Shown one piece after another: positions 1 to 64,000 of a stretch of DNA of 64,000 bases (position 1 is its first letter; each line of letters begins with the position of its first letter). Position numbers and translations under genes: made by a program. A model generated the notes under the pieces. It was not told the origin of the DNA and searched no databases. It worked only from the letters and a program-made list of their open reading frames with translations. Origin of the DNA: Eledone cirrhosa (taxonomy: Eukaryota); the NCBI GenBank assembly GCA_964016885.1, contig OZ024742.1, forward strand, positions 21,638,001 through 21,702,000. The letters are read 5' to 3'.

Positions 1-1
1 A

Positions 2-1369
2 GAAAAAAATAAAAAGCTTATTAGAACTTTCCTTAAAGAATATTATAGTCCAGATATTACATTTGAAAACACAAGTAAAGTAGTTAATTTCCTAGATATA
101 ACATTAGACTTATCTACGGGTATTTACCAACCTTACCATAAACCCAACCAAGATTTACACTACATACACTCACAATCTAATTACCCTAAATATATCCTTA
201 AAATCCTTGCATATAATATATCACTTAGAATTTCTAACCTTTCGTCTAACCAAGATGTATTTGATAAAAATGCGACCTTTTATAACGAAGCTCTAGCTAG
301 AAGTGGCCACAAAAATAGATTAGTATATATACCTTCTACCAATAACACTACAAACATACGACCTAATATTACCAACAAACACCAAATGAAACATACACAC
401 CTAAATGCCACTCACACTATACCCCAAAATAGCAACATAAAACCAAATTTCTCTAACTCTTCTAATATACAGTATAGTAACTCTCAAAAAACTACTCATC
501 CTACAACTCTAATAAATGTTAATAATAAAACTCCTAATAAACAAGCTAAAACACCTAAATCAATAAATCTAACTAAAAATGTGTGCGGAGAGGTCATTAA
601 CAATAATTATCTTAATAAACATCAGGATGCATCCTATAAAAACAATAAACAACATAGAAACCGTAATAGACGAGTTACTTGGTATAATGCTCAATTTAAT
701 TTACAAGTTAAGGATAATATACCTAAAAAATTCTTTAATATCCTAGAGAAAAACTTCCCGCCAAACTACAAATACCATCAAATCTTAAATAGATCAACAG
801 TTAAATTTTCCTACTCAACAACCAAAAACATAAAGCAAAATATAAGTGCCTATAATGCATATAAATGTAAAAAAACCATAAGTATACCACCAGTACATCA
901 AACTAACCATAATATCTCCTCAGATACAGGATTCACGAAAAGTTGTAACTGTAGAAACAAGGCAAACTGTCCATTAAAAGGAAATTGCCTTGTTAATAAC
1001 ATAATATATAAATGTAAAGTTAACACTAAGGACTCTATTTATTCATATATAGGAGCTACCTCTAACAATTTTAAGGTAAGATTTAATACCCACAAATATA
1101 GTTTTCAAAATGCCGCACTAGCTAATACAACATCTCTAGCTGAAAAAAATAATAGTTATAGAAAGAGGAAAATAGAATATGACCTGACCTGGAGTGTGCT
1201 TAAAAGGGCCACCCCTTATCAAAATAGTAGAAATGAATGTAGATTGTGTTCCCAAGAACTTTTCGAAATAATGAAATCTAAGGATATCCTATTAAATAAG
1301 CGACAAGAATTAATAATATCGTGTAATCATAAACTGAGAAAAACATTTAAATATTATAAACCTAATTAA
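2..1369 (+). mobile_element. Penelope-like element (Naiad-like) ORF, 5' part outside window: RT thumb + Cys-rich linker + GIY-YIG endonuclease
   Basis: Frame is open from base 2: VNFLDITLDLSTGIYQPYHKPN...NISLRISNLSSN...RNRRVTWYN...CNCRNKANCPLKGNCL...IIYKC...YIGATSNNFKVRFNTH...CRLC...LLNKRQE...CNH. Motifs are typical of PLE RT/GIY-YIG proteins. Confidence 0.92.
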
Positions 1370-1865
1370 TATACACTTTAGAAATTAATATATAAATTAA
1401 TTTTAATTCAGTTAACCTATAATTAATATTCTACTACAGATGAATTACAAAATTCTGCTTTAAATATTAAAAACCTAATTAATATACACTTTAGAAATTA
1501 ATATATAAACTATTTTTAATTTAGTTAACCTATAATTAATATTCTACTACCGATGAACTACATAATTTGGCTTTCCTTCTTACAAATATCATTTCCTAAA
1601 ACTGATACCATTAAGTAAACATATGTAATTATTTTTAAATTTAGTTAACCTATAATTAATATTCTACTACTGATGAACTACATAATTCTGCTTTAAATAT
1701 TATAAACCTAATTAATATGCACCTTAGAAATTAATATATAAACTATTTTTATTTTTATTTTAGTTAACCTATAATTTATATTCTACTAATGATGAACTAC
1801 ATAATTTGTCTTTCCTTCTTACAAATATCATTTCCTAAAACTGATACCATTAAGTAAACATGTAT
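1345..1865 (+). repeat. ~115-120 bp imperfect tandem repeats in the PLE 3' UTR
   Basis: AGTTAACCTATAATTAATATTCTACTA recurs near 1410, 1523, 1643 and 1762. Confidence 0.8.
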
Positions 1866-2101
1866 AATGCTTTAACTTCAGGTTATGACTCTATGTTCCT
1901 TGAAACCTGTATATATTTACTATTTCCCACTAATAAATTTAATCCCCCCCCCCCCAATAAATATATGTATATGTAAGTGTGGATGTGTGTGTATATAAGT
2001 GTGTATGTATGTATATGTGTATGTATGTGAATGTAAAAATATATATATGTGTGTATATATATATGGGTATATATTTGTGTGTGTATGTGTATGTATGTGT
2101 G

Positions 2102-2133
<32 letters not shown>

Positions 2134-2943
2134 TGTGTGTGTGTTCGTGTGTGTGTATGTATGTATATATATGTAGGTATATATATGTCTATATACATAT
2201 ATATATGTATATCATTTTTATATTCTTTTAATCTCCCCTCATCCTTAACAGCACTTTTCAACTGCATCTAACTCTTATTTATCATTTCTATATGTATTAG
2301 TATAATTTTATCAATATAAATATACCCATCATTTTAATTAATTCTATATCCTTTTCATAGATGTATTTTTTTCACTAACATCCTTATCTTAATACTCTGG
2401 TCACCTTAGATATTTGTATTGGCACTACTATTTTATAACAGCAACTGCTTGTATACCTTCTACTGACCACCTGACCTAGTTTCACCCCTAAAATAAGTTT
2501 CAATTACTACTATTTTACCATTTGGCCAATTATTAACTTTCTATTGGTTAATTCTAAACCTCTTACCAAACAGACAGAATATATTTGATCTTTGTTGGTT
2601 TTATTCAATGAACAAATAAAATTATTTCTGAGGTCAACATATGACCTACTTCTTCCCTAAAGTATCCATTATTATATTGGATCTTTGTTTGGTTTTATTC
2701 AATGAATAAATAAAATTATTTCTGATGTCAACATATGACCTACTTCTTCCCGAAAGTAATCCTTCATTCATAATACTCTTTTCCATCCAAAACTGAAATC
2801 TACCTTCCTCTACCCATAATTTTAAGGTTCTACTAATTCTATATCACTATCTTGACCCTTACTATCTCCTGATTGGTCAATTCAAAACCTGTTCCCAAAC
2901 AGACCTATTGTATTGAATCTTTGTTCTTATCAATAAACAAGTA

Positions 2944-3085
2944 TCATTATTTCTGAAGACAGCATATATATGTGTAGATATGTATATTCCCTCTGATAGT
3001 TTGTATAAATATTGTACATAGATCTATAGAATATGCATACCAACTCTAACACATATATATCCTAGAAACGATCTTAAAATAATGA
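2944..3085 (+). ncRNA. Type I hammerhead with long stem II (putative pLTR of the upstream PLE)
   Basis: Stem I TCATTATTT/AAATAATGA; CTGAAGA; stem II contains ATATATATGTGT/ACACATATATAT; GAAAC-GATC-TTA (stem III carries one mismatch). Confidence 0.6.
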
Positions 3086-3900
3086 ATTTTTTTTTAATAT
3101 AAGAAACTGTTTCTTTGTTTATTCATTATTTTTTTTATAATATATCTTGACTCTGTTGTTTTCCGTTTATTTTTCACCGAAAGTAATTTTTGAATGCATC
3201 TTCTCTTTTCATGTTATCCGGATTACATTGAGTTCTTCATACGGATTGGACACTACCGTAAACTTTTGGTAGATTTTTCTACATATATATATATATATAT
3301 AAACGAATTCCCCCATCCCTCACACTCAAGCGTGAAAACTGTTCGTACTGCACTCCTTGTTTTTATTTTGTTCCTTGCCTATATATATATATATATATAT
3401 ATATAGTAATAATAAATTTGAAGACTAAAATCCATAGAGAGCTCGATAAGGATAAATATATAAGAACCGTAGAGCAAATATTTATTTGTTATTTTAATAG
3501 ATATATATATATAATTTAATTTGACAATTCCATTGATTGGTTAATTATTTATGTTTGTTTAATAACGCTCTAGTTGAGTGCTTAATTCAGTTTGTGTATG
3601 GAACATTTCCCATTGCTCAAAATTTGAATTTGGCCGCCATAAACCGGGGTTACCTCCCCGTTGGAGTAACATGTGCCATCCCAACCGGATTTGTGTCAGA
3701 ACGAAAACCTGTTGATAAAGAAAGTCCACAGTTCGATCTTCCAGAAACTTAACTATACTAACAAGCGGATTTTGTTGACTTCGAGTTTACAGACACCTCA
3801 TTGAGATATTGAATAATTTCGAAGTGATGGGCCAGGTTTGTTATATATATATATATATGTGTGTGTGTGTATATATATATATATGTATATACATATATAG

Positions 3901-4018
<118 letters not shown>

Positions 4019-4127
4019 TATATTTAAATTTTTTTTTTTTGAAAAACATTGTTTAATTTATAATAAATTGGAGTGAAAGTGACTGGTGCGTGTGTTTTTT
4101 ATTGGCAACATGACCCTCCCAATGTAT

Positions 4128-4188
<61 letters not shown>

Positions 4189-4244
4189 GATTATGGTATA
4201 ATAAACTTTTCAAGGATTTACACAAATCCGGCCTCCTGTTATTT

Positions 4245-4316
<72 letters not shown>

Positions 4317-5083
4317 GTGTATGTATTTTTTCTCGCGAGTCAGATCTTTTGTTGCTACAGATCACGCGGCTGAATTGCCGGTCGCTATCTTCAATTTGAA
4401 AAGCCCTTTAAACTGTATGCTAATACTCTGACGTTTATACCTTGTCGATTGCTTGGCTGCACTGCTGAAGGCATTCGTCGGATTAGCTGCGACTCGAGCT
4501 TCGAATATGCTGTACTTTCATTTGTATATATATAGATATAGATATAGATATATATATATATATATAACATGTTTGACCTTATACAGAACTCTTCTATTCA
4601 CTCTTGAGTTATAACTTGAATCATCTCTTATATTTAATATAATTGTCACAGTAAAGTATATGGAACACTTCAGTCTGTCTCTAATGCAAGTTCTGCTAAT
4701 GATATATTTATACTCTGAAAAAGACCCAGAAAAGAAAGCAGGACAGGTTTAGTGCTTGATATATTTCGTATCTGTCATTCCCATTGTCTTTAATAAATAT
4801 GAATTATATTTACCATCTGTGCATTGGAATGCATGAGAAACTATAATCAAGTTTACGACGAAATACTCCTGTTTCGTTAGAGTCCAATCAACAGCAAATA
4901 ATTCTCATTTCCTTTGTCAATTATTAATTTATACACAACAGCAATTCATACTTGTACACATGTACACTTACAATTCATATTTATACATGAACATGTGTTA
5001 CTCTCCTTCTCTCTTTGTATCTCTCCCTATCTCACCATATATATACATACATATGAATATATATATATATATATATATATAAA

Positions 5084-5114
<31 letters not shown>

Positions 5115-5169
5115 ATGTGTGTATGTGTGTGTATGTGTGTGTGTGTATGTATGTGTATGTATGTAAATA

Positions 5170-5204
<35 letters not shown>

Positions 5205-5205
<1 letters not shown>

Positions 5206-6570
5206 ATTACTACGCCTCATATCAGAGAGCCTGCTGATTGACGCGATTAACTTCGCCAGGAACTTAACCACAATCACCGAAGCCGAGCAGGATGTGATCT
5301 TCCATGTACGTAAGACCTTTCTTTACCATGACAGATCCCACTGGATCAACAAAAAATCTGAGACCCCCTTCGACGTTAGAATGGCTGCTAGCGACTCAGT
5401 TGAAATTAGTGACCTTGTGGGTCTGTTCATCCTCCACAGGTTGAAGACCCTCTTCACAGGCCTGTCCGGCAGTCTCTACCGAGATGACGGCCTCTTTGCC
5501 CTCCACAAAATCAACCCCAGGACCACGGATGGGTTCAGGAAAAACCTTTACACCTTCTTTAAAAACTTAGGCCTTAGGATTATCTTAGATTCGAACTTAA
5601 CTAAAGATAACTTCCTAGACGTCACCCTCGACTTAGAAACTTCCCTTTACTACCCGCACTACAAACCTAATGAATCCCTTAGATATATAGACGTTAATTC
5701 TAACCACCCCAAACATATATTAGACAACCTAGTGAAAAGTGTCTCCATTAGGATATCTAGCCTCGCCGCCAATGAAGATATCTTTAGAGCAGCAGCCCCC
5801 TATTACAACGAGGCCCTGGCCCGCAGCGGCTTTAGAGATAAGATCACCTACCTTAGTATAGCCCCACGCCCACCCAGGAAGAATAGGCGAAGGCACATTA
5901 ACTGGTACAAACCCCCCCCCCCTTCAACCGCGAAGTCTCAACACCTGTAGCTAAAATTTTCTTCACTCTCTTACAAAAACTCTTCCCCACCCAACATAGG
6001 TACTATACAATCCTTAATAAGAATACCATTAGACTCTCTTACTCTACCACACCTCACCTAGCTAGGAACTTAGCCAACAATAACATCAAGAAGCTAAATA
6101 AGTCTACTTTTTCCGAAGCCCATCCAGCAACCGATGGCAATTGCAATTGCCCTGATAAGACTACCTGCCCTCTCAACAACAACTGTCTAAAAAAAGATCT
6201 CGTATATATATGCGATGTACTCTCAGGCCCCGATGAAAAAAGAAACTCGTACATCGGGATAACTTCTAACAGTTTTAAGACTCGCTGGTACGCCCACACA
6301 CATTCGTTCCGGCGCCCAGACAAATCTAACCAAACTACACTCGCCGCCCACATCTGGCACCTTAAAAGGAACTCCATCCCCTTCAAGACCCAATGGAGAC
6401 TACTCCAGAGAGCGCGATACTACACGGGATGCCATAATTGCTGTGACCTCTGTATCTCCGAGAGCTATGAGATTCTATTCGCCAAAGGCCCTCTCCTCAA
6501 CAAGATCTCGGAACACTCCCCTAATTGCATGCACAAGAACTATGCAAATTACAAAAACTACAGACCCACC
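5205..6570 (+). mobile_element. 5'-truncated, frameshifted Penelope-like element (RT + GIY-YIG)
   Basis: FDVRMAASDSVEISDLVGL...LYRDDG...NFLDVTLDL. Frameshift at the poly-C near 5912, then CNCPDKTTCPLNNNCL, YIGITSNSFKTRWYAH, CDLC, CMH. Starts directly after (TA)n. Confidence 0.92.
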
Positions 6571-6820
6571 CGGCCCCCCGACTGACCCCTCCCCCATATT
6601 ACCACCCCACCCCGTACCCCATCCCAATTCCGTCCCTCCATCTCTCATTATTACCTTCTTTCCTCCCCTCCAGGTCTTATATATTGTGTTGTATGCCTCT
6701 GAGTAAAGTTCCGTGGCCGCACACACAAATTCACGTATATACCTGCTCATGTTTGCATACGTGCAGTTATGAACTGCTGCACCACACGTTCGTGATTTAT
6801 TTATCTATTTATCTGTATAT

Positions 6821-6851
<31 letters not shown>

Positions 6852-7500
6852 GTTACTTTATTTATATATTTATTTATTTATCTATTTATTTATTTATTTA
6901 TTTATTTACTTGTTTATTTGTTTATCTGTTTGTTTGTTTGTTTGTTTGTGTGTTAGTTAACTCATTCATTTATTTATTAATTAATGAGTGAATGATTAGG
7001 TAATGAATAGATAAAAGATAAAAGATAGGTAACGAATAGTGAATGGTAAATAATAAATAGTAATTAATTAGTTGATGATAATATTAATAACTTAGTAGTG
7101 ATATTAATTATTTTAATCCTCTTTCAGGCCCAGTTTAAAATTTAAAAATTTAAAATTTAAAATTTGTCCCACTACCTTTTCCCATTATATTATAGACACA
7201 TGTATGTGTGCGAACGAGTGCGTGTTTGTGCATATGCGTTTATGTGTACTTATTTGTATGTATGTGTATGTATGCGTGTGTGCTTGTATATGTGTATGTG
7301 TATGTATGTATATATGTATATACATATATATATATATATATATCGTTATACTTTGGGAGGGTCATGTTGCCAATAAGAAACACACGCACCAGTTGATTTC
7401 ACTTCAATTTATTATAATAAATTTATAATAAATTTATAAATTTATTTATAAATTTCTGGTTGGTTGGTTGGTTCCACAACCAGATAGTTGTTTATATATT

Positions 7501-7543
7501 GTCATAGTTCTTTCGTCACACACTCTGTGACCTCTTCAGTGAC
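7501..7543 (-). ncRNA. Type I hammerhead
   Basis: Minus strand: GTCA CTGAAGA G GTCAC-agagtgt-GTGAC GAAAG AA CTA/TGAC. Confidence 0.7.
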
Positions 7544-7649
7544 TGGGGATTCCTTTCTTTGTTTTTGTGCCTCTGCTTTGTTCTGTCCTACGCCATTTCA
7601 TATATACATATATACATATACACACACATACACACACATAGATATATAA

Positions 7650-7685
<36 letters not shown>

Positions 7686-7965
7686 TTATATATGTATGTG
7701 TGTTTGTGTGTGTATATGTATATATGTATAAATATGTGTATGTATGTGTTTGTGTGTGTGTGTACGTATGTGTATGTATGTGTGTGCATATGTATGTATG
7801 TGTATGTATAGTATAGTTTATACCGAGAGACATACATACATGTATGTGTGTATATATATATATGTGTATGTGTATACGCACCTGTGTATGTGTAGATATA
7901 TATATGTGTGTGTATGTGTATGCGTGTGGGTGTGTATATTTGTGTTTTTGTTTTTCTCTTGTGTG

Positions 7966-7996
<31 letters not shown>

Positions 7997-8017
7997 ATAT
8001 ATGTGTGTGTGTGTGTG

Positions 8018-8061
<44 letters not shown>

Positions 8062-8079
8062 AGCACACGCATGTGTATG

Positions 8080-9130
<1,051 letters not shown>

Positions 9131-9155
9131 GTATATATATATATATATAAATATG

Positions 9156-9250
<95 letters not shown>

Positions 9251-9755
9251 ATGGGTATGCATTTATATATATGTGTGTGTAATTGTTTTTGTATGTGGTT
9301 GTGAGTATGTAAATATATTTTATTCTTTCCATTCTACAAAAACACTCTGGCCACCTGTGGCTTGTATGTTAACTTGACCACTCACCCCAGTCTGTGCCAT
9401 GATTCGGTCTTGTTTATCTTCTATTACAAACCCGCCTAAAAAAATGTTCCTACTATATATCTGTTGAATTACTATTCTTGGGGTTTTTACTTTTTTTTTT
9501 TTCTATTTTTTTCTATTTATTTTCTATATTTATTTATTAATTTATCTATTTATTCATTTATTTATTTACTTATTTATTTTTTTAAAAAAAGCACTCTGGC
9601 TAATTGACCACTCCCCAAAGAAAAAACGGCCTGTGCCATGTTGTGGTCCTGTGTATCTAAATACCATCCTACCCCAAAATATCCCCTCCCCCCAGCCACC
9701 ACCCCTCCCTTACCACTACCTAAATGTATAAATACCAGAACTTAATGTGACACCC

Positions 9756-9806
9756 AGCTTCCTGAAGATTTCATCTGAATGAAACTGTACTAGTCCTGTA
9801 GAAGCT
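9756..9806 (+). ncRNA. Type I hammerhead (family shared with 27.5 and 46.8 kb)
   Basis: AGCTTC CTGAAGA TTTCATCTGAAT GAAAC...GTA/GAAGCT. Stem I differs from AGATTC/GAATCT of the other copies but stays paired. Confidence 0.75.
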
Positions 9807-9892
9807 CCTTCTATTAAATAAAAAAAATTTACTCTGCCATGTATTGAGTACCTTACTTACTGTGGTTATCCCCGACTCAACCCGGGACCTAC

Positions 9893-9960
<68 letters not shown>

Positions 9961-9964
<4 letters not shown>

Positions 9965-10448
9965 ATACTTGGGGAGGGTCGTATTGTTGTAATAATATTG
10001 CCAAAAATAATAACAGAACACACTCACTGTTTGGTTCGTTATCGCTTCTGTATCTTTTATATCTCCATAGTTAATTCATTTGGCAATCAATGTTTATCAT
10101 TGAATGACCAACGGTTACAAATACAGATATAAATATATATATATAGTCTATCAAAGTTCTTTCGTTGCACATCTGCAACATTATCAGTTGTACTATTATG
10201 TTTCCTCCCATTGTATTGTACTGTAATGTCTACACCATTTTTATTTGAAAGATACAGAAGCGAAAACCAACCAAACAGTGAGTGTGTTCTGATCCCGCCG
10301 AGGTTGACTTTGCCTTTCATCCTTACGGGGTCGATAAAATAAACTACCAGTAATGCACTGGGTAATTGCTGGCCTTGTGCCTAAAGTAGAAACAGTTATT
10401 ATTTCTGGCAATAGTATTACAACAATATGACCCTCCCCAAGTATAATA
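9961..10448. mobile_element. Non-coding module with inverted ends (GTTATACTTGGGAGGGTC...), degenerate HHR and nested SINE fragment
   Basis: 9961-10002 is inverted at 10405-10447. Related pieces lie at ~4100, 7345, 48582-49050 and 58220. Degenerate HHR on minus strand at 10151-10193 (CTGATAA, stem II GTTGCA/TGCAAC, GAAAG). Confidence 0.7.
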
Positions 10449-10487
10449 ATATCTGTTTCGACACACGATTTCATATCAAAAACCTTG

Positions 10488-10672
10488 CAATAACGTTTAT
10501 TGAGTAGTGACGTGCGTTTCGCTATTGATCAGCTCAAGGTTTGATCTGTATCGATGTGGCCTGACTCATTACCACAACAGAGGTCCGACGAGGTTTCGAT
10601 TCCAGAGTCGGGCCAGATCGAAACTTGAGCTGATCAATAACGAAACTCGCGTCACTACTCAATAAACGTATT
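10488..10672. repeat. Inverted repeat (~60 bp arms)
   Basis: ACGTTTATTGAGTAGTGACG...GATCTG versus CAGATC...CGTCACTACTCAATAAACGT. Confidence 0.85.
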
Positions 10673-10758
10673 CAAGACATAATAAATCATGCTTTCGTCA
10701 TATATATATACATATATATATATATATATGTGTGTATGTATATATATATGTATATGTA

Positions 10759-10811
<53 letters not shown>

Positions 10812-10817
10812 GAGAAA

Positions 10818-11000
10818 GTATGACCCCGACGGCAGAGCTCTAGCCGTTTCGACGGCTATTTCTGGACTAACGTTTAGTCCAGAAATAGCCGTCGAAACGG
10901 CTTGAGCTCTGCCGTCGTGATCATACTCCCTCCTATTTCCCACTCTACTACCCTAAGTATTGAGAACTCTGGTGCGTTATTGTCCATCTGGCTCCTTACT
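10818..11000. mobile_element. Fold-back module carrying the 3' half of a hammerhead (family at 26.5, 45.05, 52.74 kb)
   Basis: Near-perfect palindrome 10818-10927 containing GAAACGGC-ttgagctct-GCCGTC; shared tail CTACTACCCTAAGTATTGAG...CCTTAC. Confidence 0.75.
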
Positions 11001-11029
11001 ATATATATAGCAATAATAATAAATGTGAA

Positions 11030-11066
<37 letters not shown>

Positions 11067-11159
11067 AGACCTCAGTGCTAATATGTGGGTCCTTTCTACC
11101 GATTGGAGTTTGCATCGTCAGCGGTTTTGGCATCCGTAAGAAGTTGAGTATTTATGTAT

Positions 11160-11341
11160 AATAACTGTTTCTACTTTTGGCACGAGGCCAGCAATTACCA
11201 GTGTATTACTGGTACTTTATTTTATTGACCCCGAAAGGATGAAAGGCAAAGTTAACCTCGGCGGGATTTGAACTCAGAATGACAAGGACCGTAACTCTAT
11301 GCATCAAAGCATGGCGTCCGACCGTCCACCGATACTGCCAA
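11160..11341 (-). mobile_element. tRNA-derived SINE (young octopus-like family)
   Basis: Minus strand has A-box-like TGGCAGTATCGG, B-box GAGTTCAAATCC, body GCCTTTCATCCT...GGGGTC and an (ATT)-type tail. Confidence 0.85.
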
Positions 11342-13350
11342 ATGTATAATAACGAGTGGAAACGAAGTATCAGTTTAACATCACTGCATTTCTCATTCAA
11401 TGTTGACGTACGTTTCACAATCAATCAGCTCAATGTACGATCAGTCATTATCGAGCCCGACTCTGGAATCAACAGCTTATCCAACTTTTTGATTCTCGAA
11501 TGGATGGAATTATCTCTGCGGCATCTTTATATTTACGCGTAAGGCATTGTCAACTCAAAATCTGTTGTAGTATCAGCATAGGTCTTTGGAGTTCATTGGT
11601 TGTGGGTGTGAAAATTGTTTACCCGGCTGTCTAAGTCAAGTTCACTATTGAGTGTCCATCCCAATCCACGACCACAGTAGCAACAACATTATCAAACAGT
11701 AACGACGTAAATATTAATTATAATAACTATCTCAGACACAATGCCTACATTTTGTGGGGCGGGGAAAATCGATTGAATTCTTACTGGTGCTCTATTTTAT
11801 GAAATCCGTAACGATGAAAGGCAAATCTAAGCTGGGCAGGATTTGAACACAGAACGTAGAGTCGCAATTATATGCCGCAAAGTATGTAGTTCGATGCTCT
11901 ACCTATACTGTCAAACCACATTTATAATAAATATAATAATATTTCATATAAAATCCACCAATAAGTGTACTACTAACAATAATGATGATGTATGTGTGTT
12001 TCAGTATGTAAGTATTTATATGTATATCTACGTATGTGTGTCTAAGAGAGTGTGAGTAGAAATTTCTTTGTGTAAATATATATTTACTTAACCGTTCATC
12101 ACAGATATAATGTTAACGAAATACGTATTTTGTGTGCTACGTTATTCCAATATATTATATAAATATTTTTAGTTTTATCAATATTGTATTGGTCATTCAA
12201 TAAACTATAGCACTAGTAAATACTTGGGTCGATATAAATGACATACCCACCTCTCTAATTGCAGGCCTTGTGCCTAAACTAGAAAGCATAATTTTAATAG
12301 CCGTAATGATGTCATGTGCTTTCGCTAAAGTATCAAGCCTACTGTGTAGTTTTGTTTCATTTTCGTTTCGTTTTTCTTTCTTATTAAATGTACATTACAT
12401 AACATTCATGCAGTTCCTCGATGTCCAATCTTCTTTATGCTGTATGTGTGAGCAATTACTAGGGTGTTAGCTGGGTATGTGTCTGTATTTACTTAACGAT
12501 TCCCAAAGTATCTATTATTATGGGATTATTTGTATTTCAATATCTACATTCTGCTTATCTCTATTTCCGGCTACAGCTAGAAATCATTATGTAAATATAT
12601 TTATTGTCTATTACGTTACAGCAATTACGTCCACCAAGATGGACTTCCCTTCCTGAACTTACTTGAAAACAATATCCGTTCTCAATTATCTTTTATCGTA
12701 TTTTGTGTGAGTTAGTTTATCATACAGTATGGTCACTTTGTCTCGCTATACGCCATTTTCTAGTTTCCTCTTCGTAAATAGTCCATATTGTTGGCAAAAT
12801 GTCCAGTATACAATTGTTAAAGCAAAGTTTTGTCTCTATATATTTACAGTTTTGGCTATGACTGGGCTAACTGAAACAGATTTTGTGTTCTCAGTCACTA
12901 TGTACCCACCATTTATCGCATCCTGCTTCAATATATGCTTCTGCGTGTGCTTATGTGCGTGTATGTGTGTATGTGTGTATATGTGTGGGCGTGTGTATGT
13001 GTGTGTGTTTGGGGGTGGGCTGTATTATGTATAAAGTCATTAATGATATGCGGCCAAAATCATTCTTCGAATATCAGCCTTCTTTTTTTACGAGCTGACC
13101 AGTTTTAATGACTTTTCTTACTATTTATTTAGAATGTCCTATTATAATCCCACTTTAATGAAGTGTCCTTTTTTTTAGATTAGGTTTACTCGAAATTGTA
13201 TCTTACATCAACAGAAATATTCACCATTCTCGGCTCGAAATTCGAATGTATATTTATATATAGTATTTTTTCCTTCCCTTTAATTTTTCCCCCCTTTTAA
13301 TGTCTTTCCTCCACTCCCCTTCACACCCTCGGAACTCTTTTCCTTCCCAC

Positions 13351-13392
13351 TTTTCTCCTGATGAAGGGATTATGGCCGAAACGTCGTCCTCC
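13351..13392 (+). ncRNA. Minimal PLE-type hammerhead, degenerate stem I
   Basis: TCTC CTGATGA AGG-GATTATGG-CC GAAACGTCGTC; flanks resemble the module at 45848. Confidence 0.5.
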
Positions 13393-13480
13393 ATCCCACT
13401 CTCAAGCGTGAACCTAATACCTAGACTGTTTGTACTGCACTCTTCGTTATTGTTTTTTTTTTTTTTTTTTTTAACTTCTG

Positions 13481-13583
<103 letters not shown>

Positions 13584-14653
13584 GTGTGTGTGCGTGTGCC
13601 TGTCTGTGTGTGTGTGTGCATGTATTTGTAGAGTACGTTCTTCTAGCTGAAGACACTTATTTAGTTCTATTCGATGTAAAAATCTTTATATGCTGGATAT
13701 CGAGTGGTGCATCCCACGTTCCTATATCGATATATAAAATCTATTAACGTGATTATGTTAGAGAATATTTGTATGTGAATTGAACTGCAGAATTGATAAG
13801 AGCTGAAGACAAGATGTATTGCATACGTACTGCCTGAGTAAGATAGGTCTCAACATCGTCTGTATTCCCTGTGGAATTTTAAAACGTAATTAAATACCAG
13901 TCATATATTATGATGGTATTATTAACTATGCGCCTTTTCAAATAACCATTTCTATCATTGTGCCAATATCCAGAATACTTTATAACTCATCTATATAAAA
14001 TATTCAGCAAATATAAAACATAACTTAACTTCTTTTCAAACAAAATTTTCTCGAATTTCTTGGCTATATAACAAGTTTTGACACGAACTTTTGAATACTA
14101 ATGAACTAATATATATATGTATGTATGAGGAAATATTAAATAAAAAAAAATGTTAAGCTGTTCGATGGAAATTCACAGTAAAATCTGACACCTTTTTCCA
14201 ATAAAATAGTACTCAGTAGAAAGGTGATATACACCTGAAGCCATCACAGGATAAATCGTTTGCAATTTTTTTTTTCCACTCAAGCGCCAAAGGATTAAAC
14301 ACGACTATTGTTACATTTATAATTGTTTTCACGATTTTAACTTAAAACACAGAGACAAGGAAGAAAAAGTGATATAAGGAGGCTGAAACAGGAAATAGAA
14401 AGAAAAATTTTACATACGATAAAATAAGCTATTACGAAAAAATATATATTGAAGTATTTCAAGTAAAGTGAAATAAGTCACTATAAAGTAACTAGAAATA
14501 CTGGGTACTTTATATTGTTTTGTTGAAAACCAGACGCTACAGCAGTAAAAAAAGATCTGACACAATTCATACGGAAAACTTCACTAAAAATAATTAGAAC
14601 TATATATACATACATATATATATATATATATGTGTGGGTGTGTGTATAAAATA

Positions 14654-15042
<389 letters not shown>

Positions 15043-15082
15043 TTTTTATCTTTATACTTTCACTCGTGTAGGACACCCCGGT

Positions 15083-15594
15083 TATGTATACAGACGTACA
15101 GTAGCATGTATATATATACATACATGCATACACATATATATGTACGTATGGATTCACCGAACATTTATTATAATGCTCCGTGTGTTTGTAAAGAAACATC
15201 CCGAATTAAGCCGTACAGTGTTTAGCAACCATCGTTGCCTTTTTTGTTCAACATTGACAAAGGAACGATGTACTAATTTCAAGCTTATTAGCTATCGTTA
15301 GCACCGTATACCTTCCTGCCAGATGATTTAACTTCTGAAAGTATATACTTTCCTTATGCATATTAACGGCTGAGCAGCCTAATTTGCATATCGAGTGAGT
15401 TAATCGGCCGGGCGCACCGAAAATGATAAACGGAAAAAATGAAACAAAATTTCATTTCTCACTCTTAGTACGGCTGTTACTTTAATATAAGTATGTATAC
15501 GTACATACATATATGTATACAGACGTACAGTAGTATGTATATATATACGTACATTGTAATAAATGTTCGGTGAATCCATACGTACATATATATA

Positions 15595-15602
<8 letters not shown>
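15083..15602 (-). mobile_element. ~430 nt HHR-bearing non-coding repeat unit (retrozyme-like family), slightly more than one unit plus short inversion
   Basis: TATGTATACAGACGTACAGTAG at 15083 and 15512 (period 429). Degenerate HHR at 15265-15307 (CTAACGA). Homologous to 49.2-50.0 kb and 61.5-62.6 kb. Confidence 0.85.
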
Positions 15603-15651
<49 letters not shown>

Positions 15652-15800
15652 CAGATTAATGGTTAAGCCAAGAATCGCTGCATTCTCCCCTAACGGGGTC
15701 TTCTGAAACGGTTTTTATATAGTTGATATATATATTATTCTTATCGAGCCCTTTTCGGATTTTAGTCTTAACATTTATTATTATTACTATATATATATAA

Positions 15801-15990
15801 GGGCAGTGGATTGGCAGTATTGGTAGAGGGTCGGACGCCATCTTTCGAGCATAGTTACGTCCCTTTACGGTCTGAGTTCAAATCCTGCCGAAGTTAACTT
15901 TGCCTTTCATCCTTACGAGCTCGATAAAATAAAGTGCCAGTAATACACTGGGTAATTGCTGGCCTTGTGCCAAAAGTAGAAACAATTACT
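15801..15990 (+). mobile_element. tRNA-derived SINE, full length
   Basis: GGGCAGTGGATTGGCAGTATTGG...GAGTTCAAATCC...AAAGTAGAAACAATTA. Confidence 0.88.
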
Positions 15991-16084
15991 ATATATATAT
16001 ATATATACATACATATTTAGCTAGATAAATAAATAGAGATAGACACAGAAAGAGAGATATATCAATATATATCTATATATATAA

Positions 16085-16164
<80 letters not shown>

Positions 16165-16487
16165 GCTCAGAGAAATAGATATATAAAGAACTACGGAGGG
16201 AGATTGAGACAGAAATAAAGGAGTCACAGAGAATGATACAAAAAACGTTATTGAGATATATATATAGGAAAATATCTTGCATCTCAGATTTCATAGAGAA
16301 TTTTAATAAAAGTGTGAAAGAATATAGGAAGGGAATCTAGAAAGGAAATTAAGATCATGTGACACATTACAATAACTTCAAATTTTTAATCTTTAGTTGT
16401 ACTTTTACTTCATATGATAAAATGATACTTTAGTTGTATGAATGATACCCTCGGTGGAAATATTTACATATACAAGAAAAGTATACG

Positions 16488-16560
<73 letters not shown>

Positions 16561-16738
16561 TCACACACACACACACACACACACATATATACTTGTATTC
16601 TTATATATTTATACATATATACATATGTATAAACGGAAAAAATGAAACGAAATTTCATTTCTCACTCTTAGTACGGCTGTTACTTAAATATAAGTATGTA
16701 TACGTACATACATATATGTATACAGACGTACAGTAGTA

Positions 16739-16795
<57 letters not shown>

Positions 16796-16942
16796 TATTT
16801 TCCGTTGTGTTGTAATATAAATATTACACACAGTAGATTGACAGCTCACGTAGAGTTTGCTCGACGGTTCCAGTTGAAATTCCAAAAGTAATCCGGAGAA
16901 AAATAGAAAGATTTGAATGGATACAGTTTAGTTGAAAGGAAT

Positions 16943-17063
16943 TTATTGACACGTGTTTCTATAACAGTTACATAACCTGAAAACAGCTGCTATCTACAAA
17001 GTACTAGTTATGCAGACAATCAATATTTCAATGTTATTATTTACTGTCATTTCATCAGAATAA
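16943..17063 (-). ncRNA. Type I hammerhead with ~90 nt stem II (3' region of the PLE at 18-19 kb)
   Basis: Minus strand: TTATT CTGATGA A ATGACAGT...ACTGTTAT A GAAAC ACGT GTC/AATAA; palindromic stem III; GUC site. Confidence 0.78.
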
Positions 17064-17611
17064 TATTACTGAGGACCTGTTTGGTTTTTATAGAGAATAT
17101 TAGGAGAGAGGGGTGAAGTTGTAAGAAGAATAGTTGAGGGAGTGGTTTTTTGATAGCAGTGAGAATTTTTGGTGGCAGTGAGTAATTAGATTCCCATCTG
17201 TTGTTTTGACATTTTTATAGAATATATTATTGGTTATTTTTCTAAATCTATAGAGGGATTAGAGATAGTAAAGATATGCGTGGTTGGTTTTGTGTTTGCA
17301 CTTAATTAACATTCAGACTTAAATGTTTTCTTTCCAGTGTACGTATCCTTTCACCCACGCATTCTCACACAAACATATTTGCACCCCTCTACAAAATACA
17401 TATACTCACATTCACATAGTAACATGTTCATACTTACATACATATACACATGCATACATATATATATACACACATGTATTCATGTACATACATACACGCT
17501 CATGTGTGTACATTTTCATACTCAACTTATCTTTATATACACACGTATAGACACACACATATATACATACATACTCTAGTCTATGTGTATATATATACAT
17601 ATACATATATA

Positions 17612-17687
<76 letters not shown>

Positions 17688-17983
17688 TATACACATATAT
17701 ATTAAAGCATTTTAATACATGATTACACTTACATCTAACTATACACATCAAACATATATATATATTTACTTATTTATATACATTTTCACATATATATACA
17801 TACTTATGGTCGCTTTTAGACACATTCATTATCGCATTTTTGCACATATTCTCATCAGCATATCTTTCCATTATTAGTGTGGTAATTTGAGGTTATTAAT
17901 ATACATATATATGTTGAGAAGAAATTGTTTTTATATTTTTCTAACTAGATTGAGGTTTATATAGTTGGGGGGATGTCCCTCTT

Positions 17984-19062
17984 TTATGTAATATTCAGCT
18001 TGTAGTGGGAAAAAAGGGTTTTAGTTCGGTGACGGCAAAATAATGTTCGTTCAATTCTGTTATTCAGCAATTTCTTGTGTGTGATTATGTAATAAATCTC
18101 AAGATTACACAATTTGCAGAAATTTTGGCTCCTGGAAAAGCTTTGGGTTTTAGCTAATTTCTCCCATTTTAGGGTAAACTTTTGATCGCTATTCCTGAGT
18201 GTCCAAGCTTTTTCTGCTAAAGTTGTTACATTTCTTTGGCTCTGGTGTTTTATTGAGTAAGAATGCCTATATAATCGAGATTTAAACGATGTTGCCGTTG
18301 ATCCCACGTAATACCACTCGTTGCCTCCGGATTTAATGGTACACTTATAAATAATATTTTTTTCCAGGCAGTTATTGCCGATGGGGCAGTTGTCAGGATA
18401 GGTGCAGTTACAGTTGTGTACGTTGGGTTTTCTCTGAAGTAGTATTGCGGACGAACTTAGGTGTGGTTTATTTATGTTCTGTAGTGTATTGTCTACTGTT
18501 TTTTTAATTTTCTTTGTACTTAAGTTTTTAGTGTTTTCGTTTAACCTTCTAGTATTGATCTTTTTTATGTGTTGTTCAAGGTTTAATGCTGTAGAGTATG
18601 ACAGTCTTATAGTGGTAGGGTTTAGGATTTTGTGGTATTTGTGTGATGTAGGAAAATGTCTCATAATTATTTTAAAGAAGAGTACTGGTAAATTTGTACT
18701 AATGGAACTATTGTATTCGGGGTTATACCATAAGTACTCTTTGCATCGCTTTCTATTAGTTTTGTTTGTTGGTTTACTGGTGTGCATACTATGGTAGTAA
18801 GTGTGGTTTGGTGTTGTGTTATTATATCTACCTATGTGGGATTTATTTTGGGTGTTTTGATTGTTCCCATCTATATACTCTATTTTGTTGAGGTGGCCTG
18901 CTTTACTAAGGGCGTTATCGTAGTATTCGGCGTGTTTCTTAAATACTTGTATGTTAGAAGATAGACCCGAGATTCTAAGGGAAATATTTTTAGGGATAGA
19001 TTTAATTATAGAGATGGGGTGGTTAGACCCAACATTTACGTATTTGAGATTTTCATTCAATT
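17984..19062 (-). mobile_element. 5'-truncated Penelope-like element (RT thumb + GIY-YIG), open frame
   Basis: YVNVGSNHP...NISLRISGLSS...WYNPEYN...CNCTYPDNCPIGNNCL...YVGSTATSFKSRLYRH...CKLC...CRH. Confidence 0.92.
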
Positions 19063-19220
19063 TATATATATTTATATATATATATATACATATAATCTGA
19101 GCTTTTCGAATATTACGAATAACATTCGATTCGTTTGCAATTATGCAAACAAGCCTCATTTTTAAAGCCATGTCAGTAGAATGAACCCTTCATTATTGCT
19201 TTTGTGTTGGGATGTAAACA

Positions 19221-19270
19221 GAACTGCAGACACTAATGTTTCTGGGTATCACCCTTCATCAGTACAGCTC
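19221..19270 (-). ncRNA. Type I hammerhead
   Basis: Minus strand: GAGCTGTA CTGATGA AGGGT-gat-ACCCA GAAACA-ttag-TGTC/TGCAGTTC. Lies in module 19093-19330, repeated at 22680-22945 and partly at 40290-40500. Confidence 0.85.
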
Positions 19271-19371
19271 ACTGTTCACCTGCCAACTGTCAGAGCTACT
19301 GAAAATATATGCTATTTTCTAAAATATACAGTGATTGATCGGAGTGATATATATATATATATATATATATA

Positions 19372-20652
19372 TTCATTAGTTAAGCAAAACAAGACCAGAA
19401 ATTTCACAAGGAAGACCTTATTAAAAGATTGTCAACATATTGTAGTTTGATGTGAGGAATGTAGAGAATAATAATAATAATAATATTAGTAATAATTGTT
19501 TCTACTTTTAGCACAAGGCCAGCAATTATCCCAGTGTATTACTGGTACTTTATTTTATCGACCCCCGTAAGGATGAAAAGCAAAGTTAATTAATAATAAT
19601 AATGTCCGTTTACAATTATTTCGCTACTCCATATAATGTTTCTGGTTCAGATGACTATATATCATTATTGAGCTGGTTCAGTTGAAAATAATTAACATAT
19701 TTAAAAACAGAGCGGCTCATCAGAACGTCAAAGGAATATAAATTAAAATAAGAAGAGAATGTTACATAATGTAATGTTCCATATATTGGTATTTCACTAT
19801 GGTGTCCTGGTTGTATCAGTTGTCAGCCATAATCAAGCCGTATCCATCTGTCGAGGCTGCATTGTGTGAGATCTGCCTATGAGTAACAAGATGGCTGCCA
19901 AAGGACATATTTACCTTACTAATTACAGGGTGGTTTATAGTTAAGTGCTAATTTTTTAATTTTTTAATTAAGAGACAATGTAGGGGAGGTAACTTATAAT
20001 TATCTAAGTTAGTTATAGCTATTTAACTTATTAGCTACAAGTAAAATTGGGTTAGATGACTATGTTGGGTCAAATATTCTATTGGCGAAGGAATTAGCCC
20101 TTCGATGTTGACAGCTAATAGTTACCTCCGTTCTATCTTTAATCGGTAGAGGTCGTGATAGAGTTATGTAATATGCTTCGGTAATACAGATATCACAAGA
20201 TTTTCTTCGTCCATTGAACGGTTGGGCCCTAGCCACGATATCCCATTTTAGGAGTGTTAAATGTTGCTTAATTTAAGGTTTTTAATGAGCCTAACTAGAG
20301 ATGTCAAACATCTGTTGCTAGGGTCTCGGAAGGAAAAAGAGTGAAATACCAATATATGGAACATTACATTATGTAACATTGTCTCCTTATTTTAATTTAT
20401 ATTTTTTTGAAGTTCCGATGAGCCGCTCTGTTTTTAAATATATTAATTATTTTCAAACTGAACCAGATTAATAATGATATATAGTCATCTGATCCAGAAA
20501 TATTATATGGAGTAGCGAAATAATTGTAAACGGACATTATTATTATTAATTAACTTTGTCTTTCATCCTTACGGGGTCGATAAAATAAAGTACCAGTAAT
20601 ACACTGGGATAATTGCTGGCCTTGTGCCAAAAGTAGAAACAACTATTATTAA

Positions 20653-20687
<35 letters not shown>

Positions 20688-20966
20688 TCTACATTCCTTA
20701 CATCAAACTAAAATATGTTGACAATCTTTTAATAAGGTCTTCCTTGTGAAATTTGTGGTCTTGTTTTGCTTAACTAATGAATATTTCCAACTCTGCGCGC
20801 CTAACCTCTGCATGAACCCAGCCACCTAGCTGCTTTCTACTGCATATTGCACATTGAGCACATGCCTTTACGCTTTGGCTTCTAAATAATTCACCAATCT
20901 CTCCTCTCCTATCTCCTCCCCTATCTCCATCTCTCTCTTTAAGATTGGTTACTCTTGAACTGTGTG
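19372..20966. mobile_element. Large fold-back module (~430 bp arms) with HHR and SINE fragment in each arm
   Basis: 19372-19798 is inverted at 20341-20781. Tail 20778-20966 recurs at 39203-39392. Confidence 0.85.
19607..19727 (-). ncRNA. Type I hammerhead with long stem II (mutated mirror copy at 20412-20531, +)
   Basis: Minus strand: CGTT CTGATGA GCCGCTCT...GGAGTAGC GAAA TAATT GTA/AACG. The mirror copy has CCGATGA. Confidence 0.72.
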
Positions 20967-21257
20967 CATATATATATATATAGCTAGCTAGCTACCTCAC
21001 TATCTATCGATCTATCTGTACATCTATCTAGTTGGCTAGATAACTATTTAGCTAGCTATATGTAAATATATCGGTCGTATCACTAAATTATCCTCCCACA
21101 TCAACCAATTCCGGTAAAATGGCGTGGAGTATTGGCAAGATCGTTAATTCGTCGGAAAAAATGCCATGTGTAATTTAGTTTCGAACCTTTAAGTGCTGAG
21201 TTCAAATTCCATCCTGGTCAACTTTGTATTTTATCTTTAAGGTATCGATAAAATAAT

Positions 21258-21440
21258 ACTTTCTACGTTAGGAACAAGGCCAGCAATTACTCAGTGTATT
21301 ACTGGTACTTTATTTTATCGACCCCGTAAGGATGAAAGACAAAGTTAACCTCGGCGGGATTTGAACTCAGAATGGCAAGGGCCGTAACTCTATAACTCAA
21401 AGCATAGCGTCCGACCCTCTACCGATACTGCCAATCCATC
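21258..21440 (-). mobile_element. Young SINE nested in an older, opposite-strand SINE copy (~21120-21535)
   Basis: Target duplication ATCGATAAAATAAT at ~21244 and ~21438. Confidence 0.82.
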
Positions 21441-21550
21441 GATAAAATAATGTTCCAGTAAAGGATTAATGTCCAACATAATCGATATTCCGTTACCTCT
21501 AAAACTGCTGCCCTTGTGCCTAATTTAGAAATAAGTATTGTTGTTGTTGT

Positions 21551-21595
<45 letters not shown>

Positions 21596-21693
21596 AGCAG
21601 CAGCAGCATAGCAGCAGCCGCAGCAGTGGTGGCGAAAGAAGAAGAAGAAGAAGAAGAAGAAGAAGAAGAAGAAGAAGAAGAAGAAGAAGAAGA
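21551..21693. repeat. (TAG)n/(CAG)n/(GAA)n compound microsatellite
   Basis: Seen directly. Confidence 0.95.
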
Positions 21694-21807
21694 AAATATA
21701 ATCACTGTTAGTACCTGCCCTCCAAACTCCATCTACGCCATATACGCCACCTACTTCCAGTATCCTGTCATTATATGTTACCCTATCTTCACTATACCTA
21801 TATATTA

Positions 21808-21996
21808 ATTGTTTCTACTTTAGGCACAAGGCCAGCAATTATCTCAGTGCATTACTGGTACTTTATTTTATCGACCCCGTAAGGATGAAAGGCAAAGTTA
21901 ACCTCGGTGGGATTTGAACTCAGATCATAAAGGGACGTAACTAGTAACTATGCTAGAAAGCATGGCGTCCGACCCTCTACCGATACTGCCAATCCG
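21808..21996 (-). mobile_element. tRNA-derived SINE
   Basis: Same family as 15801-15990. Confidence 0.85.
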
Positions 21997-22543
21997 CATA
22001 CCCTATATATTCCTATATATTAATAATCCGCATACCCTATATATACCTATATATTAATAAACAAAATACACATTTTAAAATTTATTACATTTTCACGACT
22101 AAATAATGCCTATAAAGGCTACAAAATAAATCATTTATTCTCCATTTGTGACACAAGAATTACAGCGATGTGTTAGAAACGTAAGGTATTTAGCCATCTA
22201 ATTTCCGTTTTCAGGAGTATGAACTAAACTACCTAGTGCTAAACATAAATCCATTGATTTAGTAGCCTTCATTATCTGAATAGTTATTATTTTGAATTAT
22301 TTTGAGATATTAATATTATAGAAGACATTTTTCAACTTACAATCCGTTGAGTTTATATTGGTGACCTTGGGGTAATTATGAAGAGTTATTATGAAGAGTA
22401 ATTATGAAGCCACCATGTATAGATCAAATATATCTGTCATATTTACGTAGAATACGGTACACTTACTTAACTTGGCATGATACATTTAGCCTACATATAT
22501 CAGTTTTTATATCTATTTATCACCCTTTCACTCGCTCCATATC

Positions 22544-22594
<51 letters not shown>

Positions 22595-22619
22595 CCCCTC
22601 TCTCTCTCTCTCTCTCTCA

Positions 22620-22659
<40 letters not shown>

Positions 22660-22839
22660 ATTTATATATATATATATAAATTTCGCTTTCCATGGCTGAA
22701 TACGATAAATGTAATCTGAGTTTTTCGAATATTAATGAAAACATTCGATTCGTTTGCAATTATGCAAACAAGCCTCATTTTTAAAGCCATGTCAGTAGAA
22801 TGAACCCTTAATTCTTGTTCTTGTGTTGGCATGTAAAGA

Positions 22840-22889
22840 GAACTGCAGACACTAATGTTTCAGGGTATCACCCTTCATCAGTACAGCTC
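22840..22889 (-). ncRNA. Type I hammerhead, fully canonical
   Basis: Minus strand: GAGCTGTA CTGATGA AGGGT-gat-ACCCT GAAACA-ttag-TGTC/TGCAGTTC. Confidence 0.9.
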
Positions 22890-23784
22890 ACTGTTCGCCT
22901 GCCAACTGTCAGGGATAGTGAAAATATATGCTATTTTCTAATTAAATAAGAAATTAAGTCCCTAGTGTTGATCTGCGGCTTAACAACAACCAAATAAATA
23001 GTCTATTTTATCCCATAATCTCATCTGCCTCCTTTTCTATTTTCTCTCAATGTCGTCATCCTTACCTCCCTTACACATCATAACCACCATCTGAAGGGTT
23101 GGGAGTAGGGCACATCTGTGGCAGAGTAAAATGACATCCCCCCCTCCCCCCTTCTCATGGAGTTTTGAAATAAGTGGTGTGTCTCTTTGAGATTATGTAA
23201 AGTCCGGGATTTATGCTCATCAACATCATTTTTGTATCTAGTTTGCCACGTTTAGACGGGGTGTTTGACAGTTAGATGTCCTTCCTGGTACCAACACTTC
23301 TAAAAATCTCTTACAGCATGCAGTGTTATGATGCACCTTTTAAAAATTACAGCTCACCTTCCTAAGTAAAGGTTTACCTTTGTAGGCAATAGTTCACCTT
23401 TCTAAACAATAGAATATTCGTGTAAGCAATGCCACGAGGATGCACCTCTCTGAAGGGAGAAGAACTCCAGATGAGTTCCTGATAGCAGGCACCAACGTGG
23501 ATTTCTTATTATGAAGTCAGTGGATGATCTGCCAGAACACTTTAGTTGCTGATCAAAAGTCAAATTATAGCTTAACCCTAAAGTCCTTCCATATCTTAAC
23601 TTCTGATGCCTTTACTGTTTCTGCTGTGACTTTTCACACCTTCTTGTACCACATGTGTTACACCAGACGACCGAGATACTTCTCAAAAATGCTTGGACTG
23701 CCATCGTCTTTAACGTCGAGGGATCCAATTGTTGGAACAAAGAAATTGCCTGCTCGTGAAATTACCATGTAAGTGGCTGAGAAT

Positions 23785-23920
23785 TCCATAGACCCACCAT
23801 CAACGTAGTTCTCGGGGAGATTCAGCGTGACACTGCGTGTGACAAGGCTTGCCCTTTTGAATTACAGGTACAACTAATATTTTTTCAGCTGAGTGGATTG
23901 GATCAACGTAAAATAAAGTA
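23785..23920. repeat. Old dispersed repeat (related pieces ~41900-42000 and 55785-55900)
   Basis: GTAGTTCTCGGGGAGATTCAGCGTGACAC resembles the reverse complement of GTCACACTGAATCTCCCTTAGAATT at 55793. Confidence 0.5.
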
Positions 23921-25517
23921 CCCTCTCATTCAGGCAGTTGTTGATATTTATTTAGGTTCCCAGTAAACAGCAGTCTCCTTACTCAGTGGTGAAATGAACG
24001 AGCATGTGTACTTAGATAATAATAATAAACAAATAACTTCTGCTGTCACAAAGATTAGATACCGTAAAGTTCCGTCTCGAAATACCTCATGCAACCAATA
24101 ACATCTTGAAACGAACTTGTGTAACACAGAGGATCATGATGATGAATGGTGATATTGCTGGTATTAAGGATATATTTGGAGTATCAGCCTAGGCACATCA
24201 GATTCCAATGTATTTTGAAATAACTGTAAAACAAGGCCCTGTCTTATACACTAAAAAAGACATACCCCCACACTTTCAACCTTGATATCTGATAATGATA
24301 AATCGTCTTTCTTTTCTTACCGACATTTATGTATGTCAGTTATTACGGGACATATGTATGTCAGTTATTACGGGACAAAGTGAGTTCATTTTATGTCCTT
24401 ATATAGTCCATTTGTAATTATACCTGGGAACAAATACATCGATTGAGATCATAATCCCAAACTACCTTACCATGCATCACTGCCTCAAATGTCAGTTTTG
24501 TAACAATAGATACTTCCACATATATATTTGTATTATTGTTATCAATATGGTGAAATTTTATCGCTCATATCACTTCAAATGCATTATTTATCTACAGGAA
24601 CTAACACACAAGACCTTTAGTGATTGTATTTCTTAACATTACGCTAGCTTTACATAGCTTACAATCAGGCGAATACCATCAAATTTCAGATTACATTTTC
24701 TTAAGGTTATAGAATTCCACTCGGGATCTTTACATCACCAAGTAAAATAGATACATTAAAAAGAAAGAATCAACAATTCTCAACATTGTTCTTGACTCTC
24801 CTGCACGGTGGAATGGAAGTATCGGGGCAGGATCGGACAACATTCTTTGCGGCATATATTTACGTTATATAATTCTGCCGTATTTATTTTTGCGTTTCAT
24901 CCGTATGGGGTCGATAATATAAGGATTCAGTGACGCAATTTTAATCAATTTTACACTTTGAAGAAGCCATAATTAAAGTTATGCGTTATAATTTCCAAAG
25001 CAAGCCATCTGTATATATTACCATATTTTTTAATACCGTATAACAAACCCAACAAATCCCATCGCTAACCAATAACTTATACAAGGAGAAATGAAGTTAT
25101 AAAAATGCAACAATAAATATATATCAATATAAAGACATAAGATAGTAAATACTTGCTGAAATCGACACCATCTTTATTTTTTTATAAATACATCCACTAC
25201 GTGTTTAACTCAATTTCCTCTAACAGCATGGCTGCTCTTTCAACATCTAATTTGTATAAAGGGAATTAATACTGTAAATTAAATAGATAATTTCTATTTC
25301 AGATGAAAGTCCTTGGTATCACACTTGATAAATAAGATAGAATTAGATAAAGGTAAAACTGTTTGTTAATAAATCTTTTCCAAAAGAATTATTATTGCAA
25401 TATTTATTTCAGGTTACAACTAATTAATTTAAACATTACTGTTATTTCATTTAGAATACTACATTATTCGCAGTCTAGCCGTCTTCGATGTATATGACGT
25501 CAACATCACACACACTC

Positions 25518-25616
<99 letters not shown>

Positions 25617-25779
25617 TGTGTGTACTTGTGTGGTTGTATGTATTTCATACAACCTTATTGTTACTTATTACTTGTGATATATATATATTAGTGTGTACAG
25701 TAATGTTGTTATTGAGTGGAGTATGTACCAATATAAGCACTCTATGATATAGTTATGTGAACATATTACGTTTAACAGA

Positions 25780-26435
25780 TGACTGGCTTGAAATTGAAAG
25801 GAATATCACAGAGTATCTGCTCTTCTCGTCATTTGCCCGAGAAACAAACGTTACATTTCTTGATAGTATTGTGACGTGAGATCGAAACCGGATCCTATAC
25901 AAGCTTCTAAACACTATTCAAAGTCGGAGTTGCACGAAAGAAATGTTATATATTATGCTGTGAAACAACTGCGACAAAGAAATATCCGACAATCTATGAA
26001 ATGCCTCAGAAATTGCATCGTATGTGTTCCGCATTGGTAATTTAAAACGGTGTAATCCGCTTGCAAGACTGTACTTGGGAACTCAACCTACAACGAATGC
26101 TCGAGGTTGAACAACTTGGTTTAATTTATTGATGTTTCACCAACCGATTACAATTTATTGATGTTTCACCAACCGATTACGATTTTTTCAAGCATTCTAA
26201 CAACGTCTTGCAAGGAAAGGTCTTAAGCAACCAAAAAGTCCCATGAAATGTATTCGAAGAATTCATCGCCTCAAGAAGTTCAGACAGGAATGTATCATGG
26301 TGCTGGAATAAATAAACTTGTATCGATTTGGCAAAACTATTTAGATACTAATGGTTTTATTTCGATCAATAAAGTTTACTCTGAACTGAGATAAGTCGTT
26401 TTATATTTAATGTTTAAACACCTTCATTAACTCAT
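25780..26435 (+). pseudogene. Decayed mariner (Hsmar1/cecropia-like) transposase relic
   Basis: FLDSIVT*DRNRILY (cf. FLDRIVTCDEKWILY) at ~25856; SPTDYDFFKH..N.LQGK...FEEFIASRS...GINKLVSIWQNYLDTNG at 26166-26356; multiple stops and deletions. Confidence 0.82.
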
Positions 26436-26448
26436 AAACAACCTGATA

Positions 26449-26480
<32 letters not shown>

Positions 26481-26574
26481 ACAAAGAAAGTGTGGTAAGG
26501 AAGTAGGTGGACCATAACGCACCAGAATACTCGATACTTAGTGTAGTAGACTGGGTAATAGGAAATGAGTCGGG

Positions 26575-26670
26575 ACCCCGACGGCTGAGCTCTGGCCGTT
26601 TCGACAGCTAGATCCAAACTAACCCAGCAGTATTAGGACGGCGAGGATCTAGCTGAACTTATCAAAGAGT
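26575..26670 (-). ncRNA. Type I hammerhead with UUGAUAA (U3-A8) core
   Basis: Minus strand: ACTCT TTGATAA GTT CAGCTAGATCC...GGATCTAGCTG TC GAAACGGC-cagagctca-GCCGTC/GGGGT. Confidence 0.72.
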
Positions 26671-26749
26671 ACAGTCCATATATGAGCATGTAGACAAAAT
26701 ACAAATAAGCAGAAGTATCAAATCAAACCATCCTAAAAACTTGTTGTTT

Positions 26750-26894
26750 TTCTTGTCTCTCACGGGGAGTGGTCAATGATTTGGGGATGATTGGTAGGCC
26801 AGTTCCGCCCCCCCCCCCTCCAACGCCCTGTAGGAATTTAACCATGTACATGACATCCTAAAATCATTGACCACTCCCCGTGATAGACAAGAAA
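26750..26894. repeat. Inverted repeat (~33 bp arms)
   Basis: TTCTTGTCTCTCACGGGGAGTGGTCAATGATTT versus AAATCATTGACCACTCCCCGTGATAGACAAGAA. Confidence 0.85.
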
Positions 26895-26945
26895 CGGCCG
26901 GAGCTTAGCCGTCGTCGGGGTCTCGACACGTTTCCTATATATATA

Positions 26946-27262
26946 TAGTATAAAAAAACGAAAAATCAGTGATGCATCTGAACTCAGTTTATTGCGTGTT
27001 ACAATTGTTTCGCCGGCAGGTAGCTGGAGACATGATCAATGTATGGATCTGGCTGATTCTACGGCTGCAGGTTCCTTCGGACACATTTTCTCACCGTGGA
27101 AATTTGCTCCGAACGAATTGCATGTGTCCGAAGGAACCTGCAGCCGTAGAATCAGCCAGATGCATACAGTGATCATGTCTCGAGCTACCTGCCGGCGAAA
27201 CAATTGTAACACGCAATAAACTGAGTCCAGATGCATCACTGATTTTTCGTTTTGTTATACTA
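26946..27262. repeat. Fold-back module (~140 bp arms) with an HHR-like remnant
   Basis: 26957-27085 is inverted at 27123-27252. GAAACAATTGTA is present but the CUGANGA core is shortened (CTCGA/CTCCA). Confidence 0.85.
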
Positions 27263-27464
27263 TTCACAATCTGCTCTGTATGAATATTGAGTGCTAATTT
27301 TGGCATACCGCCTATGGAAGCCCCATAGCTACCATTAGACACACGTATATATATATATATATATGTTTATATATATAGGTAAGTTATTCCGGGTTGAATC
27401 GGAGGTAACCACAGTAAGTAAGGTACTCAATACATAGCAGAGTATAAAAGTTTTAATAGAGATG

Positions 27465-27515
27465 AGATTCTACAGGACTAGAACTGTTTCATTCTTTAGA
27501 AATCATCAGGAATCT
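27465..27515 (-). ncRNA. Type I hammerhead
   Basis: Minus strand: AGATTC CTGATGA TTTCTAAAGAAT GAAACAG-ttctagtc-CTGTA/GAATCT. Confidence 0.82.
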
Positions 27516-27958
27516 GGCTTTCCAAAAATAAATGTAGTGGTATTTATATCTTTTAAGGTGGTAGGAGAGGGTGGGGAGTGGGATGGGTGGAGGTCGTTGG
27601 TTGAAAGAAAAGGGAATTCATTAAAAGCTAATTCTTTAAGTCTATAGATTATATTTAGAGTGACAATGGCAGAGAGGATTCTATAAACACGTTCAGAATG
27701 GGGTGCCACTCCTAATTTTTAAGTTTCTCTTAAGCTAACAATGCCTATATTTCAGGTGTCTCTAAGGTGGTTGGGGGTCAGTCACGGTTGATGGATTTAC
27801 AGAAAAGGGTAATTCTTTAAAAACTAATTCTTTAAAGCTCTACTTAGAGTGACAAAGGCCAAGAGAATTCTATAAACAAGTTCAAAATATTGGGTGTCTA
27901 TCATTATTATTATATTTCTCTTAAGCTATATTCCAGGTGTCAACAGACATATTCACAT

Positions 27959-27989
<31 letters not shown>

Positions 27990-28006
27990 CATATCTATAT
28001 ATATAA

Positions 28007-28099
<93 letters not shown>

Positions 28100-28199
28100 A
28101 AATTGAGGTTGGTAATGGCACATGGAATATATAAGAGACAGAATACTTTTTTGTGAAAAAACATAATTTTATAATGTAAGGAAATAATAAAGGGTATAA

Positions 28200-28247
28200 A
28201 AAAAGACCGGTTTCGATGGGTCTGCAAAAGCCATCTTTTCAAATGTT
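28200..28247 (-). ncRNA. Hammerhead with UUGAAAA (U3-A8) core, weak stem I
   Basis: Minus strand: TTGAAAA GATGG-cttttgcagac-CCATC GAAACCGGTC. Confidence 0.6.
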
Positions 28248-28815
28248 GATTAATATTAAGAAAAATTAATAATACGAAGAGTTAAAATTTGAGATTTGAA
28301 AATTTATGTATGAAATACATTGTGGGATTTCATAGCAGTTTTCATCTAGGTAGCAACAACAGGTTGACTGCTGTGTCCCTTTCTGGTAGTGAATGAGAAG
28401 TTATTTGGGGTGTGGGTTATTTTATAAAGGTCAGATTTAGCAATCGCCAACTGGCCAGCTGCTGGTCAGTGAGGGGTGGAAGCAATATACATACACATAT
28501 CTTCCTGTGGTGGGTAGGAGAGTGGAGCGTGATAGAAATGGATTTAGTGCACTTACACCTATATATACACACACATATACCTTCATCCACACATACATAC
28601 ATATACATATACATATACATATATATATATATATATACATATACACACATACATACACACACACATACATATACATACACACATACACACACACACATAT
28701 ATACACATACACACACATATATATATATATAATATATACACACACACACACATATATATACACACATACATCCAGATACACACATAGATACACACACACA
28801 CATATATATATATAT

Positions 28816-28898
<83 letters not shown>

Positions 28899-29142
28899 TA
28901 CATACACACACACACATATATATACATACACACATACAAACATACACACACACACACATATATATACACATACACACACATATATATACACACACACACA
29001 CACACGCATATTCCATGTGCCATTACCAACCTCAATTTTCTCTATAACCCTCGTTTTGTGTAGAAAATTACTACACTTTTCATATATATATATATGTATG
29101 TGTGTATATGTATGTATATATGTATGTGTGTGTATATGTATG

Positions 29143-29194
<52 letters not shown>

Positions 29195-29225
29195 CATATA
29201 CACACACATACATATATACATACAT

Positions 29226-29282
<57 letters not shown>

Positions 29283-29329
29283 TATATATACACACATATA
29301 CATATATACACATACGTACATACAAGCAT

Positions 29330-29394
<65 letters not shown>

Positions 29395-29421
29395 TACATA
29401 CATACACACATACATACATAT

Positions 29422-29452
<31 letters not shown>

Positions 29453-29541
29453 CATACAAACATACATATATATATACTTACATATATACACACATAGACA
29501 CATATATATATATACATACATATATATACACACATATACAC

Positions 29542-29594
<53 letters not shown>

Positions 29595-29605
29595 CACATA
29601 CATAT

Positions 29606-29724
<119 letters not shown>

Positions 29725-29749
29725 CATATACACATACATATATATATAT

Positions 29750-30415
29750 AAATATAAATTAGCGAGAATCGTATTTCAGCGCAGGAATTAACGAAAATCA
29801 ACATGCGATATGTGTGGCAAGCGCTCGATGATTCATGTGAATCAGAGCTACACCATACGTTAAGGGCCAAACACACTGAGATGATGGTTAAACATATCAT
29901 CCGCGCAGCCAAAACAAACGACCAAGTAATTCGGGTCAAACAATAAAAATATTTGTGTTGATACTTTCCCGGACCCTGGACTGATGGTAAAATCCAGTAT
30001 TGGTTTCTGCGACTCCAAAATCAGGTACTGTCCGCCTCCATAAAGAATGTCTGGCTTCAGGTAAGATGATGAACAAGGAAGTCGTGTTATCAACGGGTTT
30101 TGTTCTAAGATGATATAGATAAGTGTGTCTATTACTGACCCCACGTGGAGTTCAGCAAGGGAGGCAACACCTCTATTTTGCGAATGATTCAGTTGTGTAT
30201 AATATTGCGAGAATGCAAAATATCACAAATCGTATAAAGCTCTCGACAGAGTGGTTAAATATAACAGAGCTATTCAACAGTCAATAGAAGCAACTAAAAA
30301 AATCAATAAAATTAACTGCTCAATAGCTAGACTCTGGAGATTAATACAAATATAAATTAGCGAGAATCGTATTTCAGCACAGGAATTAACGAAAATCAAC
30401 ATCCGATATGTGTGG
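29750..30415. mobile_element. Non-coding module with ~65 bp terminal direct repeat (period ~598)
   Basis: AAATATAAATTAGCGAGAATCGTATTTCAGC...GATATGTGTGG at 29750 and 30348. Confidence 0.7.
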
Positions 30416-30540
30416 GTAGGAGGTGAGTTTTATTTTAGTACAATAAAGCAATGCAGATATCGGATAAGAAGCACTCTACATATGTTGATTTAAAACTGCA
30501 CTATTCACAAGTGTGTTTTAACCTTCATATCATGTCTCCC

Positions 30541-30611
30541 TATTTTATCTGACGAAAACGCAAATATTATTGCATGATGATATTTGTTTTTGAAATGCAC
30601 ATAATAAAATA
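30541..30611 (+). ncRNA. Type I hammerhead
   Basis: TATTTTAT CTGACGA AAACGCAAATATTA...TGATATTTGTTTTT GAAATGCACATA/ATAAAATA (8 bp stem I). Confidence 0.75.
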
Positions 30612-30650
30612 CATGGAACTCTTTTAACCATCTTTTGATCTTATATATAT

Positions 30651-30733
<83 letters not shown>

Positions 30734-30783
30734 TCAGGAAAATACATGGAACTCTTTTAACCATCTTTTGATCTTATATATAT

Positions 30784-30907
<124 letters not shown>

Positions 30908-30914
30908 ATATTAA

Positions 30915-31205
30915 AATACAAATATCAATAAAATAGATGTTCTTTTGATCAATTACATTTTATTATACATATTTGGGATGTACAACTGTACGTCCTCATC
31001 AAACAAAATATAATGATACATGACATACCCTGAGATGTTAAATGGTTAAGATTTAATCAAGGTAGTGATTAACCCAAGAAAAATTTAACATTTATACCCT
31101 AATAATGAGAAAATGCGAAAACGTAATAAATTCCACAGAGAAAGTGCGAGTAAGAAAAACGTTGCTTAATGTAACAGTTATATAGATATTAAGATGTATG
31201 ATACT
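30915..31205 (-). mobile_element. Module homologous to 46885-47170 with an inactivated HHR (30957-31009)
   Basis: Long sequence match to the 46.9 kb copy; core reads TTGATGA...CAAA. Confidence 0.75.
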
Positions 31206-32420
31206 ATAATTTTTGAATAAAGGGGGGTAATAAGCTGAAGGAGATTTATTTTTGCCGAAAGTTAAACGGTTAATTTTGAAAATATTTAATCTATGGTATT
31301 ATAGAGTGAAGGTTCGAGAATTTTTTTTTTTTTTTTAAATTGCTGGTTATTTATATATTAGTTTTATATATTCTATAAGTGTGTTAACATTTCAAAGCTT
31401 CTGAATTTCATGTGGGTAACATTTATAGGAGTTAGCTAGCCACCATAAGTGAAAGTTTATACTGTTGATTAATTTCCTAATTGTAAACTTTAACAGAGAT
31501 ACTGAGCGTACTAGGTATGTAAAGCTTGTGAATTACTTATTGTTAGAAATATTTAAATAACAATTATGTATATATATATATATATTAATGAGCCAGTATA
31601 TTTTAGGTAGAGGATAAGAAAATAATAGATTGATGCATGTTAAGGTTATATATACAGGGTGTAAATGCATTAATTATTCTTAGTTCAGAGCAAACGTAAT
31701 CAAGAAATTTAGAAGTTAACTAAAAATTTAGAAGTTAACTAAAAATTATATATAGTAATATATAGGGAGGTATATATAGATATATATTAGGTATTAATGG
31801 TACAGCATAGTTTAGGTAGATGATAACGGTTACAATTTTATATAATAAACTTCTACGTGTTACAGTTAAATTCATATATGTATATAAGAGGAAGAATAAT
31901 AAATAATGCATGGATAATTCAGAGTTCAAGATAATATCTATAATTTATAGTTTGGATATTTGCTCTATATTTGAATCATGGATATATAAATGCAGTAGGT
32001 ATATTTAAATAAATATAGAAAATGTAATTACGTACATATTATAATATATTATAAATAAGAGATCAAAAAACGCGTTAAAAAATTCACAGTTATAAATAAG
32101 ATCCGTAAAAATATACGGGTTGGATATTAAACTAAAATTTAAAACTTAGAAAGGAAGATAGATAGATAGATAAAGAAATAAAGAAATAAAAAAAATAATG
32201 GTATTGATCAAAGTTAGTAAAATAATGTTATGTGTGTAAATGTTCAGCATGTTATTGAACAAGAGTCTTTCATTCGAGCGTTGTTTCTTCTATAGATAGT
32301 TATAAGATAAGGGAATATTAATGGCCGGTAATGTTTTTCCTTGTTGATTATATATGTCTGACAACCAAATTTTTAATGGTTTAATGCTAAACTCTCTTTT
32401 TTTTCTAGTTTTGTGGGAGG

Positions 32421-32990
32421 CTAAGTATGTGGATGTAGCTTTGTGGAGGCAACTAGAGAATAATTCACTTTTTTGTTAATTAGGCTCTCATAGTTATTAA
32501 TAATCAACAGGGTCTCCATCGTACAGAGCGAGCAGTTATTTGATATACTAGAGTTGCGGTAAATTCCACAGTTACGAGGTTTTGTCCAAAGATTGGAGTA
32601 TTTTAAATTGTTCTCTTTTAATGAACTTTTAATGAGCTGTGATAAAGAAGTGGATGATTTCCTCTTAGAGTTCGAGAATGAGCATTTATGGTTCGCTAAT
32701 CGGGCTTTGAATGTGGAAGAAGTTGATCCTATGTAGTTGTATGTGTTGTGATCAGTTTTTACGGTGCATTTATAAACCAAATTACTATCTAGACAATTAT
32801 TTTGCAAAGGGCAATCAGTTTTATTTCTACAATTACATTGTGGTTTAGTATCGTTTATGTTAACTCTATTATTAAGATCAATATGCTGGTTTTGTTTTAG
32901 GATTTTATTGTTTAATTTGACAATGTTTTGGGTCATGTTACAGGTTGTAGAATAGGAGAATTTAACGGTATGTCTGTTAAAAATATAATG
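32421..32990 (-). mobile_element. Penelope-like element 3' fragment (GIY-YIG)
   Basis: CNCRNKTDCPLQNNCL...LVYKC...YIGSTSSTFKARLANH...CSLC...LINK. Confidence 0.88.
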
Positions 32991-33349
32991 GTATTTATCT
33001 TGAGCAGGGAAAGAGGTGTCAAGAGCGTTAAAGAAAAAAATCCATAGAGTGCTTCCAATCTACTGTAAAACGCATTCTTTGACATACTCATTGAATCTTG
33101 TTTAAATATAAAAAAAAAAAATATATATATATATGTATATATATACACACATACACCCACACATACACACATACACATATATACATATATATCTACATAT
33201 ACATACATACATACACATACACACACACACATATATATATATACACAGATACATATATATATACATATATACATATATATATATATACATATATATATAT
33301 ACACACATACATGTATATATATACACACACGTATATACATATATATGGT

Positions 33350-33895
33350 GGCTGCCAACTCGTTTTCGAGTACGGCCACTACTTTATATCCATGTAGGAG
33401 AACTCCTACCGATGCGCTGAACGAGTGTGACTTTTTAGTCCAGCCAGCGACTTGAAAACTCTGGTACAAACACTACACTTGTGACAATTATTGACACATA
33501 GTGCTGGGCCCATGGTACCATGTGACGACAAGTGCAGAGATCTCCAGATATAAAGCAATGCCTGTGCCGTGAAGCTTTTATAGTGAGCAAAGGCACTGCA
33601 CAAAGCCAGTCCCACTCTCTTAACCAAGATGATATTTACCAAAAAGAAGAACAAGTCAACATCATTGGATACCATCAGAGTTGCAGGTGTTATATCAGAG
33701 TTTTCCTTCTCCTAGAATTCTGCCTTGACAAAGGCTAAGGGGTCATCTCTCCCGGTGATTTTGGATAGCCATTGACTCTTAAGAGCTTCTTTCACAGGTT
33801 TTGTTTTTAGTCCTGCAGGATGTCCAAAGTCACCCTCCTCACCAAGAAACCTTGGTGGCGTTGCCAGTTTCGTCGCCAACGACCCGACCATGAGA
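33350..33895 (-). mobile_element. Internally deleted LINE (RTE-like): structured 5' end joined to a C-terminal C2H2 finger
   Basis: CSVCTRVFKSLAGLKSHTRSAH near the 3' end; first ~100 nt match 34796-34905 (+). Clade assignment is an inference. Confidence 0.6.
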
Positions 33896-33944
33896 CAGTT
33901 TGTACTGTATATACATATATATACACATATACATACATACATAC

Positions 33945-34009
<65 letters not shown>

Positions 34010-34502
34010 CATACACATACATACATACACATATATACACATATACACACATACATACATACATACATACATACATACATACATACATACATACATACAT
34101 ACATACATACATACATACATACATACATACATACACATATATACATATATATATATATATATGAATAAATTTAGTCCTTCATCAGTGATCTTCCAACCTT
34201 CATTGGTATTTCTGTCCACTCATACTGATGTTAAGTATTGTTCTCAAAATAAATAATATCAAATCTAAGATTTGATATGTGAGATAAAGCCTTTACCATG
34301 AAAATACAATAGGGTTAAATGAGAACTAGTTCATGCTTTATATATATATATATATTACTATCATCACATCTAAACCCATACTAGCGTTGAGTATTAGCAA
34401 TGAGTAATGTGATGTTGGTAGTTCAGTCCTTGGTCCACTTTTTTTATCGTATTACAAGCTATCACTGAGAAGTTTAAAACTGGCACTCTATGGGAATTCT
34501 GG

Positions 34503-34685
34503 TATTTCACAGAACATATGTTCACCGATTTCAGGGACTTGACTCCTTCTTCCTCCCGTTTGACCTGTGCGAAATTCTTTCCTTGCTCACATTTCGACCA
34601 GGTTTGATGGTCTTTATTCTCTCTCGTCCACGATTTCACAGAACTTATATTCATCGATTTCAGGGACTTGACTCCTTCTTCCTCA
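34503..34685 (+). repeat. Direct repeat of ~50 bp, period ~129
   Basis: TTTCACAGAAC...GATTTCAGGGACTTGACTCCTTCTTCCTC occurs twice. Confidence 0.8.
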
Positions 34686-34795
34686 CTTTTCGTTGCATTA
34701 CCATCTTTGATTGTTTACAGTCTCGCTCGTTCCCCTTATTTACGTGTCCCAACGACTTTCTTTAGCCGTTGCTCGCACCAACCGGAGGTATATAC

Positions 34796-35515
34796 TCTCA
34801 TGGTCGGGTCATTGGCGACTAAACTGGCAACCGCACCAAGATTTCTTGGTGAGGAGGGTGACTTTGGACATCCTGCAGGACTAAAAACAAAACCTGTCAA
34901 AGGGCAAAGGAACTCCTGGGAGCTCTTAGAGCTCTTGGAATCAATGGCCATCCAAAACCAGCACGGCCCGCCGAAAGGTGCTGCAGTGCCGGAAAAGTCA
35001 CATTCCCTAACGTTACTTCCTGCTACTAGTATGCTGGTAAGCTAGTACAACGTATCTCCAGACGGATAGAGAGGGTCTGTAGCTTTGGTTATTGACTACT
35101 CTAGTGCTTGCAACACGAACAATTAGGGCGAGGGTATAAATGCCAGGTTGGTATCTGGCGCCGGGTAACCCACCACACGGAGGAGAATGCACCTTCTTCA
35201 AGACTTGGCTGTCAAATTCTTTCACATGTGTGTAGTAGTGGCGCCCACACACATTATTAGCTATTTGAAAAGATGATGGATTTCGCAACTAACTGCACCA
35301 GGGTTCCTGTTGCTCAGGGAACGACACTATATGGTATACCTATTGATATAGGTCCAGCCCCTGCTTTCCCGGGTCCTGTTTCTGATCATAATGATCTCTA
35401 GGGATACGGGAATCAGTAGACAGGACCTGGGGGCAGCGATGGGGGACAGGGAATTGTGTGGCATGAGAGTGAGATCCATCATCTCGACAGTAGTCGAAGA
35501 ATGATGATGATGATA
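34796..35515 (+). mobile_element. GC-richer 5' leader of the same LINE-like family
   Basis: Shares TCTCATGGTCGGGTC...AAAACCTGT with 33795-33895 (-); diverged copies at 58760-58815 and 59400-59505 (-). The 3' limit is approximate. Confidence 0.55.
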
Positions 35516-35605
35516 TAGTCTTTAAAGCGATGAAATACCATTGAAGGTTGGAAGATCACTGATGAAGGACTAAATTTATTCATATATATAAATATATATA
35601 TATAA

Positions 35606-35689
<84 letters not shown>

Positions 35690-35951
35690 CGTACACATAC
35701 AGCGATATGAATACAAACGAACGGCCGCTCATACAAATATATACAAACACACATGTACTCACAAATATACACATATACACAGGTACATAAAAACACCTCT
35801 ACAAGCAGAAAATGCAGATAGGTAAGAGGTACTTACATAACAATAGTGCCGTGTTTCAGGTTGAGGAGGGGTAGGGGTAGGGTGAGAAGGAGGTAGAGAG
35901 GCTATTTTGTCGGCTGTCGTTTAAAAATAAAAAAAAAGGTGGATGCCGTTT

Positions 35952-37805
35952 TTAGCCATCGGGCATTAACACTGGCTTAAGGTATTTGAAAGTTGCAAAG
36001 TTTTTGTGCATGCAGTTCGGGCAGTGTTCAGATAGTTTGTTCAGTAGCGCGCCCTTGGCGAATAAAATTTCGTAGCTCTCTGAGATACAAATTTCGCAGC
36101 ACTTGTGTCCTCCGTTGTATGAGCGCGCTTCTGGAGTATTTTCCATTTAAGCGTGAAGGTGGTGGAGTTCCTTTTGAGGTCCCAAACATAGGAGGCGAGG
36201 GTTGTCTGGTTTGATTTGTCCGGTCCTCTGAAGGAGTGGGTATGGGCATACCACGGTGTCTTAAAGTTATTGGAAGTCATGCCAATGTAAGTCTTTTTGC
36301 TGTTGCAATCATCGGTGCCTGAGATGACATTGCATTTGTATACGATATCATTTGTCAGCAATTTGTTTTCAAGTTGTCAGGCTTCCTTATTTAGGCAATT
36401 ACACAAGGCTCCAGTTCAGGGATTGGGTTCGGAGGTGGTAGGCTTATTTATTTTTTTAGAATTGTGATTGGCTATATTCCTAGCTAGGTTACGTGTGGTG
36501 GACTAGGAGAGTCTTATTGTGTTCTTATTAAAGACGATGTAGTACCTATGTTGTATGGGGAAGTGTGTGTTCAGCAATGTGAAGAAAATACTAGCTATAG
36601 GTGTAGAGACCTCTCTATTGAAGGGAGGGTTGTACCACCTAATCTGCCTATGCCTATTCCTCCTATGCAGTCTTGCGGTGGTTTCTAGGTAGGTTATCTT
36701 TTCTTTAAATCCGCTGCGGACGAGGGCGTCATTGTAGTAGGAGGCAGGGGCGTTAAAAATATCTTCATTAGCAGAGAGGCCAGAGATTCTAATAGGGACG
36801 TTTTTTACTAAGTTATCAGTGATGTTTTGGGGCTGGTTAGAATTAACATTATTATATCTAAGTGACTCATTAGGTTTGTGGTACGGGTAATAGATGGAAG
36901 TATCTAGGTCGAGAGTGACATCTAAAAAGTTGGCCCTAGTCATATTAGATTCTATAGTTATAGTAAATCCTAGATTACGGAAGAACGAGCTTAAGTTTCT
37001 CCGAAACCCATCGGTGGTTCTGGGATTAACCTTGTGCAGAGTGAAGAGGCTGTCGTCTCGGTATAAACCTCCGGTTAGGCCAGTAAAGAGGTTCTTCAGG
37101 TGGTGTAAAATGTACAGGCCCACAAGGTCACTAATTTCAGCCGAGTCACTCGCTCCCATGCAGACGTCAAATGGGGTCTGGGACTTCTTGTTGATCCAGT
37201 AAGATCCAACGTGGTATAGGAATGTCTTACGGGCATGGAGGATAACATCTTGCTCAGCATCGGTTACGGTGGTAAAATTCCTGGCAAAGGCAATTGCGCT
37301 TTCAGGAGGGGCTCCGAGATAGAAGCATAGCAGTTTTCTATGTCGAGTTGCAGGAGGCGAGTGTGGCGTTTGTCGGGTAATTCTTGGAATCAATATATTG
37401 CCTCAGATGTTCTGCTCCAGAGTGGGAGTGGTGAGGCAGCCGCAATGATGGTAGAACTCTATCTAGAATCTTCTTACTGATAGAGCCGATGTCCGAACGA
37501 GTGGGGTTGATAAGTCTCACTTATGGTTTGTTGAGGAAGTTTCCCTTATGGTCCTTCAGGGTAAAGTGCGGGGTCTTTACCTTTAAAGGTTCGGTTATGT
37601 AATTTAAGGGACTTGGCGTTTCTTTTCCGGCCGCGTTTGTCTCAGTCAATGAAATCTGTATTACCTTTTTGTAGGTGGTCTTGATGGCATTTTTTGCCAG
37701 ATTATTGTAGGTCTGTGGGTCTACCTCATAAACGTTTTTGGTTTTATCGGAGGAGACATGAAGATTAGGGGATTTTTTTATATTCCGCAATTCAGTATTT
37801 ATGTA
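35952..37805 (-). mobile_element. Decayed Penelope-like element (RT N-terminus to GIY-YIG), same subfamily as 5205-6570
   Basis: SSDKTKNVY...TLKDHK...RLINPTRSDIG...GASDSAEISDLVGL...LYRDD...NFLDVTLDL...YIGMTSNNFK...CCEIC...CMH, with several stops and frameshifts. Confidence 0.92.
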
Positions 37806-37936
37806 GGCCTGTATACACACATACACATACACATACACACACGCACATATATATATACACATACATATATATACATATATACATATATATACACATATAT
37901 ATATATATACACATATATATATACACACACATATAC

Positions 37937-37967
<31 letters not shown>

Positions 37968-37996
37968 TACATATATATACACATATACATACATAC

Positions 37997-38039
<43 letters not shown>

Positions 38040-38137
38040 TTCATTAGTTAAGAAAAACAAGACCACAAACTTCACAAGGAAGACGTTATTAAAAGATTGT
38101 CAACATATTTTAGTTTGATGTAAGGAATGTAGAGAAT

Positions 38138-38326
38138 AATTGTTTCTACTTTAGGCACAAGGCCAGCAATTATCCAGTGCATTAGTGGTACTTTATTTTA
38201 TCGACCCCGTAAGGATGAAAGGCAAAGTCAACCTCGGCGGGATTTGAACTCAGATCATAAAGGGACGTAACTATGCTTGAAAGCATGGCGTCCGACCCTC
38301 TACCGATACTGCCAATCCACCGCCCT
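38138..38326 (-). mobile_element. tRNA-derived SINE with target-site duplication
   Basis: AAGGAATGTAGAGAATAAT on both sides (38122-38140, 38328-38346). Confidence 0.9.
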
Positions 38327-38384
38327 AAAGGAATGTAGAGAATAATAATAATAATAATATTAATACTAAAATAATAATAATAAT

Positions 38385-39190
38385 CTGAATTTAGAGACCC
38401 ACAGACATGGAACTGGTTGAAAAGAGGAGACCTTAAAAAGGCTACAGAAGGAATGTTAATGGCTGCGCAGGAGCAGGCCCTCAAAACGAAGTGTTTGAAA
38501 CACCATATTTACAAGGAGGGGGCTAGCTCACTGTGCAGGATCTGTGGAGAGAGAGAGGTGACTGTGGCTCACATTGTATCCGAGTATAAACACCTAGCCC
38601 AGACTCACTATAAGGGCTGGAGACATGATGTGATGGGCAGGGTGATCCACTGGCACCTATGCAAAGTAAACAATTTACCACATTCTGAGAAGTGGTATGA
38701 GCATAAGCCAGAGGCGGTGATAGAAAACGATCAGGTGAAGGTGCTGTGGGATTTTAGGATACAGACGGACAAGAAACTGGAACACAATAGACCTGACCTG
38801 CTGGTTGTGGACAAAAGAAAAAAGATCGTGCCTGATTGTGGATGTGGCCTGCCCATTCGACACGAGAGTGCAAGAGAAGGAGAAAATTAGTGCAAGATAG
38901 GGAGAAAATTAACCGATACCAGGACTTAAAGTGGGAGGTAAAAACGATTTGGAACTGCCATGAAGTCAAAGTGTGTCATTGGTGCACTAGGGACTATCTC
39001 TAAAAGTTTCCAGGGATGGTTAAAGAAAATTGGTCCCTTCACGCTTTTTGGAACGCTTCAAAAGGCATGCTTGCTGGCGACAGCAAGAACCCTCCGATAC
39101 GTCCTGAATATCTGAGGCTGTAGGTAGTGGCTTGATATTCATTTCAACAAACTTTCCAGTTAACTAACATCAATGACTGAGACTCAAAGA
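38385..39190 (+). mobile_element. 5'-truncated R4/Dong-like non-LTR retrotransposon (zinc knuckle + restriction-like endonuclease) in (TAA)n
   Basis: WLKRGDLK..TEGMLMAAQEQAL...CRICGEREVTVAHIVS...RHD...LWDFRIQTDK.LEHNRPDLLVVDK...(frameshift) IVDVACPFD...RYQDL...LQKACLLATARTLRYVL; stop at 39113-39115; (AAT)n on both flanks. Confidence 0.88.
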
Positions 39191-39538
39191 ATAATAATAA
39201 TAATGAATATTTCCAGCTCTGCACACCTAACTTCTGCATGAACCCAGCCACCTAGCTGCTTTCTACTGCATATTGCACATTGCGCACATGCCTTTACGCT
39301 TTGGCTTCTAACTAACTCACCAATCTCTCCTCTCATATCTCCTCTACTATCTCCATCTCTCTCTTTAAGATTGGTTATTCTTGAACTGTGTGTATATATA
39401 TATATACATACATATATATATATATATACATACATACACATACATACATATACACATATATACACATATACACACATACAGCATATATAGATACACATAT
39501 ATATACGTATATACATATATATATATATATATATATAC

Positions 39539-39640
<102 letters not shown>

Positions 39641-40152
39641 ATATGCAATTCTCTGTTTCTCTCTTTCTCTCTTACTGCTCCCTCGTTCTCTCTGTTTCTC
39701 TTACTTTCTTTCGTCCCCTCTGTCAGTTAACACTTTCTCTCGACTGACCTCTTCCTCGCACTTCCACTCACTCACTCTCTGTTTCTACCCTTCTTACTTC
39801 CTCCCGTTCGCTAGGAGTCAGATTTTCCTTCTTTCTCACATCTCACTCACAGCGAAAGGTCTGTTTCCTACACGCTCATGAATTCACCCAGTTTATACTG
39901 ATCGAATAACCATGTTGCTTGTTTTTTCTTCCCATCTTCGGTTAGCCTTCCCTTCGTGTTGTTTACTTGTCTCACTCGCTTTACGCGTTTCACTTGTCCC
40001 AATAACTTATTTTAGTTATTGCTCGCACCAACGTGAGGTATATGATTTTTAATGCGATGATATACCAATGATCGTTGGCAAATCACTGATGAGGGACTAA
40101 TTTTATAATATATAATCCATGTGCAACCATGCAGTATTCTTCTCCCCATATT

Positions 40153-40233
<81 letters not shown>

Positions 40234-40321
40234 CATACACATACATACATATATACATACATACACATACATGCATATATATATATATATAAAATTCGCT
40301 CTACATGGCTGAATACAATAA

Positions 40322-40490
40322 ACGTAATCTGAGTTTTTCGAATATTAATAACATTCGATTCGTTTGCAATTATGCAAACAAGCCTAATTTTTAACGCAGT
40401 TCTGTTTACATGCCAACACAAGTGCAAGAATGAAGGGTTCATTCTACTGACATCAAATGTTATTATTAATATTCGAAAAACTCAGATCAC
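40322..40490. repeat. Rearranged/inverted copy of the 19093-19200 module
   Basis: ATCTGAGTTTTTCGAATATTAATAACATT versus AATGTTATTATTAATATTCGAAAAACTCAGAT. Confidence 0.75.
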
Positions 40491-40509
40491 ATTTATATAT
40501 GTACGAGTA

Positions 40510-40598
<89 letters not shown>

Positions 40599-40770
40599 TG
40601 AGTATGTGTTGGTTGTTTACTGACAAGTCAGTATGCAGGTTGGAGCTCTCAATGAGTGCGCAGGTTGGTTTGTTCACTCCGGAGTAATGTAAAATGTTAT
40701 ATATATATATATATATATAGAATAAAAAAAAGCGAAGTAGTTTCAGATGTTCAAGTCCTTTAACAATAAT

Positions 40771-40844
40771 GCTGTGATATATATTTCAATGACGACACTG
40801 GCCACACTGTTCTGTGTGCGAGTGTCGTGTCATCATCAGACAGC
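40771..40844 (-). ncRNA. Type I hammerhead (intact)
   Basis: Reverse complement of 41369-41442. Confidence 0.82.
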
Positions 40845-41368
40845 TTGTTACATAATAAGGTTATGTTTCCGAGGCAATCCAAATTGAATCGACATGGGAA
40901 CGGATGAAGCTCGTGCTTTTGGGTTTTTCATCCGTTCCCTTGTGAGTACCAATTCACCCCCATCGGCCTGCGCAAGCGCACGTTCGAAGGAAGTTGACCA
41001 TTACCCACCGCAGATTTCAACGAAATTCGCTGTCAATTCTCCCTCTCAGCCAAAACAATGGCCCACCTATGCCTTACCAAAGTTTACTGCTACCCATCAC
41101 GACTGTGGCAGTCAGCCGAAAGCCAGAGGGTATGGGAGGGTGTTAGTTTTTATAGGTCATAATACTACCTTTCACTAAGCGTTGACAGCAAGACTGACTA
41201 TCAACTCATAAGGGAAAATAAACTTAATTCTATGCGCTTGCGCAAACCCGTGGGGGTGAATTGGTACTCACAAGGGAACGGATGAAAAACCCAAAAGCAC
41301 GAACTTCATCCGTTCCCATGTCGATTCAATTTGGATTGCCTCGGAAACATAACCTTATTATGTAACAA

Positions 41369-41442
41369 GCTGTCTGATGATGACACGACACTCGCACACA
41401 GAACAGTGTGGCCAGTGTCGTCATTGAAATATATATCACAGC
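41369..41442 (+). ncRNA. Type I hammerhead (intact)
   Basis: GCTGT CTGATGA TGACACGACACT...AGTGTCGTCATT GAAATATATATC/ACAGC. Confidence 0.82.
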
Positions 41443-41564
41443 ATTATTATTAAAGGACTTGAACATCTGAAACTACTTCGCTTTTCCTTATTCGATATTT
41501 ACTCCGTCACTCCTATGTGGAAAAAGTACGTTGAGTGCTTGAAATGAATTGCATCAATGTTTAC

Positions 41565-41765
<201 letters not shown>

Positions 41766-43954
41766 GATATAATCAGGCGCAACAGTAGCATTATGCAGAT
41801 ATTTAAGTTTTGTTAGGTTTAACATCAACTGACTCAGTCTGCCATATTATGAAATAGGGTTGGCGGAAATTGCTTCGAAGTCCATCTGGATTTGATAGGG
41901 CCAGACCTGTCACACACTATTTTACACACAATTCTCATGAGAGCTACACTAAGGATACACGCGTGTGTAAAATGCTCAAAACTCTTACACATTTCGCGAG
42001 GAGGTTGCTCCAATGATTATACAGATTGAACACTCCTACTCGAAACCGAAGGAGGTCCCTTCCTCCACAATTATTCCTCTCACTTTCAACAGTGTTATTT
42101 TGTTTGATTACATAAAAAGATTCTCCGTGCTGAAAGAAACACCCTATAGGTGGAACTCTGTTACATTTCCGAAAACCACTTTCAACTTAAGTGAATTTAG
42201 TACACTTTAACCTAATATTGAAAGTGATCTGTTTCTCTCCTACGATGTTTGCTTCGTGATGATCGTGGGCTAAATCTCGTTATCCGTTTCGTGCTTCACT
42301 CTAACTTTCATATTAATATCTCGTTTATATTTTTATAGTCATATTTAGTTGTGTTTGTGTATACGAATTATAGTAATTTCTATATAGTTTTTGTATATAG
42401 ATATAGTGAAAAAAACATCATATTTACGTCTTTAGGTATATTTCAGTTCAGTAAGACACTGCATCCGTCTCATCTAAAGATATATAGTAATGATATTAGA
42501 ATATATAATCATATATAATATTATATATTTAGGAAAAATATACACGCTTCTAGCTACTCTTTCCCACTTTTATTTTATAATAATTGCTATCGATTGGTAA
42601 GAAATAATAATCTCATTCTCTCTACATACTGTCACAGTTTATAAATTTTGTAGATTATTTTCCAACTCTTCCTTCGTTTTCTTTGCTAGTTTTCAATTTC
42701 TGTTTAATATCCTGATAGCAATTACTGTACATTTATTTGTGAACGTGATCATAAGAAGAAATTGATTAATTTTCACAAAGAAAAATATTATCTTAACCAA
42801 TGGAGATCAGATGAAATTCTTTGATTACTTACAGCAGAAATACATAGTTTGAACGTGTATCATCACGAATCTGGAAGTCTTTGGAGAGTTCGCCTTTTTA
42901 TATTAAGTAATCAGTTGATTTTAGCTCGCTAATTGTAAGTTAATGCGTAAATGAAGGGCAATTGTGACCTACACCTTTGTGAATAACTAATACAAATATT
43001 TGATGGAATATGAATATTCTAATGTTCTGTAATGAACTTGTGTGTCTTCTAACTCAGAAATATTCCAATAAAATAGATATACACTAAACATTATTTGTTT
43101 ATTTTACTTATCAATATATGTCTTAGTATCAACATATATTTAGTATTAATACCTATTAATACTAGTATCATTAACAATATCTGTATGTATTTGTTGTGAT
43201 CAGTTGTACAGTTACTAGGTGTTACTGGGCCGCGGATAGAGGAAACACAGTTAATATAGAATTTAGCTGCAAATAAACTAGTTTGATTGCTAATAAGCAG
43301 TCGTGCACCAACAAGGATAGTGTTCATTGGGCCATACCAATATATACCCCTTTATAATGCGACACAATACTACATACAATTAAACATGACACTAGATATT
43401 ATTATATAACTCTCTGCAATAGAAAATCATTCATCACGCCATTACATTAAACAAAACAATACCACCTAGTAGGTGATGCGACAAAATAATAGAGGATCGC
43501 GCATGGATACCAGATTTGCTAGAAATAGAAGTCACATGCACCTAAAATGATACCTTAATATGTAAATAACGAGAGAGTCAGATTGAAATATACTTCATCA
43601 TAGTTCTGTTTTGTCAGGGTTCAGCTGTAGCTACACAAAACCTACAGCAGCAATATCTCAACAACAGTAATGGACGTTAAAGGATAAGTGTCTATGTTAG
43701 AAGATAACCAGCCGAACAGTTTGTAGCTCGCATTACAACATCAGCGTTGTATGTATCGTTCTCAAAGCCATGCATAGTCCCGCAACGCCTGATGCAGACG
43801 TAGGAGAACCGTATTAAGAACCAGCGTTTCTAGGGCATTTTCAAACCTAGCAAAGCACATCTCCTCTCTAGGCCTGAATACGGCAGATTTCTCCCAGAAA
43901 ATAATAGAAAGAGTGAGAGAATGCAATTAAGAAAGGGTTATAAATGAGGAATCG

Positions 43955-44105
43955 ACTCCAGTACTAAACTGGTACTTTTTTATCGACCTCGAAAGGATGA
44001 ATGGCAAAGTTAACTCGGCCGGATTCGAACTCAAAGCAGAAAGCTGAAAAGCATATAGCAAAGCTATCTGTCCAACGTTCTAACCACTCTGCCAACTCAA
44101 CCGCC
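43955..44105 (-). mobile_element. Older SINE copy
   Basis: CTGGTACTTTTTTATCGACCTCGAAAGGATGAATGGCAAAG...GGATTCGAACTC. Similar old copies at ~11780, 24810, 56415 and 59590. Confidence 0.75.
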
Positions 44106-44985
44106 TTCTCTCCCCAAAGCATATACCGCTAAATGAATTTGTGTAAGTGGTTGTCTGAGGGTTTCATATACTGGCGTAAATCCAGTGCCAGTTGTGTGTA
44201 GGTAATTCTAGAATCATTGCAATCCACTGTTCAATTTCTTCGCTGGAATAAACTATCTGTGAAATACAAAAGATCATTCTTTATCTATCCATTCGCTTAA
44301 AACGACGAAAATCAAAATGATGCAATAATAAACCTTATGACATTGAAAGTGATATGTGATAAATATAAACACCCCGATTCAGTATTTCACAACACCTGAC
44401 AATGCTGCACTGTATTCCACAGTATCAAAGTAAATGTACACATTGACCTTCTATCGCAGTAAACTACACTCTGTCGTCCAATATTATTTATTACCTCAGA
44501 ACATTACAAAGTAGATGACATTAACATAAGCGCTACTGTTTAATAATGTATCCTTTACCATAATAAAGTCATAAAACAGATTGCAGTTTGCGGAAAGGCG
44601 ACATAAACTGAGATGACACCTGCAATGAAACCAAATTAACCTTTATGACTGCTAAATTAAGCCGTTGCCATAACAACCTACTGAAATTTTGAATTGATTC
44701 TCAGTTAGAGAAAGAGGTAGTATCATTATGTTTTTTTTCAAGTGTTGAGAGCTAATTATAATCTATGATTCCAAACAATATTATTATCTTTCCTTATATA
44801 TCGAATTACAATTGAGAGGTTGTTACAAGTAAAACTGCAGTTAGTGTGAAATAAACATTATTTTACCTTGACACTTGACACTTTCTCACTAAACATGCAA
44901 TCAAAGTACTTTAATTAATTCTACTCCCACTTGCTAATTAATTGCAATGACTTTCAATAATGGTTTTTATATATATATAACTGCG

Positions 44986-45044
<59 letters not shown>

Positions 45045-45171
45045 AACGAGTAGGACCACGACGGCTGAGCTCAAGCCGTTTCGACGGCTAATTCTGGACT
45101 AGTCTACTACCCTAAGTATTGAGTACTTTGGTGCGTTATGGTCCAGCTGGTTCCTTACCACATTTCCTTCG

Positions 45172-45237
<66 letters not shown>

Positions 45238-45404
45238 CGCAGTTTTAATTGAATGACTTTACTAGAGCCCGCGAAAACCGCATTGATAATATATACAAAT
45301 TAATCTCGCGTGCTCTTTTTCATTTTCTCTCTATGCCTTTCTCTGTATAATTGTTTACACACACACAAATGCACGCACGCGTGCACACACACACACACAC
45401 ACAA

Positions 45405-45437
<33 letters not shown>

Positions 45438-45584
45438 CCTACACCCACATCCGGAGACCGTTTCGTATTGATATATCAAATTATCAGACTGTCCCCGTAT
45501 CAAATCGGTCCACTTTTTTTTAGATTTACTCTCGTCTATTCTATGTTTGGATTCAACGTAATCCTGGTACATAATTCTGCAAAT

Positions 45585-45661
45585 AACACCTGATGAGATC
45601 GCCTGATCTTGCACATCACAATCGGATGATAGAGCTGAGCCATCGAAATATGTATAGTGTT
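45585..45661 (+). ncRNA. Type I hammerhead
   Basis: AACAC CTGATGA GAT...ATC GAAATATGTATA/GTGTT. Confidence 0.78.
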
Positions 45662-45847
45662 TTCGCGGAATTAAAATTCTAAATTAAATTATCAAGTCCA
45701 GACTTCTGTTGTTGTTTTTATGTATACCCTCACCCCAAATATATATATAAGAGATGTCAACATGAATGGACCTGTTATTTTTATCTAAAGACTTGTTTGC
45801 CAATTCCAACCCGCCCGTCCTCTCAATCTATCTTATTTCTCATTCTT

Positions 45848-45883
45848 TCTCCTGAAGAAGGACTAGCGTCCGAAACGTTAAGA
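45848..45883 (+). ncRNA. Minimal PLE-type hammerhead
   Basis: TCTC CTGAAGA A GGAC-tagc-GTCC GAAACGTT/AAGA; palindromic AACGTT. Confidence 0.65.
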
Positions 45884-46049
45884 CCCTCTTCGCGCTATAT
45901 CAAGCGTAGCCTAATATAGCCCTTCCATATACTGTACCGATTGTGTCGTTATTTCTGTTTAACTTTTACATATATATATATACACACACACACATACATA
46001 CATATATATACACACACACATACACACACATATATATATACACACACAT

Positions 46050-46082
<33 letters not shown>

Positions 46083-46091
46083 CACACACAT

Positions 46092-46141
<50 letters not shown>

Positions 46142-46451
46142 ATAATAACAAATGTGAAGACTAAAATCCAAAAAGGGCTCGATAAGGATAAATATATGTC
46201 AAATATATAAGAACGGTTGCAACGTTTTTCGAAATATTTAATTTCGCGTTCACAGATTGTTTTTTTAGTTTCTGAAGATCCCGTTAAGGATGAAAGCAGC
46301 GATTTTTTGCTTAATCTTTAATCTGTTATTTTTTAAAATATATAAATAGTTATATATATAACCAAAGATTAATATGGTTCATTGATTACTCGATGAATAC
46401 AAGTTTTACAATAGATTAAAAGCACTCAACAAAAGGTTTTCCTATCATATA

Positions 46452-46513
46452 TTTTATCTGACGAGGACGTACTGAAAAAACAACACAGTACCTTCGAAAT
46501 ATATATAATAAAG
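46452..46513 (+). ncRNA. Type I hammerhead
   Basis: TTTTAT CTGACGA GGACGTACTG-loop-CAGTACCTTC GAAATATATATA/ATAAAG. Confidence 0.8.
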
Positions 46514-46557
46514 CATATATTTTGATTATGTGAATATCTTAATTTGTTAATAATTTG

Positions 46558-46654
<97 letters not shown>

Positions 46655-46741
46655 TACGTTATTCCGGGGGTTGAATCGGAGGTAACCACAGTAAGTAAGG
46701 TACTCAATACATAGCAGAGTATAACAGTTTTAATATAGATG

Positions 46742-46847
46742 AGATTCTACAGGACTAGAACTGTTTCATTCTTTAGAAATCATCACGAATCTCATACTGA
46801 TTCCTGATGATTTCTAAAAAATGAAACAGTTCTAGTCCTGTAGAATC
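46742..46847. ncRNA. Back-to-back inverted hammerhead pair (46742-46792 minus, C3 mutated; 46799-46847 plus)
   Basis: Plus: GATTC CTGATGA TTTCTAAAAAAT GAAACAG...CTGTA/GAATC; inversion axis ~46795. Confidence 0.78.
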
Positions 46848-46919
46848 TTATCTATATTAAAACTATATATATATATATATTTATATATACAAATATTAAT
46901 AAAATAGATGTTTAATTAA

Positions 46920-46972
46920 ATTTTATTATACATATTTCAGAGGTACAACAGTACGTCCTCATCAGACAAAAT
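46920..46972 (-). ncRNA. Type I hammerhead
   Basis: Minus strand: ATTTTGT CTGATGA GGACGTAC-tgtt-GTACCTCT GAAATATGTATA/ATAAAAT. Confidence 0.8.
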
Positions 46973-47254
46973 ATAATGATACATGACATACCCTGAGATG
47001 TTAAATGGTTAAGATTTAATCAAGGTAGTGATTAACCTATGAGAAAACTCAACATTCATACCCTAATAATGAGAAAATGCGAAAACGTAATAAATTCAAT
47101 AGAGAAGGTATGAGTAAGAAAAACGTTGCTTTAATGTAACAGTTATAGAGATTTCAAAATGTGGGATGCTACAAATTATGATTATTGAGGAACACGTCTC
47201 TGGAATTATAATTTTATTACAGTTTATGAAGGCAACTGATAGATGATTAAATAT

Positions 47255-47307
47255 ATTTTGTCTGATGAGGACGTACTGTTGTACCTCTGAAATATATATA
47301 ATAAAAT
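47255..47307 (+). ncRNA. Type I hammerhead (inverted copy of 46920-46972)
   Basis: ATTTTGT CTGATGA GGACGTAC-tgtt-GTACCTCT GAAATATATATA/ATAAAAT. Confidence 0.8.
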
Positions 47308-47884
47308 TTTATTGAACATCTATTTTATTAATATTTGTATTTTAATATTAATAACTCTGAAATTTTTTTTTTTTTGTTACTGTAGAGTGCTTCCAATCTA
47401 CTGTAAAACTTATTCTTTGGATGTACTCATTGAATCTTGTTTAACTCTTTAATATATATATATATATATATATATATGAGTGTGTGTGTATTAAACAGTG
47501 TTGATACTAATTTTCAGACGTGTCTCAAAAAGTTATGATTACCAGTAAAATCAACAAAACATCCAACTGATGTTCACCAAGTTATCATAGAGTTAAGATA
47601 TCATGATATAAGTATTGACACAGACACTACCATCTTAGATTAAACTGTATTAATTCATTCGAAGTTACGTTGAAAGTCTTCACCTACCCTCCCCCTCATC
47701 TCTCTGTCTCTCTCCCTCCCGTCCTTCTTTCTCTTTCTCTCTCCCTCTCTCTCTTGCTTTCTCCATATATCTATCTATCACTCGTGCTTTATCTCTCTCC
47801 TCCTCTCTCTCCCTCTTTCTCTCGTTCTCTCTTAAGGTAATCATTATTGTTTTATATATTCTTCTTAATAACAATAATAATAAA

Positions 47885-48785
47885 ATAATTGTTTCTACTT
47901 TTGGCACAAGGCCAGCAATTATCTATAGCAACGTTAGCAACATTTCAAGCCTTTTATTTTATGTAGTTAATATTTAGAAATGATTAAAGCTAGTTAAGTA
48001 AGTTAGCAACGTTTCAAACGTTTTATTTTATGTAGTTAATAATTAGATAAGTAAGTTAGCAGTATTTCAAAGGGATGAAAGGCAAAGCTAACCTCGGTAG
48101 TATTATAATTATTATAACCATAATAAAGGCTGACTATTTAATCGTCCCCATAAGGTGAAAGGCAAAGTTAACCTCAGCGGGATTTGAACTCAGAATGGCA
48201 AGGGCCGTAACTCTATGCGTCAAAGCATGGCGCCCGACCCCCTACCGATACTGCCAACCCACCAAATAATAAAATAATTGTTTCTACTTTTGGCACAAGG
48301 CCAGAAATTACTAGTATATTACTGGTACTTTTATTTTATCAACCCCGTAAGGATGAAAGCAAAGTTAACCTCGGTGGATAATAAAATAATTGTTTCTACT
48401 GTAGGCACAAGGCCAGCAATTACCCAGTGCATTACTGGTACTTTATTTTATCGACCCCGTAAGGATGAAAGGCAAAGTCAACCTCGGCGGGATAAATAAT
48501 AATATATGTATATATATGTATATATGTATATATGTATATATGTGTATATATGTATATATGTATATATGTATATATGTATATTGTTATACTTGGGGAGGTT
48601 CATATTGTTGTAATAATTGTTTCTACTTTAGGCACAAGGCCAGCAATTATCCAGTGCATTACTGGTACTTTATTTTATCGACCCCGTAAGGATGAAAGGC
48701 AAAGTCAACCTCGGCGGGATTTGAACTCAGATCGTAAAGGGACGTAACTATGCTGGAAAGCATGGCGTCCGACCCTCTACCGATT
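47885..48785 (-). mobile_element. Cluster of at least five complete or partial SINE copies
   Basis: AATTGTTTCTACTTT...GGCACAAGGCCAG restarts near 47887, 48276, 48388 and 48615; head fragment at 48140-48263. Confidence 0.85.
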
Positions 48786-49149
48786 GTTGTAATAATATTG
48801 CCAAACATAATAACAGAATACACACTCACTGTTTGGTTGGTTTTCGCCTCTGTATCTTTTATATCTCCACAGTTAATTCATTTGGTCCTCAATGTTTATC
48901 ATTGACTGACCAACGGTCAAAAATACAGATATAATATAGGTATAAACACATATATATATAGTCTAACAAAGTTCTTTAGCTGCACATCTGCAACATCATC
49001 AGTGGTACTATTATGGTCCTCCTGTTGTATTGTATGTCTACGCCATTTTTTTCTATCTTAGTTTACTAGTGTTGTTATTGTGCTTGGTTATATATTTATT
49101 TATTTATACATACACACACACACACACGCCGTTATTTATACATACACAC

Positions 49150-49763
49150 ACACAATTACGCCGTACAATGTTTAGGCAACCATATATATATATATATATA
49201 TATATGGTTGCCTAAACATTGTACGGCGTAATTCGGGCTGTTTGTTTGTTTATAAACAAACAAACCGAGCATTATAATAAATGTTCGGTAAACCGATACG
49301 TGCATATATATATGTGTGCATGTGTGTATATATATACATACTACTGTACGTCTGTATACATATATGTATGTACGTATACATACATATTTACATTTAAGTA
49401 AGGATCGTACTAAGAGTGAGAAATGAAATTTCGTTTCATTCTATTCCATTTATCGTTTTCGGTGTGCCCGGCTGACTGAACTCGATATGCAAATTAGGCT
49501 GCCCAGCCGTTAATATGCATAAGGAAAGTATATACTTTCAGACGTTCAACCATCTGGCAGGAAGGTATACGATGCTGACGATAGCTAATAAGCTTGAAAC
49601 TAGTACATCGTTCATGTGTCAGTGTTGAACAAAAAGGTGACGTGGTTGCCTAAACATTGTACGGCGTAATTGTATACATATATGTATGTACGTATACATA
49701 CATACTTAGATTTAAGTAAGTGCCGAACTAAGAGTGAGAAATGAAATTTCGTTTCATTCTATT

Positions 49764-49825
<62 letters not shown>

Positions 49826-49994
49826 ATAAATGTTCGGTAAATCGATACGTGCCTATATATATATGTGCATGTGTGTATATATATACATACTACTGTACGT
49901 CTGTATACATATATGTATGTACGTATACATACATACTTACATTTAAGTAAGTGCCTTACTAAGACTGAGAAATGAAATTTTGTTTCATTCTATT

Positions 49995-49999
<5 letters not shown>
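49150..49999 (+). mobile_element. Retrozyme-like ~438 nt unit with partial tandem and inverted pieces
   Basis: GGTTGCCTAAACATTGTACGGCGTAATT at 49206 and 49644; 3' segments repeated up to 49767 and 49998. Confidence 0.85.
49569..49611 (+). ncRNA. Type I hammerhead (intact)
   Basis: ACGATG CTGACGA T AGCT-aata-AGCT T GAAACTAGTA/CATCGT. Confidence 0.88.
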
Positions 50000-50058
<59 letters not shown>

Positions 50059-50576
50059 ATATATATATACATACATACATACTACATCACTGATGATATA
50101 AAGAAGAAACCAACGACGATTATTTTAGTATTTAACAAGATAAAGAAATAATTCTATAATAAATGTTAATTCACGAATCAGAAAAAATATTGAATTGTGT
50201 TTGTTTTTCTTTAATCTATCAATTATTGATGATTACTAATTATATTTCTTGTTATTTCTTACTCTAAACTACTTACGTCCTTATGTATGGTGTATACCTA
50301 TTTAGCTGGTTCTTTCTGATTGAGAGGATAACAAATAGAGCGTAGGATGAATGTGGTTGATCTTAAAACAGTTATGTTTAAACCAGTGATATATATATAT
50401 GTATGTTATATATCATACGTATGTTATATGATACGTTATATACCTATTTAGCTGGCTGTTTCTAATTTAAATAATAACAAATAGAGAAAAGGGCGAATGG
50501 GGTTGATCTTAAAATAGTTATGTCTCAACCAATGATACATAAATGATCCGACAGCGTGGTTGTGTCTCAAAGCTGT

Positions 50577-50799
50577 CGTGTATGATACACATAAATGTAT
50601 GATACACATACATAGCGAGGGGGTAGTTGTATCTTAAAGTGGTTGTATTGTAGATACACGTATATAGCCAGAAGGTAGTTGTAGTTTAAAGTGGTTATAT
50701 TGTAGATGTATGATACACATACATAGCGAGGAGGTAGTTGTAGTTTAAAGTGGTTATATTGTAGATGTATGATACACATACATAGCGAGGAGGTAGTTG
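50577..50799. repeat. ~50-60 bp minisatellite
   Basis: GATACACATACATAGCGAGGAGGTAGTTG repeated 3-4 times. Confidence 0.85.
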
Positions 50800-51054
50800 A
50801 CATGTAAAAATGTTAAAGAAGTGAATTTGAATATAAGCAACAACATTATTTATATTTAATCAAGAATATCGAAATTTATTTGATAAATTATGTAATATTC
50901 ATTATTTATTTATTCAAAGAAATCAAACTTATTTTACAAATGGGATAAAAAATATATCCTGAGCGCAGTCCCGCACTCCTTACTTTATTATAGTTTAAAT
51001 TGTAACACATATTAAATAATAGTAATACCCCTGTCCTGGAGATTTCTTGGAATG

Positions 51055-51385
51055 AAGGTGGGTGGGCTGAAAAGTTCATAGGCTGTTTTTGAAGAAATGA
51101 TGCTAGAACTCTGAAATCTTGCATGCAAAAAATTCAAATTTTCTTAATTACAATTGCATTGTTTCCTTTTAGGGACTATATTGAAAAATAAACCTCATTA
51201 GATCACACCATGAGTGTATCTTGGTCATCCTATGAAAGAGTGAGGCTAGAGCTGTGAAATCTTGCATGCATTAATTTCAACTCTTCTTCTTTATACCTAC
51301 ATTGTTTCTTTCCAGGGAATATGTTGAAAAATAAACCTCATTTGGTCAGCCTATGAAGTAGTAATGCTAGAACTGCGAAAATTTC
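51055..51385. mobile_element. Probable mariner-type non-autonomous relic with internal duplication
   Basis: GGGTGGGCTGAAAAGTTCATAGGCTG with inverted CAGCCTATGAA at ~51347; GCTAGAACT..GAAATCTTGCATGCA is repeated. Confidence 0.5.
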
Positions 51386-52758
51386 AGCCGATCCTCAGAC
51401 AAAGTCGTTGTTCAAACCACATCAATTTCAACTTTTATTCTGTTATAGTGCTAAAGTAAGTAGGAGATCGATTAAAGAGGAGGAGTCGATATTGTTGTAT
51501 ATGATATATAACTGCGGTTATTGTGTCTAGAAATAACAGTTAAATCTCCCTTAAATCCATTCTATTATTCTATAAAACAATCATAGTATTTCAGATACAG
51601 TATTTATGAAACAGAAATAATGGATAGTCACGACTCAATCATTATTGATCTTAGGTACGATGGATCAGACTAGACAATAAAAAACAAAGAACAAACATCA
51701 TTTGCTACAAATCATCGTCTCATGCTGGAGAATTGATGTCTCACACAATCTTTGATGCAAAAGAAGCAACAAGAAACTTTCTGATGAGTAAGGAAACTAA
51801 AATAAACATGAAGTGTAAGTTAATTGTATTTATTTTAATACAAAGTATACAAAATGTTACCTAAACAGGATACGTTCTGTAATTCCATTTATCTTAATAC
51901 AAAGTTTAAAAGAAATTGCATAAACAGTAAATACAATGTAATTTATTTATCATAATACTAAGTTCACTCAAAATTAAATAAACATGAAGTGTAATTATTT
52001 ATCTGAATGCTGCTTGAAATGTGTTACAAGTCTATATTTTAAAGAATTCTCCACTATGTTGTGAAATACAGCATTTGTAATTATCTTATCGTATTCCGGC
52101 GCCATTCTTGTTAATGAAGACACAGGTGAAATTAACAGGGGTAATCCTCAAGAGTATCTAACATTCAATTTCAAATATAGGAATACAATTAAGGTGTTGG
52201 CTCTAGCATACCTATGTACATAAATATACATGTATGTATACAGTTACGTTGGAGTGAACACCTTAATTCTATTTCTTGTTCAGGCCGAACCAGCCTGAAT
52301 GGAACTCCGTAAGCGAATGAGGTTACTTAGTTCATATACATAAGCGTTAAAAGTCTATATGTACGGCTTATTTGAGTTCAGGTATGAAGTGAGGTAACGG
52401 CCAAACAGCCAGAAACAGACGTCGACTAATCCCCACTCATTTGCTTCCGCTGGAACTAGATAGTTGGCGCTGCCATCCCCTTTAAACTTCATAGCTAAAG
52501 CTTTCAAATGTTTATTCGTAAACATACCATATACTATATATTATTCAAATACAGAGATTAGGGCAGTGGTAAGATAGGTAGTGTGGAGTATAAGATGCCG
52601 TCCAAAAGAAACGGATGAGTAAAATCAGAGAAATTAAATGCTTAGATACTGTAACGTGAGCCCTCGTTGGATTATAATAGAAAGAGATTGGGAGAGCAAG
52701 AGAGACGGGGGCACTGAGTGAAGTTATAGTCGACCTGGTTCCTTACCACACTTCCTTC

Positions 52759-52789
<31 letters not shown>

Positions 52790-52795
<6 letters not shown>

Positions 52796-52938
52796 TTACA
52801 GCAGTGACATAAACAGGTGCTCAAGTTTCATTGGGTTCTGGGCCCCAATTTCTTCAGCCTGTCATGAAGGCTGAAGAAATTGCGGCCCAGAACCCAACGA
52901 AACTTGAGTACCTGTTTATGTCACTGCTGTAATTATTT
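52790..52938. ncRNA. Fold-back with back-to-back hammerheads (52813-52862 minus; 52868-52913 plus)
   Basis: Consensus ACAGG CTGAAGA AATTGGG...CCCAAT GAAACTTGAGTA/CCTGT; axis ~52865. The module 3' end is inverted again across (TA)n at 53264-53360. Confidence 0.75.
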
Positions 52939-53005
52939 ATACTAAACTCGTCCTATGGACTTAGTGCTTTCACTCTTGGTTATTTCCGCTTTAACTTTAA
53001 CTTCA

Positions 53006-53265
<260 letters not shown>

Positions 53266-53360
53266 TGAAGTTAAAGTTAAAGCGGAATAACCAAGAGTGA
53301 AAGCACTAAGTCCATAGGACGAGTTTAGTATAAATAATTACAACAGTGATATAAACAGGT

Positions 53361-53464
53361 GAGATAGAGTGTCCGTGCTGTTTGCTCTGATCAGAGCAAA
53401 CAGCACGCACACTCTATCTCAAAATTATTTTTGAAAAGCATTTAGAAATGCGCAACCGGTAAAA
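53361..53464 (+). other. 60 bp palindrome followed by a degenerate U3-A8 hammerhead
   Basis: GAGATAGAGTG...TGATCA...CACTCTATCTC, then TTT TTGAAAA GCATT-taga-AATGC GCAACCGGTA/AAA. Confidence 0.6.
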
Positions 53465-53621
53465 ACTTAAAAACTTAAAACCACAACTGAATACTAACCC
53501 ATACAATCACTAATACTCTTTTATTCCTAATTAAACCATTTTTCAACTGTGAACAATTTGTCAGCATTTTCTATTCCGTTTACCAATATATAATAACTTG
53601 TGTGTTACACCTCTATTCTTT

Positions 53622-53665
<44 letters not shown>

Positions 53666-53998
53666 AATATTTATAAGTCGTTTGGAAGCGTCGACAATGC
53701 ATATGGGTAAATCTCCGGGTAACAAGGTCCGGTGGCGGAGAGAGAGATATGTAAGTGGGTGTACGTTGAGATGCGTGGTGTGTATAGGATGTGTGAGATG
53801 TGTAGAATGAAGGGAAGAGTAAAAGAATAAAAATAATAATAACAACACAAGAGAGAGAGTTACCTTGGGAGAGATTTAATAGTCCCTATATATTTCGGAT
53901 TCACATCCATCAACTGGGTTTTTTTCCGGGGTGGGGGAAAAGGTTGTCTGTCGGACAACTCGGAACGCGTCTTTCGCTGTCTGTTGATTTGAATATCA

Positions 53999-54049
<51 letters not shown>

Positions 54050-54055
<6 letters not shown>

Positions 54056-55257
54056 AAAAGGTAAACACACCAAAGAGAGATATATATACAGTGCTTTATC
54101 AATAATACAGGGAAAAAAACCACCAGTGTATGGAATCTATAACCTATGAAAGGCAGACTATAGACACGATAATTAAAAATATAAATTAAAGCGTGAATAT
54201 ATACCTCTATAACTATATAACACACGTACAAATCCAAAGATATGTTTCACCAATAATTTGTTGAAAGAAATGGGTTGGTCTCGGTTCATCAGCGTGTGTA
54301 AGGCAACACTAAGAGAATTTTAAAATTGACTGTCCAGCTACACGTGGGAGAGAGAAGTCACAGGGTGTTTAAGGGCAGTGAACCAGTGGCCTCTGGGGGA
54401 CGAACTGCTAGAAAGGGCAGCCCAAAGCCACTCAGAGAAGTGTGCTCAACCAAACAGAGATAGGAAAGACTGTTATTAGGAGCGAAATATCACGATAAAT
54501 TAACGGAGGCATCGTGTCTATAGCCTGCCTTTCATAGGTTATACATTCCATACACTGGTGGGTTTTTTCCATGTATTATTGATAACGCACTGTATATCTC
54601 TCTCTGGTGTGTTACCTTTTCAACATATTGTATTTTAAAGAACTCGGGATCTCTTCTCCTTTGAGCACATTATTTACAGGGAATAGGGAGGGCCTATGCC
54701 TCCGTTAATTTATCGTGATATGTCGCTCCTAATAACAGTCTTTCCTATCTCTGTTTGGTTGAGCACACTTCTCTGAGTGGCTTTGGGCTGCCTTTTCTAG
54801 CAGTTCTTCCCTCAGAGGCCACTGGTTCACTGCCCTTAAACACGCTGTGACTTCTCTCTCCCATGTGTAGCTGTACAGTCAATTTTAAAATTCTCTTAGT
54901 GTTGTCTGAAATGTATAGCCTTACACACGCTGATAAACCGAGACTAACCCATTTCTTTCAACAAATTATTGGTGAAACATATCTTTGGATGTGTACGTGT
55001 ATTATATAGTTATAGAGGTATTTATTTACGCTTTAATTTATATTTTTAATTATCGTGTCTATAGTCTGCCTTTCATAGGTTATAGATTCCATACACTGGT
55101 GGGTTTTTTTCCCTGTATTATTGATAACGCACTGTATATCTCTCTTTGGTGTGTTACCTTTTCAACATATTGTATTTTAAAGAGCTGAGGATCTCTTCTC
55201 CCTTGAGCACATTATTTACAGGGAATAGAGAGGGCCTATGCCTCCGTTAATTTATCT

Positions 55258-55260
<3 letters not shown>
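54050..55260. mobile_element. Non-coding module: inverted unit + partial tandem (period ~541) between (TA)n tracts
   Basis: 54051-54511 is inverted at 54697-55168; ATCGTGTCTATAG at 54511 and 55052. Confidence 0.85.
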
Positions 55261-55321
<61 letters not shown>

Positions 55322-55984
55322 TGTTTGTTTTACTGTTTCAAATAAGAACCCATGTAACATTCGATTAAGAACGACTCACTATATATTGAAGTAAATTTCT
55401 GTTTTAAAGACAAATCAATAGACATTGAAAGTAAGACAAACCAATTATACTCCCTGTGGTGAAAGGCCATTTGCCCTATACTCCTGTCGAGCCGTGTAAA
55501 TCAAATGATGGAAATATATTCAAAACATATCGTGCGAACTTTCCAACGTTTAATCATATGGAAATGTGTTAATTGTGTTTATCAACATGGTCTAATGTGT
55601 AAACAGAAAGGTTTGTCTCGTAGGAATTATGCCCTGGGTTCAATCTCACAGAGGTTATCTTTAGCAGATGTTATTTACTATTGCCTCGAGAGATCATGTA
55701 CCATTTGAGTGAAATTCAGAAAATTGAATTCTTTAGAAGTCGTCGGAAGGAATGTACTTATAATTAAAACAACCAACCTTGTCCCATACTGCGTCACACT
55801 GAATCTCCCTTAGAATTGTGTTAGCTATGTGCGTCTGCGGAACGCTCAGTTACTTAAATATTAATTTCATGAGCAGTCTGTTCTGTTGGAACACTCATTT
55901 TCAAAACTGACGGAGATCCATAAATCAAGCGACTCTGTCTCTGCGAGTCACATGAACTATGGTGCTACACAAATGAAATTAGAA

Positions 55985-56176
55985 TAATTGTTTCTACTTT
56001 TGGCACAAGGCCAGCAATTACCCAGTGCATTACTGGTACTTTATTTTATCGACCCCGTAAGGATGAGAGGTAAAGTTAACCTCGGCGGGATTTGAACTCA
56101 GAATGGTAAGGACCGTAACTCTATGCGTCAAAGCATGGCGTCCGACCCTCTACCGATACTGCCAATCCACCGCCCT
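55985..56176 (-). mobile_element. tRNA-derived SINE with target duplication
   Basis: TGAAATTAGAATAAT / TGAAATTATAATAAT flanks. Confidence 0.88.
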
Positions 56177-56601
56177 GAAATTATAATAATGTTATTTATA
56201 GTGTGAGCTTGACGAATGAAAATGTTTGACATCAATTTCTAAGACGTCATATCTGTTTTTTAGTTATGTTACAATGAAGTCATCTAGTCTCTGACATGCT
56301 TCGCTAATAACAGGTATAAGATTTACAACAAATTATACACATGTTGTAGTAGAAAGTATCTCATCTAAGATAATTTGCTTAAAACTAATGGTTTCGCAAC
56401 GCCAACAATCTTTAGGAGGGTAAAGTTGATTAAATCAACCTCAGTGCGTTACTTGTACTTTATTTTATCAACCACCTCAGGATGAAATGCAAAACTAAGC
56501 TCCGTGGAGTCTGAACTCAGAATGTAAAGAGACGTACCTATATGACACCAAGCATGGTATGTGATGCTCCACCGATCTTCCTATCGACCGCTCTTCAAAA
56601 T

Positions 56602-56790
56602 AATTATTTCTACTATTGGCACAAAGCCAGCAATTATCCCAGTGCATTACTGGTACTTTATTTTATCGACCCCGTAAGGATGAAAGGCAAAGTTAACCTC
56701 GGCGGGATTTGAACTCAGACCTTAAAGGGACGTAACTCTTTGCTGCAAAGCATGGCGTCTGACACTCTACCGATACTGCCAATCCACCGC
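56602..56790 (-). mobile_element. tRNA-derived SINE with target duplication, next to an older copy (56415-56590)
   Basis: ACCGCTCTTCAAAATAAT on both sides. Confidence 0.88.
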
Positions 56791-57506
56791 TCTTCAAAAT
56801 AATAAAAAGGTTTCAGGAATAGAAGTGGTAGAATATGGGCGGAATAACTTGCACCATTTAGTCATATCATTTTGGGATCTACATCCTCTAACCCTGTCAT
56901 AATCAATGTTGGCTATTAGCATTTCTGTGTAGATAAAACATATACCAGTAATTAATCTATTAATTGAGCAGTGTCTTCCTCAAAGTGCATGCTTCCAAAG
57001 CGGGAAATATTTATTTTGTAAATATAAATCAATATTTCTATAATAAAGAATATCAAGAGCAGCAACAATACCAGAGGAACGACAGACATGAGAATACATA
57101 TTTAACGTGTTTCACATATTAATAAGCTCAAGTTAATATGAACGCTTAATAAAAGATCTAACAATGTTATTGTGAATTGGAACGAAGAATGTCTAGTAAA
57201 TAGATATTTAGTTAACAGAGTTAATATATAATATTAATAATTCGGGGTGATTAATAACAGGTGTAGTGTTAAAATCTCGATGTGGCTTCTTTTAGTCTTT
57301 CTTCAGTCATATAAGTATCATTTGAAAGTAGAAATGACGTCATAATTTAATTTCCGCTTCCAGACAAAGTCTGTTCTTTTTCTATAGATTATTGTCGATC
57401 AATTACAGTCAGATCAATTCCCTCATTACTCTTAGTTAGTCACAGAAATACACATACACACACACACATACACACAGGTATAAGTGAAAAGATCTATGGG
57501 TGTACA

Positions 57507-57564
<58 letters not shown>

Positions 57565-57655
57565 CATACATATATATATTTATATAGATATAGATATAGA
57601 TATATTTATATATAGTTGTGTGTGTGTATGTGTGTATGTGTGTGTGCTTGCGTGC

Positions 57656-57710
<55 letters not shown>

Positions 57711-57712
57711 TG

Positions 57713-57769
<57 letters not shown>

Positions 57770-58258
57770 AAACCTGTATATATTTCTATATATGGATATA
57801 TGGATGAGTATGTGTATATATGTTTGTGTACGAACATTTTAAATTTTAAATAAAAATATAGACGTCGCAATATAAAAATAAATATAGCGTGGGCTCTATG
57901 CATGACGATGATGCTCGGGTCGCCGACTTAGGATGACCCCTGCCTCATCTAGCAAGAGCGACAAGAAGGCAACATAAAAGAGTATAAAAAGAGATGATAT
58001 CTCTAGGAAACATTTACAATAATCAGTTAAATATGGTAAATTTGGCTCCAGGAGATATCTTTTGTTAATATCTACTTTAGATGCGCATAAATTCTCAGAG
58101 TGAGCACAATAAGATAACGAATATTATTTTAATATCTAAATGCAATGACGGATTGGTTATTTTCAGTATATATATTTGTTAATTCGCGCAGTATATAATA
58201 TATATATATATATATAATTCTGGCAATATTATTACACCTATATGAACCTCCCCAAGTA

Positions 58259-58332
<74 letters not shown>

Positions 58333-58550
58333 CATATGTATATATAGATACATATATAAATATACACATATATGCATATGTACATATACATATTCACATA
58401 TATACATATATACATACATATATGCACATGTATACATACATTCCGAAGCATAAAAGCATAAGTACATTATATGCACAAAAGTATATTTATATAAATATTT
58501 CTTTTCTTTCTTAATCCCTCTTTTTTCTTTCCTAATTTAGGATATAGATT

Positions 58551-58594
<44 letters not shown>

Positions 58595-60629
58595 CGTTAG
58601 TAACTGCCTCTATACAAATCTTGAGAAACTGGGCTTCACAGGAACAGAAAGAACACAACTAGTTAGGAAATTACAAGTACAATCCATTAGTGGAACAGTA
58701 AAAATATGAAAAACATTCCAAACATTCTGCATCTAATAACTGCATCTAATAACTGCATCTTCACCAAGCAAGCTTGGTTGGGATGCCGATTTAGTCGCCG
58801 ACGACCGGACTATACACATGTAAAGATACAAAGCACATGCACACATACAACTTAAAACATCCACATCCACACATACAATAATATCCATATCTACACATGC
58901 ATGCAGACATGCATAAATATCTAACTAGTTGATGTGAAAATTCCGAGGAGAGAGTCTTGTATCTATGTTAGAAACCGGCTCTTTCACTACTGGCAAAGAA
59001 TTGTGAAATTATAAAACCGGAAGAACATATATACATGTATGTATGAAGGCTGCAACTCAATTTCGAATAATGCCATCGCTTGATAGTCAAGCATGAGCAT
59101 CATGGATGTGGCTTTTTAGTTCTGCTGGGGACTTGCCAATGGCCAGCCATAAAATGTCACTTAACAAGCGATCCTTGTCCTTGAAGCTTTTTTAAGTGAG
59201 GAAAGGCTGTACACGGGGCCAATCCCACTCTCTGAACATCGAATGCATTTAACCAAAAAGTAGAATTGTTTTACTTCATTAGATGCAAACGAAGTTGCAG
59301 ATTTTATATCAGAGTGACCATCTCCTAGACAAATATCTTAATGAAGACTATGATTCTCTCACTCCACAAAACAAAAACTGCAGTGGATGGCCGTTGACTG
59401 ATGACGGGTTTTGTTTTACATCCCACAAGGTGTCAAAATACACCCTCTTCACCAAGCAAGCTTGGTTGGGATGCCGATTTAGTCGCCGACGACCGGACTA
59501 TACACAGGTTCTCTGGGTCACATGTTACCAGTAGCACTGGAGAGCGATCTGACATACATACATGCGTACATACATATATACTGGTATCGTAAGTGTCGGA
59601 CAAAACTCGTTGCCTATTTATTTCAGCTCATTACGTTCTGAGTTCAAATCCGCTCGAGGTTAATTTCCTTTCCTCTTTATGTACCAGTGACACACTAGGG
59701 ATCAATTTAATCGACATTCTACTTCTCTTCATATTGCTGTCCTTGTGCCAAACATAGAAACAATTAATACTAGAAAAATATGTTCAAAGACCAACTAGAC
59801 ATCAAAGAGGTTTTAATATCGTTAAGTGAATTTTAAATAGTTCAGCTTTGTGTAATAACTAAATAAACACCATAAAAAAGTCAAAAATTTTCCAACGATA
59901 TTGTGGTGAAATGAATCAATTATACATTCACCTAAATAGGTAAAGTTATCTAAACTAAATGGAACATTCCAGATACACAAGCTTCCAAGTGAGTAAATTT
60001 TACGAAGTTTAACTTATCTATTATTTATGTGAAATAAATTCACATAGGTTATCAAATTTATGTCACCACATAAAGCCATATATATATATGCAAGTATGTG
60101 TGTGCATATATAAATGCATGCATAGGTCATATATGTCCACAGAATATATGAGTGTTTCGAACCAACAGATTCATTTCGACAACAAAAGACTCTACCAGGA
60201 GCATAGCAAAAACAAAAGGAAATTATGTGGATTAGGTTTGGGAGAGGTGTAAGCAGCAGAGGAATCTGTCATCACATAATTAGTTAAAACTCTTATCACG
60301 GCCTGAATCATTGCTACAATTTAGTTTTAATTTTATCATTGGACATTTACGTATTGATAACTGCCAACACAAAGCGCCCCTATTTCCCTTCGATTACGCA
60401 TATGTCTGAAGTCTAAAATATGTCTGGTGCTCGGAGCCTCATCAGACCGTTACTTATCTCAGTTTCCGTGGCATGAAGAAACTGAGGGTACAAGACTTCA
60501 CCCTGCGTATACTGTTGTTGTTGTAACAGCTCACACCTAGGCAGGTTTAGCTGGCCTCCTCCAAGGTATATCTCGTCCGAGGTGTCTTGCTGGTTTTAAT
60601 GATAGGGACCCAGTCCTATCATCTCATTT

Positions 60630-60760
60630 CTGCAGTTGAGTAAACGGGAGCAACGTGAAATAAAGTGTCTTGCTCAAGGAAAAAACACATCACCCGGTCC
60701 GAGAATTGAACTCACAACCTTTCGATTGCAAGCCAATGCTCTAACCACTAAGCCATGCGT
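60630..60760 (-). mobile_element. CORE-type tRNA-derived SINE (second family)
   Basis: Minus strand: GCATGGCTTAGTGGTTAGAGCA...GAGTTCAATTC...CCTTGAGCAAGACACTT. Confidence 0.72.
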
Positions 60761-61817
60761 ATACTGGAGTGAAATGAAATGTTTTGCAAAGTGAAATGAA
60801 ATGTTTTGCTCAAGGGCACAACATGCACAACACGAATTGAACCCTTGAGATTATGATCTTAGACCCTCCCTTACCACTTGGCACCTCGATTAGGCATATG
60901 AATACCTAATAAAACATAATTCTATCTCATGTGGATTCGAACTCCTGTAAGGATTTTATTAGAAAAATGTCAACATCTATATACTGATGTGTTATGAACA
61001 TAACCTATATTCACGTTCTCCAGTTTGAACTGGGTTAAAAGGTTCTATATTATTGATAACCATTAAACAATATTGTCAGTTTAAATTAGAAAACTTCAGG
61101 ACAATGTTTAATGTATGCAATTATGTACTAAATAAGCAAACGGTGGTCCTAGACTCACTTTGAAATGTTTCTATTTATTTAACATTTGTAATATTTGCCA
61201 TGCCATTAAATAGATTTAGTATAAGTATGTAGTCTGTGCAGAATTGCTTTATATACATCATCTACGTTCGTTGCTCCCTCGCACGCTCCTTCTCACATTC
61301 TCTCTCTATCTTACTCTAGCCTCTCTCTTAATCTCTACGCTTTCTTTCCCCTCTCTCTCATAGTCTCTACACTCTCTCTTCGCCCCTTTCTATGTATATC
61401 TCACACAGTCGATCCCACGTAATGTCCTCAAATCTCTTTTAATTGATTTTGCTCCACACTTTTCTATCTATCTGTTTATTATTCCTTCACATACCCACTT
61501 CGTCTTTATATTCTATGCATACGTCTTTATATATATATATATATATATAAACGGAAAAAATGAAACGAAATTTCATTTCCCACTCTTAGTACGGCTGTTA
61601 CTTAAATATAAGTATGTACACGTACATACATATATGTATACAGACGTACAGTAGTATGTATATATATATATATACATACATGCACACATATATATATGTA
61701 CGTATGGATTCACCGAACATTTATTATAATGCTCGGTGTGTTTGTAAACAAACATCCCGTATTAAGCCGTAGTGTCTAGCAACCATCGTTGCTCGTTTGT
61801 TCAACACTGACAAAGGA

Positions 61818-61860
61818 ACGCTGTACTAGTTTCCAGCTTATTAGCTATCGTCAGCAACGT
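61818..61860 (-). ncRNA. Type I hammerhead
   Basis: Minus strand: ACGTTG CTGACGA TAGCT-aata-AGCTG GAAACTAGTA/CAGCGT. Confidence 0.87.
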
Positions 61861-62237
61861 ATACTTTCCTGCCAGATTGTTGAACGTATATACTTACCTT
61901 ATGCATATTAACGGCTGAGTAGCCCAATTTGCATATCTAGTGGGTTAATCGGCCGGGTGCACCGAAAACGATAAACGGAAAAAATGAAACGAAATTTCAT
62001 TTCCCACTCTTAGTACGACTGTTACTTAAATATAAGTATGTACACGTACATACATATATGTATACAGACGTACAGTAGTATGTATATATATATACATACA
62101 TGCACACATATATATATGTACGTATGGATTCACCGAACATTTATTATAATGCTCGGTGTGTTTGTAAACAAACATCCCGTATTAAGCCGTAGTGTCTAGC
62201 AACCATCGTTGCTCGTTTGTTCAACACTGACAAAGGA

Positions 62238-62280
62238 ACGCTATACTAGTTTCAAGCTTATTAGCTATCGTCAGCAACGT
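62238..62280 (-). ncRNA. Type I hammerhead
   Basis: Minus strand: ACGTTG CTGACGA TAGCT-aata-AGCTT GAAACTAGTA/TAGCGT. Confidence 0.85.
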
Positions 62281-62365
62281 ATACCTTCCTGCCAGATTGT
62301 TGAACGTATATACTTACCTTATGCATATTAACGTATATACGTTCAACAATCTGGCAGGAAGGTAT

Positions 62366-62408
62366 ACGTTGCTGACGATAGCTAATAAGCTTGAAACTAG
62401 TACAGCGT
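62366..62408 (+). ncRNA. Type I hammerhead
   Basis: ACGTTG CTGACGA TAGCT-aata-AGCTT GAAACTAGTA/CAGCGT. Confidence 0.87.
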
Positions 62409-63019
62409 TCCTTTGTCAGTGTTGAACAAACGAGCAACGATGTTGCTTGACACTACGGCTTAATACGGGATGTTTGTTTACAAACACACCGAGCACTATA
62501 ATAAATGTTCGGTGAATCCATACGTACATATATATGTGTGCATGTATGTATATATATATACATACTACTGTACGTCTGTATACATATATGTATGTACGTG
62601 TACATACTTATATATATATATATATATATACTATAAAACGAAAGGAGCTGTGTGGTTACTAAAAACAAGGTTTAGGATGGTGGTTGGGACGGAACAGGAG
62701 GAGAAAGGAAGAAAGGAGTTTCCATCGTCAGCTGTAAATGTTTCCTGAACCGATGTTTCCGCGCTGAATTACAGGACATCGGTGTAGTTCGGGTGCGCCC
62801 GAGGCCTTTTATTAATCAAAAGGCCAGGTGGAAAGGGAGAGAGAAAGAGAGAAAAAAACGGAGAGAGAAAAGAGAGAGAAAGGAGGAAGAACAGGGGTAG
62901 GGAGATGAGGAGAGAGTAAGAAGGGGAAAAAATAGGAAAGGAATAGAAGAAAAAAAGTGTACAGGTCCCGTCATGGGAAGACACAGGTGAAAGAAACATG
63001 CAAAAAAGTAACCGTGGAA

Positions 63020-63507
63020 AATCGGAAAAGGGGAAATCCGACGTGTGGCTTATGTATCGACGAACGAATAACTATCCTAAATAGATTACGCAATAGTGAT
63101 TGCCTAAACACGAGAAGTGAATTTTTCACACGTTGTCCACACGTCACCAAACGTCTATTGCATAACTACAAGGCTCCGGACTGGTTCTTTGTAATTATAT
63201 TTTTAATTTTTTTTAATTTTATTTTCAACCTAAAAACTTTCCGGACTTTCGCAGTTATCTCCCTTACACCTCCCCCCCCGCACGCAGTCTAGTATTGCCT
63301 GTGTGAAGTGACCGGGTTTCTGCGCATGCGCGTTTGCACGGTAGTCCTTCCTGTTCCTATAACTATACACATCCTGAGCTGAAGATCCGCGAAGGTGAAA
63401 CAATTGTTCGCGGTATGGTGAACTAACTGTTGTGTAACCACCTCTACCTAACTCGTCCCTTGGACTGAGTGCTCTACCACTACGGATATTACCTTCCAGT
63501 GTTCCAC

Positions 63508-63510
<3 letters not shown>
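63020..63510 (+). mobile_element. Extreme 3' end of a Penelope-like element with its pLTR
   Basis: CGLCIDERITIL...CLNTRSEFFTRCPH matches the PLE endonuclease C-terminus; HHR downstream; ends at (TA)n. Confidence 0.78.
63374..63413 (+). ncRNA. Minimal hammerhead in the pLTR (related copy 63952-63990, minus)
   Basis: CTGAG CTGAAGA TCC-gcgaa-GGT GAAACAATTGTT/CGCGG; the second copy has CTCAG after the site, completing the consensus stem I. Confidence 0.7.
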
Positions 63511-63543
<33 letters not shown>

Positions 63544-63581
63544 AGGAGGTTATAGTTCACTTGAAGCATTGTGTAATGAGG

Positions 63582-63907
63582 TATAAACGTTTGTATATGT
63601 ATAATAAAGCCAAAACAATGCAGGTATGGACATAGAATAAAGAATGCAAATGCAAAAGATATTGTTGACAATTAGTCTTTTACCTTAGATTTATTTAAAT
63701 GTCAGCATGACTTGGCAAGCTATTTAGAACACTGGTTTAACCGCTTTACTTCCCTCCGGAGAAGAGATATTATCTCGAAAATTAAGGACATTTAAATAAA
63801 TCTAAGGTAAAAGACTAATTGTCAACAATATCTTTTGCATTTGCATTCTTTATTCTATGTCCATACCTGCATTGTTTTCGCTTTATTATACATATACAAA
63901 CGTTTAT
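63582..63907. repeat. Fold-back (~120 bp near-perfect arms)
   Basis: TATAAACGTTTG...TAAATGTC is inverted at GACATTTA...CAAACGTTTATA. Confidence 0.9.
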
Positions 63908-64000
63908 ATATATATATATAGAAGTGGTTACACAACAGTTAGTTCACCATACTGAGAACAATTGTTTCATCTTAGCGAATCCTCAGTTCGTAATGGGCAT

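What the first reader, a model, noticed from the sequence alone, without database searches (positions are those of the whole stretch)
61549..62610. A ~420-440 nt non-coding, hammerhead-bearing repeat unit: candidate retrozyme/circRNA family
Seen: one unit occurs at 15.08-15.6, 49.2-50.0 and 61.5-62.6 kb (fragment at 16.63 kb), each slightly longer than one period (429, 438, 424). The same seamless end-to-start junction (TTTATCGTTTTCGGTG, one substitution in the 15 kb copy) appears at all three loci, with one HHR per unit and no meaningful ORF. Stem I stays paired while changing (ACGATG/CATCGT versus ACGTTG/CAGCGT). Established: metazoan non-LTR retrozymes are tandem type I HHR repeats processed to small circular RNAs and thought to be mobilised by PLEs. 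Inference: an octopus-type retrozyme reverse-transcribed from a circular or concatemeric RNA by the local PLE proteins.
Basis: partly seen in the sequence, partly recalled or inferred. Interest (0 to 1): 0.9.

Follow-up and report, generated by a model that had tools for sequence, protein, structure and literature searches.

The report
Hammerhead retrozyme hitch-hiking on Penelope enzymes
This is a small non-coding repeat with a hammerhead ribozyme motif and over ten thousand copies in this animal genome; its copies end at the two fixed points typical of Penelope-type jumping genes, so it is likely pasted by their enzymes, probably from a small circular RNA, a step so far mostly hypothesised.

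Summary
The repeat is real: a 424-nt non-coding unit with a type I hammerhead, 10,046 exact cores genome-wide, dispersed or in tandem arrays. It is a new family of the known non-LTR retrozyme class, with no coding sequence attached.

Its insertions show Penelope-like (PLE) anatomy. 125 of 149 arm ends fall at two fixed sites about 56 nt apart, mostly in (TA)n. 5' ends are scattered. All 29 classifiable head-to-head insertions have one end of each kind. This matches the two internal reverse-transcription start sites shown in vitro for a lizard PLE.

In a very young sister family (466 nt, 54% identical), most inherited variants are fixed in every unit of an insertion, in nested steps. That implies a one-unit bottleneck, best explained by rolling-circle copying of a ribozyme-cut circle.

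Not shown: expression, cleavage, circles, or which PLE helps. Corrections: the 'junction' is the long start site, not the cut site; the 15-kb core is mutated; the 61.5-kb locus is 1.86 units plus an inverted arm. Earlier scan notes on other genomes found PLE stumps, not this family.

The parts
61547..62333 (-). Long arm, 1.86 tandem units in hammerhead sense; 5' start at unit position u58 (62333), 3' end at the long site L (about u421-424). Unit numbering: u1 = 61970, u424 = 61547.
   Evidence: the two tandem copies differ at 4 of 249 compared columns
62320..62616 (+). Inverted 5'-truncated arm (from u64), joined head-to-head, ending at the short site S (about u362-368) in (TA)n
61818..61860 (-). 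Type I hammerhead motif, downstream copy: CUGACGA at 61854, predicted cut after 61824, palindromic 2-bp stem III (ACUAGU), stem II closed by U-G here (U-U in most copies)
62238..62280 (-). Type I hammerhead motif, upstream copy: core at 62274, predicted cut after 62244
62366..62408 (+). Third hammerhead motif, in the inverted arm: core at 62372, predicted cut after 62402
61824..62243 (-). Predicted 420-nt cut-to-cut monomer (candidate circular RNA); 37% GC, 70% paired when folded as a circle
   Evidence: prediction only; -133.6 kcal/mol against -95.1 +/- 6.1 for 60 shuffles
61547..61602 (-). About 56-nt 'tail' between the short and long end sites (u369-424), present at only one end of the insertion
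61927..61934 (-). ATGCAAAT octamer (u37-44), identical in the 54%-identical sister family; possible snRNA-type promoter element (untested lead)
61528..61550 (.). (TA)n target tract at the L end; a second tract at about 62603-62632 flanks the S end
15083..15547 (-). Older copy (u303 through u424/u1 to u338) with a mutated core at 15301; a short inverted piece follows at about 15552-15605
16629..16782 (-). 5'-truncated stump (about u271-424) ending at the L site in a TA tract
49204..50002 (+). Older subfamily copy (u185 through u424/u1 to u210, intact core at 49575) followed by two L-ended stumps (49671-49771, 49820-50002)

Best explanation
The 424-nt unit is a high-copy non-coding repeat with a type I hammerhead motif whose insertions end at two fixed points about 56 nt apart, mostly in (TA)n tracts; it is likely a non-autonomous passenger of a Penelope-like element (PLE), probably copied from a ribozyme-cut, circularised monomer RNA. 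Steps: (1) a tandem locus is transcribed (inferred). (2) Two neighbouring hammerheads pair through the palindromic stem III and release a 420-nt monomer that a host ligase closes (inferred from related retrozymes). (3) A PLE RT-endonuclease nicks both strands of a (TA)n tract and primes one strand at the long site and the other at the short site (end pattern shown; enzyme inferred). (4) RT runs round the template, across the cut site, and stops at variable points (shown in DNA). (5) The two cDNAs join head-to-head, or only one is kept (shown). (6) Some arrays later expand locally (shown by periodic variant patterns). PLE mobilisation alone I put at about 0.9; the whole chain with a circular template at about 0.6.
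For: Two fixed 3' ends: 125 of 149 arms end in windows covering 36 of 424 positions; 29 of 29 classifiable head-to-head insertions are one L plus one S, p = 2e-9; held-out loci 22 of 22. After the 23-nt tail motif the genome has C (next unit) 3,486 times, A (TA tract) 3,210 times, G/T 221 times. A coding PLE-like family in this genome has the same two-end, (TA)n, head-to-head anatomy, ends about 65-70 nt apart. The lizard PLE PAc primes at two internal sites that bound the tail (PMC11167929). Template longer than one linear monomer: 99 of 125 S/L arms cross the cut site and 1 of 149 starts near it. The cut site is seamless: indel in 1 of 186 family-B copies, deletion in 2 of 256 family-A copies. 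One-unit bottleneck: in short family-B insertions 20 of 25 inherited variants and 4 of 19 private ones are in every unit, usually in both arms, in a nested series. Family A: common variants are shared by both copies in 138 of 178 tandem and 140 of 170 inverted comparisons. Ribozyme structure: stem I pair u114:u150 is U-G 95, G-U 9, A-U 8 of 119; the sister family keeps the core and stem III while rewriting stems I and II.
Against: No helper PLE with matching sequence was found among the two coding families examined. Stem II in family A is closed by U-U in 115 of 119 copies rather than the conserved G10.1-C11.1 (PMC4209133). Forming both cores in the natural dimer costs 6.6 kcal/mol over the predicted minimum; the hammerhead region alone folds at only z = -1.8. 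Only 15 of 101 insertions have two tandem hammerheads. Long arrays exist (about 32 and 75 units in family B, 24 or more in family A) and could supply linear multimers. L282, L271 and L197 show alternating or periodic units that a single monomer cannot give. For PAc, ribozyme cleavage was not needed for insertion and uncut RNA was the main substrate. In Xenopus only 1 of 9 retrozyme dimers cleaved in vitro.
Confidence: 0.6

Rival explanations
1. Same PLE helper, but the template is an uncut linear multimer transcribed from tandem arrays; the hammerhead is a passenger inherited from the PLE terminal repeat.
For: Long arrays exist. Some insertions hold alternating or periodic units (L282, L271, L197). 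PAc uses uncut RNA in vitro. Family A's stem II closure is non-canonical.
Against: The long arrays are internally mixed (3 of 79 variant-by-array cases fixed), whereas short insertions carry 24 variants fixed in all units, 4 of them private. A linear multimer would pass a new mutation to one unit only. The nested 429T, 381C, 413G, 438G series needs repeated one-unit bottlenecks. Ribozyme stems are rewritten but stay paired between families.
Confidence: 0.25
2. The ribozyme releases linear monomers and the RT jumps repeatedly from the 5' end of one monomer to the 3' end of the same or another, building concatemers without a covalent circle.
For: Explains the one-unit bottleneck and occasional mixed units. 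Template jumping by non-LTR RTs is recalled knowledge.
Against: No pile-up of 5' ends at the cut site (1 of 149) and almost no indels there (1 of 186; 2 of 256); jumping usually leaves both (recalled).
Confidence: 0.08
3. The units are 5'-truncated terminal-repeat stumps of a coding PLE whose full-length master I did not sample.
For: The end anatomy is the same as that of PLE stumps, which are common in this genome. Earlier scan notes found this in other genomes.
Against: Upstream of u1 lies u424 of the previous unit, not an ORF. 0 of 131 loci have same-strand PLE coding sequence within 500 bp upstream. 6,696 of 6,917 tail motifs are followed by C or A; of 30 of the 221 exceptions examined, 20 run into the next unit, 7 into TA, 3 into other non-coding sequence. 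The 54%-identical sister family also reads through the junction.
Confidence: 0.05
4. A satellite spread by unequal crossing-over and DNA-level duplication, with a hammerhead-like motif by descent or chance.
For: Long arrays with periodic variants show local DNA-level expansion.
Against: Dispersal over many contigs, fixed 3' ends with variable 5' ends, (TA)n targets and the strict L-plus-S rule are retrotransposition marks.
Confidence: 0.02

Closest known systems
Metazoan non-LTR retrozymes (Cervera and de la Pena 2020, PMC7229834: Acropora, Mytilus galloprovincialis 350-390 nt, axolotl 330-350 nt)
   Same: Non-coding tandem units, one type I hammerhead each, low GC, highly self-paired predicted monomer, thousands of copies, co-existing with PLEs.
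   Different: Unit is 424 nt (sister 466 nt), above the 170-400 nt quoted for invertebrate circles. Circles and cleavage were shown there and are untested here. Insertion ends, inversions and tails are not described in that paper's main text ('inverted', 'truncat', 'microsatellite', 'octopus', 'cephalopod': 0 hits).
Retrozymes as non-autonomous PLE derivatives (Li, Clavereau and Pollet, bioRxiv 10.64898/2026.07.22.740005)
   Same: Same conclusion that PLEs mobilise retrozymes; monomers, dimers and multimers dispersed or clustered.
   Different: Their evidence is co-occurrence and pLTR homology in 35 genomes with no mollusc; 'tail' and 'initiation' do not occur in the text. Here there is no pLTR homology to a sampled coding PLE, but there is direct insertion anatomy and a haplotype bottleneck.
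PLE insertion units with pLTR, inverted 5'-truncated copy and tail (Craig et al. 2021, PMC8557442; PAc, Frangieh et al. 2024, PMC11167929)
   Same: Partial tandems, head-to-head inversion, tail at one end, (TA)n preference, two internal RT start sites downstream of the hammerhead.
   Different: No ORF. Tail about 56 nt (68-73 nt in the sister family) instead of 30-40. Start sites lie about 217 and 277 nt after the cut site. One long plus one short end in all 29 classifiable inversions; in vitro PAc showed no strand difference.
Non-autonomous Chlamys elements such as MRC1 (PMC8557442)
   Same: Non-coding, pLTR-forming, multicopy head-to-tail insertions moved by a PLE.
   Different: Those generally resemble their helper at the 3' end, and most Chlamys lack hammerheads.
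Newt satellite 2 (cited in PMC2220036; Coats et al. 1994 not read)
   Same: Tandem type I hammerhead repeat; reported internal snRNA-type promoter, and an octamer is conserved here between both families.
   Different: Promoter function untested here; that an octamer belongs to snRNA promoters is recalled knowledge.

Membership tests
Non-LTR retrozyme | Short tandem repeat unit (hundreds of nt), low GC, no protein | tested here: met
   424-nt period, 37% GC, longest stop-free frame 62 aa; arrays of 24 or more units
Non-LTR retrozyme | One type I hammerhead per unit: core, helix I about 6 bp, helix II about 4 bp, short palindromic helix III | tested here: met
   helix II closing pair is U-U in family A, G-C in family B
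Non-LTR retrozyme | [quoted passage not shown] | tested here: met
   15 of 101 insertions, including 61547-62333
Non-LTR retrozyme | Not merely the terminal repeat of a coding element | tested here: met
   0 of 131 loci with same-strand PLE coding upstream. Sampled, not exhaustive.
Non-LTR retrozyme | Self-cleavage of the RNA | not testable with these tools
   Folding predictions only
Non-LTR retrozyme | Expressed as monomeric circular RNA | not testable with these tools
   Only indirect DNA evidence; see Tried and rejected for the run search
PLE-mobilised sequence | Two fixed 3' ends bounding a tail, variable 5' truncation | tested here: met
   125 of 149 arms; 84 of 98 in held-out loci
PLE-mobilised sequence | Head-to-head inverted 5'-truncated arm, tail at one end | tested here: met
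   43 of 101 insertions inverted; 29 of 29 classifiable are L plus S
PLE-mobilised sequence | Microsatellite target bias | tested here: met
   At least 6 nt of (TA)n directly after 42 of 67 L ends, 24 of 58 S ends, 4 of 24 other ends
PLE-mobilised sequence | Sequence match to an autonomous partner's terminal repeat | tested here: inconclusive
   None in two coding families sampled; the RT search had 42,169 candidates of which 150 were scored
Autonomous PLE | RT plus GIY-YIG open reading frame | tested here: not met
Plant LTR retrozyme | Type III hammerhead in LTRs, PBS, PPT, 4-bp target duplication | tested here: not met
   The hammerhead is type I, the units are tandem without LTRs; PBS and PPT were not searched separately

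The most novel reading that the evidence does not exclude
This genome records rolling-circle retrotransposition directly: ribozyme-cut monomer circles are copied round and round by a PLE enzyme pair that always primes one target strand at the long start site and the other at the short one, so each insertion is a clone of one RNA circle. The very young 466-nt sister family would then be an active substrate with which to reconstitute both the retrozyme life cycle and the unexplained PLE inversion-and-tail step.
Probability: 0.5. Interest if true: 0.72.

Novelty: new member of a known kind. Interest (0 to 1): 0.5.

Why it matters
How animal retrozymes get back into the genome is a stated hypothesis: circles copied by a PLE (PMC7229834; bioRxiv 2026.07.22.740005, which says the mechanism remains to be elucidated). 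The insertion ends here carry the PLE signature in a family with no coding part. The variant pattern in the young sister family points to a single-unit template. The one-long-one-short rule also constrains the PLE mechanism itself, suggesting that the two start sites found in vitro are used on opposite strands of one event. With roughly 37,000 insertions estimated for family A, it is also a sizeable repeat and a possible source of small circular and double-stranded RNA. The class itself is not new.

Tried and rejected
Rfam at E <= 1: no hammerhead among the 150 of 229 matches shown; those shown are sub-threshold, nearly all miRNA models on palindromes.

Expression: no RNA holder listed among 6 runs, which is no evidence either way. 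Contigs of four runs of unrecorded kind were laid; they cannot show strand, ends or circles.

An apparent rule that u377 is T only in internal copies, and a similar pattern at u106, was rejected. Loci L001-L030 were chosen by best match to a query carrying those alleles across the junction, so they were left out.

Helper search: the window's PLE fragments gave no Pfam match. A 714-aa ORF gave no match above cut-off in Pfam or PDB. One Pfam family was not in the library. The PLE fused head-to-head to a unit at L137 belongs to a family with a different hammerhead and no match to the unit.

A mismatch-tolerant copy count did not run, so exact-core counts are lower bounds.

The octamer is not unusually conserved within family A (rank 61 of 249 windows; 178 of 214 copies intact) and is absent from the stretches checked in three other hammerhead repeats.

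Literature: 'retrozyme'+'octopus', 'hammerhead'+'Penelope'+'octopus' and searches found no description of this family or of retrozyme insertion tails. The library covers open-access papers only; supplements, Repbase and Dfam were not seen, and the supplements of PMC7229834 and PMC8557442 may list cephalopod families.

Full report
Observation. The unit is present at 15083-15547, 16629-16782, 49204-50002 and 61547-62616. I number it on the hammerhead-sense strand from u1 = 61970 to u424 = 61547. A descriptor scan finds CUGACGA...GAAA-CUAG-UA with a 6-bp stem I at 61854(-), 62274(-), 62372(+) and 49575(+); the predicted cut is after u147. The 15-kb core is mutated. The flagged locus is a 1.86-unit arm plus an inverted 297-bp arm between (TA)n tracts. 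The longest stop-free frame is 62 aa. Rfam showed no hammerhead among 150 of 229 listed matches. The host is not identified by any search; G000 has 3.0 Gb in 1,796 contigs.

Abundance. The exact 31-nt core occurs 10,046 times, the reversed control 0 times. Eighty evenly spaced 10-kb stretches of contigs C1-C4 held 11 hits in 9 stretches, one of them the sister family. Ten in 0.8 Mb extrapolates to about 37,000 insertions (95% interval 18,000-69,000), assuming C1-C4 are typical.

Ribozyme. Stem I has 6 bp and extends by further helices. Stem II is 4 bp with a 4-nt loop, closed by U-U in 115 of 119 copies. Stem III is 2 bp and palindromic, the design that PMC4209133 says works as a dimer (passages). 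Pair u114:u150 is U-G 95, G-U 9, A-U 8, U-U 4, C-G 1, gapped 2 of 119. These are a few subfamily events, not independent ones, and that set includes arrays and core-selected loci. Stronger evidence is the sister family B found at L056: 54% identical overall, same core and stem III, stem I rewritten to AUAUUG/CAAUAU and stem II to G-AUGU...ACAU-C, all paired. The monomer folded as a circle gives z = -6.3 against 60 shuffles, partly from TA/CA palindromes. The ribozyme region alone gives z = -1.8, and holding both cores open in the dimer costs 6.6 kcal/mol. Activity is therefore plausible, not shown.

Insertion anatomy. I left out L001-L030 (chosen by a junction-spanning query), duplicates and edge-cut clusters. 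The remaining 89 loci gave 101 insertions and 149 arms; one insertion is a family-B tail. 3' ends: 67 at u406-424 (L), 58 at u357-373 (S), 24 elsewhere. Forty-three insertions are head-to-head. In 29 both ends are classifiable and all 29 are one L plus one S (p = 2e-9); 14 have one unclassed end. The windows were set; in the held-out loci L141-L196, 84 of 98 ends fit and 22 of 22 pairs are L plus S; in the random stretches 10 of 12 and 2 of 2. 5' starts are scattered, 1 of 149 near the cut site against 6 expected; core-selected loci are biased against such starts, and some starts at u1 are alignment breaks. 99 of 125 S/L arms cross the cut site (6 of 10 in the random set). Genome-wide, the tail motif is followed by C 3,486 times, A 3,210 times and G/T 221 times. 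This is the PLE pattern of PMC8557442 (passages). PMC11167929 (parts 1-2 of 4 read) showed that PAc primes at two internal sites that bound the tail. Family B has the same two sites at homologous hairpins, and a coding PLE-like family of this genome has two ends about 65-70 nt apart.

Not a stump of a coding element. None of 131 loci has same-strand PLE coding sequence within 500 bp upstream of a unit, using six window ORF fragments as queries; distant PLE clades could be missed. Of 30 of the 221 tail exceptions, 20 continue into the next unit, 7 into TA and 3 into other non-coding sequence. Two coding families showed no match to A or B outside the TA-rich part. The 714-aa ORF is placed by motifs seen by eye and by Atlas neighbours carrying HTH_animal, GIY-YIG and RVT_1 at 0.96-0.99; Pfam and PDB gave nothing above cut-off. 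The helper remains unidentified.

Template. Family B has 967 exact cores. I examined 26 insertions with 214 copies; 17 were picked for identity over b1-333, so their variation shows mainly outside that part. In short insertions, at columns covered by three or more copies, inherited variants were in all copies 20 times, in one 4 times and in some once; private variants were in all copies 4 times, in one 14 times and in some once. The fixed variants nest (429T in 11 insertions, 381C in 6, 413G in 2, 438G in 1; separately 336A then 424G, and 110A then 23C with 326T) and usually span both arms. In the three long arrays only 3 of 79 cases were fixed. A read-through multimer would pass a new mutation to one unit, so repeated fixation needs a one-unit bottleneck followed by multi-unit copying. 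The cut site has an indel in 1 of 186 B copies and a deletion in 2 of 256 A copies (insertions not counted in A), which favours a covalent circle over jumping between linear monomers. Against a pure monomer model: L282, L271 and L197 carry alternating or periodic units, and long arrays could supply some linear templates. In family A, variants seen in 10 or more insertions are shared by both copies in 138 of 178 tandem and 140 of 170 inverted comparisons.

Comparison. It works like, and meets the sequence-level criteria of, a non-LTR retrozyme (PMC7229834: sections 14 and 17 and passages); cleavage and circular RNA could not be tested. PLE mobilisation was proposed there and argued from co-occurrence and pLTR homology in bioRxiv 10.64898/2026.07.22.740005 (parts 1-3 of 5 read; term search). 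PMC7761336 and PMC2220036 were seen as passages only. Seven searches found no description of this family or of retrozyme insertion tails; supplements and repeat databases were not seen. Earlier scan notes on other genomes describe PLE stumps, and none exist for this genome.

Verdict. A real, high-copy new family of a known class. Its value lies in the DNA evidence for PLE-driven insertion (about 0.9) and for a monomer, probably circular, template (about 0.6). Interest 0.5.

Noticed in passing
L056:730-1253 (G000:C2, 105.0 Mb); L271-L287; L318-L330: Sister family B: 466-nt unit, 54% identical to A, G-C-closed stem II, 967 exact cores, many copies 100% identical over 341 nt, ends at b393-399 and b466. 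Probably very recently active.
   Followed up: yes
L144:300-1950; L172:1660-2150: A third hammerhead repeat with a 310-nt period, palindromic stem III CGCG, tandem and inverted arms and two ends about 30 nt apart.
   Followed up: partly
L206:361-2814; window 35958-37700, 46654-46864, 27379-27647, 9727-9884: A coding PLE-like family (714-aa ORF; RT, Cys linker and GIY-YIG-like motifs by eye, Neptune-like by recalled criteria) with many open frames near 758 aa, its own hammerhead and two ends about 65-70 nt apart.
   Followed up: partly
window 19262, 22881, 30549, 46458, 46965, 47262, 7539: Further hammerhead motifs of at least three other repeat families in the window. Several families in this genome, including family A, have U-U at the base of stem II.
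   Followed up: no
L137:241-478 and 1230-2487 (G000:C1, 18.49 Mb): A unit arm is fused head-to-head at its 5' end to the 3' part of a coding PLE, and the fusion is present twice in inverted orientation. It could be one event with two templates; single locus.
   Followed up: partly
L197:2515-7266; L271:3550-8751; L320-L323: Arrays bounded by normal L and S ends but with two-unit, four-unit or longer periodic variants, showing multimer templates or later local expansion.
   Followed up: partly
run X5 laid on window 61735-61915: A small run of unrecorded kind (88 million letters) shows clustered A>G differences in low-depth contigs. This would fit A-to-I editing of the fold-back RNA, but the run is not on record as RNA and alleles look the same.
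   Followed up: no
runs X4 and X6: Runs labelled as two other organisms hold parts of the unit at low depth (3 and 14 contigs laid); whether this is a related host or carry-over is unknown.
   Followed up: no
window about 10283-10400 and ten or more other places; 52787-53360; 54048-55263: Another abundant short repeat of about 120-230 bp and two long inverted-repeat structures seen in the self-comparison.
   Followed up: no
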